A stretch of DNA of 64,000 bases from Promethearchaeota archaeon (GTDB taxonomy: Archaea > Asgardarchaeota > Lokiarchaeia > Sigyniarchaeales > SOKP01): positions 448,001-512,000 of the forward strand of contig JBHLOY010000002.1 of assembly GCA_048939995.1 (NCBI GenBank). Reading direction: 5' to 3'. A program made the translations under genes and the position numbers. This document shows, piece by piece, positions 1 to 64,000 of the stretch; position 1 is the stretch's first letter; each line of letters starts with the position of its first letter. The notes below the pieces were generated by a model. It searched no databases and was not told the origin of the DNA. It saw only the letters and a list, made by a program, of their open reading frames with translations.

Positions 1-259
1 TGCGCTTCTTCTCTTTAAAAACGTATGGTTTCCTCTTCTTTCCTTTTTTCTCTGAAATCTTTAACTTTTCTAATTTTTCAACATTTTCTTTATGCGTAGA
101 TTGCCTAATATAATCAATTGGAATATTTAGCTTCTTTAATAATTGAACTGTTTTCCCAGCTTCTCTAATTTCAGCTAACGAAAAGCCCTTCCCTTTTCTT
201 AAATTATGAGCTTTTGATGGTGAATATACTATTGCATTTGCAGTATCTTTAGTTTCCAT
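1..259 (-). CDS. rpl13e: 50S ribosomal protein L13e (partial, runs off window start)
   Basis: Not in ORF track; manual translation from ATG at 259 gives METKDTANAIVYSPSKAHNLRKGKGFSLAEIREAG...IPIDYIRQSTHKENVEKL, matching the L13e RxGxGFSLxE..AG motif. Confidence 0.88.
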   Translation of the reverse strand, partial: METKDTANAIVYSPSKAHNLRKGKGFSLAEIREAGKTVQLLKKLNIPIDYIRQSTHKENVEKLEKLKISEKKGKKRKPYVFKEKKR

Positions 260-377
260 AATAAAAACATCTTACTTAGCTTAGTTGTAGGTAGGATAAC
301 TCTTGCAAGTTTTTATTTTTTTCTATTTAATATAGGAAAAACTCAAAAAAACATTAATGTATACTATTTAAACAACC

Positions 378-1028
378 TTACATTTTAATAATGTCTAATT
401 CTGCTAATTTTTTCAGAATTTCATTAATTTCTGTTCGTGTTTTGTTAAAATATCTTGAGATTTTAAGCGGAGAATTTTTTTCTTTTTCTCCTGTACATTT
501 CAAGGCCACTTTAAAATCGAAATCATTAATCATACCCATAGACAATATTTTTTCTAAAACTTTTTTTGCAATTAATAAGGTAGGAAAAACCTCAGCAATT
601 TTACCGCCAAATGTTAAATTTTCAATATCAGTGTTAATCGTCTGAAATCTGCTCCTTTCAGTTGTCGTTCGGAATATCTTTATATCTGATTGATGCTTTT
701 TCCAAAATCTATTAGCAATCTTATGAATCACCTCAATCAATTTGTCTGTATTATCATCAGAATCAGAAATAGAACAAAATAATATTCTAGAAGTTGGATG
801 ATAATAAATCACAATTGTAGAGTCTTCAGATTCAACGGTTCTTATTATTTCATCACTTCTTTTTCCTTTTGCCATCGCATCTTGAATATTATCAATAATT
901 TGGTTTATTTCTTTAAAAAAACCTGGTATTACTTCATTTCCAATTTTACTTTTTTGAAACTCTTTAAAAGTGGTTTCTAATATTGAAATCCCGTTATCCC
1001 CATCAATTAGATAGATTTTATAGATCAA
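378..1028 (-). CDS. Longin-like domain protein with C-terminal winged-helix
   Basis: IYLIDGDNGISIL...ILFCSISDSDD..LIEVIHKIANRF fits a longin/sigma-adaptin-like pattern; C-terminal SPLKISRYFNKTRTEINEILKKLAELDII is wHTH-like. Confidence 0.55.
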   Translation of the reverse strand: MIYKIYLIDGDNGISILETTFKEFQKSKIGNEVIPGFFKEINQIIDNIQDAMAKGKRSDEIIRTVESEDSTIVIYYHPTSRILFCSISDSDDNTDKLIEVIHKIANRFWKKHQSDIKIFRTTTERSRFQTINTDIENLTFGGKIAEVFPTLLIAKKVLEKILSMGMINDFDFKVALKCTGEKEKNSPLKISRYFNKTRTEINEILKKLAELDIIKM

Positions 1029-1171
1029 TGTTCAAAATAAGAAATACAGTTTTATTATCAAAATAATAATACTATTTTCTTAAGAATCTTTACATTCCAC
1101 TTTTGTCATGGTTAAAAATAAAAAGAGAGTTTTTTATATATCTTTTAAAATTATTGATAGTAAATTTTACA

Positions 1172-2437
1172 ATGAAAGTAAAGAAATTATCTTTGTTTTT
1201 TGGTGTAATTATATTCTCATTGCTTTCAATAAATACAAATCATTTTATTTACAGCGGAATTCCTAGCCCTAAATCATCCGATACGGGAGTTTCAGGTTAT
1301 ACTATAACAGGGAGTATTACATACCAAGTTGAAATAAATTTTACACTTACTCATAATAATTTAAACGGTTTCCTAGTATCCAGTGATTATAATTTCAAAT
1401 TTGCAAGATTAAATAATCGTCATCCTAATTCTTCCTTAACGCATTATACACCACCATACCAAGAAAGCTTATTACTATACCATAAAATAATTGGTAGCGA
1501 TTACGTCCCCTATTTTTCGCAAGATAAATTCAATAATACATATGACATCTTCAATGCTACGCTATCACCTTCACAATCGATTATTTTAAATCAAAAATAT
1601 AATATTACATTAAATGCGATTTCCTTTCCGAATATCGAACCTTCATCGATTGGTATATACGACACTTCCGATGATATTTTTGATTTATATTGCAATAAGT
1701 CAGAAATCTATTATGAGAAAAATGATCCTGTATTAAATGCCACCTCTTTTAGTATTGTAGATCCAAGTGATAATCCTGTGGAAAAAGCTCAAAAGATTTA
1801 CAATTGGGTATCAAGTTATCTTACCTATGATGGAACCCTTCCTGGTCAAGAGAAAGGGGCGTTATGGGCTCTCAATAATAGCAAAGGAGATTGTAGTGAA
1901 TATTCATCTTTAATGATTACACTATTGAGATGTCAAGGAATACCTGCACGTAAAGTTACTGGTTATGTATTTTCCAATAATCCAAATATTCAGCCAACTC
2001 TTGGAGAACAGAAAACTTTTTATATCAGCAGAACCGGAGGGAGCTCCTCGACTAACTTTTTAGGACATGCGTGGGTCGAATATTATGTCCCAAATATTGG
2101 ATGGATCGCTTGCGACCCTACATGGAATAACGGAGCAAATTATTTCAATCGAATCGATTCTCTCAGATTTGCTTCCAATATAGGAGCATGGTTCACAATT
2201 CCATTATTACCAGAAATCAGTGAATTTCCAAATCCATGCATAGTTTACGATACAGATGCTGATTTTAACTATGATTATAATGTAGTAATAACTGTAATAG
2301 AATCAAGTAAATTACCACTCGATCCCTTAACAATAATTATAACTGTGGGAACAATCGCTGCAATTGTGTCTGTTATCATATTGATAATAGTAATTAGTAA
2401 TAAGAGAAAAAAGAGAGCAAAAGAGGGATATTATTAA
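1172..2437 (+). CDS. Secreted, C-terminally anchored transglutaminase-like cysteine protease
   Basis: Catalytic triad GDCSEY / GHAWVE / DPTW; N-terminal signal; C-terminal TM plus KRKKR; ATG at 1172 preferred over TTG at 1103. Confidence 0.85.
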   Translation: MKVKKLSLFFGVIIFSLLSINTNHFIYSGIPSPKSSDTGVSGYTITGSITYQVEINFTLTHNNLNGFLVSSDYNFKFARLNNRHPNSSLTHYTPPYQESLLLYHKIIGSDYVPYFSQDKFNNTYDIFNATLSPSQSIILNQKYNITLNAISFPNIEPSSIGIYDTSDDIFDLYCNKSEIYYEKNDPVLNATSFSIVDPSDNPVEKAQKIYNWVSSYLTYDGTLPGQEKGALWALNNSKGDCSEYSSLMITLLRCQGIPARKVTGYVFSNNPNIQPTLGEQKTFYISRTGGSSSTNFLGHAWVEYYVPNIGWIACDPTWNNGANYFNRIDSLRFASNIGAWFTIPLLPEISEFPNPCIVYDTDADFNYDYNVVITVIESSKLPLDPLTIIITVGTIAAIVSVIILIIVISNKRKKRAKEGYY

Positions 2438-2476
2438 AAATATTTTTTTTTATTTTAAAATAAGTGAAAATAAATT

Positions 2477-3889
2477 TTAGATATAAGTTTTGATTAAATC
2501 TTTTATATTTTTAGTGAATTTCGGTAGCTGCTTCTCGATTTTCTGAATATTCTCAAATTTTTCCATAAATAAAAGTAAATATAAATTATATTTATCTACT
2601 TCAATTTTTTTAAATATTATTTTCTTTTCTTCCTCAGTTATGCCTGAGGTAACAATAAAATCTTGTTTTAGTAATTTAAATTCTTTAAAAGTTTTGTAGA
2701 GCGTTTGGAAGTGAGGGGCTGATATTTCAAATACCTTTTCAGATATTTCTGAATGAGAATAATTGGATAAGATTATACCATTGTCATTTAATAATAATAC
2801 TGCATCAGATTCTGTTTTATTAGCCAAAAACTTAAGTTGATTTTCGAATAATTCCCGGTTTGGGCTGAGTTGTGAAAGTCCATAGGAATAAGCTGAGATT
2901 AATGAATAATGATCGAAGATAGAGGTATGAAATATTTTAAGAAAGAAATTTGCGGCTGTTCCTGCAATTTCTTGTTCAAGAAATTTTATATTCTTTTTAA
3001 TATCCTTTGATTTTTTTAAATCAGGATCAAACTTGTTTAAACAAACTACTATGGGTGGAAACTCATCTAACTCCCTTAGAGAATTTAAGATTTTTTTGAA
3101 TAATTCAATAGCTTCTTCGTTCCTTTTAACATCTTGGATATCAATGAAGTAAAATAAAAGATCAACATTATAAAGGTAGACTTTGCTTTGTTCAAGATAC
3201 TTTTCTCGATACTTTTGTTGACCCCCTAAATCCCATATTGATATAGTTGAGTTCTGTTCTTCAAATATTTTTTCCTCAGTTCTTGCAACTCCCTTAGTAG
3301 GCAATGCTTTAATGATCTCAGAATATTTTTTCTTAACACCTAGTAAAAAACTGCTTTTACCTGCTCGATCTAATCCTACAAAAAGAATTTTTAATACTTT
3401 TTTAGTTGTTATTGAATCTTTTATTTCACTGCTAAAATCAAATAATTCTTTCTTTAAATGTTCTAAAATTAATTTACTTTTCTCCACATTTTGTGAAACT
3501 TGTACCTTAGAAGCTGCTCTATCGATAATTATTCTTAAATATTTCATATTTTCATAAAAGAATACTTTATTTTGCTCATCAATTAGGACAGAAATAGTTG
3601 CAGCTGTAGCATTTCCACGAGCATTTGCATCAGGTATCAAAAAAAAATAAGTTAATCCATTCATTTTTAAATCAGGAAATGGTAATATACCAAAATAGTT
3701 GACCCCTTCTATATCAGTTCCATCTTGATACACAGCATCACCCATTAAAAGACTAATTGTTTTCATGGCAATTAGTAAACGAGCAGACTCTTCCATATCA
3801 TAAGGCCAATAAAATTTTGCAGTCGGTCCTTCCTCGTCAAAAAAACTCAAAACGACAGCTTTTATGATATTTGCACTAGGACTATTCAT
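2477..3889 (-). CDS. Arf/Rag-like small GTPase with N-terminal uDENN/longin-like and C-terminal roadblock-like domains
   Basis: G1 GLDRAGKS, G2 PTKG, G3 DLGGQ, G4 NKFD, G5-like TSI; N-terminal FFDEEGP; C-terminal DAVLLLNDNGIILS. Confidence 0.85.
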   Translation of the reverse strand: MNSPSANIIKAVVLSFFDEEGPTAKFYWPYDMEESARLLIAMKTISLLMGDAVYQDGTDIEGVNYFGILPFPDLKMNGLTYFFLIPDANARGNATAATISVLIDEQNKVFFYENMKYLRIIIDRAASKVQVSQNVEKSKLILEHLKKELFDFSSEIKDSITTKKVLKILFVGLDRAGKSSFLLGVKKKYSEIIKALPTKGVARTEEKIFEEQNSTISIWDLGGQQKYREKYLEQSKVYLYNVDLLFYFIDIQDVKRNEEAIELFKKILNSLRELDEFPPIVVCLNKFDPDLKKSKDIKKNIKFLEQEIAGTAANFFLKIFHTSIFDHYSLISAYSYGLSQLSPNRELFENQLKFLANKTESDAVLLLNDNGIILSNYSHSEISEKVFEISAPHFQTLYKTFKEFKLLKQDFIVTSGITEEEKKIIFKKIEVDKYNLYLLLFMEKFENIQKIEKQLPKFTKNIKDLIKTYI

Positions 3890-3951
3890 TTTACGATTCC
3901 TAATTCTTCTAATATATCAAAAATAGTTTACGTACTTATAAATCTTTTAAC

Positions 3952-5802
3952 CTATTCAGTAATTTTTATATAATACATTTGGGACGATTCACAGATTCTT
4001 TTAAGAAAATCGTATATTTGCTGAGCATTGCTTAATTCTTTATTATGCTTGCTAAGAGATATCTGTTCAATAGCATTATTTTGAATTATTGAATGAAATA
4101 TGCCATGACTTTTAATACGCTCCAGCAATGGCATATTAAGGTTTACGGCAAGATGGTACGATTCAGTATAATGAGGATATTTATCATCATTGCGAGTAAT
4201 TGCATCGTTACTAAAATGCTTTTTATCTAATCGAGTAAAACGGCTTAAAGCTTTATTTGATGAACTTCCAGTCAAACAAAAAGGGAAATTTAATTGAGTT
4301 GATTTTTCTTCGCAAAACTCCTTCATTTCAAGTATTATCTTTTGTGCCAATTTGATTGAATCTAATATTTCAGAAAAATCTAAATTTGTTAAGCTTTTTA
4401 GGGTTTCACTTAAACCCACAAATCCTATGCATAATTTCTGATTTCTTAAATCAAATAAATTATCCTTATTTAAATTACTACAAAGTGGAAGATGATTTGT
4501 TTTTAATCTTTTTTCAATCACTTCCACTTTTTTTATCAAGATTCTAACAACTATTTCCATTAAATCAATTAAACTTTCAAGAAATTTATCCTCATCTTTC
4601 TTTTGATAAGCTATTCGCGGCAGATTTAAAGAGATTTTTTGAAGTATTCCATAATTATTGCAAGCATTACTATGATATTCAAAATGCCTTTCTTTGACCC
4701 AATTGAGGCATGAGTTAATAAAGTAAAGCTTTTTAGTTCTTAGAGATTCATTAATAACTCGAAAATATGATTCCTCATACTTCCGTAATAGTTCCTCATC
4801 AAAGAATACAATATGATTAGGATATAAGAGAGATTTGCTGTTATAATCTCCTTTCGTGAAAATAGAAGTTAAAATTTCAAAGATTTTAAGGCATTCCTGT
4901 TTATAATCGCCATAAACTCCTGATCCTTCTCCATTTGGAGTTATGGCGGAAAGATTTAAAAGCTTTTGGGATATAGTTGGAGTGCAGGAAATTGAAGTCT
5001 TTAAAGAATTTTTAGCAGTAATCATCGCTAATTGATTAATTTTATAAATAAAATTTCTTAATATATTTTCAATTTCATTGTTTGATAAGCCTCTGACATA
5101 CGGAGCTAAAAATACTGTTATATGTTCAAGTTTCTGCTCATCGCTAAATTCACTTTGGATGAAACCTAACCACTGAGCGAGTTGATAGGTCGCATCCAAT
5201 AAATTTTTTGGCGGACCTAATTTAGAACCAAAATTCCAGTGTTTCACGGGGGGCAATCCAAACTTTAAAATCATTCGCGGATCCCATACTTCTGAGTACA
5301 TTCTTAAATCAAAATATTTTAGTTGATGAATGTGAATATCACCATATAAGTGTGCATGAGCCTCTTCATCTGATAAGATTCTTAACAGTGAATATTCTTC
5401 TGCCAACTGATTAGCTGCTAAATGATGAATTTTTTCTGGATTAATAACCTTTTCTCGGGTATGCTTAAAATTAGTTTCAAGAATTTCTTCATAATCCATC
5501 AATGGCATTCCAATTCGGGTATATAATTTACGTTCCTCTTCATAGTGCTGTTCAGATAGAATAGAACATACGATTTCTCTTATATGAGGCCCAGAAAGAA
5601 ATTTTATACTAGAAGATATAATCCTTCTCACTACTAATTCTGTTATTTTTCCAGCAACAGTTTGATTTAATCCAGTTTCCTTTATTATACTTAACTCAAT
5701 TTTAGTAGGATCAAAAGGTACAACATCTCCTTCTGTCCTAAAAACTTTTGGCATTAATTTCTTTAAATAAGATTTTTCTTTTTGACTCATTTCCAATTCC
5801 AA
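3952..5802 (-). CDS. nrdD: ATP-cone-containing class III ribonucleotide reductase (NrdD)-like protein, degenerate
   Basis: ATP cone (VFRTEGDVVPFDPTKI...IREIV), AHLYGDIHIH, SLNLPRIA, IGFVGLSE; lacks catalytic Cys motifs and the C-terminal glycyl-radical domain. Confidence 0.8.
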   Translation of the reverse strand: MELEMSQKEKSYLKKLMPKVFRTEGDVVPFDPTKIELSIIKETGLNQTVAGKITELVVRRIISSSIKFLSGPHIREIVCSILSEQHYEEERKLYTRIGMPLMDYEEILETNFKHTREKVINPEKIHHLAANQLAEEYSLLRILSDEEAHAHLYGDIHIHQLKYFDLRMYSEVWDPRMILKFGLPPVKHWNFGSKLGPPKNLLDATYQLAQWLGFIQSEFSDEQKLEHITVFLAPYVRGLSNNEIENILRNFIYKINQLAMITAKNSLKTSISCTPTISQKLLNLSAITPNGEGSGVYGDYKQECLKIFEILTSIFTKGDYNSKSLLYPNHIVFFDEELLRKYEESYFRVINESLRTKKLYFINSCLNWVKERHFEYHSNACNNYGILQKISLNLPRIAYQKKDEDKFLESLIDLMEIVVRILIKKVEVIEKRLKTNHLPLCSNLNKDNLFDLRNQKLCIGFVGLSETLKSLTNLDFSEILDSIKLAQKIILEMKEFCEEKSTQLNFPFCLTGSSSNKALSRFTRLDKKHFSNDAITRNDDKYPHYTESYHLAVNLNMPLLERIKSHGIFHSIIQNNAIEQISLSKHNKELSNAQQIYDFLKRICESSQMYYIKITE

Positions 5803-5918
5803 TTATACCTAAGAGAATGAATTTATTATAATTTAATTAAATTATGTAAGATTTAAATTTAAAATCATTATTCCTATAGCCTCTTATATTTATTTTACTT
5901 TAAAAAAGAAAAATATGT

Positions 5919-6734
5919 ATGTTAAATGAATCTATTTATTTATCTTTAAAACACTTCTTTACTGAAATTTATCATATCCTCCTTAAATCTACTAAGGATG
6001 CAACTGAAATCTGGTGTGAAACATACGAAATTGACTTCCTAGCTACTTTGGATAAAGAAAGCATTAATGATCTCATCAATAAGTTTGAATTTATCTCACG
6101 AAAAAAAGGGAGCTACACATACTTTTATTCAATAAATAAAATCTCATTTATCATAGAAGCACTACAAGTACTAGAATTTGACATTAAAGAGTTATCAAAC
6201 TTAATTAACTTTAGTGGTTTTGAACAGTTGATTCAAGAAATTCTTGTAAAAAATGGGCATTACACCATAAAGAATTTTAGATTTTCAGATAGATCATATT
6301 ACAGAAAAACAACAAAACAAACTAAATACGAGATTGATGTGATCGGATGGAAGGAGCAATTTTTGCTCCTTATTGACGCGAAGCAATGGAATAAAAGAGA
6401 TGCATTTAGTGCACTTAATAAAGCAGCAAATTTACAATACCAGAGAGCTTTAACTCTTCAAAAAAACTCTGAAATCCTTTCAGATCTAATCCAATCTCTT
6501 ATTGGACCTAAAAATTTTTTAAAAATCAAATTACCTATAATAATAATCCCAATAATAGTTACCCTCGAAGAGAATAGGGCACTCATAAATGAAAATATGG
6601 TCCCATTAGTCTCAATCTATAAAATAAATTCTTTTCTGCAGGAATTAAAATTAAACTTATCCTATTTTAAAACTCTTAAAATAAATAAAATATCTATACA
6701 AAAACAAATATTTAATTCATTTTGCGAATCCTAA
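5919..6734 (+). CDS. PD-(D/E)XK restriction endonuclease-like protein (Mrr/NERD-like)
   Basis: FEQLIQEIL...EIDVIG...LIDAKQW motif. Confidence 0.7.
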   Translation: MLNESIYLSLKHFFTEIYHILLKSTKDATEIWCETYEIDFLATLDKESINDLINKFEFISRKKGSYTYFYSINKISFIIEALQVLEFDIKELSNLINFSGFEQLIQEILVKNGHYTIKNFRFSDRSYYRKTTKQTKYEIDVIGWKEQFLLLIDAKQWNKRDAFSALNKAANLQYQRALTLQKNSEILSDLIQSLIGPKNFLKIKLPIIIIPIIVTLEENRALINENMVPLVSIYKINSFLQELKLNLSYFKTLKINKISIQKQIFNSFCES

Positions 6735-7646
6735 ATAATCTTTAATTTGTTTTTTGACTATATTTGCGGCAAAATGAATAATCCCGCTCTTAACTTTTGG
6801 ATTAGAAAGTATTACTAAAATCATATCATTAAATTGAGGGATCTTATTATCTATGGGAGCCAAATCTAAAACTCCATGGGTGCCCCTTACTGATATATTT
6901 AAAAGTTTACCTGCGCTTAAGCTCTCAATTATATCTAAACCTATCAAAGAAAGACTTTGACCTATAGTCGCAAATAGAGAGTCAGATATTCTGGAAGAAA
7001 TAGCTGAAGCTAGAATCGTTCCATCTTTTTTTATTATTGCTGATGCTTCGATATGGAGATCTAATTTCAATAGTTCTTTCAAAATTTCATTCATACTTGA
7101 GGGCGATATGGCTTCTTTTTGCTTTTTTCCTTCTCTTTTCTTCTCTGTTGGTAATTTTTCAACAGTTACCTTTTTAGAAAGAAATTTGAGAACTTTTGTC
7201 ATATCTTCTTCTAATTGTTTCTGCTTAATTAGAGTAGATTCCAAATCTTGGTTGTTCTCAATTAAAACTTTTTTTTGTTTCTTCGGAGTAGGGGTTCCAA
7301 ATATTGCTTTTGAGGCTATTATAGATCCTTTAAAAGGTCTAGGAGTGATTTCTTTTAGAATTTCCTTATTTTCTCCGATTTCTGCTTTAACCGCATCAAC
7401 TTGAGAATCATCCATCTCAGGATCAGTATATTCTTTTGGAATCTCTTGAAGTTCTAGTAGTGAGGGCTTTATGAGATCTTCTCCTTTAATCGATGCTCGT
7501 TTTGATTTAGTTGGCTTACTAGATTTTTTTTCGACACCAATCTTCATTCGTGGAGCTTTACTTGAAATTGGTAAGAGAGCTCCGCATGTCCTGCAGATAC
7601 GTTCATTTGAAGGATTTGTCGTTCCACAATTCGAACAAATTATCAT
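6717..7646 (-). CDS. Zinc-ribbon plus roadblock/LC7 domain protein
   Basis: N-terminal CSNC..CRTC; long charged linker; C-terminal IEASAIIKKDGTILASAI roadblock motif. Confidence 0.75.
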   Translation of the reverse strand: MIICSNCGTTNPSNERICRTCGALLPISSKAPRMKIGVEKKSSKPTKSKRASIKGEDLIKPSLLELQEIPKEYTDPEMDDSQVDAVKAEIGENKEILKEITPRPFKGSIIASKAIFGTPTPKKQKKVLIENNQDLESTLIKQKQLEEDMTKVLKFLSKKVTVEKLPTEKKREGKKQKEAISPSSMNEILKELLKLDLHIEASAIIKKDGTILASAISSRISDSLFATIGQSLSLIGLDIIESLSAGKLLNISVRGTHGVLDLAPIDNKIPQFNDMILVILSNPKVKSGIIHFAANIVKKQIKDYLGFAK

Positions 7647-7730
7647 TAACCGAATATATATTTTTTGATACTATGTAATATAATAATAAAAATTCAATCT
7701 AATTAACGTTTAGAATTTTAAAAAATAAAT

Positions 7731-8693
7731 TTATTTATAAAGAAGTTCTTTTAGGAGATTGGAAAAAGTATCAAAATCTTCCCGAGAGATATTAGGATCT
7801 TGATTTAACATTATTAAATAATATGGGGGGCCTCCTTCCTTTAGTGATAATTGTTTAAAAATAAAATTTCTCCCAAATCTCTGAATTACCATTTTACTCT
7901 CATCATATTCCTTCCCAGGTAACACTTGTGTGAACTGTAAATTATCATTCAAAGCTAAAAAATAGGGTGTGGAAGCTGAAAGTAAGTTATGAGCTTCTTG
8001 AGTTTTATAATATGCTCCCAATACTAAAGAATTATCATCAAGGATTACAACTCCTTCTGAATTTACCTTTTCTGCAAATTGATTCATAGTTTTTTCAATT
8101 AAATCTGCTTTTGGGTAAAGATTCAGTAAAATTTCGGACATTGCCTTGATTATTGAAGGTAAATCGTATATGGACGTTTTGTAATAAAAAACTTTCTTAT
8201 AATCAACTACATTTTTTATTTTTTCTTTTATTTCTAGTTCTAAAGACTTTAGTTCATTTGGAGCATTACGTTTTAATGCTGGATCATACTTGTGGAGGAA
8301 TATGTAAATGGGTGGACTTATCCCTAATCTGCCGAATTGTTCTATAACATCTTTAAAATAACTTATAGATTCTGGAAGTCTACTCTTTGCTTGAATATCT
8401 ATTACATATATCGCGACCTCAGTGCCCTCAAAATACTTACCAGGATTCTTTAAGTAAGCAATTCGATAACTTACTTGCCCTCCAAGATCCCATTCAGCGA
8501 TATCCCTGCCCAAGAATTCGAAGATACGTCTCTGTGCTCCCCTTGTTGGCTTAAGCAATGCAATCTTTGAGAACTCTCGCTGAAGTCCTAAAATTATAGT
8601 TGTTTTGCCTGCAAAATCAAGACCAGTGAAAAGTATCTTAGAAGGTTCAACTGGCTTTTCATCCTTTTTCTTAGTTAAATATTGGATTGACAA
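7731..8693 (-). CDS. Rag/Gtr-like (Arf-related) small GTPase with C-terminal roadblock-like domain
   Basis: GLDFAGKT, PTRG, DLGGQ, Rag-type HKYD G4, TSIYD; C-terminal EGVVILDDNSLVLG; AGGTGA ribosome-binding site upstream of TTG start. Confidence 0.85.
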   Translation of the reverse strand: MSIQYLTKKKDEKPVEPSKILFTGLDFAGKTTIILGLQREFSKIALLKPTRGAQRRIFEFLGRDIAEWDLGGQVSYRIAYLKNPGKYFEGTEVAIYVIDIQAKSRLPESISYFKDVIEQFGRLGISPPIYIFLHKYDPALKRNAPNELKSLELEIKEKIKNVVDYKKVFYYKTSIYDLPSIIKAMSEILLNLYPKADLIEKTMNQFAEKVNSEGVVILDDNSLVLGAYYKTQEAHNLLSASTPYFLALNDNLQFTQVLPGKEYDESKMVIQRFGRNFIFKQLSLKEGGPPYYLIMLNQDPNISREDFDTFSNLLKELLYK

Positions 8694-8915
8694 ACAAAAT
8701 CACCTATCTAAGCATTGAGATAACAAAAATAAAATATAAATATATTCTTTTATAAAAAAAAAGATTATCTTATGCTATAAATTTCTTTCGCAAAAAAATT
8801 CTTAAAACGGTAATATTTTTTATTATTTCTGATTCTAGAACTTCTTTTTTATTATAAATAATATCCAAAATTTCAAATCTGTCTCTGAAATTTTTGGTAA
8901 AACATCACTTCCTTA

Positions 8916-9173
8916 TTATAGCTCGAATCCTTTTCCAAAAAATTCAGTAATATCAAAATAAACTAACTTTCTTATACCGTTTTCCAATTGGATCTCTAGC
9001 AAGTCATAATTTTTTTCATCCTTTTCTATTAAACTTTGTTTTATGAGTTTGTAATTACCAAACCTTCTTCTTAACTCTATGTACTCCTGGTCTACTCCCT
9101 CAAAATGAGAGCAATTGGTAATCACAATCGCATTTTCATAGGATGTTCCATTACCACCTGAGATTCTTACCAT
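8916..9173 (-). CDS. Small conserved hypothetical protein
   Basis: 85 aa with GGNGTSYENAIVI...YFDITEFFG pattern; co-directional with neighbours. Confidence 0.65.
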   Translation of the reverse strand: MVRISGGNGTSYENAIVITNCSHFEGVDQEYIELRRRFGNYKLIKQSLIEKDEKNYDLLEIQLENGIRKLVYFDITEFFGKGFEL

Positions 9174-9203
9174 TTACACTCTTACCTTTTCCATATAAAC
9201 CAA

Positions 9204-9773
9204 TTAAAATTTATTTTTTACATTTTGATTAAGTTTTATGTTTGAGTCAAATAATTCATCAATTTTCTCAATCACTTGTCCAGGAGTTTCAAGACCATAA
9301 ATTTTATCTGATCTTCTATCATCAAGCTTCTGGTTGGAAACTTTTGATGACCAACCTTGAATATTTGACAAAGCAATAATAGGTTTTTGATATATCCATG
9401 CAAAACAGAGTTCAGACAGTGTCCCTGCTTTTCCTCCAATTGCCACACATACATCACCTGTTAAAACCACTACAATATTTCGTGCTTGTGAAAATGGGAC
9501 AGGTATTACTATATCAACATATCTGTTTGCAGCAGATTTCTCTATAAAAGGAATAACGCCAATAGTTAAACCACCGTTTTCTTTCACACCTCTACAGATT
9601 GATTCCATTACTCCAGTTAATCCCCCACAAACTATTGCATACTTATTTTCTGCCAATAATCTTCCCAATTCAATTGTAAGTTTTTCAGTTTTATTATCAA
9701 TTTCGCTAGCACCTATAATCGAGATTATTCCCTTAAAATTATCTTTAAAATTAAATTCCATAATAATTCTCAT
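9204..9773 (-). CDS. LOG/SLOG family protein (TIGR00725-like)
   Basis: CGGLTGVME, ARNIVV, GGKAGTLSE motifs. Confidence 0.85.
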   Translation of the reverse strand: MRIIMEFNFKDNFKGIISIIGASEIDNKTEKLTIELGRLLAENKYAIVCGGLTGVMESICRGVKENGGLTIGVIPFIEKSAANRYVDIVIPVPFSQARNIVVVLTGDVCVAIGGKAGTLSELCFAWIYQKPIIALSNIQGWSSKVSNQKLDDRRSDKIYGLETPGQVIEKIDELFDSNIKLNQNVKNKF

Positions 9774-9798
9774 CCACTATGTTTTTATAATATCTTAT

Positions 9799-10761
9799 TT
9801 AATATCTCATAACAGTTAACGAATCCTTACCATTATTTATTTTTAATTGATCTCCTTTTATTATTTTCCCAATTATCTTAGAAAATAACCCATATTGTAA
9901 AAAAGTTTCCAAAATTTTCTCTGAATTTTGTTCCGAGGCAGTTAGGATATATGAAGTAGTAAGATACATTTTTAAATATTTTTCCAAAGAATAATTCTGG
10001 TCTCTTAAAATTGGAGGTATCTCTATATTATTAATATTTACATTTGCTCCTACTTTAGAATATCGAATTAACTGCAATAAGGTTCCAAAAATGCCCCCAT
10101 TAGAGATATCTTTTGAAGAATTAGCTAAATGTTGTTTAGCGATTTGATGCATTGATTTTCTTTTGTGAAGAACTTGAGCAGTGCTTTTAAACGTCACAGT
10201 ATCCCAATAATACTCACTTGCTTTACCAATTTTTCCATCAAAATCAACAGATAAAATAATATCGTCGTTAAATTGTGCATTTAAAGCAGAGATATAATTT
10301 TTTTTCTCTATCTCACCAATTATAGTAGAACTAAGTTCATAATAATTACTCTTAGGCTTAGTATGCCCTCGTATAACGGGTATTTGAAACTTTTGAGATG
10401 CTTCGCATATCCCTTCAATAATTTTATGGCCAATATTTATCTCCTTATAAGAGATAATAATACTGGCGGCCAGAGGTGTTCCTCCACAACAATAAATATC
10501 ATCTACACCAACTAATAAAGAACTAAAACCTGCTCCATATGGATGATTCTCAACAAATTCTGTCTTAATTCGATCAGTAGTTAATAAGATATATTTATTA
10601 TTATCTTTAATAGCAGCGGAGTCTTCCCCTATATCTGAATAAATACGTTCATTTTTATATGAATTTTTATGAATAAATTGAACGAAAGGATTAATGTCTT
10701 TCTTTTCAATAACGTTTTTATTATTTCTTATGCTATTTGCTATAGTTTCTAACATATACAA
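9799..10761 (-). CDS. AIR synthase (PurM)-related protein
   Basis: GEDSAAI, VDDIYCCGGTP, GHT, KDISNGG PurM-superfamily motifs. Confidence 0.8.
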   Translation of the reverse strand: MYMLETIANSIRNNKNVIEKKDINPFVQFIHKNSYKNERIYSDIGEDSAAIKDNNKYILLTTDRIKTEFVENHPYGAGFSSLLVGVDDIYCCGGTPLAASIIISYKEINIGHKIIEGICEASQKFQIPVIRGHTKPKSNYYELSSTIIGEIEKKNYISALNAQFNDDIILSVDFDGKIGKASEYYWDTVTFKSTAQVLHKRKSMHQIAKQHLANSSKDISNGGIFGTLLQLIRYSKVGANVNINNIEIPPILRDQNYSLEKYLKMYLTTSYILTASEQNSEKILETFLQYGLFSKIIGKIIKGDQLKINNGKDSLTVMRY

Positions 10762-10876
10762 ATCTATTATATAAGGAATTTTAAAAATAGTATAATTACT
10801 CAGTTTATACTATTTAGTTCCAAAGTTATTGTACTTAATAATAATTATAAGTTTACCATATTTATATTTAAAGAAG

Positions 10877-12535
10877 ATGAAATCATCAATTAGATTCAAA
10901 TTATTAAAGTTAATTGCTATTATTATATTCGCAATTATATTTTTATTGCCCTTTTTTACAATTTCTAAATTTAAATTTAATTTTGAGTATGAAATTAAGT
11001 TATCTCAAGTTATATATCCAGAAATACTTTCATTTTCAAATGATAGATGTTTATCTATTGACGATAGTATTTTTCCTCATCATGTAGGAGTATCAATGGC
11101 AATAAGTGATAAGGGAATAATATTCGTAGGATGGAAGAACTCAGAAAGTCATAATGGAGGAGGAGCAAGAGTAAGTTTTGTAAGATCTCTTGATGGAGGA
11201 GAAACATGGACATATCCATACGACATGCCAATGTTTGAAGGGCACTCTACTAGACAGACACATCCATGGCTCTATTGGTTCAATGATACAACATATTATG
11301 CTTATACAGAGCATGAAGAAGGGTATTTAACACAAATTACAGTTGCTAAAAGTGATAATAATGGCGAAACATGGACACCTGTTAAAGCAACCAATGGAAG
11401 TTATTTTGCAAATAAGGAAACATTTATAGTCAGTAAAAATAATACCATTTATGTCGTTTATGGTGATTCAGATATGGAAACCAATTATACAACTATAAGA
11501 TTGAGTCGTTCAATAAATAGAGGGGCTTCATACCAAGAAATCAAAAATTTGGGGGGAGATGTTGACTTCATTGGTCCATACGTGACTTTAAATAGGACGG
11601 GGGATATCTTTATTGCGTGGACTTGGGTTCCTGAGTCAGGAGGAAATCTTTATTTTACCAAAAGTTCAGATGGTGGCCAAAATTTTGATCCTCCAAAGCT
11701 AATAAATCAAGATGGTAATTACTGCATGTTTGAGGAAATTAATTATGAACCTAGCAAAATCTCTTTACCTGTTCTTGAATTTGATCAAAATGATCGGCTT
11801 TATATAGTATGGGCTGATAAATTCGATCAGCAAGGAGATACTTGGGATGTTTTTTTAAGATATTCAGATGATTTTGGTTCAACTTGGAGTAACCGAATAA
11901 GAATTAATCCTTCAATTATAGGGCATCAATGGAACCCTGATGTGGCAATTGATAAATCAGGCAGGCTTCATATTGTTTATTACAGTGAAGATGAAGATAG
12001 ATACAAGCCTTATTATCGGACTCTAAATTTTACGGGACCCAATCGCAATATAACAGTATTTTCTGAAGAAATTGCGATTGCACGGGGTTTTACCTCCAGT
12101 ATATTTACTAGGCCTGGTGAATATTTTGCCATTCAACTTGATAGTAATAATATTCCGCACATAGCTTGGTCTGAAGGAAGAAATTATGATATGGATATTT
12201 ACTATTCCCATGGACTCACTTATGAGACCCCTTATCCATATCCGAATGAAATAATAACTGTTATAATAGTTATACTTATCGCTGGTATTATTTCTATGGT
12301 CATAATTTTTTATATCAAACATAAACATAGATTAATTGAGACAAATCATAAAATCTCATATAAGGGATTAGATAGCAAGGCAAAAAATTACATGAAAACC
12401 TTTGTATATATTTGTAGTAATTGTCATAAATTTTCCCATACTTTGAGAGAGTATTGTGAGAGTTGTGGTGCTAAAAATACTCTTAAACATGCTTCTAAAG
12501 AAGATTATCTCAATTATTTGCCAGATTTAAAATAA
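10877..12535 (+). CDS. BNR/Asp-box (sialidase-like) beta-propeller membrane protein with cytoplasmic zinc ribbon
   Basis: Repeated SxDxGxTW boxes (SLDGGETW, SDNNGETW, SSDGGQNF, SDDFGSTW); N-terminal signal/TM; second TM; C-terminal CSNC..CESC. Confidence 0.8.
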   Translation: MKSSIRFKLLKLIAIIIFAIIFLLPFFTISKFKFNFEYEIKLSQVIYPEILSFSNDRCLSIDDSIFPHHVGVSMAISDKGIIFVGWKNSESHNGGGARVSFVRSLDGGETWTYPYDMPMFEGHSTRQTHPWLYWFNDTTYYAYTEHEEGYLTQITVAKSDNNGETWTPVKATNGSYFANKETFIVSKNNTIYVVYGDSDMETNYTTIRLSRSINRGASYQEIKNLGGDVDFIGPYVTLNRTGDIFIAWTWVPESGGNLYFTKSSDGGQNFDPPKLINQDGNYCMFEEINYEPSKISLPVLEFDQNDRLYIVWADKFDQQGDTWDVFLRYSDDFGSTWSNRIRINPSIIGHQWNPDVAIDKSGRLHIVYYSEDEDRYKPYYRTLNFTGPNRNITVFSEEIAIARGFTSSIFTRPGEYFAIQLDSNNIPHIAWSEGRNYDMDIYYSHGLTYETPYPYPNEIITVIIVILIAGIISMVIIFYIKHKHRLIETNHKISYKGLDSKAKNYMKTFVYICSNCHKFSHTLREYCESCGAKNTLKHASKEDYLNYLPDLK

Positions 12536-12657
12536 ATCTTTTAATATTGACATTTCTTTAATACTTAATTAGAATAGAAAAATGAAGTAAACTTTTTTAA
12601 TACTTATCCTAAAAAATAATATAACTATAATTTTAAATTAATCATAAGTTTTAGGGA

Positions 12658-14151
12658 ATGGAAAAATTACTTAACACTTCAATAATAAAGGGATTTGTTT
12701 TTAGTGCCTATGAAAAATTAGGACCTCAGCCTATTTTCATGTTTCCAGAACCAATCGACCAGAATGACATAAAAGATGAAAAGAGCTCAATAGAAGAGAC
12801 TTTCAATTTAACTCTACGAGATTACACACAAATCTCTATAAAAAATTTAAGTCTTTTGATAGGAGATGGCACAATCCTAGATAATGTTGATGTTGAGAAA
12901 TACCAGTATTTTGGAATAATTCCCTTTCCGGATTTTAATTTAACCTCTTTAACTTTTTTTCATTTTGTAAACGTGAGATTTTCTGAGAAACCGCTAGCGA
13001 CAGCATTCTCATTACTTGTAGATGAAAACAAAAGAAGTTTTTTGTATAATAATATTAATAGATTGAAAAATATAGTTTTGGATTTCTTCCAATTATTTGA
13101 TAAGGAATTGATTGATGGATATAAGCCATACAAAGAGGTAGAACATCTATTCAAAAGCCTTTTGGAAAATGTGGTTAAAATTGAGGAAACCCCTACAACT
13201 CCGTTTACTACTCAGAGAAAAATGAAAATTATATTTGCGGGTTTAGATGATTCAGGTAAAACTTCATTCTTGTTATCAATAGACCGGAAATTTTCTAAAT
13301 TGATGGGATTAAAACCAACTATTGGAGCTCAAGTTAGCTCTATTAACGCATTTGGAGCGAATATATTCTTATGGGATCTTGGGGGTCAAGTAAATTTGAG
13401 AAAAAGTTACCTTGACAGAGCACAAATTTATTTATATGAAGCAGATTTAATGTTTTATTTCATTGATATTAAGAATAAAAGTAGATTTGATGAAAGTATT
13501 GATTACCTCCAAGAAGTAAATAAAATCATAAATAACTTTAATCAAGTAACTCCTATCATATATATTTTATCAAAAGGTGATCCTGACATTATTGAATCGA
13601 AAGAGATTCAAGAAAATCTGCAAATAATTAAAGAAAAATTGAATAATATTGAACAGTTACAAGAGATTCATGTAACTACAATATTCCAAATCTATTCTAT
13701 TTTAAGGGCTTTTTCTTCTGGATTATCAAAATTAAGTCCTAATAAAGATTTGATTGATCATAATCTGAAAACTTTTTCGATGGAAACAGCTGCTTATTTA
13801 ACCTTGATTCTAAGTAGTGATGGATTAGTTTTGGCTGAAGATTATTTGCCTGAGGCAGTCTCTTTGACAAAGATCCCTCATTCTGCAGAATTATTAAACA
13901 TATTTGAAGTTACAGCACCTCAATTTGCAATATTGTTCAAAATATTCTCCAAGTATAAAGCACTTAGAGAAAATGAAGCTATATTTAAAGTAGCAGATTC
14001 CACAATACTTTTTAAAAGAATAAATGTCTATAGGTATGAGATGTATATTCTCTTTCTCTTAGATGATGAATCTAAAAAAGAGAAAATAAATCAATTATTA
14101 CCAGCGTTTCTTAAACGTACACAGGATTTATTAATTAGGTATATTTCTTAG
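12658..14151 (+). CDS. Arf/Rag-like small GTPase with N-terminal uDENN/longin-like and C-terminal roadblock-like domains (paralog of 2477..3889)
   Basis: YEKLGPQP, FGIIPFPD, GLDDSGKT, PTIG, DLGGQ, atypical G4 SKGD, LILSSDGLVLAE. Confidence 0.82.
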   Translation: MEKLLNTSIIKGFVFSAYEKLGPQPIFMFPEPIDQNDIKDEKSSIEETFNLTLRDYTQISIKNLSLLIGDGTILDNVDVEKYQYFGIIPFPDFNLTSLTFFHFVNVRFSEKPLATAFSLLVDENKRSFLYNNINRLKNIVLDFFQLFDKELIDGYKPYKEVEHLFKSLLENVVKIEETPTTPFTTQRKMKIIFAGLDDSGKTSFLLSIDRKFSKLMGLKPTIGAQVSSINAFGANIFLWDLGGQVNLRKSYLDRAQIYLYEADLMFYFIDIKNKSRFDESIDYLQEVNKIINNFNQVTPIIYILSKGDPDIIESKEIQENLQIIKEKLNNIEQLQEIHVTTIFQIYSILRAFSSGLSKLSPNKDLIDHNLKTFSMETAAYLTLILSSDGLVLAEDYLPEAVSLTKIPHSAELLNIFEVTAPQFAILFKIFSKYKALRENEAIFKVADSTILFKRINVYRYEMYILFLLDDESKKEKINQLLPAFLKRTQDLLIRYIS

Positions 14152-15050
14152 AAGATTTTCTTTAAGGGTGTTAAATCTGAGATATTTTTTCTTAATACCC
14201 TTTTTCTATAATATGAGTTTATGCCTGAAATTAAGGATAATGCAGGAACAATGCATTTTGTAAATTTTATAGGACCAAATAAGACAAAATCACTTCCACT
14301 ATTTAGACAGTAAGCCATTATTGATGCGATTGCACCACACCTAGCACTTTCTCCAAATTTCTTTATAAAATTCCACCCATATATAGCATTTGCTGGTGCA
14401 AATCCAGTTGGAACACCAAGCTCATTTTTTACTAATCTTGTGGTCTCAACATTAATTCCTATAGAGGGTAAATCTAATACAGCTGTATCAACAATATAGT
14501 TTTCAATATTCGCTTTTTTAGCTTTAGGAATAAGGTTATTTTTTAAAAATTCAATTTTTTGATGTGGAAAAATATATTTTGTCCCAAAAGTTAATAAAAC
14601 AGCACATTTAACTCCAATATCTCTTAATTTAGATAGATTTTCTTCAGAAGTATTTTCATCAATACTATTCAATATTGCTTTATCTAACAAACCAATTTCT
14701 TTTAAAGTTTCCATAGCGGGGATACGAGACTCATCGTTTAAACCATCAACTAAAAAGGGATAATCAACAATCTCAGACACAACCTCACATTCTTTTACAA
14801 GTGCCTCTGAATATGCACCCACGATATCTATAATCCCTTGCATATTTGTATCTTCAATTATTTCAGAAAACTCATTTAACTCTTTCTCTAAAAGTACTTT
14901 ATCAATTTTTCCAATTTTTTCATCTAATAAAGCCGCATGTTTTGCATAAAAAACTGTACCGATCATTACAGTAGGATTCTCCCCTGGCTCTCCTCCAAGT
15001 TTCACATTACCTATTTCAATAACCTTTTGATCTTTCTCATATGTTAACAT
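14148..15050 (-). CDS. mtrH: MtrH/MtgA-family pterin-dependent methyltransferase
   Basis: EQKV-like N-terminus, GGEPGENPTVMIGTVFY, NSI, GFAPAN, GSDFVLFGPI. Confidence 0.8.
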   Translation of the reverse strand: MLTYEKDQKVIEIGNVKLGGEPGENPTVMIGTVFYAKHAALLDEKIGKIDKVLLEKELNEFSEIIEDTNMQGIIDIVGAYSEALVKECEVVSEIVDYPFLVDGLNDESRIPAMETLKEIGLLDKAILNSIDENTSEENLSKLRDIGVKCAVLLTFGTKYIFPHQKIEFLKNNLIPKAKKANIENYIVDTAVLDLPSIGINVETTRLVKNELGVPTGFAPANAIYGWNFIKKFGESARCGAIASIMAYCLNSGSDFVLFGPIKFTKCIVPALSLISGINSYYRKRVLRKNISDLTPLKKIF

Positions 15051-15077
15051 ATCGATTCACTTTTTTCGCTTAATTAT

Positions 15078-16127
15078 CTAATCTGGAATTTTTTCTTTTA
15101 CTTTACTTTTCTTTCCAAATCTTTTCTTAAATAATGTTCCAGTATAAATTATACTTATGATAAATTCTGGTATCCATTTATGAAGTAATAAGATTATTAT
15201 CGCAGCGATAAATGAAGAAGCTGCACTTATCGATACATGGATTGACTCCCATGGATACCCGATATTATATAATTCTATTTGAATCAGCATACGAATAATG
15301 TTGACAATATAAAAGATAAGTGAGGAAATTACAAGTGACTTTGCTTTTCTCCAGATTATGTCTCTGTTAGTTCTTTTATCTTTAGAATGAGGAATGAATA
15401 AAATAATACCTGCAAATACACAGATTGCCTGAATCCCCGTACAAAATGTCTCAAAGGATATACCATTTGAAAATGCCCATTCATGAATGCCGCCAGGTGT
15501 ATAAACTGCGCTTACATCCATATTGAAGAATAGATTTAAGAAAAATGCAGTTTGTTTGACTGTTATCTCATGAAGCCAATACATTGCTGGCTGGTCAAAA
15601 AAGAAGTATATCCCTAAAGCCAATAGAGGTGCTCCAATACCAAGAAAAATTAAAGATCGAATAGAAAATATATACTTTTTTCCTTCAAACTCGATAACTG
15701 GTTGACTAAATACCTGAGTATCTATCTCCTTTAATTTTGGGTTTCTAATATATTTTAAATCTTTAAAATATTTGTCAATAATTACTAATTCTAAAATTAT
15801 TAATAACGGAAGCATCAGGAACGCAAAATTGTACTTACTCTCAGTTTGTAGCTGGGGAGTTGTAAATCCGATAACAAAAGAAAATATTGAATTTAAAATA
15901 ATCATTACTATAGCCCAAATTTTTTTACGAATGGGTAAACCAGCTATAAGAGATCTGATAATAATTAAAGAATGAAATAATAGTAGAATAATTGCTGCTC
16001 CAATTAAGAGTAAGTTGATTATTATAGAAAAATTTAGTGATATAATTAATCCTATAAAGAATTCAGCAATCAAAATAATTGATTGCATCGACCATATAAA
16101 ATATTTATTTAACTCTGAAAATTTCAT
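15078..16127 (-). CDS. Archaeosortase/exosortase family protein
   Basis: Polytopic; catalytic Cys (FCTGIQ), Arg (VNIIR), His (WESIH). Confidence 0.8.
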   Translation of the reverse strand: MKFSELNKYFIWSMQSIILIAEFFIGLIISLNFSIIINLLLIGAAIILLLFHSLIIIRSLIAGLPIRKKIWAIVMIILNSIFSFVIGFTTPQLQTESKYNFAFLMLPLLIILELVIIDKYFKDLKYIRNPKLKEIDTQVFSQPVIEFEGKKYIFSIRSLIFLGIGAPLLALGIYFFFDQPAMYWLHEITVKQTAFFLNLFFNMDVSAVYTPGGIHEWAFSNGISFETFCTGIQAICVFAGIILFIPHSKDKRTNRDIIWRKAKSLVISSLIFYIVNIIRMLIQIELYNIGYPWESIHVSISAASSFIAAIIILLLHKWIPEFIISIIYTGTLFKKRFGKKSKVKEKIPD

Positions 16128-16342
16128 GGTGAGTTTAAAAAAATCTAATAATAACGAAGTTAATATAAGAATTGTAAAAAGCTTTATGACATGAAATCAC
16201 TATTAAAGTGTAATTTCTAGTTTTAAAATATAACTTCAATTTTAAAAAAGTTCTTTACTTGTTAAAATTAAGAATAAATTTTTTTTTCTATTATAAATTT
16301 AGATGGTTAGATTAAAAATTACTAAATAAGGGAAGAATAGTA

Positions 16343-17080
16343 ATGCCAGAAAATGATAAAAATTCTCAAGATATAGAAAAAGAGGAGGAAGTAAGCACTG
16401 CCAATTCTGATGAAGTTATATCAGAAGAAAAAGAAGAAGAAACCCCTAAAACTAAATTTACTTTCAAATGCACACGAGATGATAAATGCTGCCTTGAACG
16501 TGGCCCAATCCCTATCACATTTTGGGATTTAGAATTATGGGCGCGAAACGGAGTAATTGCCAACTTTCTGCCTTACTTAGATGTCTATAATAAACCAAAT
16601 GGTACTGTAGATCTAATATTAAAACCAATACCTCCAAAACCCGAAGAAGGAGAAGAGGATGCTCAAAAAAGTCCTTTCGAAACTCCATCGATTGATGAAT
16701 TATTAGAAGTGAAATGTCCTTTATATAATAAAGATGACAAGAAATGTTTAGTTTATGAACACCGCCCTTTAAGCTGTAGGGTTTATCCACTTGAGTTTGA
16801 TGGGAAAAACTTTAGTATTGTTGACGTTGATTGCCCAGGAATTGGAGAGGAAGGGATGACAAAGGAAGAACTTAAAGAAATGCGTGATTCGGCTAAAATG
16901 ATGTACTATGAACTAACAAGGATGCGGATTGCATTACCTGTATTAAATCAAGTACTCTCCCAAAAAATAATGATGGATTTAATGCGTCAAAATCTAGAGG
17001 TTATGAGTAAAATAAGTGATGAAGATAGAGAAAAATTAGATGAAATCTTTAAAAAAACAAAACCAGAACCAACTGAATAA
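16343..17080 (+). CDS. YkgJ family cysteine-cluster (Zn/Fe-chelating) protein
   Basis: FKC..KCC, CPLY, CLVYEHRPLSCRVYP, CPGIG. Confidence 0.85.
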   Translation: MPENDKNSQDIEKEEEVSTANSDEVISEEKEEETPKTKFTFKCTRDDKCCLERGPIPITFWDLELWARNGVIANFLPYLDVYNKPNGTVDLILKPIPPKPEEGEEDAQKSPFETPSIDELLEVKCPLYNKDDKKCLVYEHRPLSCRVYPLEFDGKNFSIVDVDCPGIGEEGMTKEELKEMRDSAKMMYYELTRMRIALPVLNQVLSQKIMMDLMRQNLEVMSKISDEDREKLDEIFKKTKPEPTE

Positions 17081-17114
17081 TTTCTATACATTTTAATTAC
17101 CTTTTTTATTAAAT

Positions 17115-17636
17115 ATGAAAGAACTAAAAGTTGGAAATTCGGAAATTAAGTTGATTCAGGGAGATATTACCGAAATGAACACTGATGTAATCGTAAATGC
17201 AGCAAATTCCCAGCTAATTTTAGGAGGGGGTGTTGCTGGTGCAATACGAAAAAAGGGAGGACCAAAAATTCAAGAAGAATGCAGCAAGATCGGTAGCACT
17301 TATGTTGGTGGAGCAGTCATAACCACAGGTGGCAATTTGAAAGTGAAATACGTAATTCATGCAGTTGGTCCACGTATGGGCGAAGGCTCAGAGGATGAGA
17401 AACTAAAGAATGCCACTTTGAATAGTCTCAAATTAATGGATGAAAAACAATTGCATACTATCGCATTTCCAGCAATTTCCACAGGAATATTTGGCTACCC
17501 TATAGATAGATGTGCAAAAATAATGATATCGACCACTAAAGAATACTTAAATTCAATAAAAAGCCAGATTAAAACTGTGATATTTTGTCTGTATACACAA
17601 TCTGATTTTGCAGTTTTTGAAAAAGAATTAAGGTAA
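17115..17636 (+). CDS. Macro domain protein (ADP-ribose binding/hydrolase)
   Basis: GDIT, VNAAN, GGGVAGAI, HAVGP, PAISTGIFGYP. Confidence 0.95.
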   Translation: MKELKVGNSEIKLIQGDITEMNTDVIVNAANSQLILGGGVAGAIRKKGGPKIQEECSKIGSTYVGGAVITTGGNLKVKYVIHAVGPRMGEGSEDEKLKNATLNSLKLMDEKQLHTIAFPAISTGIFGYPIDRCAKIMISTTKEYLNSIKSQIKTVIFCLYTQSDFAVFEKELR

Positions 17637-17750
17637 ATTACAAAAGATTTGACAATTGAGTATAAGAGACTTATCAGTAAGATTTTTTAAACTTGACTTC
17701 CAAAAGAAAAATGATACCAAAAAATTAAAAATTTGAGGCTATAATATTCA

Positions 17751-18383
17751 ATGGGAGAATCTTCTAAAGCAAAAGATCTAATCGAAAAGATAAAGGTATT
17801 TTTAAAAAAAGAAAAACCACATATTAAACTCTTTGACGAAAGAATAAAAAGATTGTTTCAAATAGCAGGTTGGGGTATTTTTATTGGATGTGTCATTTAT
17901 TGGATTTTTTATATGTTCATTGCCCAAGATTTTACAGCAGTTTTAGCTACTACTTATTTTACAGTAGTTTTAATTAGTTTGACTTGTATTTTCAAGCTTG
18001 AATCTGTTTTTCTGAATACTATCACCTGTTTAACCTTTTATGGTTTTTTAAACATTACAATAGCCTTCATTCCACAGGTTGATGACTTTTTTACCTTGAT
18101 GGTGGCGCCTCTCTTACATGGAATAATCGCAGGGTTTCAACTCTTCCTTATATTTCACCCAAAAGTCCCTATAAGTAAAAAATATCTACTATGGGGTGTG
18201 CTATTTTTCTCTATTTTTATGGTCGCTTATGATGATTACGGTCGATTTAGTTATATAACAGGTTTAAGTGAATTAATTCCTTTTGCAGCTGAATTTATGA
18301 AAGCTTATGCATTTTATGCTCTAATTTTTTCAGCAATCGGTATTTATATTTATAAAAGACTATTTGGGATACTTGTCAACTAA
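17751..18383 (+). CDS. Hypothetical multi-pass membrane protein
   Basis: About 6 hydrophobic segments. Confidence 0.6.
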   Translation: MGESSKAKDLIEKIKVFLKKEKPHIKLFDERIKRLFQIAGWGIFIGCVIYWIFYMFIAQDFTAVLATTYFTVVLISLTCIFKLESVFLNTITCLTFYGFLNITIAFIPQVDDFFTLMVAPLLHGIIAGFQLFLIFHPKVPISKKYLLWGVLFFSIFMVAYDDYGRFSYITGLSELIPFAAEFMKAYAFYALIFSAIGIYIYKRLFGILVN

Positions 18384-18534
18384 TAACTTGAATCTAAAGT
18401 TATCAACTTATCTTTAATTTAGGATAAAGTTTACAGAAAATTAGGGTAAATTATATTTACTCCTTCCTTATAAAATAAATTAAAATCAAAAAGAAATAAA
18501 AATTAATTTTAACTAGTCAAAAACTAATCTTATT

Positions 18535-21447
18535 ATGACTGAGTACGAGTATAACTATATAAAATTTTTCGACGATGTTAGATCGTATGATGTAGGACTT
18601 GTAGGTGGGAAAAATAGCTCATTAGGTGAACTGCTTTCCTTTGGTATTCCTTGTCCTCTTGGTTTTGCCGTAACTGCGAAAGGGTATGATTATATATTAG
18701 AAACTAATTACTATAGAATAAAGGATGAGGAAATTTCACTTAAAGAATACATTAAAAGAAATATAGAAAAAATTTCTGACGAGTTAAAGAAAGAAGATAT
18801 TAAATCAATTAAAACAGTAGATAAATTTTGTGCGGATATTAGATATTCCATAGAACAAGCAAAAATTCCAGATAGCCTTGCAGATGAGATTTTAGATGCA
18901 TACCATAAACTTATTGAACGTATAGGAGAGGAAACTACGTTCGCAGTGAGAAGTTCCGCAACTGCTGAAGACTTGCCTGATGCTTCTTTTGCTGGTCAAC
19001 AAGACACTCATTTGAACATCTCAGGCGAAAATCAAATATTGGAATATATACTAAAAGACATGGCTTCTGTTTTTACAACTCGAGCCACCATGTATCGAGA
19101 AAGAGCCAATTTCGATCATTTTTCAGTTAAATTGAGTGTAGGAGTTCAGGAGATGGCTGGAGGGCTAGATGGCGTTAAAGCATCAGGAGTTATGTTTACA
19201 GAAGATCCAGATTCCGGAAATCCGAATGTAGTAGTAATAAGAGGTACTTTTGGTCTTGGAGAACTTATTGTACAGGGTGTTGAGAAAGGGGATGAATTTA
19301 TTGTATTTAAGCATGGTCCAAGATTAAGAATCATTAGTCGTAGTTTAGTTAAAAAAGAAAAAATGATGGTTTTTGATAAAGATAAGGGTGGCACTCTAAC
19401 TGTTCCAATTGAGAAAGAACAGCAAGAGAAATTTTGTTTAAATGATGAACAAATCAGAATTCTGGCAGAGTTTGCAATTAAAATCCGTAACCATTATGAA
19501 ACACCAATGGATATTGAGTGGGCTCTTGGAAATAATGGAAAAGTATACATTGTCCAAGCAAGACCAGAAACCGTTCATTCTCAGAAGGGAGATATAGAGG
19601 AAATTTTCTACTTATTAGAAGACCCCCAAAAATTGATTAATGATGGATATTTAATAGAAAATTCTGGGACTGCTATTGGGCGTAGAATTGGTTATGGTCA
19701 GATAAAAGTTATTGAATCAATAGATCAGGCACATAAATTGGAAGAAGGAGATATCTTGATTACCACTGAAACTAATCCTGACTGGACAAGTTATATGGCT
19801 AATTTAGGAGGGGTTCTTACTGAGAGGGGTGGCCCAACCTGCCATGCGGCAATAGTTTCGAGGGAATTAAATATTGCATCAATTGTGGGAGCAGATAATA
19901 TTATAGAAGTAATTAAAGAAATAAAACGTGAAAAATCACTAGATACTGTTACGATAGACTGTAGTGAAGGCACTCCAAGAATTTGGACTAAAGAAGTTGA
20001 ATACGATTTTGATATCATCGAATTTGCAAAACTTCCTCACACGAAAACCCAAGTATTAGTAAATTTAGGGATTCCTAAAGGAGCATTGTCCTCTGGGAAA
20101 TATCCAGATGGAACAGGATTAGCTAGATTAGAGTTTATTATTAATGATGAAATTCAAATTCATCCAAATGCTCTTATAGACTTTGATAGTCTAATAATGA
20201 GATATGATATCCTTTTAGAGCAACGAAAAAGGATTGAAAGTATTAAAAAGAGTGATCTCCATCATAAGGATGCATTTAATCAACAAATCAAACGTTTAAA
20301 AGAAACTCTTGAAAAAATTAGAGTTTTAACAATTGGTTATGATGATAAAGAAGAATTTTATATTGAAAAATTAGCAGAAGGAATTGCCACGATTGCAGCG
20401 GGAGTATGGAAAACTCTTCCAGATGGCACTATAGCACCCTGCATTGTAAGGCTCTCTGATTTCAAAACTAATGAATACCAAAATTTGCTCGGCGGGTGGA
20501 TTTATGAGAGTGAAGAAAACAATCCTATGCTTGGATTCCGCGGAGCATCACGTTACGTTTCAAATGACTTTCAAAATGCTTTTATCTTAGAATTAAAAGC
20601 AATCTTAAAAGCACGTGAATGGGGGTTAATAAATATTATTCCAATGATACCTTTTTGTAGAAGTCCTGAAGAAGCCAAAAAGATTCAAGAAATAATGATT
20701 AAAGAAGGATTTGAAAGAAAAAAAGACGGACTCCAGATTTACTGCATGGCTGAAATACCTTCGAATATTTTTTGTGCTGATATTTTTTGTAAATATTATG
20801 ATGGATTTTCTATAGGCTCCAATGACTTAACCCAATTAATTTATGGTGTTGGAAGAGATAATGAAAAATTAATTCCATTATCTAAAGAATATAATTATGA
20901 GACAAATAGTGAAGCAATAAGAAGAGCCATAAGTCATCTAATTAAAGTTGCTCATCAAAATGGTAAAAAGGTTGGAATTTGTGGTCAAGCTCCCAGTGAT
21001 GATCCTGACTTTCTAAGATTTTTAGTACGAGAGAACATTGATTCTATTTCTTTAAATTTTGATACATATGCGCGGGGGAGAATAAATACTTATAGAACAG
21101 AGATAATAGAATCAAAATTAAAATCAGAAGATAAAGCAAAAGCTTATGATTTACTAGATGCATCTGATAAATTAATCGAAAACCTTAGAATACCTCGAGG
21201 AAAATTAAGGAATATGGTTCGGAAGCAACTTAAAGATGTAAATGTTGAACTTCAAGAAACTACCACTAAATTTGATCAAATTTTTAAAGATTTATCCGAC
21301 ATTTCAAATGATTTCATTAATGAGATCAATAAAGAGCAAATCGATAATTTTGGTAATATTTATGAACATTATTATCTCAAGATTAAAGAACTTGAAGTTT
21401 TAATACCTAATCTTAACAAGAAGATAAGAATTTTTGGTATCTTTTAA
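18535..21447 (+). CDS. ppsA: Phosphoenolpyruvate synthase (pyruvate, water dikinase)
   Basis: VGGKNSSLGE, AVRSSATAEDLPDASFAGQQDT, CHAAIVSRE phospho-His, GFSIGSNDLTQ, GICGQAPSD. Confidence 0.96.
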   Translation: MTEYEYNYIKFFDDVRSYDVGLVGGKNSSLGELLSFGIPCPLGFAVTAKGYDYILETNYYRIKDEEISLKEYIKRNIEKISDELKKEDIKSIKTVDKFCADIRYSIEQAKIPDSLADEILDAYHKLIERIGEETTFAVRSSATAEDLPDASFAGQQDTHLNISGENQILEYILKDMASVFTTRATMYRERANFDHFSVKLSVGVQEMAGGLDGVKASGVMFTEDPDSGNPNVVVIRGTFGLGELIVQGVEKGDEFIVFKHGPRLRIISRSLVKKEKMMVFDKDKGGTLTVPIEKEQQEKFCLNDEQIRILAEFAIKIRNHYETPMDIEWALGNNGKVYIVQARPETVHSQKGDIEEIFYLLEDPQKLINDGYLIENSGTAIGRRIGYGQIKVIESIDQAHKLEEGDILITTETNPDWTSYMANLGGVLTERGGPTCHAAIVSRELNIASIVGADNIIEVIKEIKREKSLDTVTIDCSEGTPRIWTKEVEYDFDIIEFAKLPHTKTQVLVNLGIPKGALSSGKYPDGTGLARLEFIINDEIQIHPNALIDFDSLIMRYDILLEQRKRIESIKKSDLHHKDAFNQQIKRLKETLEKIRVLTIGYDDKEEFYIEKLAEGIATIAAGVWKTLPDGTIAPCIVRLSDFKTNEYQNLLGGWIYESEENNPMLGFRGASRYVSNDFQNAFILELKAILKAREWGLINIIPMIPFCRSPEEAKKIQEIMIKEGFERKKDGLQIYCMAEIPSNIFCADIFCKYYDGFSIGSNDLTQLIYGVGRDNEKLIPLSKEYNYETNSEAIRRAISHLIKVAHQNGKKVGICGQAPSDDPDFLRFLVRENIDSISLNFDTYARGRINTYRTEIIESKLKSEDKAKAYDLLDASDKLIENLRIPRGKLRNMVRKQLKDVNVELQETTTKFDQIFKDLSDISNDFINEINKEQIDNFGNIYEHYYLKIKELEVLIPNLNKKIRIFGIF

Positions 21448-21473
21448 ATAAAGTTTAATTAGTTGTATTTTTA

Positions 21474-21770
21474 TTATACATCCTTTATCTTTTCTAAGAT
21501 CGAAAGAATTCTATAGATTGTGGTCCGACTGTGAAAGGGAAGATTCGGATCGAGAGTCAGATCGTCAAACCAATACATAAGATTACTCGCAATTACTGCA
21601 GGTGATTCGTCTTCTCGTGTCAACTCCCCAATACCTCTCTGAGCAATCCTTTTAATATTTCTAGGGACAGCTCTATCACCCAACATACCTTCAAGCAATT
21701 TTATGACATTATTAAAAGCCTTCTGAACTTCCTCATTCACTTTCTTTTTGGACAAGGGGAATTTCACCAT
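21474..21770 (-). CDS. UPF0147 family protein
   Basis: DRAVPRNIKR, DPNLPFHSRTTIY archaeal signature. Confidence 0.85.
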   Translation of the reverse strand: MVKFPLSKKKVNEEVQKAFNNVIKLLEGMLGDRAVPRNIKRIAQRGIGELTREDESPAVIASNLMYWFDDLTLDPNLPFHSRTTIYRILSILEKIKDV

Positions 21771-21966
21771 TCCAATGATTCTAGTTATAAAAAAATAAAA
21801 TTAGACTATGTTTTGTTAAAATTATAATAAAATTTAATTTTTCCGATTCTAAACCTTTTTTAAGATTAAGAGAGTTTATTATTTTATAGGTTAAAATTTA
21901 AATGATTAATAAATATTATTAATACGATTTTGATATAATAAAGCTGTAAAAATTTCAGAATTAAGT

Positions 21967-23016
21967 ATGACAGAACAAATTATTTCAATAATATTATATG
22001 CCCAACTTGATGACGAATTGGGACCAAACCCTTTAGTTTGGTTGCCGGAAGCGTATGCACCAAATGAGATAATGCATATCGTAATTAAGGTAATTACTGT
22101 ACTTTCTGGTGAACAAGGTTTAATTCCCGAATCACTAGTTATTCTTCCCTTTCCATCTTTAAGGTTAAAAGGATTAATCAAATACCTTAAATGGAATGAT
22201 GAAAGTAGGCGAGGTGGGATAGGGCAATCGGCAATAGCATTACTATTTAAAGAAATGGATGATGTTATTTTTTATAAATATATGGATCAACTTAATTCTC
22301 CTTTCAATGATATCGCTCTCAAATTAGTTGATTTTGAAACAAATAAAGCCTCTAAAGAGAATTATACAGAGTTGTTAAAAACTTTTAATACAGATTTGAC
22401 AAATTTATTAGAAGAGCTTAAAAGTAAAGAACTTTCACAAGTTAAAGAAAAAGAATTCCCAGAACAAAAATTGAAAGAAGCAGGACTTATTGATTATAAG
22501 TTTAAAATTGCGATTGTTGGAGATCCTGGAGTTGGTAAAACATCTCTTATTCTAAGGTATACAAATAATGCATTCAGGAGACAATATCTCCCAACATTAG
22601 GTGTGGTAGTCTCAGATAAAGTTTTTAATGTAGAGGATTCAACAATCCAATTAGTTTTATGGGATATTGCTGGTCAGGTGAAATTTGAAACAATGCGACA
22701 ACAATTTTATCTTGGATCTGATGCTATCTTGTTAGTTTTTGACTTAACTAATAGAAAATCTTTTGAGAATATATCTGACTGGTATTTGGATATTAAGAAA
22801 CAATTAAAAACATCTAGAGATTTGATTGGTTTTATTGTTGGAAATAAAAATGATTTAGTAAATGATATAAAAATTGATTCAAGTAAAGCTAAGGAATTAG
22901 CTGCTTTTCGCAATTTAGATTATATTGAAACTAGTGCTCTGAGTGGTGAGAATGTTGATCTTGCATTTAATAAACTTGCCGAAAGGCTTTATGAAAAATT
23001 TAAAATCTTAAAATAA
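21967..23016 (+). CDS. Rab-like small GTPase with N-terminal uDENN/longin-like domain
   Basis: LDDELGPNP; GDPGVGKTS, PTLG, WDIAGQ, NKND, ETSALSG; RQQFYLGS Rab-type switch region. Confidence 0.88.
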   Translation: MTEQIISIILYAQLDDELGPNPLVWLPEAYAPNEIMHIVIKVITVLSGEQGLIPESLVILPFPSLRLKGLIKYLKWNDESRRGGIGQSAIALLFKEMDDVIFYKYMDQLNSPFNDIALKLVDFETNKASKENYTELLKTFNTDLTNLLEELKSKELSQVKEKEFPEQKLKEAGLIDYKFKIAIVGDPGVGKTSLILRYTNNAFRRQYLPTLGVVVSDKVFNVEDSTIQLVLWDIAGQVKFETMRQQFYLGSDAILLVFDLTNRKSFENISDWYLDIKKQLKTSRDLIGFIVGNKNDLVNDIKIDSSKAKELAAFRNLDYIETSALSGENVDLAFNKLAERLYEKFKILK

Positions 23017-23103
23017 TTAAGAAAATGTTCAGATTCTCGGAAATTTTAAAAATTTCTCAATCTTTATCAAAATAATTTTAGAAATGATGAAACAACTTTT
23101 AAA

Positions 23104-24351
23104 ATGAAAAAAAAACTCATTATTATTGCACTAATTATTACAATTATCGTAATTTCAGCAGGGGTAACCTCTTTTTTAATCATTAATTATCTATATCATA
23201 AATCTTCATTCGATTCAAGAATCCAAAATCTTATGTCAGAATATAATATTCCCTCATTAATGGGAGGTATAGTTGTGAATGATAGTCTTATATGGGTCTC
23301 TGGATATGGAGAGCAACCATCCATAGACACGGTATATATGATTGGATCAATAACTAAAACATTTACCGCTACAGCCATACTACAACTTAATGAAAGCGGT
23401 TTTCTTAATTTAAATAATGATATTAACAATTATTTACCTTTTAATGTAAGAAATCCAGATTACCCAAGTAGAGTTATAACTCCATATATGCTTTTAACAC
23501 ATACAGCAGGGTTACCAAGAAATTTATATTGGTCTCTTGAATTTTACTTTGATAATCAAACAATTGATTGGATTAACGAGAATTTAGATTTAGGAGGGGG
23601 GGACATAATTAAATTTGATGATCGCCCTTCATTAGGGGAGTTCTTAAATGAAAGTTTAAATCTCAATGGAGATTATTATGATTCACTTAACTGGCAAAGT
23701 AGACCTGGATCAGAATTTTGGTATTCAAATGCAGGTTTTCAATTACTTGGGTATTTGATTGAAGAGATTTCAAATCAATCCTATATAGATTATATTCAAG
23801 AAAATATCTGCGAGCCGTTAAACATGACCAATACTGGAGAATATTACACAGATTTTGGTGAAAACAATGCGATACCTTATGAACGACATAATGGTACAAA
23901 CATGGAGTATCTTATTTACAATATTAACGTTACTGGAGCTGGTAATTTAAGGAGTACAATTAAAGATATGACAAATTATTTAATTACATTTATGAATGAT
24001 GGAAGATTTAATGGGAACCAGATACTAAGTGCTCAATCAGTTAATTTGATGCATTATAATCACATTCCACTCAGTGGAACTTCAACAGAAGGATTTGCTA
24101 TTAATGGCTATGGATTTGGATGGTCTCTTTTCTCTGATAATATTAAAGGTCATAATGGAGCTATTCCTGGCTTTAGTGCTAATATGTATTTTAAAGAAAC
24201 TGATGAAGGTTCATTTGGGGTAATTTTGATGTTTAATCGAGGCTCTGCTTTTGTATCTGACAATGAATTAATAAACAGCTTTATACCACAAATTAATGCC
24301 CTTTTTTTTGAAGAAGCGGAGAACTTATTTCAAGAAAGTCTTTCCTATTGA
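23104..24351 (+). CDS. Serine hydrolase, beta-lactamase/PBP family, N-terminally anchored
   Basis: SITK, LLTHTAG, YSN, GHNG motifs. Confidence 0.9.
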   Translation: MKKKLIIIALIITIIVISAGVTSFLIINYLYHKSSFDSRIQNLMSEYNIPSLMGGIVVNDSLIWVSGYGEQPSIDTVYMIGSITKTFTATAILQLNESGFLNLNNDINNYLPFNVRNPDYPSRVITPYMLLTHTAGLPRNLYWSLEFYFDNQTIDWINENLDLGGGDIIKFDDRPSLGEFLNESLNLNGDYYDSLNWQSRPGSEFWYSNAGFQLLGYLIEEISNQSYIDYIQENICEPLNMTNTGEYYTDFGENNAIPYERHNGTNMEYLIYNINVTGAGNLRSTIKDMTNYLITFMNDGRFNGNQILSAQSVNLMHYNHIPLSGTSTEGFAINGYGFGWSLFSDNIKGHNGAIPGFSANMYFKETDEGSFGVILMFNRGSAFVSDNELINSFIPQINALFFEEAENLFQESLSY

Positions 24352-24432
24352 ATCATTCTTCAAATTTATTTGAAGAAATCTTCGTGAAAGCTGAGTTTCA
24401 CGAATTATTATATATAGTAGAGAATGATTCAA
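24348..24432. repeat. Nested inverted repeats (potential multibranch hairpin)
   Basis: ttgaatcattct(24348-59)/agaatgattcaa(24421-32); ttcttcaaat(24356-65)/atttgaagaa(24368-77); ttcgtgaaa(24381-89)/tttcacgaa(24396-404). Confidence 0.6.
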
Positions 24433-24548
24433 CCAGTTAATATACTTCATAGTTTAATTCTTGATTTCTTTTTACCCAAATATAAATAATCAAAACATTT
24501 TATGTATTTATTAGTTAAATTAACCCAAACATTTCACTTTGGAAAGTA

Positions 24549-25625
24549 ATGTCAAATAAAGAGTTTATAAATGCAATTATTTATACAGATATACACGATG
24601 AACTGGGACCGAACCCTGTTCATTGGTATCCTGCTGATCTCTCTGAAAATATACGCATGTTGGTTAGCATTAAGGCTGTTACATTACTTTCTGGAAGCTA
24701 TGGGTATGTACCTGACTCTTTAATCATCTTCCCATTCCCTTCTATTAAACTAAAAGGGATTGTAAAATATATTGAGAGAGCAAATGATAGGAGAAGAGGA
24801 AAGTCAGCTCGATCAGCAATCACCTTCTTATTTAAAGAAGTAGATGATTTACTTTTCTATAAGTATATAAGTTATCTTGAGACTTTGTTTACAAATGCAT
24901 CGAGAAAAATTATTGATCTAGAGAAATCCAATGCAGATGTTTTTCAAATTGATCGAGAGATTTTTCAAGAAATCGATCATCTAAGAGGAAATATACTTGA
25001 ATTACTTGAAGAATTACGAAAAAAGGAATTAAGATTAGAAGAGTTTCCCGACGCAGCCAAAGAGAAGGAAATTAAAGCGGATTATAAATTTAAATTAGTT
25101 GTGGTAGGAGACCCAGGTGTAGGTAAAACATCAACCATCTTAAGATTTACTGATAATGCGTTCAGTAGAGTGTATCTTGCAACGGCAGGTACCAATATAT
25201 CTGATAAAAGTTTTCAAGTTGATAGGAATTTCGTAGAATTGATTATATGGGATATAGCAGGTCAAGCTAAATTCGGTACAATGAGGAAACACTTTTATCA
25301 AGGCGCTAATGGTGTTATCTTAATTTATGATCTAACTAATCCTAAAAGTTTCGAAAGTATCTCCGCATGGTATAAGGATATAAGAAATCATGTAGGTAAA
25401 AAAGCATCTTTAGTAGGATATATATTTGGAAATAAGCTTGATCTAATAGAAGAGAGAAAAGTAAAAACTAAAACCGCTCAAAAACTAGCAAACGCTTTAA
25501 ATCTTAATTATATTGAAATTTCTGCTCTAACGGGGCAAAATGTTGAGAATTCATTTTACAACATGGCTAAAAGATTAATACAACTAAAGAAAAATCATTC
25601 TAACGAGATACTCTTTCCTTCTTGA
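24549..25625 (+). CDS. Rab-like small GTPase with N-terminal uDENN/longin-like domain (paralog of 21967..23016)
   Basis: IHDELGPNP; GDPGVGKTS, WDIAGQ, RKHFYQGA, NKLD, EISALTG. Confidence 0.88.
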   Translation: MSNKEFINAIIYTDIHDELGPNPVHWYPADLSENIRMLVSIKAVTLLSGSYGYVPDSLIIFPFPSIKLKGIVKYIERANDRRRGKSARSAITFLFKEVDDLLFYKYISYLETLFTNASRKIIDLEKSNADVFQIDREIFQEIDHLRGNILELLEELRKKELRLEEFPDAAKEKEIKADYKFKLVVVGDPGVGKTSTILRFTDNAFSRVYLATAGTNISDKSFQVDRNFVELIIWDIAGQAKFGTMRKHFYQGANGVILIYDLTNPKSFESISAWYKDIRNHVGKKASLVGYIFGNKLDLIEERKVKTKTAQKLANALNLNYIEISALTGQNVENSFYNMAKRLIQLKKNHSNEILFPS

Positions 25626-26194
25626 TATCCAATTCCTATTGATTTGCCAATCGTATAATATTTGTTATCTAAGGCATAGATTATTGGATCTAATTTGATC
25701 ATGTCAGCTATACTTTTACGTCCCTCATTTTCAATAACAAATTCTTGATTTACATAAGTTTGTATAACATCTCCAATAAAAATTTGGCGATGCTGTATCG
25801 AAAATTCTTTTACTACTTTGCATTCTAAATTGACTGGACATTCTTTAATCAAGGGAACTGTATCCAGTTCTCCAAAAAACACTTCAAAAAGCAATGATTT
25901 ATCTACTTCTGAACCAGATACAATTCCACAATAGTCTACTTTAGCAAGCAGACTTGTTGATGGAAAATTAATACTAAATGCCCCATGTTCGATAATGCCT
26001 TGATTTGTAAAATGATCTTGACCAGAAGATACATAAACTAAAGGTGGATTTATTCCCATAATTCCAACATCTCCAAGAGTTTCAAAATTAGGTTTTCCTT
26101 TAACAATAGATCCTACCAATACAATAGGGATGGGATATATTAACGGATATTTTCCTAATTTTACTTTCTTTATTTCTATATTTTTAGATTTCAT
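25595..26194 (-). CDS. Flavin reductase family (flavoredoxin-like) protein
   Basis: YPIPIVLVG, DYCGIVSG, PLIKECPVNLEC. Confidence 0.88.
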   Translation of the reverse strand: MKSKNIEIKKVKLGKYPLIYPIPIVLVGSIVKGKPNFETLGDVGIMGINPPLVYVSSGQDHFTNQGIIEHGAFSINFPSTSLLAKVDYCGIVSGSEVDKSLLFEVFFGELDTVPLIKECPVNLECKVVKEFSIQHRQIFIGDVIQTYVNQEFVIENEGRKSIADMIKLDPIIYALDNKYYTIGKSIGIGYQEGKSISLE

Positions 26195-26339
26195 TAGAAT
26201 AACTTAATTATTTTGTAGCTATGAATTTCTGAAAATTTATAAATATTTCAAATCGCAATAGCATTTAAACTGAATCAAATTCGAATAAGAGGATTTATTG
26301 ATTTTTAGATGAAATAATTTTATGACTCTTAATTTTAAC

Positions 26340-27641
26340 TTATACTTTCTTTTTTTTTCTTTTATACCTTATAAGAAATACAGATACGACTATTAACACG
26401 TTTAAAGCTAAAAGAACAGTAATTAGAATGATTAAATTATAGTAAATCGGAATACATAAGCCTTCAAATGTTTTAGGGTTTTTCATTAAAATAGCATCAG
26501 ACAGGGGCTTCATGCTACCAAGCTCAAAAAGCACATATCCTGAAAGATATATGTTTCCTACAGAATCTATTGCTATGTCAGAACAAGAGGCAAAAACACA
26601 TCCGGTACACCGTTTTTCCCACATAAAATCTCCAGATGAATTTACTTTCTCTAAATAAATTGCACTAGCCCAACCACAACCACCAAACAAAGTATTATCA
26701 TAACACGGAATTTCTCTATTTTCAGCTATATATATATTGTTTAGAGAATCTATACTAAGTCCAGGTGTATTTACTGAATTTGAAGGTAATGTAAAATTCC
26801 ATAAAGAAAAACCATTAGGATTCAATTTTAATAACTTATTTCCACTCGCAACAAGAATATTTCCATTAAAATCTAATGTTAAATCATGCTTATAATAGGC
26901 TTTCCAGGTATAATTCCATTCACAATATCCAGTAGAGTTAAATTTAATCAATATAGAATTATAATTATTAAACCCTGTGACATATATATAATCGTTAGAG
27001 TCAATAGTAATAGCGGTATATTCATATGACTTATTCTCTCCCCATGTATGGTTCCATAATATTGATCCAGAATTATTAAGTTTTACAAGGCGAGAATTCT
27101 CTTTGAAACCTACTAGGTAAAGGTTACCTAATGAATCACTATCCATATCATAACTTTTTTGCCCTTCAGAGTCTTTTAAAGTTTTATTCCAAATTTGATT
27201 TCCAATAGGATCGTACTTTAAAAGAGTAATATTTAAATATGGAATTCCCAGAATAGTAAAGGTTCCTAATAGATAGATATCATTATAAGCATCAATTTTT
27301 ATTTTCTGATAACCATCCCAAGCTATACCATTATAATTCAAAGGGACTTCCCATTCTAGGCTTCCTGAGTTATTAAGTTTCGTAAGAAAATAATCATAGC
27401 TAAGATTTTTTGAATCAAATATATCTCTTAATATGTAAATTTTATTGAATTGGTCAGTAGCAATACTATTAACTGATGCCATATTATTAACTGAACCTAT
27501 GTTTCCTTCCCAGAATTTTGTCCATGGAGGTTCTTCACTAATATAATCATCAGAAGAGAAAACTGGGTTAAATAATGATATAAAATTAGTTAGAAACAAT
27601 TGGAGGATTATTATTGAAGATGCAGTTTTCCGAAATTTCAT
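26340..27641 (-). CDS. SBBP-repeat beta-propeller surface protein, C-terminally anchored
   Basis: Repeated DSxGNxYxxG / KxNSSG..W units; signal peptide; C-terminal TM plus KRKKKK. Confidence 0.75.
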   Translation of the reverse strand: MKFRKTASSIIILQLFLTNFISLFNPVFSSDDYISEEPPWTKFWEGNIGSVNNMASVNSIATDQFNKIYILRDIFDSKNLSYDYFLTKLNNSGSLEWEVPLNYNGIAWDGYQKIKIDAYNDIYLLGTFTILGIPYLNITLLKYDPIGNQIWNKTLKDSEGQKSYDMDSDSLGNLYLVGFKENSRLVKLNNSGSILWNHTWGENKSYEYTAITIDSNDYIYVTGFNNYNSILIKFNSTGYCEWNYTWKAYYKHDLTLDFNGNILVASGNKLLKLNPNGFSLWNFTLPSNSVNTPGLSIDSLNNIYIAENREIPCYDNTLFGGCGWASAIYLEKVNSSGDFMWEKRCTGCVFASCSDIAIDSVGNIYLSGYVLFELGSMKPLSDAILMKNPKTFEGLCIPIYYNLIILITVLLALNVLIVVSVFLIRYKRKKKKV

Positions 27642-27765
27642 ATTTTTATCTTTTATGACTATTTATCTAAAGATCAACTATTATTATGAAATTTATATAT
27701 CTTTGGAGAGAATTATTTGTAAATAGTGAAATTATTTAAAATATACAATTGCTTATATTAATAAG

Positions 27766-28335
27766 ATGGAAATTGAAAAAGCGATATATTCAAGACGAAC
27801 TATCCGTCGATTTAAACAAGATCCAATTCCAATAGAACTTTTAAAGAAATTAATTGATTATGCGAGACTAGCTCCAGCAGGTATGAATATTCAAGGTTTG
27901 GAATACATAATTATATCTGACACAGAGATGAGAAATAAGTTATTTCCTTTATTAAGATGGGCAGCTTTATTACCTGAAGATGATCGAACCCCAGAAGTTG
28001 GAAGACGACCCACTGCTTATATTATAGTTCTTGGAAATACTAAAATTAAAAGAAATGTAGATATCGATGTTGGTGCTGCTATTGAGAACATTTTATTGGG
28101 AGCCCTAAATTATGGTATAGGAAGCTGCTGGATGGGTTCAATAGACAGGGATAAAATTCGTGAACTATTTAATGTTCCGGATCAATATCTAATCAAATAT
28201 GTAATTAGCCTAGGATTTTCCGATGAAGAATCTGTTACTGAACCTTTTACTGGTAGCTTTAAATATTGGAAAGAACAGAATACAATGCATATCCCTAAAA
28301 GGGATTTAGACAAAATAATATTCAAAATTTTTTGA
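27766..28335 (+). CDS. Nitroreductase family protein
   Basis: SRRTIRRF, APAGMNIQ, GIGSCWMG. Confidence 0.9.
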   Translation: MEIEKAIYSRRTIRRFKQDPIPIELLKKLIDYARLAPAGMNIQGLEYIIISDTEMRNKLFPLLRWAALLPEDDRTPEVGRRPTAYIIVLGNTKIKRNVDIDVGAAIENILLGALNYGIGSCWMGSIDRDKIRELFNVPDQYLIKYVISLGFSDEESVTEPFTGSFKYWKEQNTMHIPKRDLDKIIFKIF

Positions 28336-28433
28336 GAGAAAGATCTTGGCTCTTATTTCTCTCTAAACCTTTATAAGTAAATAAATCGATATTTTTACTA
28401 TTAGTTATAAACGAATTCCATAGGTGATATTAT

Positions 28434-29660
28434 ATGGTTGAATTTTCTTTCGATGATTGGCTAATAGGTATTTCTACGTTTGGTATTCTCTTATTTGGAT
28501 ATACTATTGGCTCTTTTTTTTTTTACAAGTCTAGGAAATTAAAAGTAAATCTTCTAACGTTTTATAGTTTAGCTACTATATTTGTTACATTTGGATGGTT
28601 GCCAATTATCATAGATTTCTTGATTGTACTCATATCAGAAAGTCATATAAACCTCCTATTATATATTTCAATAATGTGGATTCAACTACCTTTAACCGTT
28701 ATTCTCCAGCAATATATTACAGCAGAGCTTTTAATTCCCAAAAAGAAATGGTATATAATTATCGGATTAGTATTATTAGGTTTTTGTTTTTATATGGTGC
28801 TCTTTCTTGATCCTTTTGGATCTGTAATCATTATCGGTCCACCTATTAAAGCATTTTACCATAAAGCGGGATTGAATCCTTCTACCTTAACAGGTTTAAT
28901 TGGAACAATCTTTATCTTTTTCGGTTTAATCTTTGCAGGATTAGGCTTTTTAATTAAATCAATCAAATCTAAAGGTGATATAAGAAGAAAATTCTTGTAT
29001 TTAGCGATAGCAATGATTTTAGGCTACACATTTGGTCTTTTAGATAGTTTCACTGAAAGTTTTACTCTCGTTCTAGTAAGAATCGGATTTATTAGCAGCA
29101 ATTGGTTTGCTTATTTTGGATTAAAAACGAGAAAACCAAAAGAAATAAAGAAAAAAATGCCTACTGAAAAAGAAATCGAATTAGTTTCATATATGCTAGG
29201 AAAATCAGAAGATATAGACTTATCCAAAGAAATTACCTCAATTTGCAAAAATTTTACGGATGAAGTGTTAGTGTTTGTTAGTTATGCAACTAAGGATGCC
29301 AAGACCTTTAAAATTAAGCAAATTGCAGAAAAATTAACTACATACCAAGAAATAAAAGATGTGTTGTACTGGCAAGAAGATCTAGACGACAATATTTTCG
29401 AGTATATGAATGATAATCTGGGTAAATGCAATATTATGGTTTTATTTTGTTCTAAAGCTGCATTAAGTTCAGTACCAGTTAAAAAAGAATGGACTGCTGC
29501 GGATGCTTTGGGAATACCGATTATACCTGTATTTATTAATCCAGATCATATCCCACCCCTTTTAAAATCTAGATTAGGATTTGAATATGATTTTTATGAT
29601 TTTCAAAAAAATGTTGATATGCTACGCTATTTAATATTAAAAAAGTGTAGCAATAAATGA
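28434..29660 (+). CDS. 7TM membrane protein with C-terminal TIR domain
   Basis: About 7 hydrophobic segments in first 230 aa; VFVSYATKD, LFCSKAALSSVPVKKEW, IIPVF TIR motifs. Confidence 0.8.
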   Translation: MVEFSFDDWLIGISTFGILLFGYTIGSFFFYKSRKLKVNLLTFYSLATIFVTFGWLPIIIDFLIVLISESHINLLLYISIMWIQLPLTVILQQYITAELLIPKKKWYIIIGLVLLGFCFYMVLFLDPFGSVIIIGPPIKAFYHKAGLNPSTLTGLIGTIFIFFGLIFAGLGFLIKSIKSKGDIRRKFLYLAIAMILGYTFGLLDSFTESFTLVLVRIGFISSNWFAYFGLKTRKPKEIKKKMPTEKEIELVSYMLGKSEDIDLSKEITSICKNFTDEVLVFVSYATKDAKTFKIKQIAEKLTTYQEIKDVLYWQEDLDDNIFEYMNDNLGKCNIMVLFCSKAALSSVPVKKEWTAADALGIPIIPVFINPDHIPPLLKSRLGFEYDFYDFQKNVDMLRYLILKKCSNK

Positions 29661-29684
29661 AAATAAGTTAAAAATTAAAAAAAA

Positions 29685-30257
29685 TTATTTTACTTCAATC
29701 TTTTTCTTTTCTTTCTTTTCCTCTTCAATTTTAGGTAGATTCAGTTTCAAAATGCCTTTTTCTAATTTAGCTTCGATCTTATCTTCATCGATATTTTCTG
29801 GCAATTTAAAGGTTCTATAATAACTGGAACTGCTGTATTCCTTTCGTACATAGCCTTCTTTCTTTTCCTCAAGTTCATTCTTTTGTTCTCCTTTAATTTC
29901 TAAGTTTCCATTCCGAACTGTAATTTCAATATCCCCTTTCTCTAATCCGGGTAATTCAGCAGTAATCGCAAAATGGTCTTTCTCATCAACTATGTTAGTT
30001 AGTGGACTTCTAAAGAACTTCTCATCATCAATGTTCCATTTAAAGGGTTCAAAATCCCAGAAACGAGAGGGTCTCCAAAAATCTAAGAAAAATCTGTCAA
30101 TATCGTCAAAAAAGCGATCAATATTCCCAAATAAGGATAATGGCCTATAATTTCGTCTCAGTTGAATTTCGTTCTTCTCTTCTTTCTTGGCAGTAGAATC
30201 TTCTTTTTCTTCAGTTGTTTTGACATCTACCTTTTTTTCTTCTTCTATATCGGACAT
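29685..30257 (-). CDS. hsp20: Small heat shock protein Hsp20/alpha-crystallin
   Basis: AELPGLEK, YRTFKLP, AKLEKGILKLNLPK, C-terminal IEV. Confidence 0.95.
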   Translation of the reverse strand: MSDIEEEKKVDVKTTEEKEDSTAKKEEKNEIQLRRNYRPLSLFGNIDRFFDDIDRFFLDFWRPSRFWDFEPFKWNIDDEKFFRSPLTNIVDEKDHFAITAELPGLEKGDIEITVRNGNLEIKGEQKNELEEKKEGYVRKEYSSSSYYRTFKLPENIDEDKIEAKLEKGILKLNLPKIEEEKKEKKKIEVK

Positions 30258-30299
30258 ACTTTTAACCTCCTTTAATTAATTTTTGTTTTAAATTGGTCT

Positions 30300-30355
30300 T
30301 TGTCAACCATTAATTGTCAATATATATATGTTCAAAAAATTATTTAAATGTTTCG
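30300..30355 (-). promoter_or_regulatory. Putative hsp20 promoter (BRE-TATA) with TTGACAA direct repeats
   Basis: Minus strand CGAAACA-TTTAAATA at 30355-30341; TTGACAA at 30320-14 and 30306-00; AGGAGG ribosome-binding site before the ATG. Confidence 0.45.
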
Positions 30356-30477
30356 ATTGTATAAAATAAGAATTCCAAGGGTATACAATGTGTTTATAAT
30401 GCTTTTAAGAATTTAAAATAAATTTTAAAAAGTTTTCTAATTTCCTAAAAGAATTTAGTTATTGGAAGAGATTTTAC

Positions 30478-31749
30478 TTAAATATATGACTCAAAAAAAC
30501 TCGTTTTCTTTGGAAACATGGTCTCAATCAGAGATCTTGATGAAGTGTTAACTAAAGCATCTTTAATAATATAATTTATTTCACTAATAGTTCTATCACC
30601 CAGTAATAATTTAAATAATAGAGCTCCTGGTATTCTGAGGTCCGTTGTTTGAGGTTTAGGATAGCTTTTTTCAACTTCGATAGTCTCAATTTTTCCATTA
30701 TTGAAGTTTAATTTAACCGTTTCTTGATAATTACTTATAACCACAGGTTTAGTTAATTTTCTAAATTTAGATCTTTCTAATCTTTCTTCTAATATCTTCT
30801 TGATTAATTGAAAAAATCGAGTTAGATTTGGTATTTTTACTTGCCACCCATAAGAATAGAACGGAATACCACCTAAAGATTTAATGTGGTTAAAAAGCAA
30901 GGAACTTTCACTTATACTGAGAATCAATGTATCATCTTTCGAAAAGTTTCCAAGATTAATAACAAATTGAAGTAGAGCATTCATATATTTTTCATTTAAA
31001 TCTGGACAGATTATTTCATAATTCTCATTGTCATAACTCATTCCAAGTGAAAAATAATTTTTTGTTTCACCATCTTCTTCAATTATATAGGTTAATCTGA
31101 TTTCAGTGTTAAATTCCTCATTAAGATACTTAAACTTAAAACATTCTGGGTCAAATTTATTAAAAATATAGAAATTCTGATGAAATTTATTATATTTAGG
31201 TTCAATGAAATGTAAATCATTTGAATCCGCTTTTCTAATTTTAATTTTTTTATTGGAAATATGAGGAATATTAGATACTGGAATCTTTATTCTTTCATCA
31301 AGGGAAGAAATATATTCATACCCAAGATTACGATAAAAGTATGGTATGCCTCTAATCACGGAAATAATATAGCTATTTTGTTCCATTATGTTTTCATACA
31401 AGTCATTTAAGATTTTTATAAAGTTATTGCCTCGATATTCCTCAAGAGTGCCTACAAATTCCATTTCACATACTGGAAGCGTAATGTCCTGAATTTGCCA
31501 TTCTGAGGGAAATAAACAAATAGTGGAAACCAATTTATCATTTTTGTAATCTTTGATATATAGCCATAGAATATCATTTTTACGGGGATGTTTTAAAAAG
31601 ATACGATGGATAAAAGTTTCTAATAGCTCATCTTTATGGATAGATATATTCAAATCGACTAAGGTTTTTAGCTCTTCTTCTGTATCTCCAGCAATATGGA
31701 TACTAAATTGATCATCAATTATAGAGCTATAACCTTTTTCAAATCTCAT
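30478..31749 (-). CDS. GNAT acetyltransferase, Eis-like
   Basis: EFVGTLEEYRG, GIPYFYRNLGYEY, SCP2-like C-terminus. Confidence 0.8.
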   Translation of the reverse strand: MRFEKGYSSIIDDQFSIHIAGDTEEELKTLVDLNISIHKDELLETFIHRIFLKHPRKNDILWLYIKDYKNDKLVSTICLFPSEWQIQDITLPVCEMEFVGTLEEYRGNNFIKILNDLYENIMEQNSYIISVIRGIPYFYRNLGYEYISSLDERIKIPVSNIPHISNKKIKIRKADSNDLHFIEPKYNKFHQNFYIFNKFDPECFKFKYLNEEFNTEIRLTYIIEEDGETKNYFSLGMSYDNENYEIICPDLNEKYMNALLQFVINLGNFSKDDTLILSISESSLLFNHIKSLGGIPFYSYGWQVKIPNLTRFFQLIKKILEERLERSKFRKLTKPVVISNYQETVKLNFNNGKIETIEVEKSYPKPQTTDLRIPGALLFKLLLGDRTISEINYIIKDALVNTSSRSLIETMFPKKTSFFESYI

Positions 31750-31895
31750 AAGGTTAAAAATTTTCAGCTTTATTTCAATCTTGCTTTAATCATAAATTAT
31801 TCTTGTTCAACCTTAGTTTCCTGTATAAAAAACTTATAAGTTTTCTTGAAATAATTTCTAACCATCTAAAAAAATTTTTTATCAAATTATAGATC

Positions 31896-32816
31896 ATGAG
31901 ATTAATAAATACATTTTGTATTAAAAGGAAGAAAATCATAACATTTTTGCTCACCCTTTTATTTATTGTTTCTGTTTTAAATTATTCTTATTCAGCATCA
32001 GCTCAAATGCGTCAAATGAGAGTAGCAGTTTATGATGGAGTGGGGACAGAAACCTCACGCGGTAGTTATATTGCATGTTATAATTTGTTTACTTGGATGA
32101 ATGCAACAGTCAATTACATTAATTCCCAACAAATAAAAAGTGGATATTTATCTAATTATGATATCTTAGTTATGCCGGGGGGATATTTTGTCCAATATTC
32201 ATATTATCTTGAACAAAGTGGAAGGGAAGAAATACGTCAGTTTGTAGAATCAGGAGGTTCTTATTTTGGGATATGTGGTGGTTCTATTTTTGGATGTTAT
32301 CCTTATTTAAATCTCTTTAAGGGTACTATTAGTAATTCTATATCTGGAACTGGAAGTCGATTAATAAATATGACAATTAACCGTGAATGTACAAATCCAG
32401 ATCTTTCAAGTGAACCTGAAATGTATTCATTACTATATTGGGGATCATGTTATTTTGAACCCGAAGATCCATCTGAAGTTATTCCAATTGCATATTACCC
32501 CGAAATTAATAAATCAGGTATGATAGTTTTCCACTATGGATTAGGAAGTGTATTTTTGTGCAGTCCACATCCCGAGTTTGAAGAAGGTAATACAAGAGAC
32601 GGAGTAAATAGTTTTGATTCTCTTAATGATCAAGATTCAGAATGGGGATTACTTTTAAAGATCTCTACGTGGCTAATAGATAGCTCGATTACAGATAACA
32701 CAAAAACTGACATAATCATTATTTGGACCCTTGGAAGCATGGTTGGAGTAACAATTGTAATATTATCCATTTATTTTATGAAGAATTCACGTCGTAAGGC
32801 AAGCAATAAAAAGTGA
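31896..32816 (+). CDS. BPL-N / class I glutamine amidotransferase-like exported protein
   Basis: VMPGG, YFGICGG nucleophile elbow, PHPE; signal peptide and C-terminal TM. Confidence 0.8.
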   Translation: MRLINTFCIKRKKIITFLLTLLFIVSVLNYSYSASAQMRQMRVAVYDGVGTETSRGSYIACYNLFTWMNATVNYINSQQIKSGYLSNYDILVMPGGYFVQYSYYLEQSGREEIRQFVESGGSYFGICGGSIFGCYPYLNLFKGTISNSISGTGSRLINMTINRECTNPDLSSEPEMYSLLYWGSCYFEPEDPSEVIPIAYYPEINKSGMIVFHYGLGSVFLCSPHPEFEEGNTRDGVNSFDSLNDQDSEWGLLLKISTWLIDSSITDNTKTDIIIIWTLGSMVGVTIVILSIYFMKNSRRKASNKK

Positions 32817-32831
32817 GACAAACCTATATAG

Positions 32832-33608
32832 TTATTTTTGACATTTTGGACAATAGAAACCATGTCTACCGGAAAGCTCAAATCGCTCTATTGTAGCTCC
32901 ACAAACGGGACATTCTTCATCTTTCTGGCGGTGAGGAATCAAAAATTTTGGGGAGTATGATCCTAACTCACCTTCATTTTCAATACCATATTTCAGAACT
33001 TCTTTAATGTTGTTAAAAAGATCTTTTAGTTTCTTCTCATCAACTTCATTTATTTTAGTTTTTGGATTTATCTTTGCTTGGAATAATATCTCATCAGAAT
33101 AGATATTTCCAATACCAGCAATTATATTCTGGTTCATCAGAAAAGTTTTGCTTATCGTAGTTCTCCGCTTCAAGGTACCAATAAATTCTTGATAATTCAT
33201 GTTTAGCGCATCAGGTCCCAATTTCTTTTGTTTTAGATATTTTTTCATGTTATTGCATAAATCAACTCGTCCAAACATCCTTTGGGAGATATAAGAAAGA
33301 AATGACCCATCTTTAAATTCAAATAATACTCTGCTATGTGTTGGTTCATCATTAATATTGTTAAAAGCCTTTAAATAACCAGACATTCCAAAATGGAGAA
33401 CAAGAAATTTAGAATTGATTTTAACAAACAGATACTTGCCATGTCTGATGGTTGTTGAAAACTTTTTATTTTTTAACTCCCTTTGGAGTTCTTTTTCTGA
33501 AACATTAAGTACTCTATCATCTCTTACTTTTACACTTTTAATTTCTTTGCATAATGAAGTGCTCTCCAAGTAATTCTTGAATGTTTCAACTTCGGGAAGT
33601 TCTGGCAT
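32832..33608 (-). CDS. mutM: Formamidopyrimidine-DNA glycosylase (Fpg/MutM)
   Basis: MPELPEVE N-terminus (ATG at 33608), HFGMSG, GIGNIYSDE H2TH, CPVC..CPKC zinc finger. Confidence 0.93.
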   Translation of the reverse strand: MPELPEVETFKNYLESTSLCKEIKSVKVRDDRVLNVSEKELQRELKNKKFSTTIRHGKYLFVKINSKFLVLHFGMSGYLKAFNNINDEPTHSRVLFEFKDGSFLSYISQRMFGRVDLCNNMKKYLKQKKLGPDALNMNYQEFIGTLKRRTTISKTFLMNQNIIAGIGNIYSDEILFQAKINPKTKINEVDEKKLKDLFNNIKEVLKYGIENEGELGSYSPKFLIPHRQKDEECPVCGATIERFELSGRHGFYCPKCQK

Positions 33609-33717
33609 ATTTTGCAGGAATTTTTGTATCAAAAAATTTAAATTAGAAATAAATATATAAAATTTCTATGAAAATTAAAATTTTCAAAAAAGAATCCAAT
33701 GTGAGGAGATTTCAGAT

Positions 33718-34821
33718 ATGACAATTAAAATAGACACCATAGAGATTTTTAAGATCAATATCCCAATGAAATTTCCATTTAAAATTGCCTTAGGAACTAG
33801 TTATGAGGCTAATAATGTATGGGTCCGAATTCATACAAACGAAAATATTTATGGATGGGGCGAAGGATGTTCTTCTCTAACTGTAACAGGAACAACTCAA
33901 TCTAATTCTTTTGATGCAGGAATTCTTATCGCAAAAAACCTGAAAGGAAAGGATCCTCTTGCTTTAAATTCAAGAATGTATGATATGGATCAAACTATTG
34001 TTGGGCATTCCCAAATAAAATCAGCTTTTAATCAAGCTTTATTTGATATTTTGGGAAAATTCGCAAATCTTCCTTTATACTCACTATTAGGAGGAGAAAA
34101 TCGTCGCATTTTTACTGATTACACTTTAGGCATTCAAGATAATATTGATATTGCTATTGAAAAAGTAAAAGAGATTATTGATTGGGGATTTCAGGCAATT
34201 AAAGTAAAAGTTGGTTTGAATAAGGATTTTGACATTGAACTAATTGAAAGAATTAGGAATTTAAGTGATACTGTATCAATTAGAATCGATGCTAATCAAG
34301 GGTGGGACTTACCTACTGCAATTGAGGTCCTTGTTAAAGTTGAACCCTATAATCTTCAATATGCTGAACAACCATTACCTTATTGGGATATATCTAATAT
34401 GAAAAGATTAAGAGAAAAAATGAAAATACCTATTTGTGCTGATGAATCAATATTTGATCATCATGATGCTTTCAAACTTACTTCACTTGGAGCATGTGAT
34501 ATCCTAAACATCAAACTTGGTAAATCTAAGGGTATTACTAATGCACTTAAAATAAATTCTATCGCTGAAAGCTGTGGTTTGAAATGTATGATCGGATGCT
34601 TTAATGAATCCCGCTTAGGATTATCATTTGGTGCGCATTTAGCATCCGCTCTATCCAATATCGCATTTATTGATTTAGATTCTGCTTTAATGCATAAAGA
34701 AGATTATGTTGTTGGTGGAATAAAATATGAAAATGGAAACATAATTATACCGGAGATCCCTGGACATGGCGCAGATATTAATGAGGACATCTTAGAAAAA
34801 TTAAAGGGAAAGACTGTTTAA
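33718..34821 (+). CDS. Dipeptide epimerase (L-Ala-D/L-Glu epimerase), enolase superfamily
   Basis: KVK, DANQG, EQP, ADES, NIKLGK, DLD motif. Confidence 0.85.
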   Translation: MTIKIDTIEIFKINIPMKFPFKIALGTSYEANNVWVRIHTNENIYGWGEGCSSLTVTGTTQSNSFDAGILIAKNLKGKDPLALNSRMYDMDQTIVGHSQIKSAFNQALFDILGKFANLPLYSLLGGENRRIFTDYTLGIQDNIDIAIEKVKEIIDWGFQAIKVKVGLNKDFDIELIERIRNLSDTVSIRIDANQGWDLPTAIEVLVKVEPYNLQYAEQPLPYWDISNMKRLREKMKIPICADESIFDHHDAFKLTSLGACDILNIKLGKSKGITNALKINSIAESCGLKCMIGCFNESRLGLSFGAHLASALSNIAFIDLDSALMHKEDYVVGGIKYENGNIIIPEIPGHGADINEDILEKLKGKTV

Positions 34822-34824
34822 CAT

Positions 34825-35994
34825 CTATTTCTCTATTATGACAGTAGAGCCTGTAGCAAATCTTTCTAATGCCTGTTCATCCAGATCAACCCCCCATCCT
34901 GAACCAACAGGTAGTTTGGCTTTTCCGTTAGTATAGTCAATAGGCTTAATAATTAAGTCATCTACTAACATTTCTTGACCAAAAAGTTCAGAAGCATAAT
35001 TTATTATATGGTATTTCGCCACATTTAAATGGATTTGCATAGCGGACGCTATTCCTAAAGGCTGATTATGTAGTACAATTCCTAAACCTCGCAATCTAGC
35101 GTAATTAATCGCATGTAATGCTTTAGTAACTCCCCCTGGACGCTCAGAGTTAATGCCTAATACTCTCACAGCTTTTAGTTCTACTAAATTAATGAAATCT
35201 CTCAATGAGAAAAATCCTTCATGAGCCATAAGAGGTATTTTTACATTTTTTTGAACGTATTTCATTCCCAAATAATCATCTGCTTTGACAGGTTGTTCTA
35301 CATATTCAATATTATATGCTTCAAGGGCATTAATAGCCTTTATCGCTATATGAGGATCATAAGCTTGATTATAATCTACTCTTAAATTTATGCTATCTCC
35401 AAAAGTTTCCCTTATATTTTCTACAATTTGAATATCTTGTTGAATACCTTTCCCTAACTTTAATCTAAATGTTCGATATCCTTTTTTATAAAAAGATTTA
35501 GTGATTCCTTTCATTAAAATAGGTTCACCAAGTGGAATAAGTGCTACGAGTGGTATCTCTTGAACATTTTTTCCTCCCATGAAGTCACAAGCAGATCGCT
35601 CAGTTATTTTTCCCATTAAATCATAACAAGCCATATCTAAAAGGCCTTTAGCAATCTCTTGTCTTGCGAGATTTATATCCATTTGATAATTAATTTTTTC
35701 AATATTAAATGGATTTTCTCCGATTAAGTATCTTGCTAAAAAATTTTGAATTGAGATAATAACCTGATTAGGAGCGATCCCCGTTTCTGGAGGCCACAAG
35801 AATACCTCTCCAAGACCCACACTACCATCATTGGTTACCAATCTGCACACGACAAAATCTCCTCCTAACCATGCCTCTACGGCTTCAATAGCCATTCCCA
35901 ATCCCCCTTGGGTTTCACTCATAGCTTTTTTAATTGAATCTTTAAATGGAACATGTATTGGAGTTAATTCTATGCTTTCAATTATATTATTCAT
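34825..35994 (-). CDS. Mandelate racemase/muconate lactonizing enzyme family protein
   Basis: GLGE, DMACYDLMGK, RLK, DYNQ, EQP, GWGVDLD. Confidence 0.8.
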   Translation of the reverse strand: MNNIIESIELTPIHVPFKDSIKKAMSETQGGLGMAIEAVEAWLGGDFVVCRLVTNDGSVGLGEVFLWPPETGIAPNQVIISIQNFLARYLIGENPFNIEKINYQMDINLARQEIAKGLLDMACYDLMGKITERSACDFMGGKNVQEIPLVALIPLGEPILMKGITKSFYKKGYRTFRLKLGKGIQQDIQIVENIRETFGDSINLRVDYNQAYDPHIAIKAINALEAYNIEYVEQPVKADDYLGMKYVQKNVKIPLMAHEGFFSLRDFINLVELKAVRVLGINSERPGGVTKALHAINYARLRGLGIVLHNQPLGIASAMQIHLNVAKYHIINYASELFGQEMLVDDLIIKPIDYTNGKAKLPVGSGWGVDLDEQALERFATGSTVIIEK

Positions 35995-36116
35995 TTTTAG
36001 GTGACCTTTGGGTAAAAAAATATCAAAATAGAGATATGAAGTAGTAAAGCAATAAGATATTTAATTTATTTTAAAAATTTTAAAGAAAAAAATAAAAAAT
36101 TAAATTAAGAGTTGAT

Positions 36117-36899
36117 TTACTTTCTAAAATACTCAATTGCAATATATATAATTCCAATAAAAATGACGATAAGAGCGACTAATGCTGTGATTCCGGTAGT
36201 TAGATTCAGGGGGAATTGCTTTAGAAATATACCTAATAAAGCCCACAATACGACTAGACTATAAGCAACATCTTTTCTTAGAAACAACATTAAAAACGTT
36301 ATAAGTACTGCAACAACTATTACAACTATCGTTAAAATTTCTGCTAATACGCTAGGGAAAGTAACACCATTTGGAATTCCAAGGATTACTAATACAGCAG
36401 TAACATTAGCAATTGTAGCAACTGTGATCCAACCGAGATACACACTAAAGGGAACATGTACAGCCCACTTTTCAATTTTTGAAACTTCAGCTTTACCGAT
36501 TTTTAATCTAAGATAAATCAAGAGTAGCATAACTAATATTATCAACATAGCTACTAATGATAATGGAACAAGTTGATAATGCCAGAGTAAAATCCATGTA
36601 AGATTAGCTAGGTTACTAATAATAAAGAAAACGCTGACTTTTTCTACATAAGGCATTTCTATTTTATCTGACTTAAAGATATCTCTAATTTGGTAAATTG
36701 AAAAGAGTCCAAGTAAAATGTAAATTACGCCCCAAATGGAAAATGTAAGCCCTGCGGGAACGAATAAATTGGGTATTGCATCAGATAATTCTTGAGTAGT
36801 TCCATAACCCAGAGGTAAACTTATAGCTAAATAATTTATAATAACAGCTGCGATAAAACTGACTATATTGAGAATTTGTAAGATCATTTTTTTATTCAT
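36117..36899 (-). CDS. TspO/MBR-like tryptophan-rich membrane protein
   Basis: FVPAGLTFSIWGVIY, FSVYLGWITVATIAN. Confidence 0.75.
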   Translation of the reverse strand: MNKKMILQILNIVSFIAAVIINYLAISLPLGYGTTQELSDAIPNLFVPAGLTFSIWGVIYILLGLFSIYQIRDIFKSDKIEMPYVEKVSVFFIISNLANLTWILLWHYQLVPLSLVAMLIILVMLLLIYLRLKIGKAEVSKIEKWAVHVPFSVYLGWITVATIANVTAVLVILGIPNGVTFPSVLAEILTIVVIVVAVLITFLMLFLRKDVAYSLVVLWALLGIFLKQFPLNLTTGITALVALIVIFIGIIYIAIEYFRK

Positions 36900-37182
36900 A
36901 TTTCACACCAATTTATATTTTTTAAGATTTAAAATAATACAGCTTAGTATGTTATTTAACTTTTTTATCTAAAAATTATTAATAAATTTGAATTTCATGC
37001 ATACTCTTATAGTCTCATTATTTGAAAATTTTCTACAATAAAAATTACTTTCTCCATTAAAAAATTCTTAAATTATCATACAATTTTGTCTTAAAACTCA
37101 AAGATGTCAACAATAGTATAAGTTTAATTTATAATTTTATATTATTATTAATTAATAATTGTTTAACATAAAGGTTTTAAGC

Positions 37183-38097
37183 ATGAGAATCGACTTACTT
37201 TCTGAGGATAAGGTTATCATCACCGTTGCTATTACAGGTGGTATCCATGGAAAATGGGCAAATCCAAATTTACCTATCACTGCAGAGGAACAAGCTCAAG
37301 ATGTACTAGAATGTTATGAAGCAGGAGCATCCATAGTACATGTTCATGTGAGAGGAGAAGATGGACAGAATACACCTGATCTTAAATATTATAATAAAAC
37401 AATTAAATTAATTGAAGAAAAATGTCCTATCATTAAACAGATAGGAAATGGAATAGGTGCTTGGTTGGAAACGACCACGAGAACCATGAAATCTGGCAGA
37501 AAATTAGTTCATTCTGAAATTGTTCAACCTACTCTTGAAGATCGACTGAATTTATTAAATATAGATCCACCCCCTGAAATGCATACGATTAATGCAGGAA
37601 CATTCCAATTTCGAACTCCATATGGAAGTATAACCTTTGAAAATCCGATGGAATTCAATAGAAAATACATTAATCGATGTAAAAAAAAAGGATTTGGGAT
37701 TGAAATTGAAGTTTATGATTCGAGTCATATAGCTAATATTCTGGAATTGGTTGATGAAGGGTATCTTTTACCTCCTCTACACTTTAGTATTGTGTTGGGC
37801 ATTAAAGGAGGAGCACCTGCAACAATAGAAAATTTAATAAATTTAGTTCATCAAATTCCTGAAGGTTCAACATGGCAAGTTGTAACAGTAGGTAAATTTA
37901 ACTTACGAACTACTTTAATTGCGATGTGCATGGGAGCAAATGTACGAACTGGTTTAGAAGACACTATTTACTATCAGAAAGGTGAACTTGTTCAAAGTAA
38001 TGCCCAATTGGTGAAAAGAATGGTTAGATTGGCCAAAGAAATCGGAAAGGAACCTGCTACAGTGGACGAAGCAAAAAGTATTTTGGGATTAAAATGA
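37183..38097 (+). CDS. 3-keto-5-aminohexanoate cleavage enzyme family (BKACE/DUF849)
   Basis: IITVAITG, AGASIVHVHVR, RTGLEDT, SNAQLV. Confidence 0.9.
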   Translation: MRIDLLSEDKVIITVAITGGIHGKWANPNLPITAEEQAQDVLECYEAGASIVHVHVRGEDGQNTPDLKYYNKTIKLIEEKCPIIKQIGNGIGAWLETTTRTMKSGRKLVHSEIVQPTLEDRLNLLNIDPPPEMHTINAGTFQFRTPYGSITFENPMEFNRKYINRCKKKGFGIEIEVYDSSHIANILELVDEGYLLPPLHFSIVLGIKGGAPATIENLINLVHQIPEGSTWQVVTVGKFNLRTTLIAMCMGANVRTGLEDTIYYQKGELVQSNAQLVKRMVRLAKEIGKEPATVDEAKSILGLK

Positions 38098-38223
38098 CTC
38101 CTGGTTGAAGTTTGATTTTCGAACTTGATTGAGCTATTAAAATATTTAGAATTCATTGCAGAAAAATTTAAATAGACGCATATGATACTTCTAAATTGAA
38201 ATCCTTTAAAAGGGTATAATGTT

Positions 38224-38634
38224 ATGACAAATCGAAATACTTGGTTTGGATTTGGGATGACTCAAAAGCAGGCCGTTTGGGTTTTTGTTTTAGCAATTAT
38301 AGGAATTTGTGTTATTAGTTTTGCTCTATTTACTATGTGTTACTCTTTATTTACGGTTCTGATATACTTTGATCCTTATTTCTACTCCCCGAGTTACTTT
38401 TTTAGACAATTCTTAGTTTTGTTGCCTTACATATTATTTTTTGGGATTCTAATGATCTTTGCTATCTATACTGCCGTAAAATGCAGACGAATCGCTAAAT
38501 TTCATTCAAGGAGCATAGATTATGAAAACTATAATGAAGTGAAGAAAGTGGATCAAAATTTTTGCCCAAATTGTGGTCAGAATCGATTGAAAAATGCCAA
38601 TTTTTGTAATAATTGCGGATATAAGTGGGTATAA
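38224..38634 (+). CDS. Membrane protein with C-terminal zinc ribbon
   Basis: Two TM segments; FCPNCG..FCNNCG. Confidence 0.75.
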   Translation: MTNRNTWFGFGMTQKQAVWVFVLAIIGICVISFALFTMCYSLFTVLIYFDPYFYSPSYFFRQFLVLLPYILFFGILMIFAIYTAVKCRRIAKFHSRSIDYENYNEVKKVDQNFCPNCGQNRLKNANFCNNCGYKWV

Positions 38635-38687
38635 CCTATAATTTACTTTAAAAACCCGAAATAATATTCTAATTATGCAAGAGGTCA

Positions 38688-38789
38688 TTGAGAAATCATC
38701 AATTACCTATTGAAATACTGAAGGATGCTAAAAAAGAACTAACATTTCATCAAATTTCTAAATTTAATAAAAATAAAATAAATTTTTAA
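38688..38789 (+). pseudogene. Possible truncated HARE-type HTH gene remnant
   Basis: GAGGT then TTG; MRNHQLPIEILKDAKKELTFHQISK then decays into an AT-rich tail. Confidence 0.25.
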
Positions 38790-38790
38790 T

Positions 38791-40245
38791 TTATTGTGGT
38801 TTTAATTCGGGATGCTCCTTTAATTCTGCTCTCATCTTTTCTAAAATTTCTCCATGTAATCCATAGGATTTGAAAAATAGGATGGATCCAATGAGCGCAA
38901 TAGAAGGAAATACAAACATTAAAAGTTTGATTCCAATCTCTCTTAAAACAGGATCAGCAACGATAGGTTCATACTTGCTCCATCCAGTACCGGAAAATAT
39001 GATATAGATGGTTGTAATTCCTAGTATCATCGAGAAGCGGTGAATAAATGCATTTACACCATAATAACTGCCAGCTCTTCTAACTCCAAATTTAAGGGCA
39101 TCTTGATCAATTATATCCCCATGAATTAAATCAATAAAATATAATACAGCAGATAATCCAAATCCTATTGTTGCAAAAACTACAAATGATAATGTCCTGC
39201 TTAATTCATTATCAGACAAAAGGATTAAGGGGAACAAAGTGATAATCCATATTCCCATCCCTATCATTAGTCCTTTACGTGTACCTAATTTCTTTCTAAT
39301 CCAAGATTGAAGCGGCATAAAAAAGGCAGCAAAAAGAAGCGCTAGCATCAAGGTAACTCCAATTAATAGATCTCCCTCACCCCTTTTCAGTACATGAACA
39401 GCGTAGAGAGGAAATACTGTTAATAATACGTTAAAACAATACCATATTAGCATATTTCCAAACGTGAATTTTAGAAATGTTTTATTGGAAAAAGTTATTC
39501 TTAATGATTTAAAGAATCCGGGTCTCTTTTCGAAATCAGTTCTCTGTTCTTCTTTTTCTTTCACACCTAAAAAGATGAATATTGTTGCCATAACTCCTAT
39601 TATTACACTTAGAAAAATGCCCGCAAAAATATACTCAAATTGAATTTTAGCGACTTGTTCTACATAGCCAATTGGAGAAGTTTCGGGATCGATTGTTGGA
39701 GCTAAAGGAGTAATAATAAAGGTAGGAATAAGTGAAGCTAATATAACAGCAAGCATTGTAAAACTTTTAATAAATACATTAACATCCCCTCTTTGCTTTT
39801 CAGTTGGAAACATTTCAGGGAATACTGCGTTTGTATTTACTGAAAACATCGTATAAAATAACTCAAATGTAAAGATAATTATTAAGAAATACCAGAACTC
39901 AAAACCAAACTCTGAGGAAATGAACGGATTTCTTGCAGTGACAGTAAAAAGAAAAATCATTATCAATGAGAGGGGGATAAATGAAATTATTAAATAAAAC
40001 TTCCTTTTTCCTAATTTACCTTTCTGTTTAGTTTTTTCGCTTAAAGCTCCAAGGAGAGGGTCGTTAAACATATTCCAGATACCCCAGAGAACGAAACCTA
40101 TCCACATTTCAAGCATACTAAGCCCTACGACAGCAAAGTAATAGGTAAACACGTAAATGGTAAATGCTTGATAAGTTATTTGATCTGGAAATGCATTCGT
40201 GCCAAATAGTATTCTTTCTTTTAAAGTTATTTTTCTTTCACTCAT
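38791..40245 (-). CDS. MFS transporter, GPH (Na+/melibiose-like) family
   Basis: WNMFNDPLLGALS, DIIDQD..RRAGSYYG, about 12 TM. Confidence 0.88.
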   Translation of the reverse strand: MSERKITLKERILFGTNAFPDQITYQAFTIYVFTYYFAVVGLSMLEMWIGFVLWGIWNMFNDPLLGALSEKTKQKGKLGKRKFYLIISFIPLSLIMIFLFTVTARNPFISSEFGFEFWYFLIIIFTFELFYTMFSVNTNAVFPEMFPTEKQRGDVNVFIKSFTMLAVILASLIPTFIITPLAPTIDPETSPIGYVEQVAKIQFEYIFAGIFLSVIIGVMATIFIFLGVKEKEEQRTDFEKRPGFFKSLRITFSNKTFLKFTFGNMLIWYCFNVLLTVFPLYAVHVLKRGEGDLLIGVTLMLALLFAAFFMPLQSWIRKKLGTRKGLMIGMGIWIITLFPLILLSDNELSRTLSFVVFATIGFGLSAVLYFIDLIHGDIIDQDALKFGVRRAGSYYGVNAFIHRFSMILGITTIYIIFSGTGWSKYEPIVADPVLREIGIKLLMFVFPSIALIGSILFFKSYGLHGEILEKMRAELKEHPELKPQ

Positions 40246-40427
40246 TTAATATCCCTTACTGATATTTATTTTTGCAATAAAAGATAATTAAATGTATTTA
40301 AATTTTGATCTTTTTAAAACTATAGTAAATCAAATGTAAGTTAAATTACATAAAATTCATTTAATTAGTATCATATTCTAATTTAATTGAAAATTACCCT
40401 ATTTATAATGAATAAGTTTGAGTTAAT

Positions 40428-41012
40428 ATGACAGATTTGAGTATTGAAGTTACTTATTTTGAAAAAGGTGGACCACAGAATACTGATAAGGCATTGGAAA
40501 TTGCAAAAAAATATGCTGATCAGTTTAATATAAAGGATATTGTTATAGCTAGCACAACTGGTACAACTGCTGAGAAATCATTAGATTATTTTAATCCAAA
40601 TAATTACAATATTATTGTTGTTACACATTCATATTATTTTGCAGGAGCGGATAAAAGACAGGAATTCCCAGAAGAGAAACTAATTTCACTAAATGGTAAA
40701 GGATTAAAATTTTTTATTGGAACCCATGGATTTGCCGGTCCAGAAAGGAGTATTCGAATCTCACTAAAACAATGGGGACCTGTTGAAATTATGGCAAAAT
40801 ATTTACGTACAGCATTTAGCCAAGGAGTAAAGGTCTGTATGGAAATGGCAACTATGGTTGTTGATGCAGGCTTACTTTCAGATATTGAAAAAGACATTAT
40901 TTGCGTAGGAGGTACAGGTCGTGGAGCAGATACAGTATGCCTTATTAAACCAATGCCCACAAGCCTGCTTCATCAACTACGAGTCAAGGCAATTTTAGCT
41001 AAACCGGTGTAA
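40428..41012 (+). CDS. Pyruvate kinase alpha/beta-domain protein (MTH1675-like)
   Basis: YFEKGGPQNT, ASTTGTTA, QGVKVCME, GGTGRGADT. Confidence 0.85.
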   Translation: MTDLSIEVTYFEKGGPQNTDKALEIAKKYADQFNIKDIVIASTTGTTAEKSLDYFNPNNYNIIVVTHSYYFAGADKRQEFPEEKLISLNGKGLKFFIGTHGFAGPERSIRISLKQWGPVEIMAKYLRTAFSQGVKVCMEMATMVVDAGLLSDIEKDIICVGGTGRGADTVCLIKPMPTSLLHQLRVKAILAKPV

Positions 41013-41178
41013 GTGTTCAATAAGTAAAAAGATAAAAATTATTCAATTTTTTTTCCATTGGAAAAACTAAATTTTAAATATAATACAAAAAAGAACGTTT
41101 CTATAATCGTATTTCCAAATACTTAGAGAAAAAACAAAGAGAAAAAAAATTTAATTAAAATTTATTGTTCTTTCGCGT

Positions 41179-41574
41179 TTAGCTTCTCTGTTTGATATAA
41201 GAGATAATAAAAAAAGCTACCATGATGCTTAATAAGATTAGATCGAGTATACTCTGAAATATAGTTCGAGCGTTAAATGTTGAGATATATAGACCTATTA
41301 TCGTTGCTTCGATGATTAATGTCGCTAAAAACATAGCAATAAAAAACATAAAGGTTAATGAAATCTGTTCCCATTCCTTTTTGCGCAACATTATGATTGC
41401 AAAAAGAGATCCAATAAAGCAAATTCCCCCAAAGAGTCTTGGATGTAAAGGATTTGTCCATCCCTCTGTATTTAATGTTAAATCCCATAAAAATACAAGC
41501 ATAAGCCCATAGAGAAAAGGAATAATCGCAACCACTATAAGTGCGATTTTTGTTAATTTTTTAACTTCGGTCAT
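41179..41574 (-). CDS. Hypothetical 4-TM membrane protein
   Basis: Four hydrophobic segments, PRLFGG. Confidence 0.6.
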   Translation of the reverse strand: MTEVKKLTKIALIVVAIIPFLYGLMLVFLWDLTLNTEGWTNPLHPRLFGGICFIGSLFAIIMLRKKEWEQISLTFMFFIAMFLATLIIEATIIGLYISTFNARTIFQSILDLILLSIMVAFFIISYIKQRS

Positions 41575-41717
41575 TTTTCTTATCAACCTACAATTAATTT
41601 TTATTGGAATTTCTTACCTTAATAAGAAATTAAAGTTCAATAAATTGAACGATTATAAAAGTTTTACTCTTTTGTAAAAATTTATTAAATCAAATAAAAA
41701 AGAAAAAAAGAAAGAAC

Positions 41718-42908
41718 CTATATAATATCTAATTTTTTTCCTACTTTTTCAATAGCACTTAAAGCCATTGTTAAATCGTCCTTAGTAAGTAAAGCATTCA
41801 TTTGTACTCTAATTCGAGATAATTCTCTTGCAACCATTGGGAAAACAATAGGTGTACCATATATATTTTCTTCATCAAATAGGATTCTTGCTAATTCTTG
41901 GGCTTTTCCAGGATCACCAATAATTAGCGGAATAATAGGAGTTTGGGAGTTACCAGTATCATATCCCATACTTTCAACTTCTTTTTTGAAGTAATCTGTG
42001 TGTTGCCATACCCTTTTTACATGTTCTGGTTCGCTTTCAACAACTTCAATAGATGCTTTATTCGCAGCTACTACTCCAGGAGGATGCGCTGTACTTAAAA
42101 GATATGTTCTACTTTTATTTGCACAAAATTCAATTAAATCCTTTGAGCCTGCCACAGTTCCACCAAAGACACCAAAACCTTTGCTCATTGAGCCTCCTTC
42201 AACATGAACCTTCCCTTGAAGCTTGAAATGTGCCACAATGCCTCTACCTTCCCCAAGCACTCCTTCTCCATGGCAATCATCAACAAAAATCATGGCTCCG
42301 AAATCCTCCGCAACTTTAACAATTCTATCTAATGGTGCCATGTCACCGTCCATACTAAAAACACCGTCAGTTATGATACAAATTCTCCTGGCTCCTTCTT
42401 TTTCTGCTTCCTTTAATTGTCTTTCTAAATCTGCTATATCACGATGTTTGTAAATAATTCTTTTAGCCCCTGATAGTCTTACTCCATCTATAATGGAACC
42501 ATGATTTAATTCATCTGAAACGACAATATCAGGTTTTCCAACTAACATGGGAATTAAACCCGAGTTTACAGCAAATCCAGTTTGACAAAGTAATGAAGCT
42601 TCTACTTCTTTAAATTCAGCAAATTTTTTTTCAAATTGTTTTGTCAAATCAAATGAACCTGCAATAACAGGGACAGCTCCCGCTCCAGCGCCGTACTTTT
42701 TTGTAGCTTCAATAGAAGCTTGGATGACTTTTGGATGTGTCGCTAAACCAAGGTAATTGTTAGTATTAAGCATTAGTACTTTTTTACCATCAACAGTAGA
42801 GTGTGGTTTCGAACCTTCTTCTAGATATCGAATGATCCATTCAAGATTGTTATTTCTTAATTCAGTCATATCCTCCTTAAGAAAAGCAACAGGATCTCTC
42901 TTCATCAT
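41718..42908 (-). CDS. kbl: Glycine C-acetyltransferase (2-amino-3-ketobutyrate CoA ligase)
   Basis: NNYLGLA, SDELNHGSIIDG, TDGVFSMDG, DDCHGEG, SK PLP lysine; divergent from tdh. Confidence 0.88.
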   Translation of the reverse strand: MMKRDPVAFLKEDMTELRNNNLEWIIRYLEEGSKPHSTVDGKKVLMLNTNNYLGLATHPKVIQASIEATKKYGAGAGAVPVIAGSFDLTKQFEKKFAEFKEVEASLLCQTGFAVNSGLIPMLVGKPDIVVSDELNHGSIIDGVRLSGAKRIIYKHRDIADLERQLKEAEKEGARRICIITDGVFSMDGDMAPLDRIVKVAEDFGAMIFVDDCHGEGVLGEGRGIVAHFKLQGKVHVEGGSMSKGFGVFGGTVAGSKDLIEFCANKSRTYLLSTAHPPGVVAANKASIEVVESEPEHVKRVWQHTDYFKKEVESMGYDTGNSQTPIIPLIIGDPGKAQELARILFDEENIYGTPIVFPMVARELSRIRVQMNALLTKDDLTMALSAIEKVGKKLDII

Positions 42909-43089
42909 AACACCTTAAATTTTTTTGAAAATAGTGAGTTAAATTATAATTTATGTGTATTATGAAAAGTATTTTAGTTTTACTTATCCTATAATTATGG
43001 ATTAATGTTAGAATTTTATGAATAAACCTTTTTTTATGGAGTAAATTATGAATTATACTAATAATTTTTCATTTTAAAATCTGATAAAA

Positions 43090-44034
43090 ATGAGAAGAAT
43101 TCTAGTGATAGGAGCTGCTGGTCAAATCGGAAGTGAATTAGTACCATTTCTAAGAGAAAAATATGGTAATGATAATGTAGTTGCTACCGGAAGAAAAACT
43201 CCACTTCCAGATGAAATTAGAGAATCTGGTCCTGTTATTTACCTAGATGCCTTAGAACGTAATAATCTTTCACGAGTCTTCTATGAGTATGAAATAGACA
43301 CGATCTATCATTTGGCCTCAATTCTATCTGCTACTGGAGAGAAAATGCCTCAAACTGCTTGGGATATAAACATGAACGGATTAATTAATGTACTCGAAGC
43401 TGGCAGAAGATATAAAGTTAAGAATGTAATTTGGCCAAGTTCAATTGCTGCTTTTGGACCTACTACTCCAAGAGATAATACTCCTAACATTACAATATTA
43501 CAACCTACAACGATGTATGGTATTACTAAAGTCGCCGGAGAACTCTTAGCAGAATACTATTATAAAAAATATAAACTTGATGTTCGCTCAATGAGGCTCC
43601 CTGGAATAATAAGTAGCGAAACACTCCCTGGAGGAGGTACTACGGATTATGCTGTTGAGATCTTTTATGAAGCAATCAAGAATAAGCAATATACTTGTTT
43701 TCTTAAAGAAGAAACTGTTTTACCTATGATGTATATGCCCGACTGTCTTAAATGTATGATCGATATATTAGAAGCAAATAATTCAAAATTGAAGCGTAGA
43801 GTTTATAATATTACAGGCATGAGTTTTTCTGCGGGAGAGATTGCTGCCGAGATTAAAAAACATATTCCTGACTTTCAAATCGATTATAATCCAGATTTCA
43901 GACAAGAAATTGCAGATTCATGGCCAAAATCGATTGATGACTCTTTAGCTCGAGAAGAATGGAATTGGAATCCATCCTATGATCTAGCTTCTATGACAAA
44001 GGATATGATTGATATCTTAAGTAAACGGCTTTAA
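43090..44034 (+). CDS. tdh: L-threonine 3-dehydrogenase, SDR/epimerase type
   Basis: GAAGQIG, LSATGE, YGITK, PGGGTTDYAV, RQEIADSWP. Confidence 0.9.
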   Translation: MRRILVIGAAGQIGSELVPFLREKYGNDNVVATGRKTPLPDEIRESGPVIYLDALERNNLSRVFYEYEIDTIYHLASILSATGEKMPQTAWDINMNGLINVLEAGRRYKVKNVIWPSSIAAFGPTTPRDNTPNITILQPTTMYGITKVAGELLAEYYYKKYKLDVRSMRLPGIISSETLPGGGTTDYAVEIFYEAIKNKQYTCFLKEETVLPMMYMPDCLKCMIDILEANNSKLKRRVYNITGMSFSAGEIAAEIKKHIPDFQIDYNPDFRQEIADSWPKSIDDSLAREEWNWNPSYDLASMTKDMIDILSKRL

Positions 44035-44103
44035 TAATTTTTTTTGCTTCTATTTTATTTTATAAAATATATAAAATGTTAGATGTATAATACATTGATA
44101 TAA

Positions 44104-44931
44104 ATGAATCAAGAAACTAAGGACTTACCAATTGTAAGTGTAGATTATTGGACATATTTTGCTAATGAATTAGTAAAATTAGCGACTTTAAAATTTAAAG
44201 GTAAGATACTTGATGTAGGCACAGGAAGTGGTGCTTGTTTAATTGCAGTTGTAGATAAATTAGGTGAAAATTGTCATTTAGTTGGTATTGATAAAAACGA
44301 AGCTAAGATATCCCAAGCAAGAAACACTTTTAAAAATATTTTTGTAGGAAGTGCTCAATTCAGAACTATGGAGGCATCCAATTTAAAATTCAACGATAAT
44401 AGTTTTGACAATATTTTATGTGGTTTTATAGGTTTTAGTGATTCTTATGATTTTAAAAATAACCAATTTATTGGTAAGAATGCAAAAATGAAAGAGATTT
44501 TTAGAGTCTTAAAATCAGGAGGAGAAGCTGCTTTTAGTACATGGGAATACCAACAAGATATTGAAGTTGCAAGAGGGTTGTTACAAAAATATCTCAGACA
44601 TAAAAATATGAAAAAAAATAATGATATTGAAAATTTATCTATCAGTTATAGCAAAGAATCAGTTGATGGCTTTAAATTAATTATGAAAGATGCTGGGTTC
44701 AACAATATCAAGATTTTCTCTAAAAATTATAATATAGTTTATAAATCTGTTGATGAATGGTGGGATGTAATGAAATTTGCCGCTTGGATAATGAGATATA
44801 CCTTAAATCACGATCCTGATAAGCTCAATGATCTTAAAGAAACTTGTCTACCTCAGGGAATTAGAGCTTTTAAAAAAGATGAAGGATACGCCTTTCAAAA
44901 ATCTGTGATTTTTGCATATGGAGCGAAATAA
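44104..44931 (+). CDS. Class I SAM-dependent methyltransferase
   Basis: ILDVGTGSG, FDNI, RVLKSGG. Confidence 0.85.
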   Translation: MNQETKDLPIVSVDYWTYFANELVKLATLKFKGKILDVGTGSGACLIAVVDKLGENCHLVGIDKNEAKISQARNTFKNIFVGSAQFRTMEASNLKFNDNSFDNILCGFIGFSDSYDFKNNQFIGKNAKMKEIFRVLKSGGEAAFSTWEYQQDIEVARGLLQKYLRHKNMKKNNDIENLSISYSKESVDGFKLIMKDAGFNNIKIFSKNYNIVYKSVDEWWDVMKFAAWIMRYTLNHDPDKLNDLKETCLPQGIRAFKKDEGYAFQKSVIFAYGAK

Positions 44932-45002
44932 AGCTAACTTAAAAAATAAGTCTAAAAGATTATAATTTAATAAATTATCTTAACTGGGTAAAATTTATTT
45001 AG

Positions 45003-45128
45003 AATGAAATTGAAGTAGATTTATCTTTAATACTAATGGCAAATTCTCGAGTTTCTTATAAAGAATTAGCAGATACTTTTAATATGAGTATCAATTCCAT
45101 TCATAAATGTGTTAAAATTTCATATTAA
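45003..45128 (+). pseudogene. Lrp/AsnC-family HTH gene remnant
   Basis: Manual translation NEIEVDLSLILMANSRVSYKELADTFNMSINSIHKCVKISY*; TAG sits where the start would be; truncated after the HTH. Confidence 0.65.
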
Positions 45129-45166
45129 ATAATAAAAGAATTAAATTAAAGGATTTGAAATTAAAA

Positions 45167-45964
45167 ATGGAAGTTAAAGAAAAAAGTCAATCAAAACTTG
45201 AAGATAAATTAGATCCTAATAATGACTATGTGATTATTATTAAAGACCTAGTAAAAAAGTACGAGGATGTTGTTGCTGTTAATGGTTTGAACCTTAAGAT
45301 TAAAAGAGGAGAATTATTTAGTCTTCTAGGTCCAAATGGAGCAGGAAAAACTACTACTATAAATATTTTGAATACTCTAATAAAACCAACAGAAGGTTCG
45401 GCACTCGTAGGAGGGTATGATATTGGGAAAGATTCGAATAATATTAAAGAGATGATTGGTGTTTGTCCTCAAGAAGCTGCTATTTATAAGTTCCTTACAG
45501 GTAAGGAGAATCTTGAGTTATTCGGTTACCTCCAAGGAATGCCTAAAAGTTTGATAAAAGAGAGATCTGATCATTTGCTAAAACTTTTGGATTTTGTTGA
45601 TGCAAGTAAAAGAAAAGTAAAAGGATATAGTGGTGGTATGCTCCGTCAGTTGAATATGTTAATTGCCTTGCTTCATGATCCTGAAGTAGCCTTTCTTGAT
45701 GAACCAACTGTAGGAATGGATCCAAGAGCTCGAAGAAAGGTTTGGGAATTTATTGCTAATCTTAAAAATCAGAATAAAACGATTATTTTAACAACCCATT
45801 ATATGGAAGAAGCTGAAGCACTAAGTGATAGAGTAGGGATTATCGACTATGGTGAACTAATAGCGCTCGGGACACCCAAAGAATTACTAAAAAAATATGA
45901 ATCTAAGAATCTAGAAGAAGTTTTTCTAGAAATAACTGGAAGAAGAATCTTGGAGGGAATCTAA
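45167..45964 (+). CDS. ABC transporter ATP-binding protein (drug-exporter type)
   Basis: GPNGAGKT, YSGGM, FLDEPT, THYMEEA. Confidence 0.95.
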   Translation: MEVKEKSQSKLEDKLDPNNDYVIIIKDLVKKYEDVVAVNGLNLKIKRGELFSLLGPNGAGKTTTINILNTLIKPTEGSALVGGYDIGKDSNNIKEMIGVCPQEAAIYKFLTGKENLELFGYLQGMPKSLIKERSDHLLKLLDFVDASKRKVKGYSGGMLRQLNMLIALLHDPEVAFLDEPTVGMDPRARRKVWEFIANLKNQNKTIILTTHYMEEAEALSDRVGIIDYGELIALGTPKELLKKYESKNLEEVFLEITGRRILEGI

Positions 45965-45966
45965 AA

Positions 45967-46719
45967 ATGAATATGGATAGAGTTTTAGCCTTAGTAAAAA
46001 TGCAACTAAAGAAAATCATCAGGGAACCAGCTTACTTATTTTTAATGATCCTATTTCCTGCTGCCTTAACATTTGTTTTCGGATTAGCTTTTGGTTTCAT
46101 TGAGTCTGGAATTCCTGGAGAAACTCAATTTGACGTCATGGCTCCCGGATTATTTGCCTATGCGTGTATATTTATAATTATGATTGTTGCCCAATCTTTC
46201 GCTGATGATCGTGAGCAAGGATTACTTAAAAGGATAAATGTCACCCCTACTAGCCCTACAGAATTTATGGGAAGCTATATTATCTCAAATACTCTACTTT
46301 CCATTATACAAGTACTTATTGTAACAGGTTGTGCACTTATTATAGGTTTTCGACCTATAGGGGGGGTTGGAGGTTTCTCATTTGCATTCATTTACATAAT
46401 GTTACTTTCAATATGTTCTGTTGGATTTGGTCTCATTACTGCAACAGTTTCCAAAAGCTCTGGAACTGCTACTGGCTTGTCATTCATCTTTATACTGCCG
46501 CAAATGTTTTTTGGTACGTTTGTCCCATTAAATGACGCAACAAGAATTATTGCTTTATTTTTGCCGAGTTATTATGCAACTGATGCATTAACGATATTGT
46601 TTCGCGGAGGATCAATATTGAACTTAACTATTTGGATAGAACTAGGAATATTATCATTAATGGCTATTGGCATTATTATCCTTGGAATCCTTTTATTCAA
46701 AAAATATGGGAAAATTTAA
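45967..46719 (+). CDS. ABC-2 type transporter permease
   Basis: About 6 TM, DREQGLLKRI; directly follows the ATPase. Confidence 0.9.
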   Translation: MNMDRVLALVKMQLKKIIREPAYLFLMILFPAALTFVFGLAFGFIESGIPGETQFDVMAPGLFAYACIFIIMIVAQSFADDREQGLLKRINVTPTSPTEFMGSYIISNTLLSIIQVLIVTGCALIIGFRPIGGVGGFSFAFIYIMLLSICSVGFGLITATVSKSSGTATGLSFIFILPQMFFGTFVPLNDATRIIALFLPSYYATDALTILFRGGSILNLTIWIELGILSLMAIGIIILGILLFKKYGKI

Positions 46720-46790
46720 AATTTAATTAACTTTTTTATCAATTTTTTATTTCTTTTTAATAATAATTTCTTAACTTAAATGTGATTTAA

Positions 46791-47564
46791 ATGAAAGTCG
46801 TATTTCATGAAAGATATTATAATTCTAGTTATGCAATGGATCCAGCTGCATCACCAGGAAGGCTTGAAGGCATCATAAGTTTAATGAAAAATAACCCTGA
46901 ATATGTATTTATAAAACCAGAGCCTGCAACAGAAGAAGATATTCTTAGAGCTCATACTGAAAGACATCTAAGGTATATTAAACGAGAACCATTATTATTC
47001 GAATTATCATCATTAGCTGCAGGAGGAGCTATTTTAGCTGCCGAAGAAGGATATAAAGGGAACCCAACTTTTGCTGTTATACGCCCCCCAGGGCATCATG
47101 CATCAGCTGATTCTTGTTGGGGGTTTTGTTATTTCAATAACATTAGTATAAGCCTTTTAAGACTATATTCAGAAGGAAAAATAAAATCTGCGTTCGTACT
47201 TGATTTTGATCTTCATACGGGTGATGGAAATATTAATATTTTGAAAAACAGAGATGATGATTTCCGAGTTAAAATACTCAATCCATATTCTAATAGCCCT
47301 ACAAGTTATATTAAAGAGGTTGAGAAATATATGCAACAACTGAGAGATATAGATATCTTTGTAGCGAGTGCAGGTTTTGACCAAGGAATTGAAGATTGGG
47401 GGCATCTTTTATATCCAGAAGATTACGTTGAATTAGGTAGATTGATGAAGGAATATTCAAAAAAGCTATGCAAAGGAAAAAGATTTGCTCTTCTGGAAGG
47501 AGGCTATAACCATGATGTTTTACCAAAAAATGTGGATTCTTTTTGCCAAGGTTTTAAAGAATAA
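46791..47564 (+). CDS. Histone deacetylase family protein
   Basis: RPPGHHA, GFCYFNN, DFDLHTGDG, SAGFD, LEGGY. Confidence 0.92.
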   Translation: MKVVFHERYYNSSYAMDPAASPGRLEGIISLMKNNPEYVFIKPEPATEEDILRAHTERHLRYIKREPLLFELSSLAAGGAILAAEEGYKGNPTFAVIRPPGHHASADSCWGFCYFNNISISLLRLYSEGKIKSAFVLDFDLHTGDGNINILKNRDDDFRVKILNPYSNSPTSYIKEVEKYMQQLRDIDIFVASAGFDQGIEDWGHLLYPEDYVELGRLMKEYSKKLCKGKRFALLEGGYNHDVLPKNVDSFCQGFKE

Positions 47565-47568
47565 AAAT

Positions 47569-48891
47569 TTAATTTATTTGATAAAAATTATCTTCAAATT
47601 CTGGTTTCCCTTTATATTTATTTAAGAATATCAATGGAGCTTTTTCGATGTTTTTGAAAATATAAGATGGGGCTCTTATTCCTGCTTTCTTTAGAGCTTC
47701 TTTTATATCATCAACTTCCGGAGGGCATCCTTTAATCGGAATGCATTCTTTGATGTCTGGGTGGTCTTTATTCTTATTATACTGGCATTGTCCAAGTAAA
47801 ATTGTCTTATTCATTCCAGGTGTGGGTTCTACTATTTTTCCTGTTAAAATTTCAATATTATCGAAGTCTTCGCCTTTCCATGCTTCTTTAATCGCAATTA
47901 AAATAACTCCATTATAAAAGCTACAAAAAGTGCACATCGTTTCGTCATATTTGGGGTAACTTATTCCTCCTATTCCTGCTCTTGCATAGGAAAGTGGCAA
48001 AGTATCATTTTTTTCATAAATAAATTCCCACTCATGATGTTTTGCTAACTCTTCTATAGATTCACCTTTTATTTCAATGTTAGATAGATCCACTGATCGG
48101 TTTCTATCTTTAGCTGCTTGTACTAAATGGGGAACATCTTGGGGATTAATACCTAATAATTTTGCTCCAACCATATCAGCAGAAAGGATATCAGTTGAGG
48201 CCAATAAGATATCACTTCGATGAGCTTTGCCATCAAAAGTTGGTCCTCTTTCAAGGGTATAAATTCCATCAATAATAGTAAGACTTGGAGGAATCTTATT
48301 AGCCAATTGAGCTACGTTATAATGCAAGTTAAACTTAGGATCCGCACCGTGAAATTTCTTACGTGATGCTATATTAATAAGACCTTTTAAATTCTTTATT
48401 CCTAAGCTTACAACACACTGAGCATGAGTTTTTAGAACAGGAATGTCAATTAAGAAATCTGAATGAAGCATATCAGAATTCATCTTAACAGAAACGCCTT
48501 CTCGTAATTCAATTCTCTCAAATGGACGCTCAAAAGTATCATATAGTTTGACTCCATATCTCTCCTTAAGAAGATTATATCCCAACTTTTCAAAAGCATC
48601 TTTTGGTGTTTCTCTATCATCAGGATCGTCTGTGATTATACCATCCCCAATTGCAATATCCTTTACACCTCGTTGGTTTAATAATTTTACAACATCTTCC
48701 ACTACTCTTGAAGTAGTCAGCATCCCCCATTTCGGAAAATCACAATGTCTATTCCAATATACTAAATTAGGCTTGATAAATATCTTTCCATCGATCGGTA
48801 AGTTTTTGAACCCATCCACAAGTTCTATAACCTTACGTACTGAATCTAAAGGTTTTTCATATTTTACAATTGAAACAGTTGTTCTACTCAA
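47569..48891 (-). CDS. DUF362 domain Fe-S protein
   Basis: IKPN, PVLKTH, SLGIKNLKG, CTFC, GCPP. Confidence 0.8.
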   Translation of the reverse strand: MSRTTVSIVKYEKPLDSVRKVIELVDGFKNLPIDGKIFIKPNLVYWNRHCDFPKWGMLTTSRVVEDVVKLLNQRGVKDIAIGDGIITDDPDDRETPKDAFEKLGYNLLKERYGVKLYDTFERPFERIELREGVSVKMNSDMLHSDFLIDIPVLKTHAQCVVSLGIKNLKGLINIASRKKFHGADPKFNLHYNVAQLANKIPPSLTIIDGIYTLERGPTFDGKAHRSDILLASTDILSADMVGAKLLGINPQDVPHLVQAAKDRNRSVDLSNIEIKGESIEELAKHHEWEFIYEKNDTLPLSYARAGIGGISYPKYDETMCTFCSFYNGVILIAIKEAWKGEDFDNIEILTGKIVEPTPGMNKTILLGQCQYNKNKDHPDIKECIPIKGCPPEVDDIKEALKKAGIRAPSYIFKNIEKAPLIFLNKYKGKPEFEDNFYQIN

Positions 48892-48984
48892 AATGAATAC
48901 CTCAAATTACTAATTATTTATACATAGTGATTTGAATATTAAACACATTAAAAATTAAATTGTTCTAAATAAAATTTAATTTAT

Positions 48985-49515
48985 CTAAATTGAATCTTTC
49001 CATTCTTCTTTCAACATACTCATAAGGATATCATCATGAAATTTACCATTCTTAAAAGTTGCTTGCCGTTTTCTTCCTTCTTCGATAAATCCAACTTTCT
49101 TATAGCATTTAATAGCACGTGTATTAAAATCATATACTTTTAGATCTATCCGGTTAAGATTCAATGTATTAAAGCCATAATCTACTAACAATCGTAATGC
49201 TTCAGGTCCATAACCTTTTCCTTGGTTTTCTTTATCACCAATAAATATACCACAAGTGCCAACTCTGTTTATCCAGTGTATATCATCGATGCCACAATTA
49301 CCTATCAACTTTTCTCCATCTTTTAATAGAATGGAGAAAATTATTGCGTTATCTCGCTTTTTGAGATTATTAAACCATTCTTCCTCCATATCTCGTGTAA
49401 GAGGGCGATATCCTATTAAATATTGAGTGAGTTCAGGATCGTTTAACCATTCAAGAAAGTTTTCAATATATTCTCTCCTAAGAGGGGCTAATTTTATTCT
49501 TTCACCTTCAAGCAT
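48985..49515 (-). CDS. GNAT acetyltransferase, RimJ/RimL family
   Basis: QGKGYG, LNLNRI, NTRAIKCYKKVGF. Confidence 0.9.
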   Translation of the reverse strand: MLEGERIKLAPLRREYIENFLEWLNDPELTQYLIGYRPLTRDMEEEWFNNLKKRDNAIIFSILLKDGEKLIGNCGIDDIHWINRVGTCGIFIGDKENQGKGYGPEALRLLVDYGFNTLNLNRIDLKVYDFNTRAIKCYKKVGFIEEGRKRQATFKNGKFHDDILMSMLKEEWKDSI

Positions 49516-49560
49516 AGATAATAGTATCTAATAAAAAAAATAAATCTTCTTCATTATTGG

Positions 49561-52434
49561 TTAAAAAAAGATACCTTTCTTTCTGAAAAGCAATTTGAAA
49601 AGTTCAAGTCCTCCAATACAAATCAATGAGATTAAAAAGCATACTAACCAATCGAGACCGGTTAAATACATAAACATAAAATTTATACCCCAAGATTGTA
49701 GAGTTACTTGAAACCCAGGAATATACATTAAAGCAATAAAAACTCCGAATAATAAGCCAATTAAAAGATACATAAACTTGGTACTATCTTCTTTAAGGCT
49801 TCTAATTAAGGATTTATTTGGTCGTCTGATCTGGTACACTAGAAAAGATTCACAAAAAAATAGGGTTACCATAAGCATTGTAAGAGTTTTTGCTTGAGAA
49901 GGGGAAACACCTGGGGGAAATGATCCACCTGAAAAGAGGTAAGCACCGTTGAAAGCACCAAATTCATAGTTTTCTATAAAAACGGGATAACAACCTGTAA
50001 TAACTGTAAAATAGGTTATAATCATACAGCTGGCTAATAAGATACCAAATATAAGCAGTAGAATAAACGTGTTTTTTGAAAGAATTTGCTCCTCATCGCG
50101 TGGTTTTTGTTTCATAACATCTTTAGGAGTACGATCGAATGTTAATATTAAACCAGGGAATATATGTAAAGTTATTGAGAGAAATATCCATTGATAATAG
50201 AAAGCATCAGATAGAAAATAGGGTTGCCTCAAAATTACCGTCAGAATGAATTGTACAATCCCTTCAAATACATTAATCACAATATAAAAAAATACAACTG
50301 CACGAATTCGAGAAAAAATTCCTCTACCTTGTTCAATTCCCGTAACAATAGAATTAAATGAATCATCACTGATAACCATATCACTTGCTTCTTTAGCTAC
50401 ATCCGTTCCTTGTATTCCCATAGCTATCCCTGCATCAGCCATATTGAGAGCTAAAGCATCATTCACTCCATCTCCCGTCATAGCAACTACCTTATTTGCA
50501 TTTTGATATCTTTCCACAATATCCTCTTTATCTTCAGGAGAAACCCTAGCAAAAGCTTTAATTTTGCTGAAATCGTAGAATGACTTGATACTATTGACAT
50601 TTTTCCCCTCTATGACTATTTCATCTTCATGCTTTATTATAGATATTTGTTTTGCTATAGCTTCTGCTGTAGCGGGAGAATCTCCTGTTATCATTACTAC
50701 ATCAACCCCAGCTTCATAACATTGAAGGACACTTGCTTTAACACCTTCTCTAGGAGGATCTAAAATAGTTACAAAACCGATATAAATCATTTCTGATTCG
50801 CATAATTCTCTACTTTTGTCTCCTTCTGGAGGAATTTCATCTAATTTCTTATAACAGATACTTAATATCCGATAGCCTTGCTGTGCATATAGATCTGCTA
50901 TTTTATTTATTTTTTCTTTTATAATATCTGTAAAATCTACCTCAGTGTCTTTATATAGTACTTTTTTACATTGAGGCATGAGAATTTCACTAGCACCTTT
51001 CGTGAAAGAATAATATTTTCCATCTCTCTTGTATATCTTTGTCATTCTTTTTAATTTAGAATCAAATGGGTATTCCTTGATATACTCAAAATCGTCAAGC
51101 ATATAATCACCCATTCCTTTCTGGAAGAGGACCATCAAAGCACCTTCAGTCGGTGAGCCAATTACATTCCAGTTGGGTATAATCTTCCCAGAGATTTCAA
51201 TTTCATTTTTCACTAACGCAGAATTATTATTTAAAAATCCAGCAATTAATAACAGTTTAAGTTGAGGATAATTATCAATGTGTTTTACGTAAACAGGATT
51301 TTTTGGATCGTCTAATAAAATAATATCTCCATCGGGCGTATATCCACTTCCAGTAACTTTGAAAGTAGAGCCATTTGTCCATACATTTTGGATTGACATT
51401 TGGTTTTTCGTTAATGTACCAGTTTTATCAGAACAGACAACACTTACACGCCCTAGACTGTCAACAGAGGCAAGATTTCTGATAATAACACCCTGGCGAG
51501 CCATAACTAGAACTCCAGTTATCAAGATGATTGTTACAAGTAAGGGAATATTAATTGGTAAAAGATCCATGGCAGAATTCAAGCTAACTACAATTTCCAA
51601 ATCGCCCCAAATCCCTAAATTAATAAGCACAATTATTAACCAAAATCCAATCACAATTAGACCTAACCATTTTCCGAAGTTATTCATTTTCTGTCTAATT
51701 GGAATCTCACTTGTTCCTGCTTCCTCCAATCCTTTTGATATTTTGCCAATCTCTGTATCTCTTCCTGTTTTAACTGCAATCGCAATACCGTTACCAGTTG
51801 TGATATATGTCCCGTAAAATATCATATTGACTCGTTCTCCAATTGAAAGTTCTTTACTTTCTAACGCTTTTCCTTCTTGAAGCTTCTTTACAGGCTCACT
51901 CTCTCCACTAAGTGAGGCTTCATTGACTTCAAGATTGGACGATCTTATTATTCTTCCATCTGCTGGGATTCGATCTCCTTGCGTTAATACAAGTAAATCT
52001 CCTAAAACTACTTCCTTTGTTGCAATATCAATTTTTTCTCCATTTCTTATTACTGTCGTAGTCGGAGCTGTCATTTCTCTTAGGGCATTCAATTTTTTAG
52101 TTGCTCGATATTGTTGGATAATGGCAACCAAACAATTTAGAGCAACAATTCCCAAGGTTAATCCTATAAAAGTTAGATTACCTTCTCCACCCAAAACTGC
52201 TGCTAAAAATAATATTAAAGCCCCAATTAAATAAATAACAATTAACCAATTGAATAAGGGTGCTAAATATATTTTAATGAAACCTTTCGAAGCTTTAGGA
52301 ATTTCATTTAATCCATATAGTTCTAATCGTTTTTGAGCTTCTTCTTTAGATAATCCATTAGTTGGATGAGTTTGAAATTTTGAGTAAATTTGATTTAATT
52401 CCATCGAATAAAATGGTTCTATTGATACAGTCAT
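49561..52434 (-). CDS. P-type ATPase (P2-like scaffold, atypical TM4 PINIP)
   Basis: SGES, DKTGT, KGASE, TGD, GDGVND; about 10 TM. Confidence 0.92.
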   Translation of the reverse strand: MTVSIEPFYSMELNQIYSKFQTHPTNGLSKEEAQKRLELYGLNEIPKASKGFIKIYLAPLFNWLIVIYLIGALILFLAAVLGGEGNLTFIGLTLGIVALNCLVAIIQQYRATKKLNALREMTAPTTTVIRNGEKIDIATKEVVLGDLLVLTQGDRIPADGRIIRSSNLEVNEASLSGESEPVKKLQEGKALESKELSIGERVNMIFYGTYITTGNGIAIAVKTGRDTEIGKISKGLEEAGTSEIPIRQKMNNFGKWLGLIVIGFWLIIVLINLGIWGDLEIVVSLNSAMDLLPINIPLLVTIILITGVLVMARQGVIIRNLASVDSLGRVSVVCSDKTGTLTKNQMSIQNVWTNGSTFKVTGSGYTPDGDIILLDDPKNPVYVKHIDNYPQLKLLLIAGFLNNNSALVKNEIEISGKIIPNWNVIGSPTEGALMVLFQKGMGDYMLDDFEYIKEYPFDSKLKRMTKIYKRDGKYYSFTKGASEILMPQCKKVLYKDTEVDFTDIIKEKINKIADLYAQQGYRILSICYKKLDEIPPEGDKSRELCESEMIYIGFVTILDPPREGVKASVLQCYEAGVDVVMITGDSPATAEAIAKQISIIKHEDEIVIEGKNVNSIKSFYDFSKIKAFARVSPEDKEDIVERYQNANKVVAMTGDGVNDALALNMADAGIAMGIQGTDVAKEASDMVISDDSFNSIVTGIEQGRGIFSRIRAVVFFYIVINVFEGIVQFILTVILRQPYFLSDAFYYQWIFLSITLHIFPGLILTFDRTPKDVMKQKPRDEEQILSKNTFILLLIFGILLASCMIITYFTVITGCYPVFIENYEFGAFNGAYLFSGGSFPPGVSPSQAKTLTMLMVTLFFCESFLVYQIRRPNKSLIRSLKEDSTKFMYLLIGLLFGVFIALMYIPGFQVTLQSWGINFMFMYLTGLDWLVCFLISLICIGGLELFKLLFRKKGIFF

Positions 52435-52607
52435 AAGAATAGTCTCTCCCGCGACTTTTAAAAATTTTACAATATATGATGATAAGATTAAATCATTTTA
52501 ATAGATAGACTATAATAACAATTATTTTTATTTTATTTCTTTTTGAAACTAATTAGTAGTTTAAGAAATTAATTAAAAGAAAAAATGAGATTAGATTTTA
52601 ATTAGTC

Positions 52608-54332
52608 TTATAAAACTCCCGCATCTTTTAGAATCTGCTTATGATCAAAAGCCAAATCTATGCTTTTTACTTTTTCTATTGGTATCGCTTCAGCTATAAC
52701 TGCATCATCTCCTCCTGCCATTTCTGACAGATCTTTGACTAAGCGACATTTGAACGCCGTTGATACAATCCTACCGCGTGGATCACGCCCCTTTTTATCA
52801 TATGTACCAATCTTTTTAATAATTTCAACCACAAGATTAGTTTCCTCCCTAACTTCTCTTATTACAGCTTTTTCAGCATCTTCATTATATTGAATAAAAC
52901 CACCTGGAAGTGCATATTTTCCCCTTTCGGGATAATACTTTCTTTTAATAAGTATAAGATTTTGACTATCATCTAAAATGACAGCATCAGCAGTATATCC
53001 TTTTTCTTCTACTTTAGACTGCAATCGATATAAGAAAATGTAGGTAAAAGTTACTATAAACATTAATCCAATAACAGTTGAAGCAATGAGGTATGCTATA
53101 TTTCCGTATTGTAATGGATTTGTTCCTTGTATTAAAACATCAAAGAAGTCTTTTAAAATTCCCGCACTCAATATGATATTAACGAGATATAAAATTCTCC
53201 TTGTAGTTCTTTGATTCTTTTCATTTCTTTGAGTATAATATTCTTGCAATGAGTCATAGAGTAGTTCAAATTTCTTGGCGACTCTTTTCATTATTTTTTC
53301 GATTCGAAATATATCTAAAAGATGAGTTAAAATCCGTGTATAATGTTCTCGAGGGTTCCAGTCTAATTTACTATATAGCATGGTCATTTTCGTTTGGATC
53401 ATTCCCCTTAAAAATCTTAAGTTATCTATTTTACTTTCAATAGTTTCCAAACTCATAAAAACGTATGAATATCGTTTCATAAATAGTATATCCAATGAAT
53501 TTTCTATTGTCATTAATGCAAATAAAACAGATCTCACTTTTGGAGTAGGATCTAGTATATGTTCTTCAATATATTTGAACTCTTTTTGATAATTGTCTTG
53601 TACCATATATATGAAACCTGAATTTCTCTGAATATAATGTAATTCAGAAAGCCGATTAGAAAAATTCTTCTCTGTCCTTCTATCAAATAGTTCCTCAGAA
53701 TAATCAGGCCACTGCCCAGAATAGATTCGTGTCCAATATCCAATGCTTTTTTTATATTGTTCTCGATTATTACTATCCCATTGAACAGTATGGGGCATTG
53801 TTTTATTAGAGATAACGAAAACATAAATAGGACTTTCTAAATCAAGGATTAAAAACTCATTTTCCCTTCTTTTATTAAATTCTTTAAGAATATCTACAGC
53901 GATAAAGGGAACTTGTTGGATCAAATCAGGAGTTATTTTTTCTTTCTTATATTCCTCATTCTTATAATATTCAACTTCTAATTTGAAATATCCGAGAGTG
54001 TTATATTCTAATTTTTTTTGTTCATCAACTTCCGAATATGGCTTATTTTCGTCAGTGTAAGGAAAACTTTGGAAATATGGTTCCCAATCGCATTCTATTG
54101 ATATTGAACTTGCCATATCTCTTAATGTTTCTTTCTTTATTTCAGCCTGCGGATATTTATCTAAATATAAAAAAGCTTTACTAAAGTCTTCCTCACTTAA
54201 ATTACGTAATCTTCTTATTAATAATTCTTCTATTTGTTCTGCCTTTATTTCCCCAACGAATTCAACCGTATTAATAAAAGCACTGATATACCAGTATTCT
54301 TTTCCGTAGATAAAACGTAGGTTTTCTTCCAT
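52608..54332 (-). CDS. CorA-like 2-TM protein fused to C-terminal NUDIX hydrolase
   Basis: Large soluble N-terminus, long helices, two TM segments, then Nudix box GGFIQYNEDAEKAVIREVREETNL, RDPRG, LAFDH. Confidence 0.75.
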   Translation of the reverse strand: MEENLRFIYGKEYWYISAFINTVEFVGEIKAEQIEELLIRRLRNLSEEDFSKAFLYLDKYPQAEIKKETLRDMASSISIECDWEPYFQSFPYTDENKPYSEVDEQKKLEYNTLGYFKLEVEYYKNEEYKKEKITPDLIQQVPFIAVDILKEFNKRRENEFLILDLESPIYVFVISNKTMPHTVQWDSNNREQYKKSIGYWTRIYSGQWPDYSEELFDRRTEKNFSNRLSELHYIQRNSGFIYMVQDNYQKEFKYIEEHILDPTPKVRSVLFALMTIENSLDILFMKRYSYVFMSLETIESKIDNLRFLRGMIQTKMTMLYSKLDWNPREHYTRILTHLLDIFRIEKIMKRVAKKFELLYDSLQEYYTQRNEKNQRTTRRILYLVNIILSAGILKDFFDVLIQGTNPLQYGNIAYLIASTVIGLMFIVTFTYIFLYRLQSKVEEKGYTADAVILDDSQNLILIKRKYYPERGKYALPGGFIQYNEDAEKAVIREVREETNLVVEIIKKIGTYDKKGRDPRGRIVSTAFKCRLVKDLSEMAGGDDAVIAEAIPIEKVKSIDLAFDHKQILKDAGVL

Positions 54333-54433
54333 TTGTAATTTGCCCTCTTAGTTATTTTTATTTAGAGTGATTAAATAATTATTAAATTGTTATTCTATTT
54401 ATTACTTTTTTTTCAAAATAAATATTATTACTT

Positions 54434-55249
54434 TTAAATTTCTTTATTAGATTTTAATTTAACTCTAATTTTTTGAAAAACTTTATTCCAATCAATATAT
54501 ACCAGCAAGAATAGAAGAATAATTGATGCCGCCCAAACTAATGAACTTTGGAAAATCTCTAAAGGTGTGCTGGGAGGAATAATTCCCAATCGCGCAGCGT
54601 CAATATCTATGCCAAATAAACCAAACAGAAAAATTCCTAATGAAGTATCAGCAAGCCAAATTGGGAGTGCGCTACATAAAAAGCATAGGGTGAATTTTCC
54701 AGCGAAACAATATATCAATGTCTTAACGAGGCTATATTGAGCAAGTCCTAAAACGATTAGAAATGCATCGTCTGGAAGAGGTGTAGCTGCAAAAATGAAA
54801 ATCAGGATTGGAGCCCAACCTTTATCTACATATCTTTTCATCCTTTCCATACTTTTAGAATCTCCGATAATTTCTTTTGAACTGCGTCCAATTAACCATG
54901 CACTTACTTCTCCAATACTAGCTCCTAATCCAGCTACAATTCCAATTAATATGGGATTTACACCAGGTATTACGGCAGATATCACGATTAAAGCAACAAC
55001 ATAAGGAACGGGAAAAATTATTGTAAAATTACCGAAAATACTAATTAAAAATATCCCTAGATATATTCCAAAATCCCCAAATTCATTATAGAACCATATA
55101 ACTGCGTTAGCAAGCCATTGACCAAAATTGATGTTTAATAATGCAAATATAATAAATAAAATTAAAATCGCACCAATAAATATTATTCCTCCATACTTTT
55201 TCAGAAAACTAAATCCTTTAGAATTTTTTACTCTATTTCCACTATTCAT
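54434..55249 (-). CDS. VTT/DedA-superfamily (SNARE-associated Golgi, VMP1/TMEM41-like) membrane protein
   Basis: IFPVPY, GLGASIGE..AWLIGR, FAATPLPDD, AGK. Confidence 0.82.
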   Translation of the reverse strand: MNSGNRVKNSKGFSFLKKYGGIIFIGAILILFIIFALLNINFGQWLANAVIWFYNEFGDFGIYLGIFLISIFGNFTIIFPVPYVVALIVISAVIPGVNPILIGIVAGLGASIGEVSAWLIGRSSKEIIGDSKSMERMKRYVDKGWAPILIFIFAATPLPDDAFLIVLGLAQYSLVKTLIYCFAGKFTLCFLCSALPIWLADTSLGIFLFGLFGIDIDAARLGIIPPSTPLEIFQSSLVWAASIILLFLLVYIDWNKVFQKIRVKLKSNKEI

Positions 55250-55278
55250 CTGTGATCTCCTAAATAAATATATTATAA

Positions 55279-58131
55279 TTAAAATCTGATGTTTCTTCTT
55301 CTTGCGAAATACTTCACTACTTCAATTCCAATTATACCCGGCAGAGAAAATAGGATGCAATAGAACCAGTCTGTAAGACTTAGGAACATAAAATTAATTT
55401 GGAAATTTAATCCCGATGCCTCATTTAAAAAATAATTTATTGGTGCTGAGAAACAAATATGCAAAATGTGTAAGGATAATGTAAAAAGGCTAATAATTAA
55501 CAATTTCCAATTAAATTCCTCTTTAATACTCTTAAAAAGCGATTTATTTGGTCGCCTGATACTCCAAATGAAGTTTGTCTCAACGATATAAAGGGTAGTA
55601 ATAAACATAGTTCTCGCTTTTTGGGCTAACCCTACTGATCCAGAATAGCTTAAGTCAATATTATAGGAATTTAATGGGATTAGGTTTGCTAGGGTCATTT
55701 GTAATGCTAAGACTAAGCCTAAACCCATTAGGAACGCATGTATAAGTAGCAATCCCCAGATATTTCTGTTTAGTATTTCTTCTCCATTTCGTGGAGGTTC
55801 CTGCATTACATCCTTAGGTGCTTTATCTATAACTAATGCTAAAGAGGGAAGTGAATGGACTATACCAAAAATGTAAAGATGTTGCCATTCGGAACTAAAT
55901 AGTTGAAAAACTCCGGGCGGGATGAATTCATAAGTAAAAAATATTAGAGCTTCCATTATATTTAAACAAATAAAGAAGTATACAATTACTCTTATCTTAG
56001 CAAACAATCCCCTCCCGATTTTTACACCTTTTACTATAGATGTAAAATTATCATCTGATATGACCAAATCTGCTGTTTCTTTAGCTACATCTGTGCCAGT
56101 AATTCCCATAGCTATTCCGGTATTAGCTAACTTTAATGCTAAAGCATCATTTATACCATCACCCGTCATAGCTACAATCTTATTAGCATTCTGGTACTTT
56201 CTTACTATAACCTCTTTATCTGAAGGAGATACTCTAGCAAAAACAGATACACGGTTAAATTCACTGTCATCAAGATCAGATATCTTGGATCCTTCAGCAA
56301 CTATATCATTTGGTTTAAATATTCTCATTTGGGAGGCAATTGTTTGAGCAGTGTTTGGATGATCTCCTGTGATCATAGTAACTTTAATACCTCCAGATTC
56401 ACATTCTTCTACTGATTCTCTAACATAATTACGAGGTGGATCTAGAATTGATAAAAAACTTAGAAAAGTTAAATCTTTCTCGATATTTTCTCTTGCCTTC
56501 TCAGCTTCATTTTCTAACTCTTTATACGCTATAGCTAAGATTCTGTATCCTTGTTTTGCTCTTGATTGTATTTTATCTAATAGCTCTTGTTTCTTCTCTT
56601 TTGACAATAAGCTAATTATTCCATCAATTTCAATCTGATTAGTAATTTCTAATATTTTTTCGGGAGCTCCTTTGGAAAATACATAATTAGTATTTTTATC
56701 ACTATTTAATCTACAAATAGTTGACATTCGTTTGATTTCAGAACTGAATGAAAATTCTTTTAGCTTAGTATAAGATTTTATAATATCATATGGAATATAA
56801 CCTGCTTTTTCAGCTAAGGTTAGCAATGATGCTTCAGTAGAGGAGCCTAATGCCCTTCTAACTGCCATTTGTTTGACATCTTTTAGTTTAACTTTAACAT
56901 CTTCATAAATGAGTCTTGCATTATTATTTAACACACTTGATTCAATGAATTTTTGAAATGTTTTATCTTCTTTTAAATTTACAGCTTTACCATTATCTAG
57001 AATAATACCCTCTGCTTCATAACCAGAACCTGTTACACAATATTCCTTATCATTTATCCAAAATTTTTCAACTGTCATTTCATTTCTAGTTATCGTTCCA
57101 GTTTTATCTGAGCAAATTACAGAAACCCTACCTAAAGATTCAATAGCTGAAAGATTCTTAATTATGACTCCACTTTCAGCCATTTTTAGTACTCCTGTAA
57201 TTAAAACTAACGTAGTTAATATAGGCAAATTTATAGGCATAATATTCATTGACCTAAGGATTGAACTAGTTAAAGCTTCACTAATATTATCTCCGTAGAA
57301 AAGTCCTTGAATTCCTAAGAAGCTGAATTTATATATTATTAGGATAATTAGGATTACAATTACAATACTACCTAAAATATATCCTATTCTGTTCAATTTT
57401 TTAGTTAATGGGATTTCTTCAATACTACCCATTTCATTTAATTGATTCGAGATTTTACCTATTTCGGTATTGATGCCCGTTCCTGTCACTAAAGCCCTTG
57501 CTCTTCCAGTATTTATATAGGTCCCCATAAACACCATGTTAAGTTGTTTTTGTATTGGTAATTCCCCATTTCTCAGAGTATAATTATGTTTTTCAACAGG
57601 TTCGCTCTCACCAGTTAAGGAAGCTTCATCAATTGTTAAATTAGTAAATTCTATTATTCTAGCATCTGCAGGAGTTTTATCTCCTTCTTCCAATAAAATT
57701 ATATCTCCTGGTAATAATTCTCGAGTGGGTATTTCAAATTGTATACCATCTCTTAGAACCACTGCTTTTAAAGCACCAATTTTTCTAAGGGATTCAAGAG
57801 CTTTTTGTGCTCTGAATTGCTGAATTATTACAGTTATAGAATTTAGAATTACTACTATGAACGTAATTATTGTGGATCCCGGTGAACCTAAAAAAAGCAC
57901 AAGAATCCCAGAAATAAGTAAAATTATAATCAAAAAATTGAATATAGGAGCTAAATAAATTTTCCAGATTGATTTTTTAATTTTGGGTAACTCGTTGTAT
58001 CCAAAACTAGAATAACGAGATTCCAAATCAGATGAATTTAAACCTTTTTCTTTATCACTAGTAAAAGTTTGAATTAATTCTGGTATTGTTTGAGAGTAAT
58101 ATTTATTATTAGATATTGGAAATTCTGACAT
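55279..58131 (-). CDS. P-type ATPase (P2-like scaffold, atypical TM4 PINLP)
   Basis: TGES, DKTGT, KGAPE, TGD, GDGIND; about 10 TM; paralog of 49561..52434. Confidence 0.92.
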   Translation of the reverse strand: MSEFPISNNKYYSQTIPELIQTFTSDKEKGLNSSDLESRYSSFGYNELPKIKKSIWKIYLAPIFNFLIIILLISGILVLFLGSPGSTIITFIVVILNSITVIIQQFRAQKALESLRKIGALKAVVLRDGIQFEIPTRELLPGDIILLEEGDKTPADARIIEFTNLTIDEASLTGESEPVEKHNYTLRNGELPIQKQLNMVFMGTYINTGRARALVTGTGINTEIGKISNQLNEMGSIEEIPLTKKLNRIGYILGSIVIVILIILIIYKFSFLGIQGLFYGDNISEALTSSILRSMNIMPINLPILTTLVLITGVLKMAESGVIIKNLSAIESLGRVSVICSDKTGTITRNEMTVEKFWINDKEYCVTGSGYEAEGIILDNGKAVNLKEDKTFQKFIESSVLNNNARLIYEDVKVKLKDVKQMAVRRALGSSTEASLLTLAEKAGYIPYDIIKSYTKLKEFSFSSEIKRMSTICRLNSDKNTNYVFSKGAPEKILEITNQIEIDGIISLLSKEKKQELLDKIQSRAKQGYRILAIAYKELENEAEKARENIEKDLTFLSFLSILDPPRNYVRESVEECESGGIKVTMITGDHPNTAQTIASQMRIFKPNDIVAEGSKISDLDDSEFNRVSVFARVSPSDKEVIVRKYQNANKIVAMTGDGINDALALKLANTGIAMGITGTDVAKETADLVISDDNFTSIVKGVKIGRGLFAKIRVIVYFFICLNIMEALIFFTYEFIPPGVFQLFSSEWQHLYIFGIVHSLPSLALVIDKAPKDVMQEPPRNGEEILNRNIWGLLLIHAFLMGLGLVLALQMTLANLIPLNSYNIDLSYSGSVGLAQKARTMFITTLYIVETNFIWSIRRPNKSLFKSIKEEFNWKLLIISLFTLSLHILHICFSAPINYFLNEASGLNFQINFMFLSLTDWFYCILFSLPGIIGIEVVKYFARRRNIRF

Positions 58132-58214
58132 AAAAAATCTAGAAGATAATATTGAATAATTATAATTATAAAATTAAAACTTATTAATTAATCATCCTTT
58201 AAACCAATGATTAA

Positions 58215-59180
58215 TTATGCCTTGATAGTTTGAGGATCTCCAAGAATGCCTTTTAAAACGTTAAATTTTTTTCTAATTGTAGTACTTGAGAATTTTGTGG
58301 TTTCTTCTATAATACTCTGGGTAAAAATTTTCTTATTATCAAGTGTTTGCCCTATATAATAAATCAAGCCAGCAGTAAAGGCTTTATAATTCAGATTTTG
58401 AACATCAGAGTATTTTATCTGCTGTAGTAATTTGGCGACTAGTAATTGCATCTCAACTTTTAATTTATCATATTCAGATTTGCTTGAAAAATGATTTTTT
58501 ATTTTATCATAGGTAATATTATTAAGATCTTTTTGGAATAATATTTTAATTTTTTCTTTGATTTCACGTTCTAGAGTTGAAGTATCCTTGAGATCTTTAT
58601 TGAACGTATTCTCTGTTCGCTTTACCTTAAGCATAGCATTATTAAGCATTTTTTTATTAATTTTATGTCCTAATTCTCGAGCAATTCTAATGTATTCTTC
58701 TAACCTTACGTTTGTTGTATCTTTTATTTCCAACCAGAGAATTGCTAAAAAGATTATAACCATATTTTGATATGTATGTCTATGATACTTGTTATATTTA
58801 AGATATCTATCCTTGATTTCTTGATACTTTACTTTATCAATATTTAATCCTATCCCATAACTCTTAAATAGTTCAATAGTTTTTTTTTGTTCAGAAAAGC
58901 TTGATTGATAATCTCTATACCAAATGTCTAATGTCTTTATTTGGTCATATTTTTGTTTTATTTTGGGGTCTTGAATTGCTTTTGAATCACCTGACCTAAT
59001 TTTTCGCTCATAATTTATCTGAGAATCTGAATATAAAATAGGGGTGGTAGATTCCTCAAAAGCAATGCGATCCTCAAAAATTAAACCGCAATCTTTACAA
59101 ACTAAATAACCACCATTTTGCTCAATATTCTTATGGTCACATTTAGAGTCTTCAGAGTTTATAGTTCTTTTTTTTTTCAA
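58215..59180 (-). CDS. Divergent TFIIB/TFB-like protein
   Basis: Zn ribbon CDH..VCKDCG; C-terminal cyclin-repeat HTH AGLIYY..TQSII..SSTTIRK. Confidence 0.65.
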   Translation of the reverse strand: MKKKRTINSEDSKCDHKNIEQNGGYLVCKDCGLIFEDRIAFEESTTPILYSDSQINYERKIRSGDSKAIQDPKIKQKYDQIKTLDIWYRDYQSSFSEQKKTIELFKSYGIGLNIDKVKYQEIKDRYLKYNKYHRHTYQNMVIIFLAILWLEIKDTTNVRLEEYIRIARELGHKINKKMLNNAMLKVKRTENTFNKDLKDTSTLEREIKEKIKILFQKDLNNITYDKIKNHFSSKSEYDKLKVEMQLLVAKLLQQIKYSDVQNLNYKAFTAGLIYYIGQTLDNKKIFTQSIIEETTKFSSTTIRKKFNVLKGILGDPQTIKA

Positions 59181-59332
59181 AAGCGGCTCAACTTATTATT
59201 CAAATATCTATTCTAATTTTCAAAAAGAAAAATATGCAAAATTTTTATTTAAATTTTTATAAAATGTCATCAAAATAATTATTATAAATAATTCTCTTAT
59301 TAAATAATAACTATAAAACAGTATAAGCAAGG

Positions 59333-59887
59333 ATGAAAAAAAACTCGATTCTTAAATATTTGAAATACTTTAGTGTTGGTTTTATCATTGTATTAGCAGT
59401 TGAGGTTATAGATATTGCTTTATTCAGTTCTATAATTGACCTTAATTTAGGGATTTACAATTTAAATATAATTACAATCATTTTTACATCAGGTTTTACT
59501 TCATTAGAAGTCATGCTAGAATGGTTAATATTATTTACAATCATCTGTGCATTTCTAATACTCGGAACTATAATGCTTATATTATCATTTAAAAAGAACC
59601 TCGAAGAAAAGTTACTAATTAAATTTATTCTATTAATTGGTTTATTTTTTCTTATTTCTGGTTTAATTAAAACATTTATAATCTATCTTTTAGGTATGTC
59701 TACTATTCAATACGACAGTACCTCTATCACAGTTCAAAATGCGATCTATACTGAATCAATAACTCCCTTCATAGGGGTTATAATGTGGATTTACTTTTGG
59801 GCTGTTAGCATGGTCATTTTAACATCAGGACTTATTCTTGGAGGCGTTGGACTTAAATCCTTATTGGATAATGAAGGAAAAAAATAA
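59333..59887 (+). CDS. Hypothetical 4-TM membrane protein
   Basis: Four hydrophobic segments. Confidence 0.6.
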   Translation: MKKNSILKYLKYFSVGFIIVLAVEVIDIALFSSIIDLNLGIYNLNIITIIFTSGFTSLEVMLEWLILFTIICAFLILGTIMLILSFKKNLEEKLLIKFILLIGLFFLISGLIKTFIIYLLGMSTIQYDSTSITVQNAIYTESITPFIGVIMWIYFWAVSMVILTSGLILGGVGLKSLLDNEGKK

Positions 59888-59926
59888 AAGCCGTTATTAA
59901 AAATAAGTAAAAAAGAAAGTCTTAAT

Positions 59927-60850
59927 TTATAACAATTTCCTTTTAATTTGCTTTGCTCTACTTCTTAGGGTCACTTCGGTGATTTTAGCAACATCTGCTA
60001 CAATAGACTGAGTTTTGCGGAGTCCACGATCCTTAGCGGAAATATATATGCAAGCAGCTGCTAATCCTTTTGGATCTTTTCCAGTACGTTTCAATCCATT
60101 TTCAGAAGCTTTTCTAAGCATATCAATTGCACATTTCTGAACTGCCATGGGCAAATCAAGCTCGTTTCCAAAACGGAAAACCAAACTTTCAGCTGTAATA
60201 GGCTGATAACGTAACCCTAATTCAGGTAATACTTCTCGTATGATCATAGCCAAGCTTCTGTGAACTGTTCGTCTTGGAGTTAGCGATGCCTCACAAACCT
60301 CATCTAATAAACGAGGAAAATCATGAACTCTTATAGCCGCATATAGGGATCCTGCTATAAAACCATTGATTGAACGGCCCATCGTTAACTTTTTCTTTGC
60401 TACTATACTATAAACTTTCCAAGCAGTTTCACTTATATATTCTGGAATATTTAATTTTGAAGTGAGCATTTTTAATTTGGGCTTTGCTTCCCAAAAGTTT
60501 CTCTCAATACTTGAAATTAAAGAATTTTGAATTTTTGATAATCTTGAGAATAAAGCTTGTTCTTTTGGTCCTATTGATTTTCCTTTTGAATCTGTTTTGG
60601 TTGAGGGTAACATTGTCCTCGGGCCAAAATCCCTCCACCTTGGTTCAGTTCTACGTCTTGTTTGAACTTCTTCGGCTGTATACGCCCTTCGTTCGTTTCC
60701 TACATATGTCCTTTCAATAATAATCCCACAATTCAAACAAACCTTATTTCCGTCTCGCTCTTCTATATTTGGGTCTTCACAGCAATCACGAATTTGTAAA
60801 TCATCATCTAAATTCTTATTCTTCAGAAGATCACGGTAAATATTATTCAT
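59927..60850 (-). CDS. tfb: Transcription initiation factor IIB (TFB)
   Basis: Zn ribbon VCLNCG, GRSI, PRLLDEV, GKDPKGLAAACIY, TQ..VA..TEVTLRSR. Confidence 0.93.
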   Translation of the reverse strand: MNNIYRDLLKNKNLDDDLQIRDCCEDPNIEERDGNKVCLNCGIIIERTYVGNERRAYTAEEVQTRRRTEPRWRDFGPRTMLPSTKTDSKGKSIGPKEQALFSRLSKIQNSLISSIERNFWEAKPKLKMLTSKLNIPEYISETAWKVYSIVAKKKLTMGRSINGFIAGSLYAAIRVHDFPRLLDEVCEASLTPRRTVHRSLAMIIREVLPELGLRYQPITAESLVFRFGNELDLPMAVQKCAIDMLRKASENGLKRTGKDPKGLAAACIYISAKDRGLRKTQSIVADVAKITEVTLRSRAKQIKRKLL

Positions 60851-61118
60851 AATAACTCACTGTAAACGATATGTTGAGAATATTTCTCTATATAAAAAAA
60901 TAAAGTTCAGAAAACTAGTCTTTATTATTGCTTTGATATTAACATATTATCCTAGTTGCATTTATAAACCTTTGCTCTGAAAAGTGAAAATATTGAAAAT
61001 TTTATCCCATAATATTCCCATTTCATTGAAATTTTTCATTTTCTTTTTTAAAAGGAATAAAAATTTATTTAATTAAAAATCTAATAAATCTAAAAATGAA
61101 ATTTGAGAGGTTCGTGCA

Positions 61119-61634
61119 ATGGATTTTTATGACGTGGTAAAAACAAGAAGAAGTCATCGAATTTTCAAATCCGGGATGATCCCTTCTAAAGAAAAGATTG
61201 AGAGAATATTAAATGCAGCTCGATTAGCTCCCACATGGGCTAATAAACAAGGAATGCATTATATTGTTGTTCAACAACCTGAAAAATTAAAAGCAGTCTG
61301 GAATGCTATTGGACAAGAAAAAAAATTCGTAAATGCGCCCATATTTATAGTTGGAGCGATTTCAGAAGCGGGATCTGGAGCGAATAAAAACGAGAACTAT
61401 TACCCTGTTGACTTTGGAATATGTTTTGAGCATTTAATTCTAGCAGCGACAGCTGAAGGGTTGGGGACATGTTGGATTGGTTGGTTTGATGAAAAAGAGG
61501 TTAAAGAAGTATTGGAGATTCCTAAAAGATATCGTGTTTTAGCTATAACTCCTCTTGGTTATCCAATTAAAGAAAAAGGTGAAGTTAGAGACAGAAAACC
61601 TTTAGAAGAAATTGTTCATTATGATAAATACTAA
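61119..61634 (+). CDS. Nitroreductase family protein
   Basis: RRSHR, APTWANKQ, GLGTCWIG. Confidence 0.9.
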   Translation: MDFYDVVKTRRSHRIFKSGMIPSKEKIERILNAARLAPTWANKQGMHYIVVQQPEKLKAVWNAIGQEKKFVNAPIFIVGAISEAGSGANKNENYYPVDFGICFEHLILAATAEGLGTCWIGWFDEKEVKEVLEIPKRYRVLAITPLGYPIKEKGEVRDRKPLEEIVHYDKY

Positions 61635-61699
61635 AATTTTTTCTTTTTTTCTAGTTTTCAAGAGGTAAAAGTAAAATAATTTTGAATTCTATCCTATTT

Positions 61700-63430
61700 A
61701 TGAAATTAGTTAGGATTAATTTAGAGTCCGATCAAGTAAATTATGAAGAAATTTCGAAAGATTCAAAATATTTCTTACTAGGAGGGAGGGGACTAACTTC
61801 CCAAATAGTAAATGAGGAGGTTCCTGCCAGAAGTGACCCTTTAGGTTCAAAAAATAAGCTTATTATCGCTAATGGTCTTCTTGCAGGGAGTCCATTTCCA
61901 AACTCTGCTCGTACATCTATAGGGGCCAAAAGTCCTCTCACTAATGGCATAAAGGAGGCTAATGTGGGAGGAAGACCCGCAATGATGTTAGCTAGATATG
62001 GAATTAGAGCAATTGTTTTGGAAGCTCAATCATTAAATCTAAAAATTATTTTAATCCATAATGAAAAGATTGAATTAATCAATGCAGACAGTTATAAAGG
62101 ATTAGGAAACTATAAACTCCATGAAAAGCTAAAGGAGAAATATGGTCATAATATTGGAATTTATTCCATAGGACCAGCAGGCGAATTCTTAATGAGAGCA
62201 GCCAGTATTGCTGCAAATGATTTAGAAGGATATCCAAGTAGGCATGCTGCTCGTGGAGGATTAGGTGCTGTGATGGGTTCTAAAAGAATCAAAGCAATCG
62301 TGATAGTTCCCCCAAAAGATTCAAAAATTAGAATCAATGATATAAAAGCTTTTAGGGCAGTTTCAAAACCCTTTGCTCAAATGTTAGCAAATACTAAACA
62401 AGTATTTTCCACTTTCGGAACTCCTTTGATGATGAGACCTATGAGTGAATATGGTGGCATACCCACTAAAAATTTTCATTTAGGTTCTTTTGATAAAATT
62501 TCAAACATCACTGGAGAAAAACTCCATGAAATTGTTACCGAGAGAGGTGGAAAGAAGAGGCTCTCTTGTATTCCTACTTGTGTAATCAAATGTTCAAATT
62601 TAGTAGTCGATAAAGATGGAAACCATATCACTTCTAGCCTTGAGTACGAAACAATGGCTTTAAACGGCCCAAATCTCCTCATTGATGATATAGATAGCTT
62701 GGCAAAAATTGATAATTTATGCGATGATGTAGGAGTTGATACAATTGAACTTGGTGGAACCATAGGAGTAGCTATGGATTGCGGAGAAATTGGTTGGGGG
62801 GATAGTAAAAAAGTTTTTGAAATTTTAGATAAAGAAATTCGTAATAATACTGAAAAAGGAAAAATTTTTGGAAGTGGTGTTAAAGCTATCGGGGAAAGTT
62901 TAAACGCTAAAAGAGTTCCCGAAGTGAAGGGGCAGGGCATCTCTGCCTATGATTGTCGTGTATTTAAGGCAATGGGGGTAACTTATGCAACCTCACCACA
63001 AGGTGCAGATCATACGGCTGGAGCAGCAATAGCAGGAAGAGTTGCAAGTCAACATAAAAATTATGGAGAATTAATCGAAAATGGTAAAAAGCTTGATCTA
63101 TCTTTTGAATTACAGGTATATACCGCTATATTAGATTCAGTTGGGTGTTGCTATTTTATCGGACCTAGCTATGAGAATATGGAAATTATTGCTAATGCAA
63201 TTAACGCAATGTATGGATTAAGTTTTACCCGAAATGATGTGATTAAGATTGGAATAAATATTTTAAGAACTGAACTTGAATTTAATGAGAAAGTAGGAAT
63301 TACCCAGGAAATGAATGATGTTCCTAATTTTTTCAAAGAAGAGGCATCGGAGCCAAAAGGATTAAAATTTACTTTTAATAAACATAATTTAAGTAATTTT
63401 TGGAAAAGGTTAGATAATTATAATTTCTAA
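61700..63430 (+). CDS. aor: Aldehyde ferredoxin oxidoreductase family (W-pterin) protein
   Basis: GGRGL, KSPLT, IGPAGE, RGGLGAVMGSK, CIPTCVIKC, EYET, DDVGVDTI, GADH. Confidence 0.9.
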   Translation: MKLVRINLESDQVNYEEISKDSKYFLLGGRGLTSQIVNEEVPARSDPLGSKNKLIIANGLLAGSPFPNSARTSIGAKSPLTNGIKEANVGGRPAMMLARYGIRAIVLEAQSLNLKIILIHNEKIELINADSYKGLGNYKLHEKLKEKYGHNIGIYSIGPAGEFLMRAASIAANDLEGYPSRHAARGGLGAVMGSKRIKAIVIVPPKDSKIRINDIKAFRAVSKPFAQMLANTKQVFSTFGTPLMMRPMSEYGGIPTKNFHLGSFDKISNITGEKLHEIVTERGGKKRLSCIPTCVIKCSNLVVDKDGNHITSSLEYETMALNGPNLLIDDIDSLAKIDNLCDDVGVDTIELGGTIGVAMDCGEIGWGDSKKVFEILDKEIRNNTEKGKIFGSGVKAIGESLNAKRVPEVKGQGISAYDCRVFKAMGVTYATSPQGADHTAGAAIAGRVASQHKNYGELIENGKKLDLSFELQVYTAILDSVGCCYFIGPSYENMEIIANAINAMYGLSFTRNDVIKIGINILRTELEFNEKVGITQEMNDVPNFFKEEASEPKGLKFTFNKHNLSNFWKRLDNYNF

Positions 63431-63432
63431 AA

Positions 63433-64000
63433 TTATTTCATCTCTTTTCGAAGCATTCCATAGAAGTAAAGATTAGAATTAGGAACCTTTTTTTTTTTTA
63501 TAAGTTTAAATCCAAAATGCTCATAAATTTGAATATTTCTTTCATTTTCAGTATGTAAAAAACAAGGTAAGTTTTGATTATCAATTTCTGCAAGTTTTGT
63601 TTTTAATAATTTGCTAGCATAGCCCATTCCTTGATGTATAGGATCAACTCCAATAATGCTTAAATACCAATGGGGAAAATTTACATATTCATTTTGAACT
63701 GAATTAGCAATTTCTTCAACAATACTCATCATTTTTAGAAGTAAAGGATCTGAAATATCCTCTTTTCTCACTCTTCGCATTCTTCTGATAATATCCTTAG
63801 AGGGTTTACTTATTATATGATCTTTTATTCCATGAGGATGCCACACCCCAACACCTTCAATATTATCTGAAGTAATATGTACTTCACCAGATACAATTCC
63901 AATTAAAATCATAAACTCACAGTGAAGAGCATTCTTAATCTTTCTAGTATCAGAATCTGGAAAACAATGCAAAAATAAAGGATCATTTTGAAAAGCACGA
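63433..64000 (-). CDS. GNAT acetyltransferase (5' end beyond window)
   Basis: WYLSIIGVDPIHQGMGYAS, YEHFGF; frame stays open to window end (RAFQNDPLFLHCFP). Confidence 0.85.
   Translation of the reverse strand, partial: RAFQNDPLFLHCFPDSDTRKIKNALHCEFMILIGIVSGEVHITSDNIEGVGVWHPHGIKDHIISKPSKDIIRRMRRVRKEDISDPLLLKMMSIVEEIANSVQNEYVNFPHWYLSIIGVDPIHQGMGYASKLLKTKLAEIDNQNLPCFLHTENERNIQIYEHFGFKLIKKKKVPNSNLYFYGMLRKEMK

Follow-up and report, generated by a model that had tools for sequence, protein, structure and literature searches.

Two P-type ATPases of a Promethearchaeota archaeon belong to an Asgard clade with a P2A scaffold and a rebuilt transport site

The window analyzed here (a 64,000-nucleotide stretch of a Promethearchaeota contig) encodes two intact P-type ATPases, A and B, that are predicted from their motifs to be ATP-driven pumps. 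They very probably belong to an undescribed clade derived from P2A pumps (the PIN clade), one that lies outside both the canonical Ca2+ pumps and P4. The two genes and the sites discussed below are as follows.

49561..52434, minus strand: ATPase A, 957 aa, with PINIP in TM4, a paralogue of B with the same rebuilt site (ORF, Pfam, NCBIfam, tree)
50155..50175, minus strand: TM6 of A, ITLHIFP, with His at the D800 position
51544..51558, minus strand: TM4 of A, PINIP
55279..58131, minus strand: ATPase B, 950 aa, a P-type ATPase on a P2A scaffold with a rebuilt site and PINLP in TM4 (ORF, Pfam, NCBIfam, AlphaFold, tree)
55579..55581, minus strand: TM8 of B, E851, equivalent to SERCA E908
55846..55863, minus strand: TM6 of B, IVHSLP
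55855..55869, minus strand: TM6 of B from F755 (where N796 is lost) to H759 (the position of SERCA D800 and AHA2 D684)
55951..55962, minus strand: TM5 of B, N724 to E727, equivalent to SERCA N768 and E771
57094..57108, minus strand: DKTGT phosphorylation motif of B, with D342, 43 residues past the TM4 proline
57223..57237, minus strand: TM4 of B, PINLP (P299-I300-N301-L302-P303), with I300 equivalent to SERCA E309

Both ORFs are complete, and the two proteins are 40% identical across 991 columns. As an earlier note on this DNA had read, the DKTGT, SGES/TGES, TGD and GDGxND motifs are intact in both; these catalytic motifs, a ten-helix membrane domain and a TIGR01494 score above cut-off place A and B in the P-type superfamily. 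The P2A-like layout described in that note also held, with the best sequence, profile, PDB and Foldseek matches all P2A. Shared with the Ca2+-ATPases LMCA1, SPCA1/PMR1 and SERCA are the domain layout, TGES, DKTGT, the 43-residue TM4 spacing, the TM5 N..E pair and the TM8 Glu. AlphaFold modeled B with a pLDDT of 89 and a pTM of 0.84. Structural comparison found the fold nearest SPCA1, SERCA and LMCA1, whereas P4 reached only 18-19% identity in structural alignment. A and B scored under every P2A equivalog cut-off (455 vs 798 bits), and their nearest homologues carry Promethearchaeota or Lokiarchaeota labels.

Alignment with LMCA1 placed Ile in the E309 column and His in the D800 column of both proteins. 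The TM4 motifs lie exactly where the earlier note had put them, its reading of the TM6 Ca2+ ligands as replaced (Asp to His) was borne out, and the TM5 N..E and TM8 Glu that it described as retained are present in A and B. We then tabulated conservation across 79 non-redundant members (<70% identity), with 104 ordinary P2A sequences as controls. The E309 position (B 300) is never acidic and always hydrophobic (Ile in 65 of 77, Val in 4, Phe in 4, Leu in 2 and Trp in 2), and the next position, SERCA G310, is Asn (N301) in 71/77, with Ser or Thr in some members. The N796 column (B 755) holds Phe, Tyr, Ser, Val, Ala or Ile (Phe or Tyr in 46/75), the T799 position is variable with the original Thr lost, and D800 is replaced by His (H759) in 73 of 74. 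Thus no member retains the side chains with which TM4 and TM6 bind Ca2+ at site II. Retained are the TM5 Glu (E727, 75/75), the TM8 Glu (E851, 71/74), the TM2 Asn (N97, 73/75) and usually N724, which is variable in some members. Family-specific changes also occur in TM1 and TM2 (Y59, P62, Q105).

A pattern found in 79 members is not due to chance when the controls hold E309 in 102/104 and D800 in 95/104. Intact ORFs, and the recurrence of the motif across 79 diverse members, likewise rule out sequencing error or a pseudogene. Because site II is erased, with E309 hydrophobic and N796 lost, while the TM5 Glu, TM6 His and TM8 Glu are kept, the suggestion that these are not ordinary calcium pumps is supported: E309, N796, T799 and D800 are replaced clade-wide, and genomes with the clade, the host genome included, hold a separate PEGL pump. 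The E727/H759 pair is the predicted core of the rebuilt site because both residues persist where E851, lost in one lineage, or N724 varies.

Sampling of 32 Asgard family groups found the clade in 17. It is mostly Asgard-archaeal and expanded in Lokiarchaeia; most other Asgard lineages carry a single stand-alone copy. The cultured Promethearchaeum syntrophicum, of the same order as the host, has three (one is WP_147661680.1). Database labels call the members Ca2+ or generic cation pumps. No description of the clade, and no characterized clade covering the PINIP/PINLP motif, turned up in the openly accessible literature searched, which took in two structural surveys of Asgard proteins from 2026.

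In the trees, the PIN clade is monophyletic (support 100/99), contains both A and B and falls among P2A-type pumps. The sequences indicate that the clade is old and descends from P2A Ca2+ pumps of prokaryotes. P4 was represented in the trees by DGETNLK-type sequences only, as pattern scans of viral contigs yielded neither P4B nor P5 rows; P3A was represented by one sequence, which branched apart from P2 in every tree. Nesting of P4 within the PIN core was rejected (AU p=0.032), and just 12 and 17 replicates per 1000 bootstraps (1-2%) recovered a P4-sister grouping. The AU test, which lacks power at this point, did not reject a sister relationship between P4 and the clade as a whole (p=0.44 and 0.24), nor did it reject the control grouping P4+P2C (p=0.38).

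The earlier note had proposed a P4-flippase-like TM4 and a possible P2-to-P4 intermediate, a reading that comparison with Drs2, ATP8A1/2 and Neo1 did not support. The likeness lies in two adjacent residues, Ile (or Leu/Val) at E309 and a small polar one after it. Relative to the P4 PISL, the clade shares the Ile, has Asn in place of Ser and keeps a second Pro. However, P3A proton pumps show the same combination of Ile or Val at E309 and a second proline (GIPIAMP in AHA2, GVPVGLP in Pma1), which leaves the P4-like reading of TM4 unsupported. We also rejected NxxPI as a conserved P4 motif, its N being one of at least six states; across the clade this residue (Pro-3) is unconserved, again with at least six. 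At Pro-4, P4 has Asn, Ser or Gln, whereas the clade mostly has Met (48/77). The DGET motif, whose Asp is present in 13/13 P4 sequences, is lacking, as the note had recognized (first position Thr in 74, Ser in 1 and Asn in 1). The TM5 Lys (YKN; 12/14 in P4) is replaced by hydrophobic residues, and the TM6 Asn of the N796 column (13/14 in P4) is missing. The TM4 insertion of about 10 residues is also absent: the spacing to the phosphorylated Asp is 51-54 residues in 14/14 P4 sequences and 43 in 29/30 clade members, as in all P1B, P2 and P3 rows. Conversely, the acidic E727 (the E771 position) and E851 sit where P4 is hydrophobic, P4 being without these two membrane carboxylates. Against the P4 profile, A and B scored 100-113 bits (cut-off 431), the clade scored no higher than ordinary P2A (p=0.70), and shared states numbered 5 vs 7.

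Two genes stand between B and A that the earlier note had missed.

52608..54332, minus strand: 574-aa protein with an N-terminal CorA-like part (a lead only) fused to a NUDIX hydrolase (PF00293)
54434..55249, minus strand: 271-aa membrane protein with a VTT/DedA domain (PF09335 at 35.2 bits, cut-off 33.9; synteny), separated from B by 29 nt on the downstream side of B

The CorA-like/NUDIX gene is not conserved at the locus. Close orthologues of the DedA gene lie behind B in 8 of 41 congeners, and a single query detected none at 40 other distinct loci. We treated the pairing as one insertion event and set aside a lipid module with B; the DedA neighbor is a lineage-restricted insertion. The neighboring genes offer no clue to the substrate, and a promoter scan with the consensus sigma-70, uninformative for archaea, stayed at chance level.

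The flippase reading, in which the clade either converged on P4 or is distantly sister to the P4 stem, draws on the PISL-like TM4, the DedA gene and the sister placement that the AU test did not reject; the absence of the P4 determinants and of DedA at the other loci speaks against it. CDC50 is needed by P4A and P4C flippases, whereas P4B flippases work without it. Searches of 400 Asgard genomes, run without a positive control, found neither CDC50 (PF03381) nor P4 (PF16212) above cut-off. On balance we regard any flippase activity as improbable. Convergent lipid flipping is somewhat likelier than flipping combined with P4-sister origin, and to an archaeal ATP-driven lipid translocase that is the surviving sister of the eukaryotic P4 stem we give very little credence.

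A and B are arranged head-to-tail in all 13 distinct host-family loci examined. This arrangement and the dismantled site II could fit a non-transporting or regulatory ATPase, such as a sensor or one that partners some other membrane protein, for instance in an A/B heteromer. The strict conservation of the buried Glu and His and of all catalytic motifs, together with the stand-alone copies elsewhere in Asgard archaea, makes this highly unlikely.

The substrate class that we tentatively favor, at somewhat under an even chance, is H+ or a monovalent cation (Na+, K+, NH4+) carried via the Glu-His pair. The usual E1-E1P-E2P-E2 cycle would drive a small cation needing no TM4 carboxylate, most likely H+, through Glu727 and His759; by analogy, transport is probably export. 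In AHA2, D684 overlaps SERCA D800 and is paired with N106, and R655, a His in fungal pumps, corresponds to E771 (PMC5387105). His759 would occupy the position of the proton acceptor Asp684, and Glu727 that of the built-in Arg/His counter-charge of plant and fungal proton pumps, which would make them a proton-pump acid-base pair with its partners swapped. As in P3A, TM4 of the clade reads P-[IV]-x-x-P and has no Glu, the residue at D800/D684 is titratable, TM5 supplies its opposite partner, and TM2 carries an Asn. Unlike P3A, it has His for Asp in TM6 and Glu for Arg/His in TM5, and it forms a separate branch in all trees. A and B scored 317-332 bits against the P3A profile, below the P2A profiles. 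With the clade inside P2 in the trees and separate from P3A, proton pumping, if it occurs, would have evolved by convergence. The host genome showed no P3A pump when searched by tblastn with A and B and by a scan for DKTG. That clade-bearing genomes also keep PEGL pumps points to a different job for the clade. Against H+, a His at the D684 position is without precedent in a proton pump, since transport requires D684 and survives only its replacement by Glu (D684E; PMC5387105). N97, N724 and E727 are conserved in ordinary P2A also, so some of these residues may be an inheritance and not the product of selection for a new substrate.

A set of two or three carboxylates, a His and an Asn would serve a metal just as well. 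A divalent-metal pump (Mn2+, Fe2+, Zn2+, Ni2+, Co2+, Mg2+, or site-I-only Ca2+, possibly an importer) using Asn724, Glu727, His759 and Glu851 is a possible but unlikely alternative. These four occupy the SERCA site I positions, and E908 is commoner in the clade than in the P2A controls (44/104). P1B-4 pumps cannot do without an M6 His, which acts as ligand or counter-ion (PMC8880997), and CtpE/P6, which lacks the TM6 Asp, imports Ca2+ (PMC10654040). The clade's scaffold and motif set are matched by neither: P1B-4 (sCoaT) has eight helices and an SPC motif, and CtpE, altered in function with its TM6 Asp lost, keeps PEGL. Characterized metal-pumping P-type ATPases use a TM4 side-chain ligand, Glu or Cys, and the clade has none. 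The variation of E851 and N724, the absence of metal-binding domains and the lack of noticed metal-related genes among recurring neighbors also weigh against a metal.

P5B polyamine pumps likewise lack the TM4 Glu. In an organic-cation translocase (for an amine, polyamine or choline-like substrate), loss of site II would open a hydrophobic pocket and the carboxylates would bind the amine. TM4 and TM6 have turned hydrophobic or aromatic, and the TM1/TM2 changes suggest a remodeled pathway. However, the clade has no PP motif corresponding to the P5 PPxLP, and the P5 profile (TIGR01657) gave 231-242 bits (cut-off 618) compared with 453-455 for the P2A profiles. Gene context lends no support and the tree held no P5 rows, and we consider this reading doubtful.

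The clade is old and widespread in the archaeal group nearest eukaryotes, yet it is labelled as Ca2+ or cation pumps despite its dismantled calcium site; caution is warranted, as Asgard P2A-like genes are not all evidence of Ca2+ signaling (compare PMC7997004). Palmgren's review expects further prokaryotic P-type families (PMC10654040). The clade is a concrete candidate for such a family, with a ligand set unmatched among the families compared, and the three copies in P. syntrophicum open it to direct testing. If the clade flipped lipids, the prevailing view that P-type flippases are eukaryote-only would be overturned, and a lipid-transporting sister of the P4 stem would open P4 origin to study in cultured Asgard archaea. 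If the favored proton or cation reading is true, the His-Glu site would represent a novel way of using the SERCA scaffold.

Two complete P-type ATPase genes, A and B, lie head to tail in the window, their products sharing 40% identity. The features considered here are as follows.

49561-52434, minus strand: ATPase A, complete open reading frame, 957 aa (ORF call)
52608-54332, minus strand: 574-aa protein between A and B, in which a C-terminal NUDIX hydrolase is fused to a membrane region resembling CorA (Atlas lead without a Pfam match)
54434-55249, minus strand: VTT/DedA protein (Pfam), between A and B, 29 nt downstream of B
55279-58131, minus strand: ATPase B, complete open reading frame, 950 aa (ORF call)
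58215-59180, minus strand: canonical TFB, upstream of B
59927-60850, minus strand: divergent TFIIB-like protein, upstream of B, two genes apart from TFB

Every motif that the earlier note had reported in A and B was recovered in place, and Pfam detects all five P2-type pump domains in both proteins. Their top NCBIfam scores were to P2A (453 and 455 bits, under the 798 cut-off); the P4 model scored 100 and 113 bits. The closest relatives with solved structures are Listeria LMCA1, SPCA1, and SERCA, and in the alignment to LMCA1 the E309 position is Ile and the D800 position is His (SERCA numbering). The host genome also encodes an ordinary PEGL pump, on contig C28, as well as four P1B pumps.

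Among the 120 closest homologues of B (67-97% identity), nearly all that carry a name are Asgard. Named members are labeled Promethearchaeota, Helarchaeota, or Odinarchaeota, with one Korarchaeota; a near-homologue with a bacterial label, P0063, may be misbinned. When 1.84 billion representatives were searched by profile, about 38 clusters carrying the rewritten site ranked before or amid ordinary PEGL pumps. Using a family profile (members >1,050 bits, other pumps ≤925 bits, one partial match included), we detected members in 30 of 54 Asgard genomes, and TM4 was rewritten in all 30 top loci of those genomes. The family occurs in 17 of 32 family groups sampled, counting the host's own, with absences judged from one, two, or three genomes per group, often incomplete ones, except for one single-contig 1.4-Mb genome. 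Promethearchaeum syntrophicum carries three family members and two PEGL pumps; genomes G138 and G135 carry three and four family copies.

We compared the transport site of 79 family members (<70% identity) with that of 104 P2A controls. The E309 column is hydrophobic (I65, V4, F4, L2, W2), G310 is Asn in 71/77, and the N796 and T799 columns are variable and largely hydrophobic. His occupies D800 in 73/74, Glu occupies E771 in 75/75, and Asn occupies N768 in 64/75; E908 is Glu in 71/74 members vs 44/104 controls. These counts indicate that calcium site II has been stripped of every side-chain ligand, leaving the site I set with His replacing Asp. The TM8 Glu (E851 in B) is gone in one lineage and N724 is variable, yet the TM5 Glu and TM6 His are retained; two loci of family group f16 (L121 and L123) and P0135 have lost the TM8 Glu in this way. 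In the deepest branches AVAAIP, the P2A lead-in, is retained and the TM4 motif is P-F/W/V/L-N-F-P, which shows that the motif was assembled from a P2A ancestor. Three f13 loci (L122, L124, and L127) have PITIP or PISIP, the nearest approach to P4 PISL; because they are nested deep in the clade, they are derived, not ancestral.

The earlier note had suggested that these may be lipid or organic-substrate translocases, possibly intermediate between P2 and P4 or a convergent flippase. Its view that these are not ordinary Ca2+ pumps stands, given the erased site II, but comparison with P4 features did not support the flippase reading. In 14 aligned eukaryotic P4 sequences, recovered from metagenome contigs, the A-domain DGET (13/13), TM5 Lys (12/14), and TM6 Asn (13/14) are present, a Ser follows the Ile (14/14), the second TM4 proline is missing, and neither E771 nor E908 is acidic. 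At every one of these points the family departs from P4. The TM4 proline lies 51-54 residues from the phosphorylated Asp in all P4, whereas the family has 43, as do P1B, P2, and P3. Substrate selection in P4 involves an Asn, Ser, or Gln at Pro-4 (PMC12424579); in the family Pro-4 is mainly Met, and Pro-3 is not conserved. Median P4 HMM scores were alike for the family (112) and ordinary P2A pumps (108; P = 0.70). The diagnostic columns grouped P4 with the family five times and with P2A seven times. Even when the 82-residue TM4-to-DKTGT segment served as the query, the matches were to MgtA, SPCA1, LMCA1, Pma1, and SERCA, and none of the top 60 was a P4. The Ile at E309, the one feature shared with P4, is not specific to it, since the proton pumps AHA2 (GIPIAMP) and Pma1 (GVPVGLP) have a similar TM4, including the second proline. 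Searches of 400 Asgard genomes, run with no positive control, gave no match to CDC50 or the P4 C-terminal domain.

Trees were built with the TM4 motif columns removed, from rows lacking P4B, P5, P2B, and eukaryotic P2A and with P3A as a single row. The family formed one clade in all three (support 100; 100/99; 100/100), amid P2A-type pumps and with no firm single sister. The P4 stem is very long and shifts, falling outside P2 in one tree and within P2 without a firm place in two; P4 was sister to the family in 12/1,000 and 17/1,000 bootstrap trees. Placing P4 on the family's PIN core was rejected (AU P = 0.032). P4 beside the whole family was not (P = 0.44 and 0.24), but a control grouping of P4 with P2C likewise passed (P = 0.38), so this test has low power.

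Several other pumps were seen. A P2A-like Nanoarchaeota ATPase (L076, 4986-7628) with TM4 IPNALP (Asn for E309) and TM6 N..TD kept falls outside the family clade. L311 (G138) and L298 (G123) are P2A-like with PSGLP (Ser for E309), a further non-canonical Asgard variant. L320 (G002) is a short P-type ATPase (764 aa, TM4 PEEIP) on its own long branch. In P0158, P0190, P0193, and P0267 (1,550-1,700 aa), a long N-terminal extension precedes a P2A ATPase that lies in the C-terminal half.

The AlphaFold model of B, from 67 sequences, was confident (pLDDT 89, pTM 0.84). The top 50 Foldseek matches were all P2 pumps, SPCA1 and SERCA first. VIA-align Z scores were 34.0 for PfATP4, 31.2 for LMCA1, 31.1 for SPCA1, 30.2 for AHA2, and 29.7 for SERCA2 vs 24.5-28.3 for P4 structures (17-19% identity); because these gaps are small and conformation dependent, they show only that the fold has no specific likeness to P4.

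A and B are head to tail in 13/13 distinct host-family loci, directly adjacent in 11 and separated by one unrelated ORF in two. Recurring neighbors are of housekeeping type (TFB, DUF362, GNAT, and others), and family genes outside the host family are mainly solitary in changing contexts. The TFB and TFIIB-like genes are kept upstream of B across the host family; the divergent protein has a TFIIB-like zinc ribbon and no Pfam TFIIB repeat match. The NUDIX part of the 574-aa fusion resembles ADP-ribose pyrophosphatases, and the protein could possibly be a nucleotide-regulated channel. Lipid scramblases are found among DedA proteins, making the VTT/DedA gene the best contextual lead for lipid transport by A and B. 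Close orthologues follow B in only 8/41 congeners, none was detected in 40 other distinct loci, and the gene looks like one local insertion of little weight. A distant paralogue of this gene lies on contig C37.

A, B, and the family combine an intact engine and a P2A fold with an erased site II, and a loss of all transport function is very improbable. Conserved residues are Glu727/His759, plus Glu851, Asn724, Asn301, and Asn97 (B numbering). Two buried carboxylates and a His would favor a cationic substrate; an organic cation and a lipid are equally improbable. Asp684 of AHA2 coincides with SERCA Asp800, and its partner, located where SERCA has E771, is a TM5 Arg that fungi replace with His (PMC5387105). 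In the family these two positions are occupied by His and Glu, respectively. Given this arrangement and a TM4 resembling that of proton pumps, our tentative best guess for the substrate is H+ or a monovalent cation. The main rival, a divalent metal at a site-I-type center, seems rather unlikely; an essential M6 His has precedent in P1B-4 pumps (PMC8880997), and CtpE changed direction after loss of its TM6 Asp (PMC10654040).

P4 is regarded in reviews as confined to eukaryotes, and further prokaryotic P-type families are expected to come to light (PMC10654040); a survey of Asgard transporters records no pumps beyond putative ones for Ca2+, Mg2+, and Cu (PMC7997004). We found no prior description of this family in the searchable literature. 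It is of P2A descent, lacks defining features of P2A Ca2+ pumps and of P3A, P4, and P5 ATPases, and would work like a P2/P3 small-ion pump.
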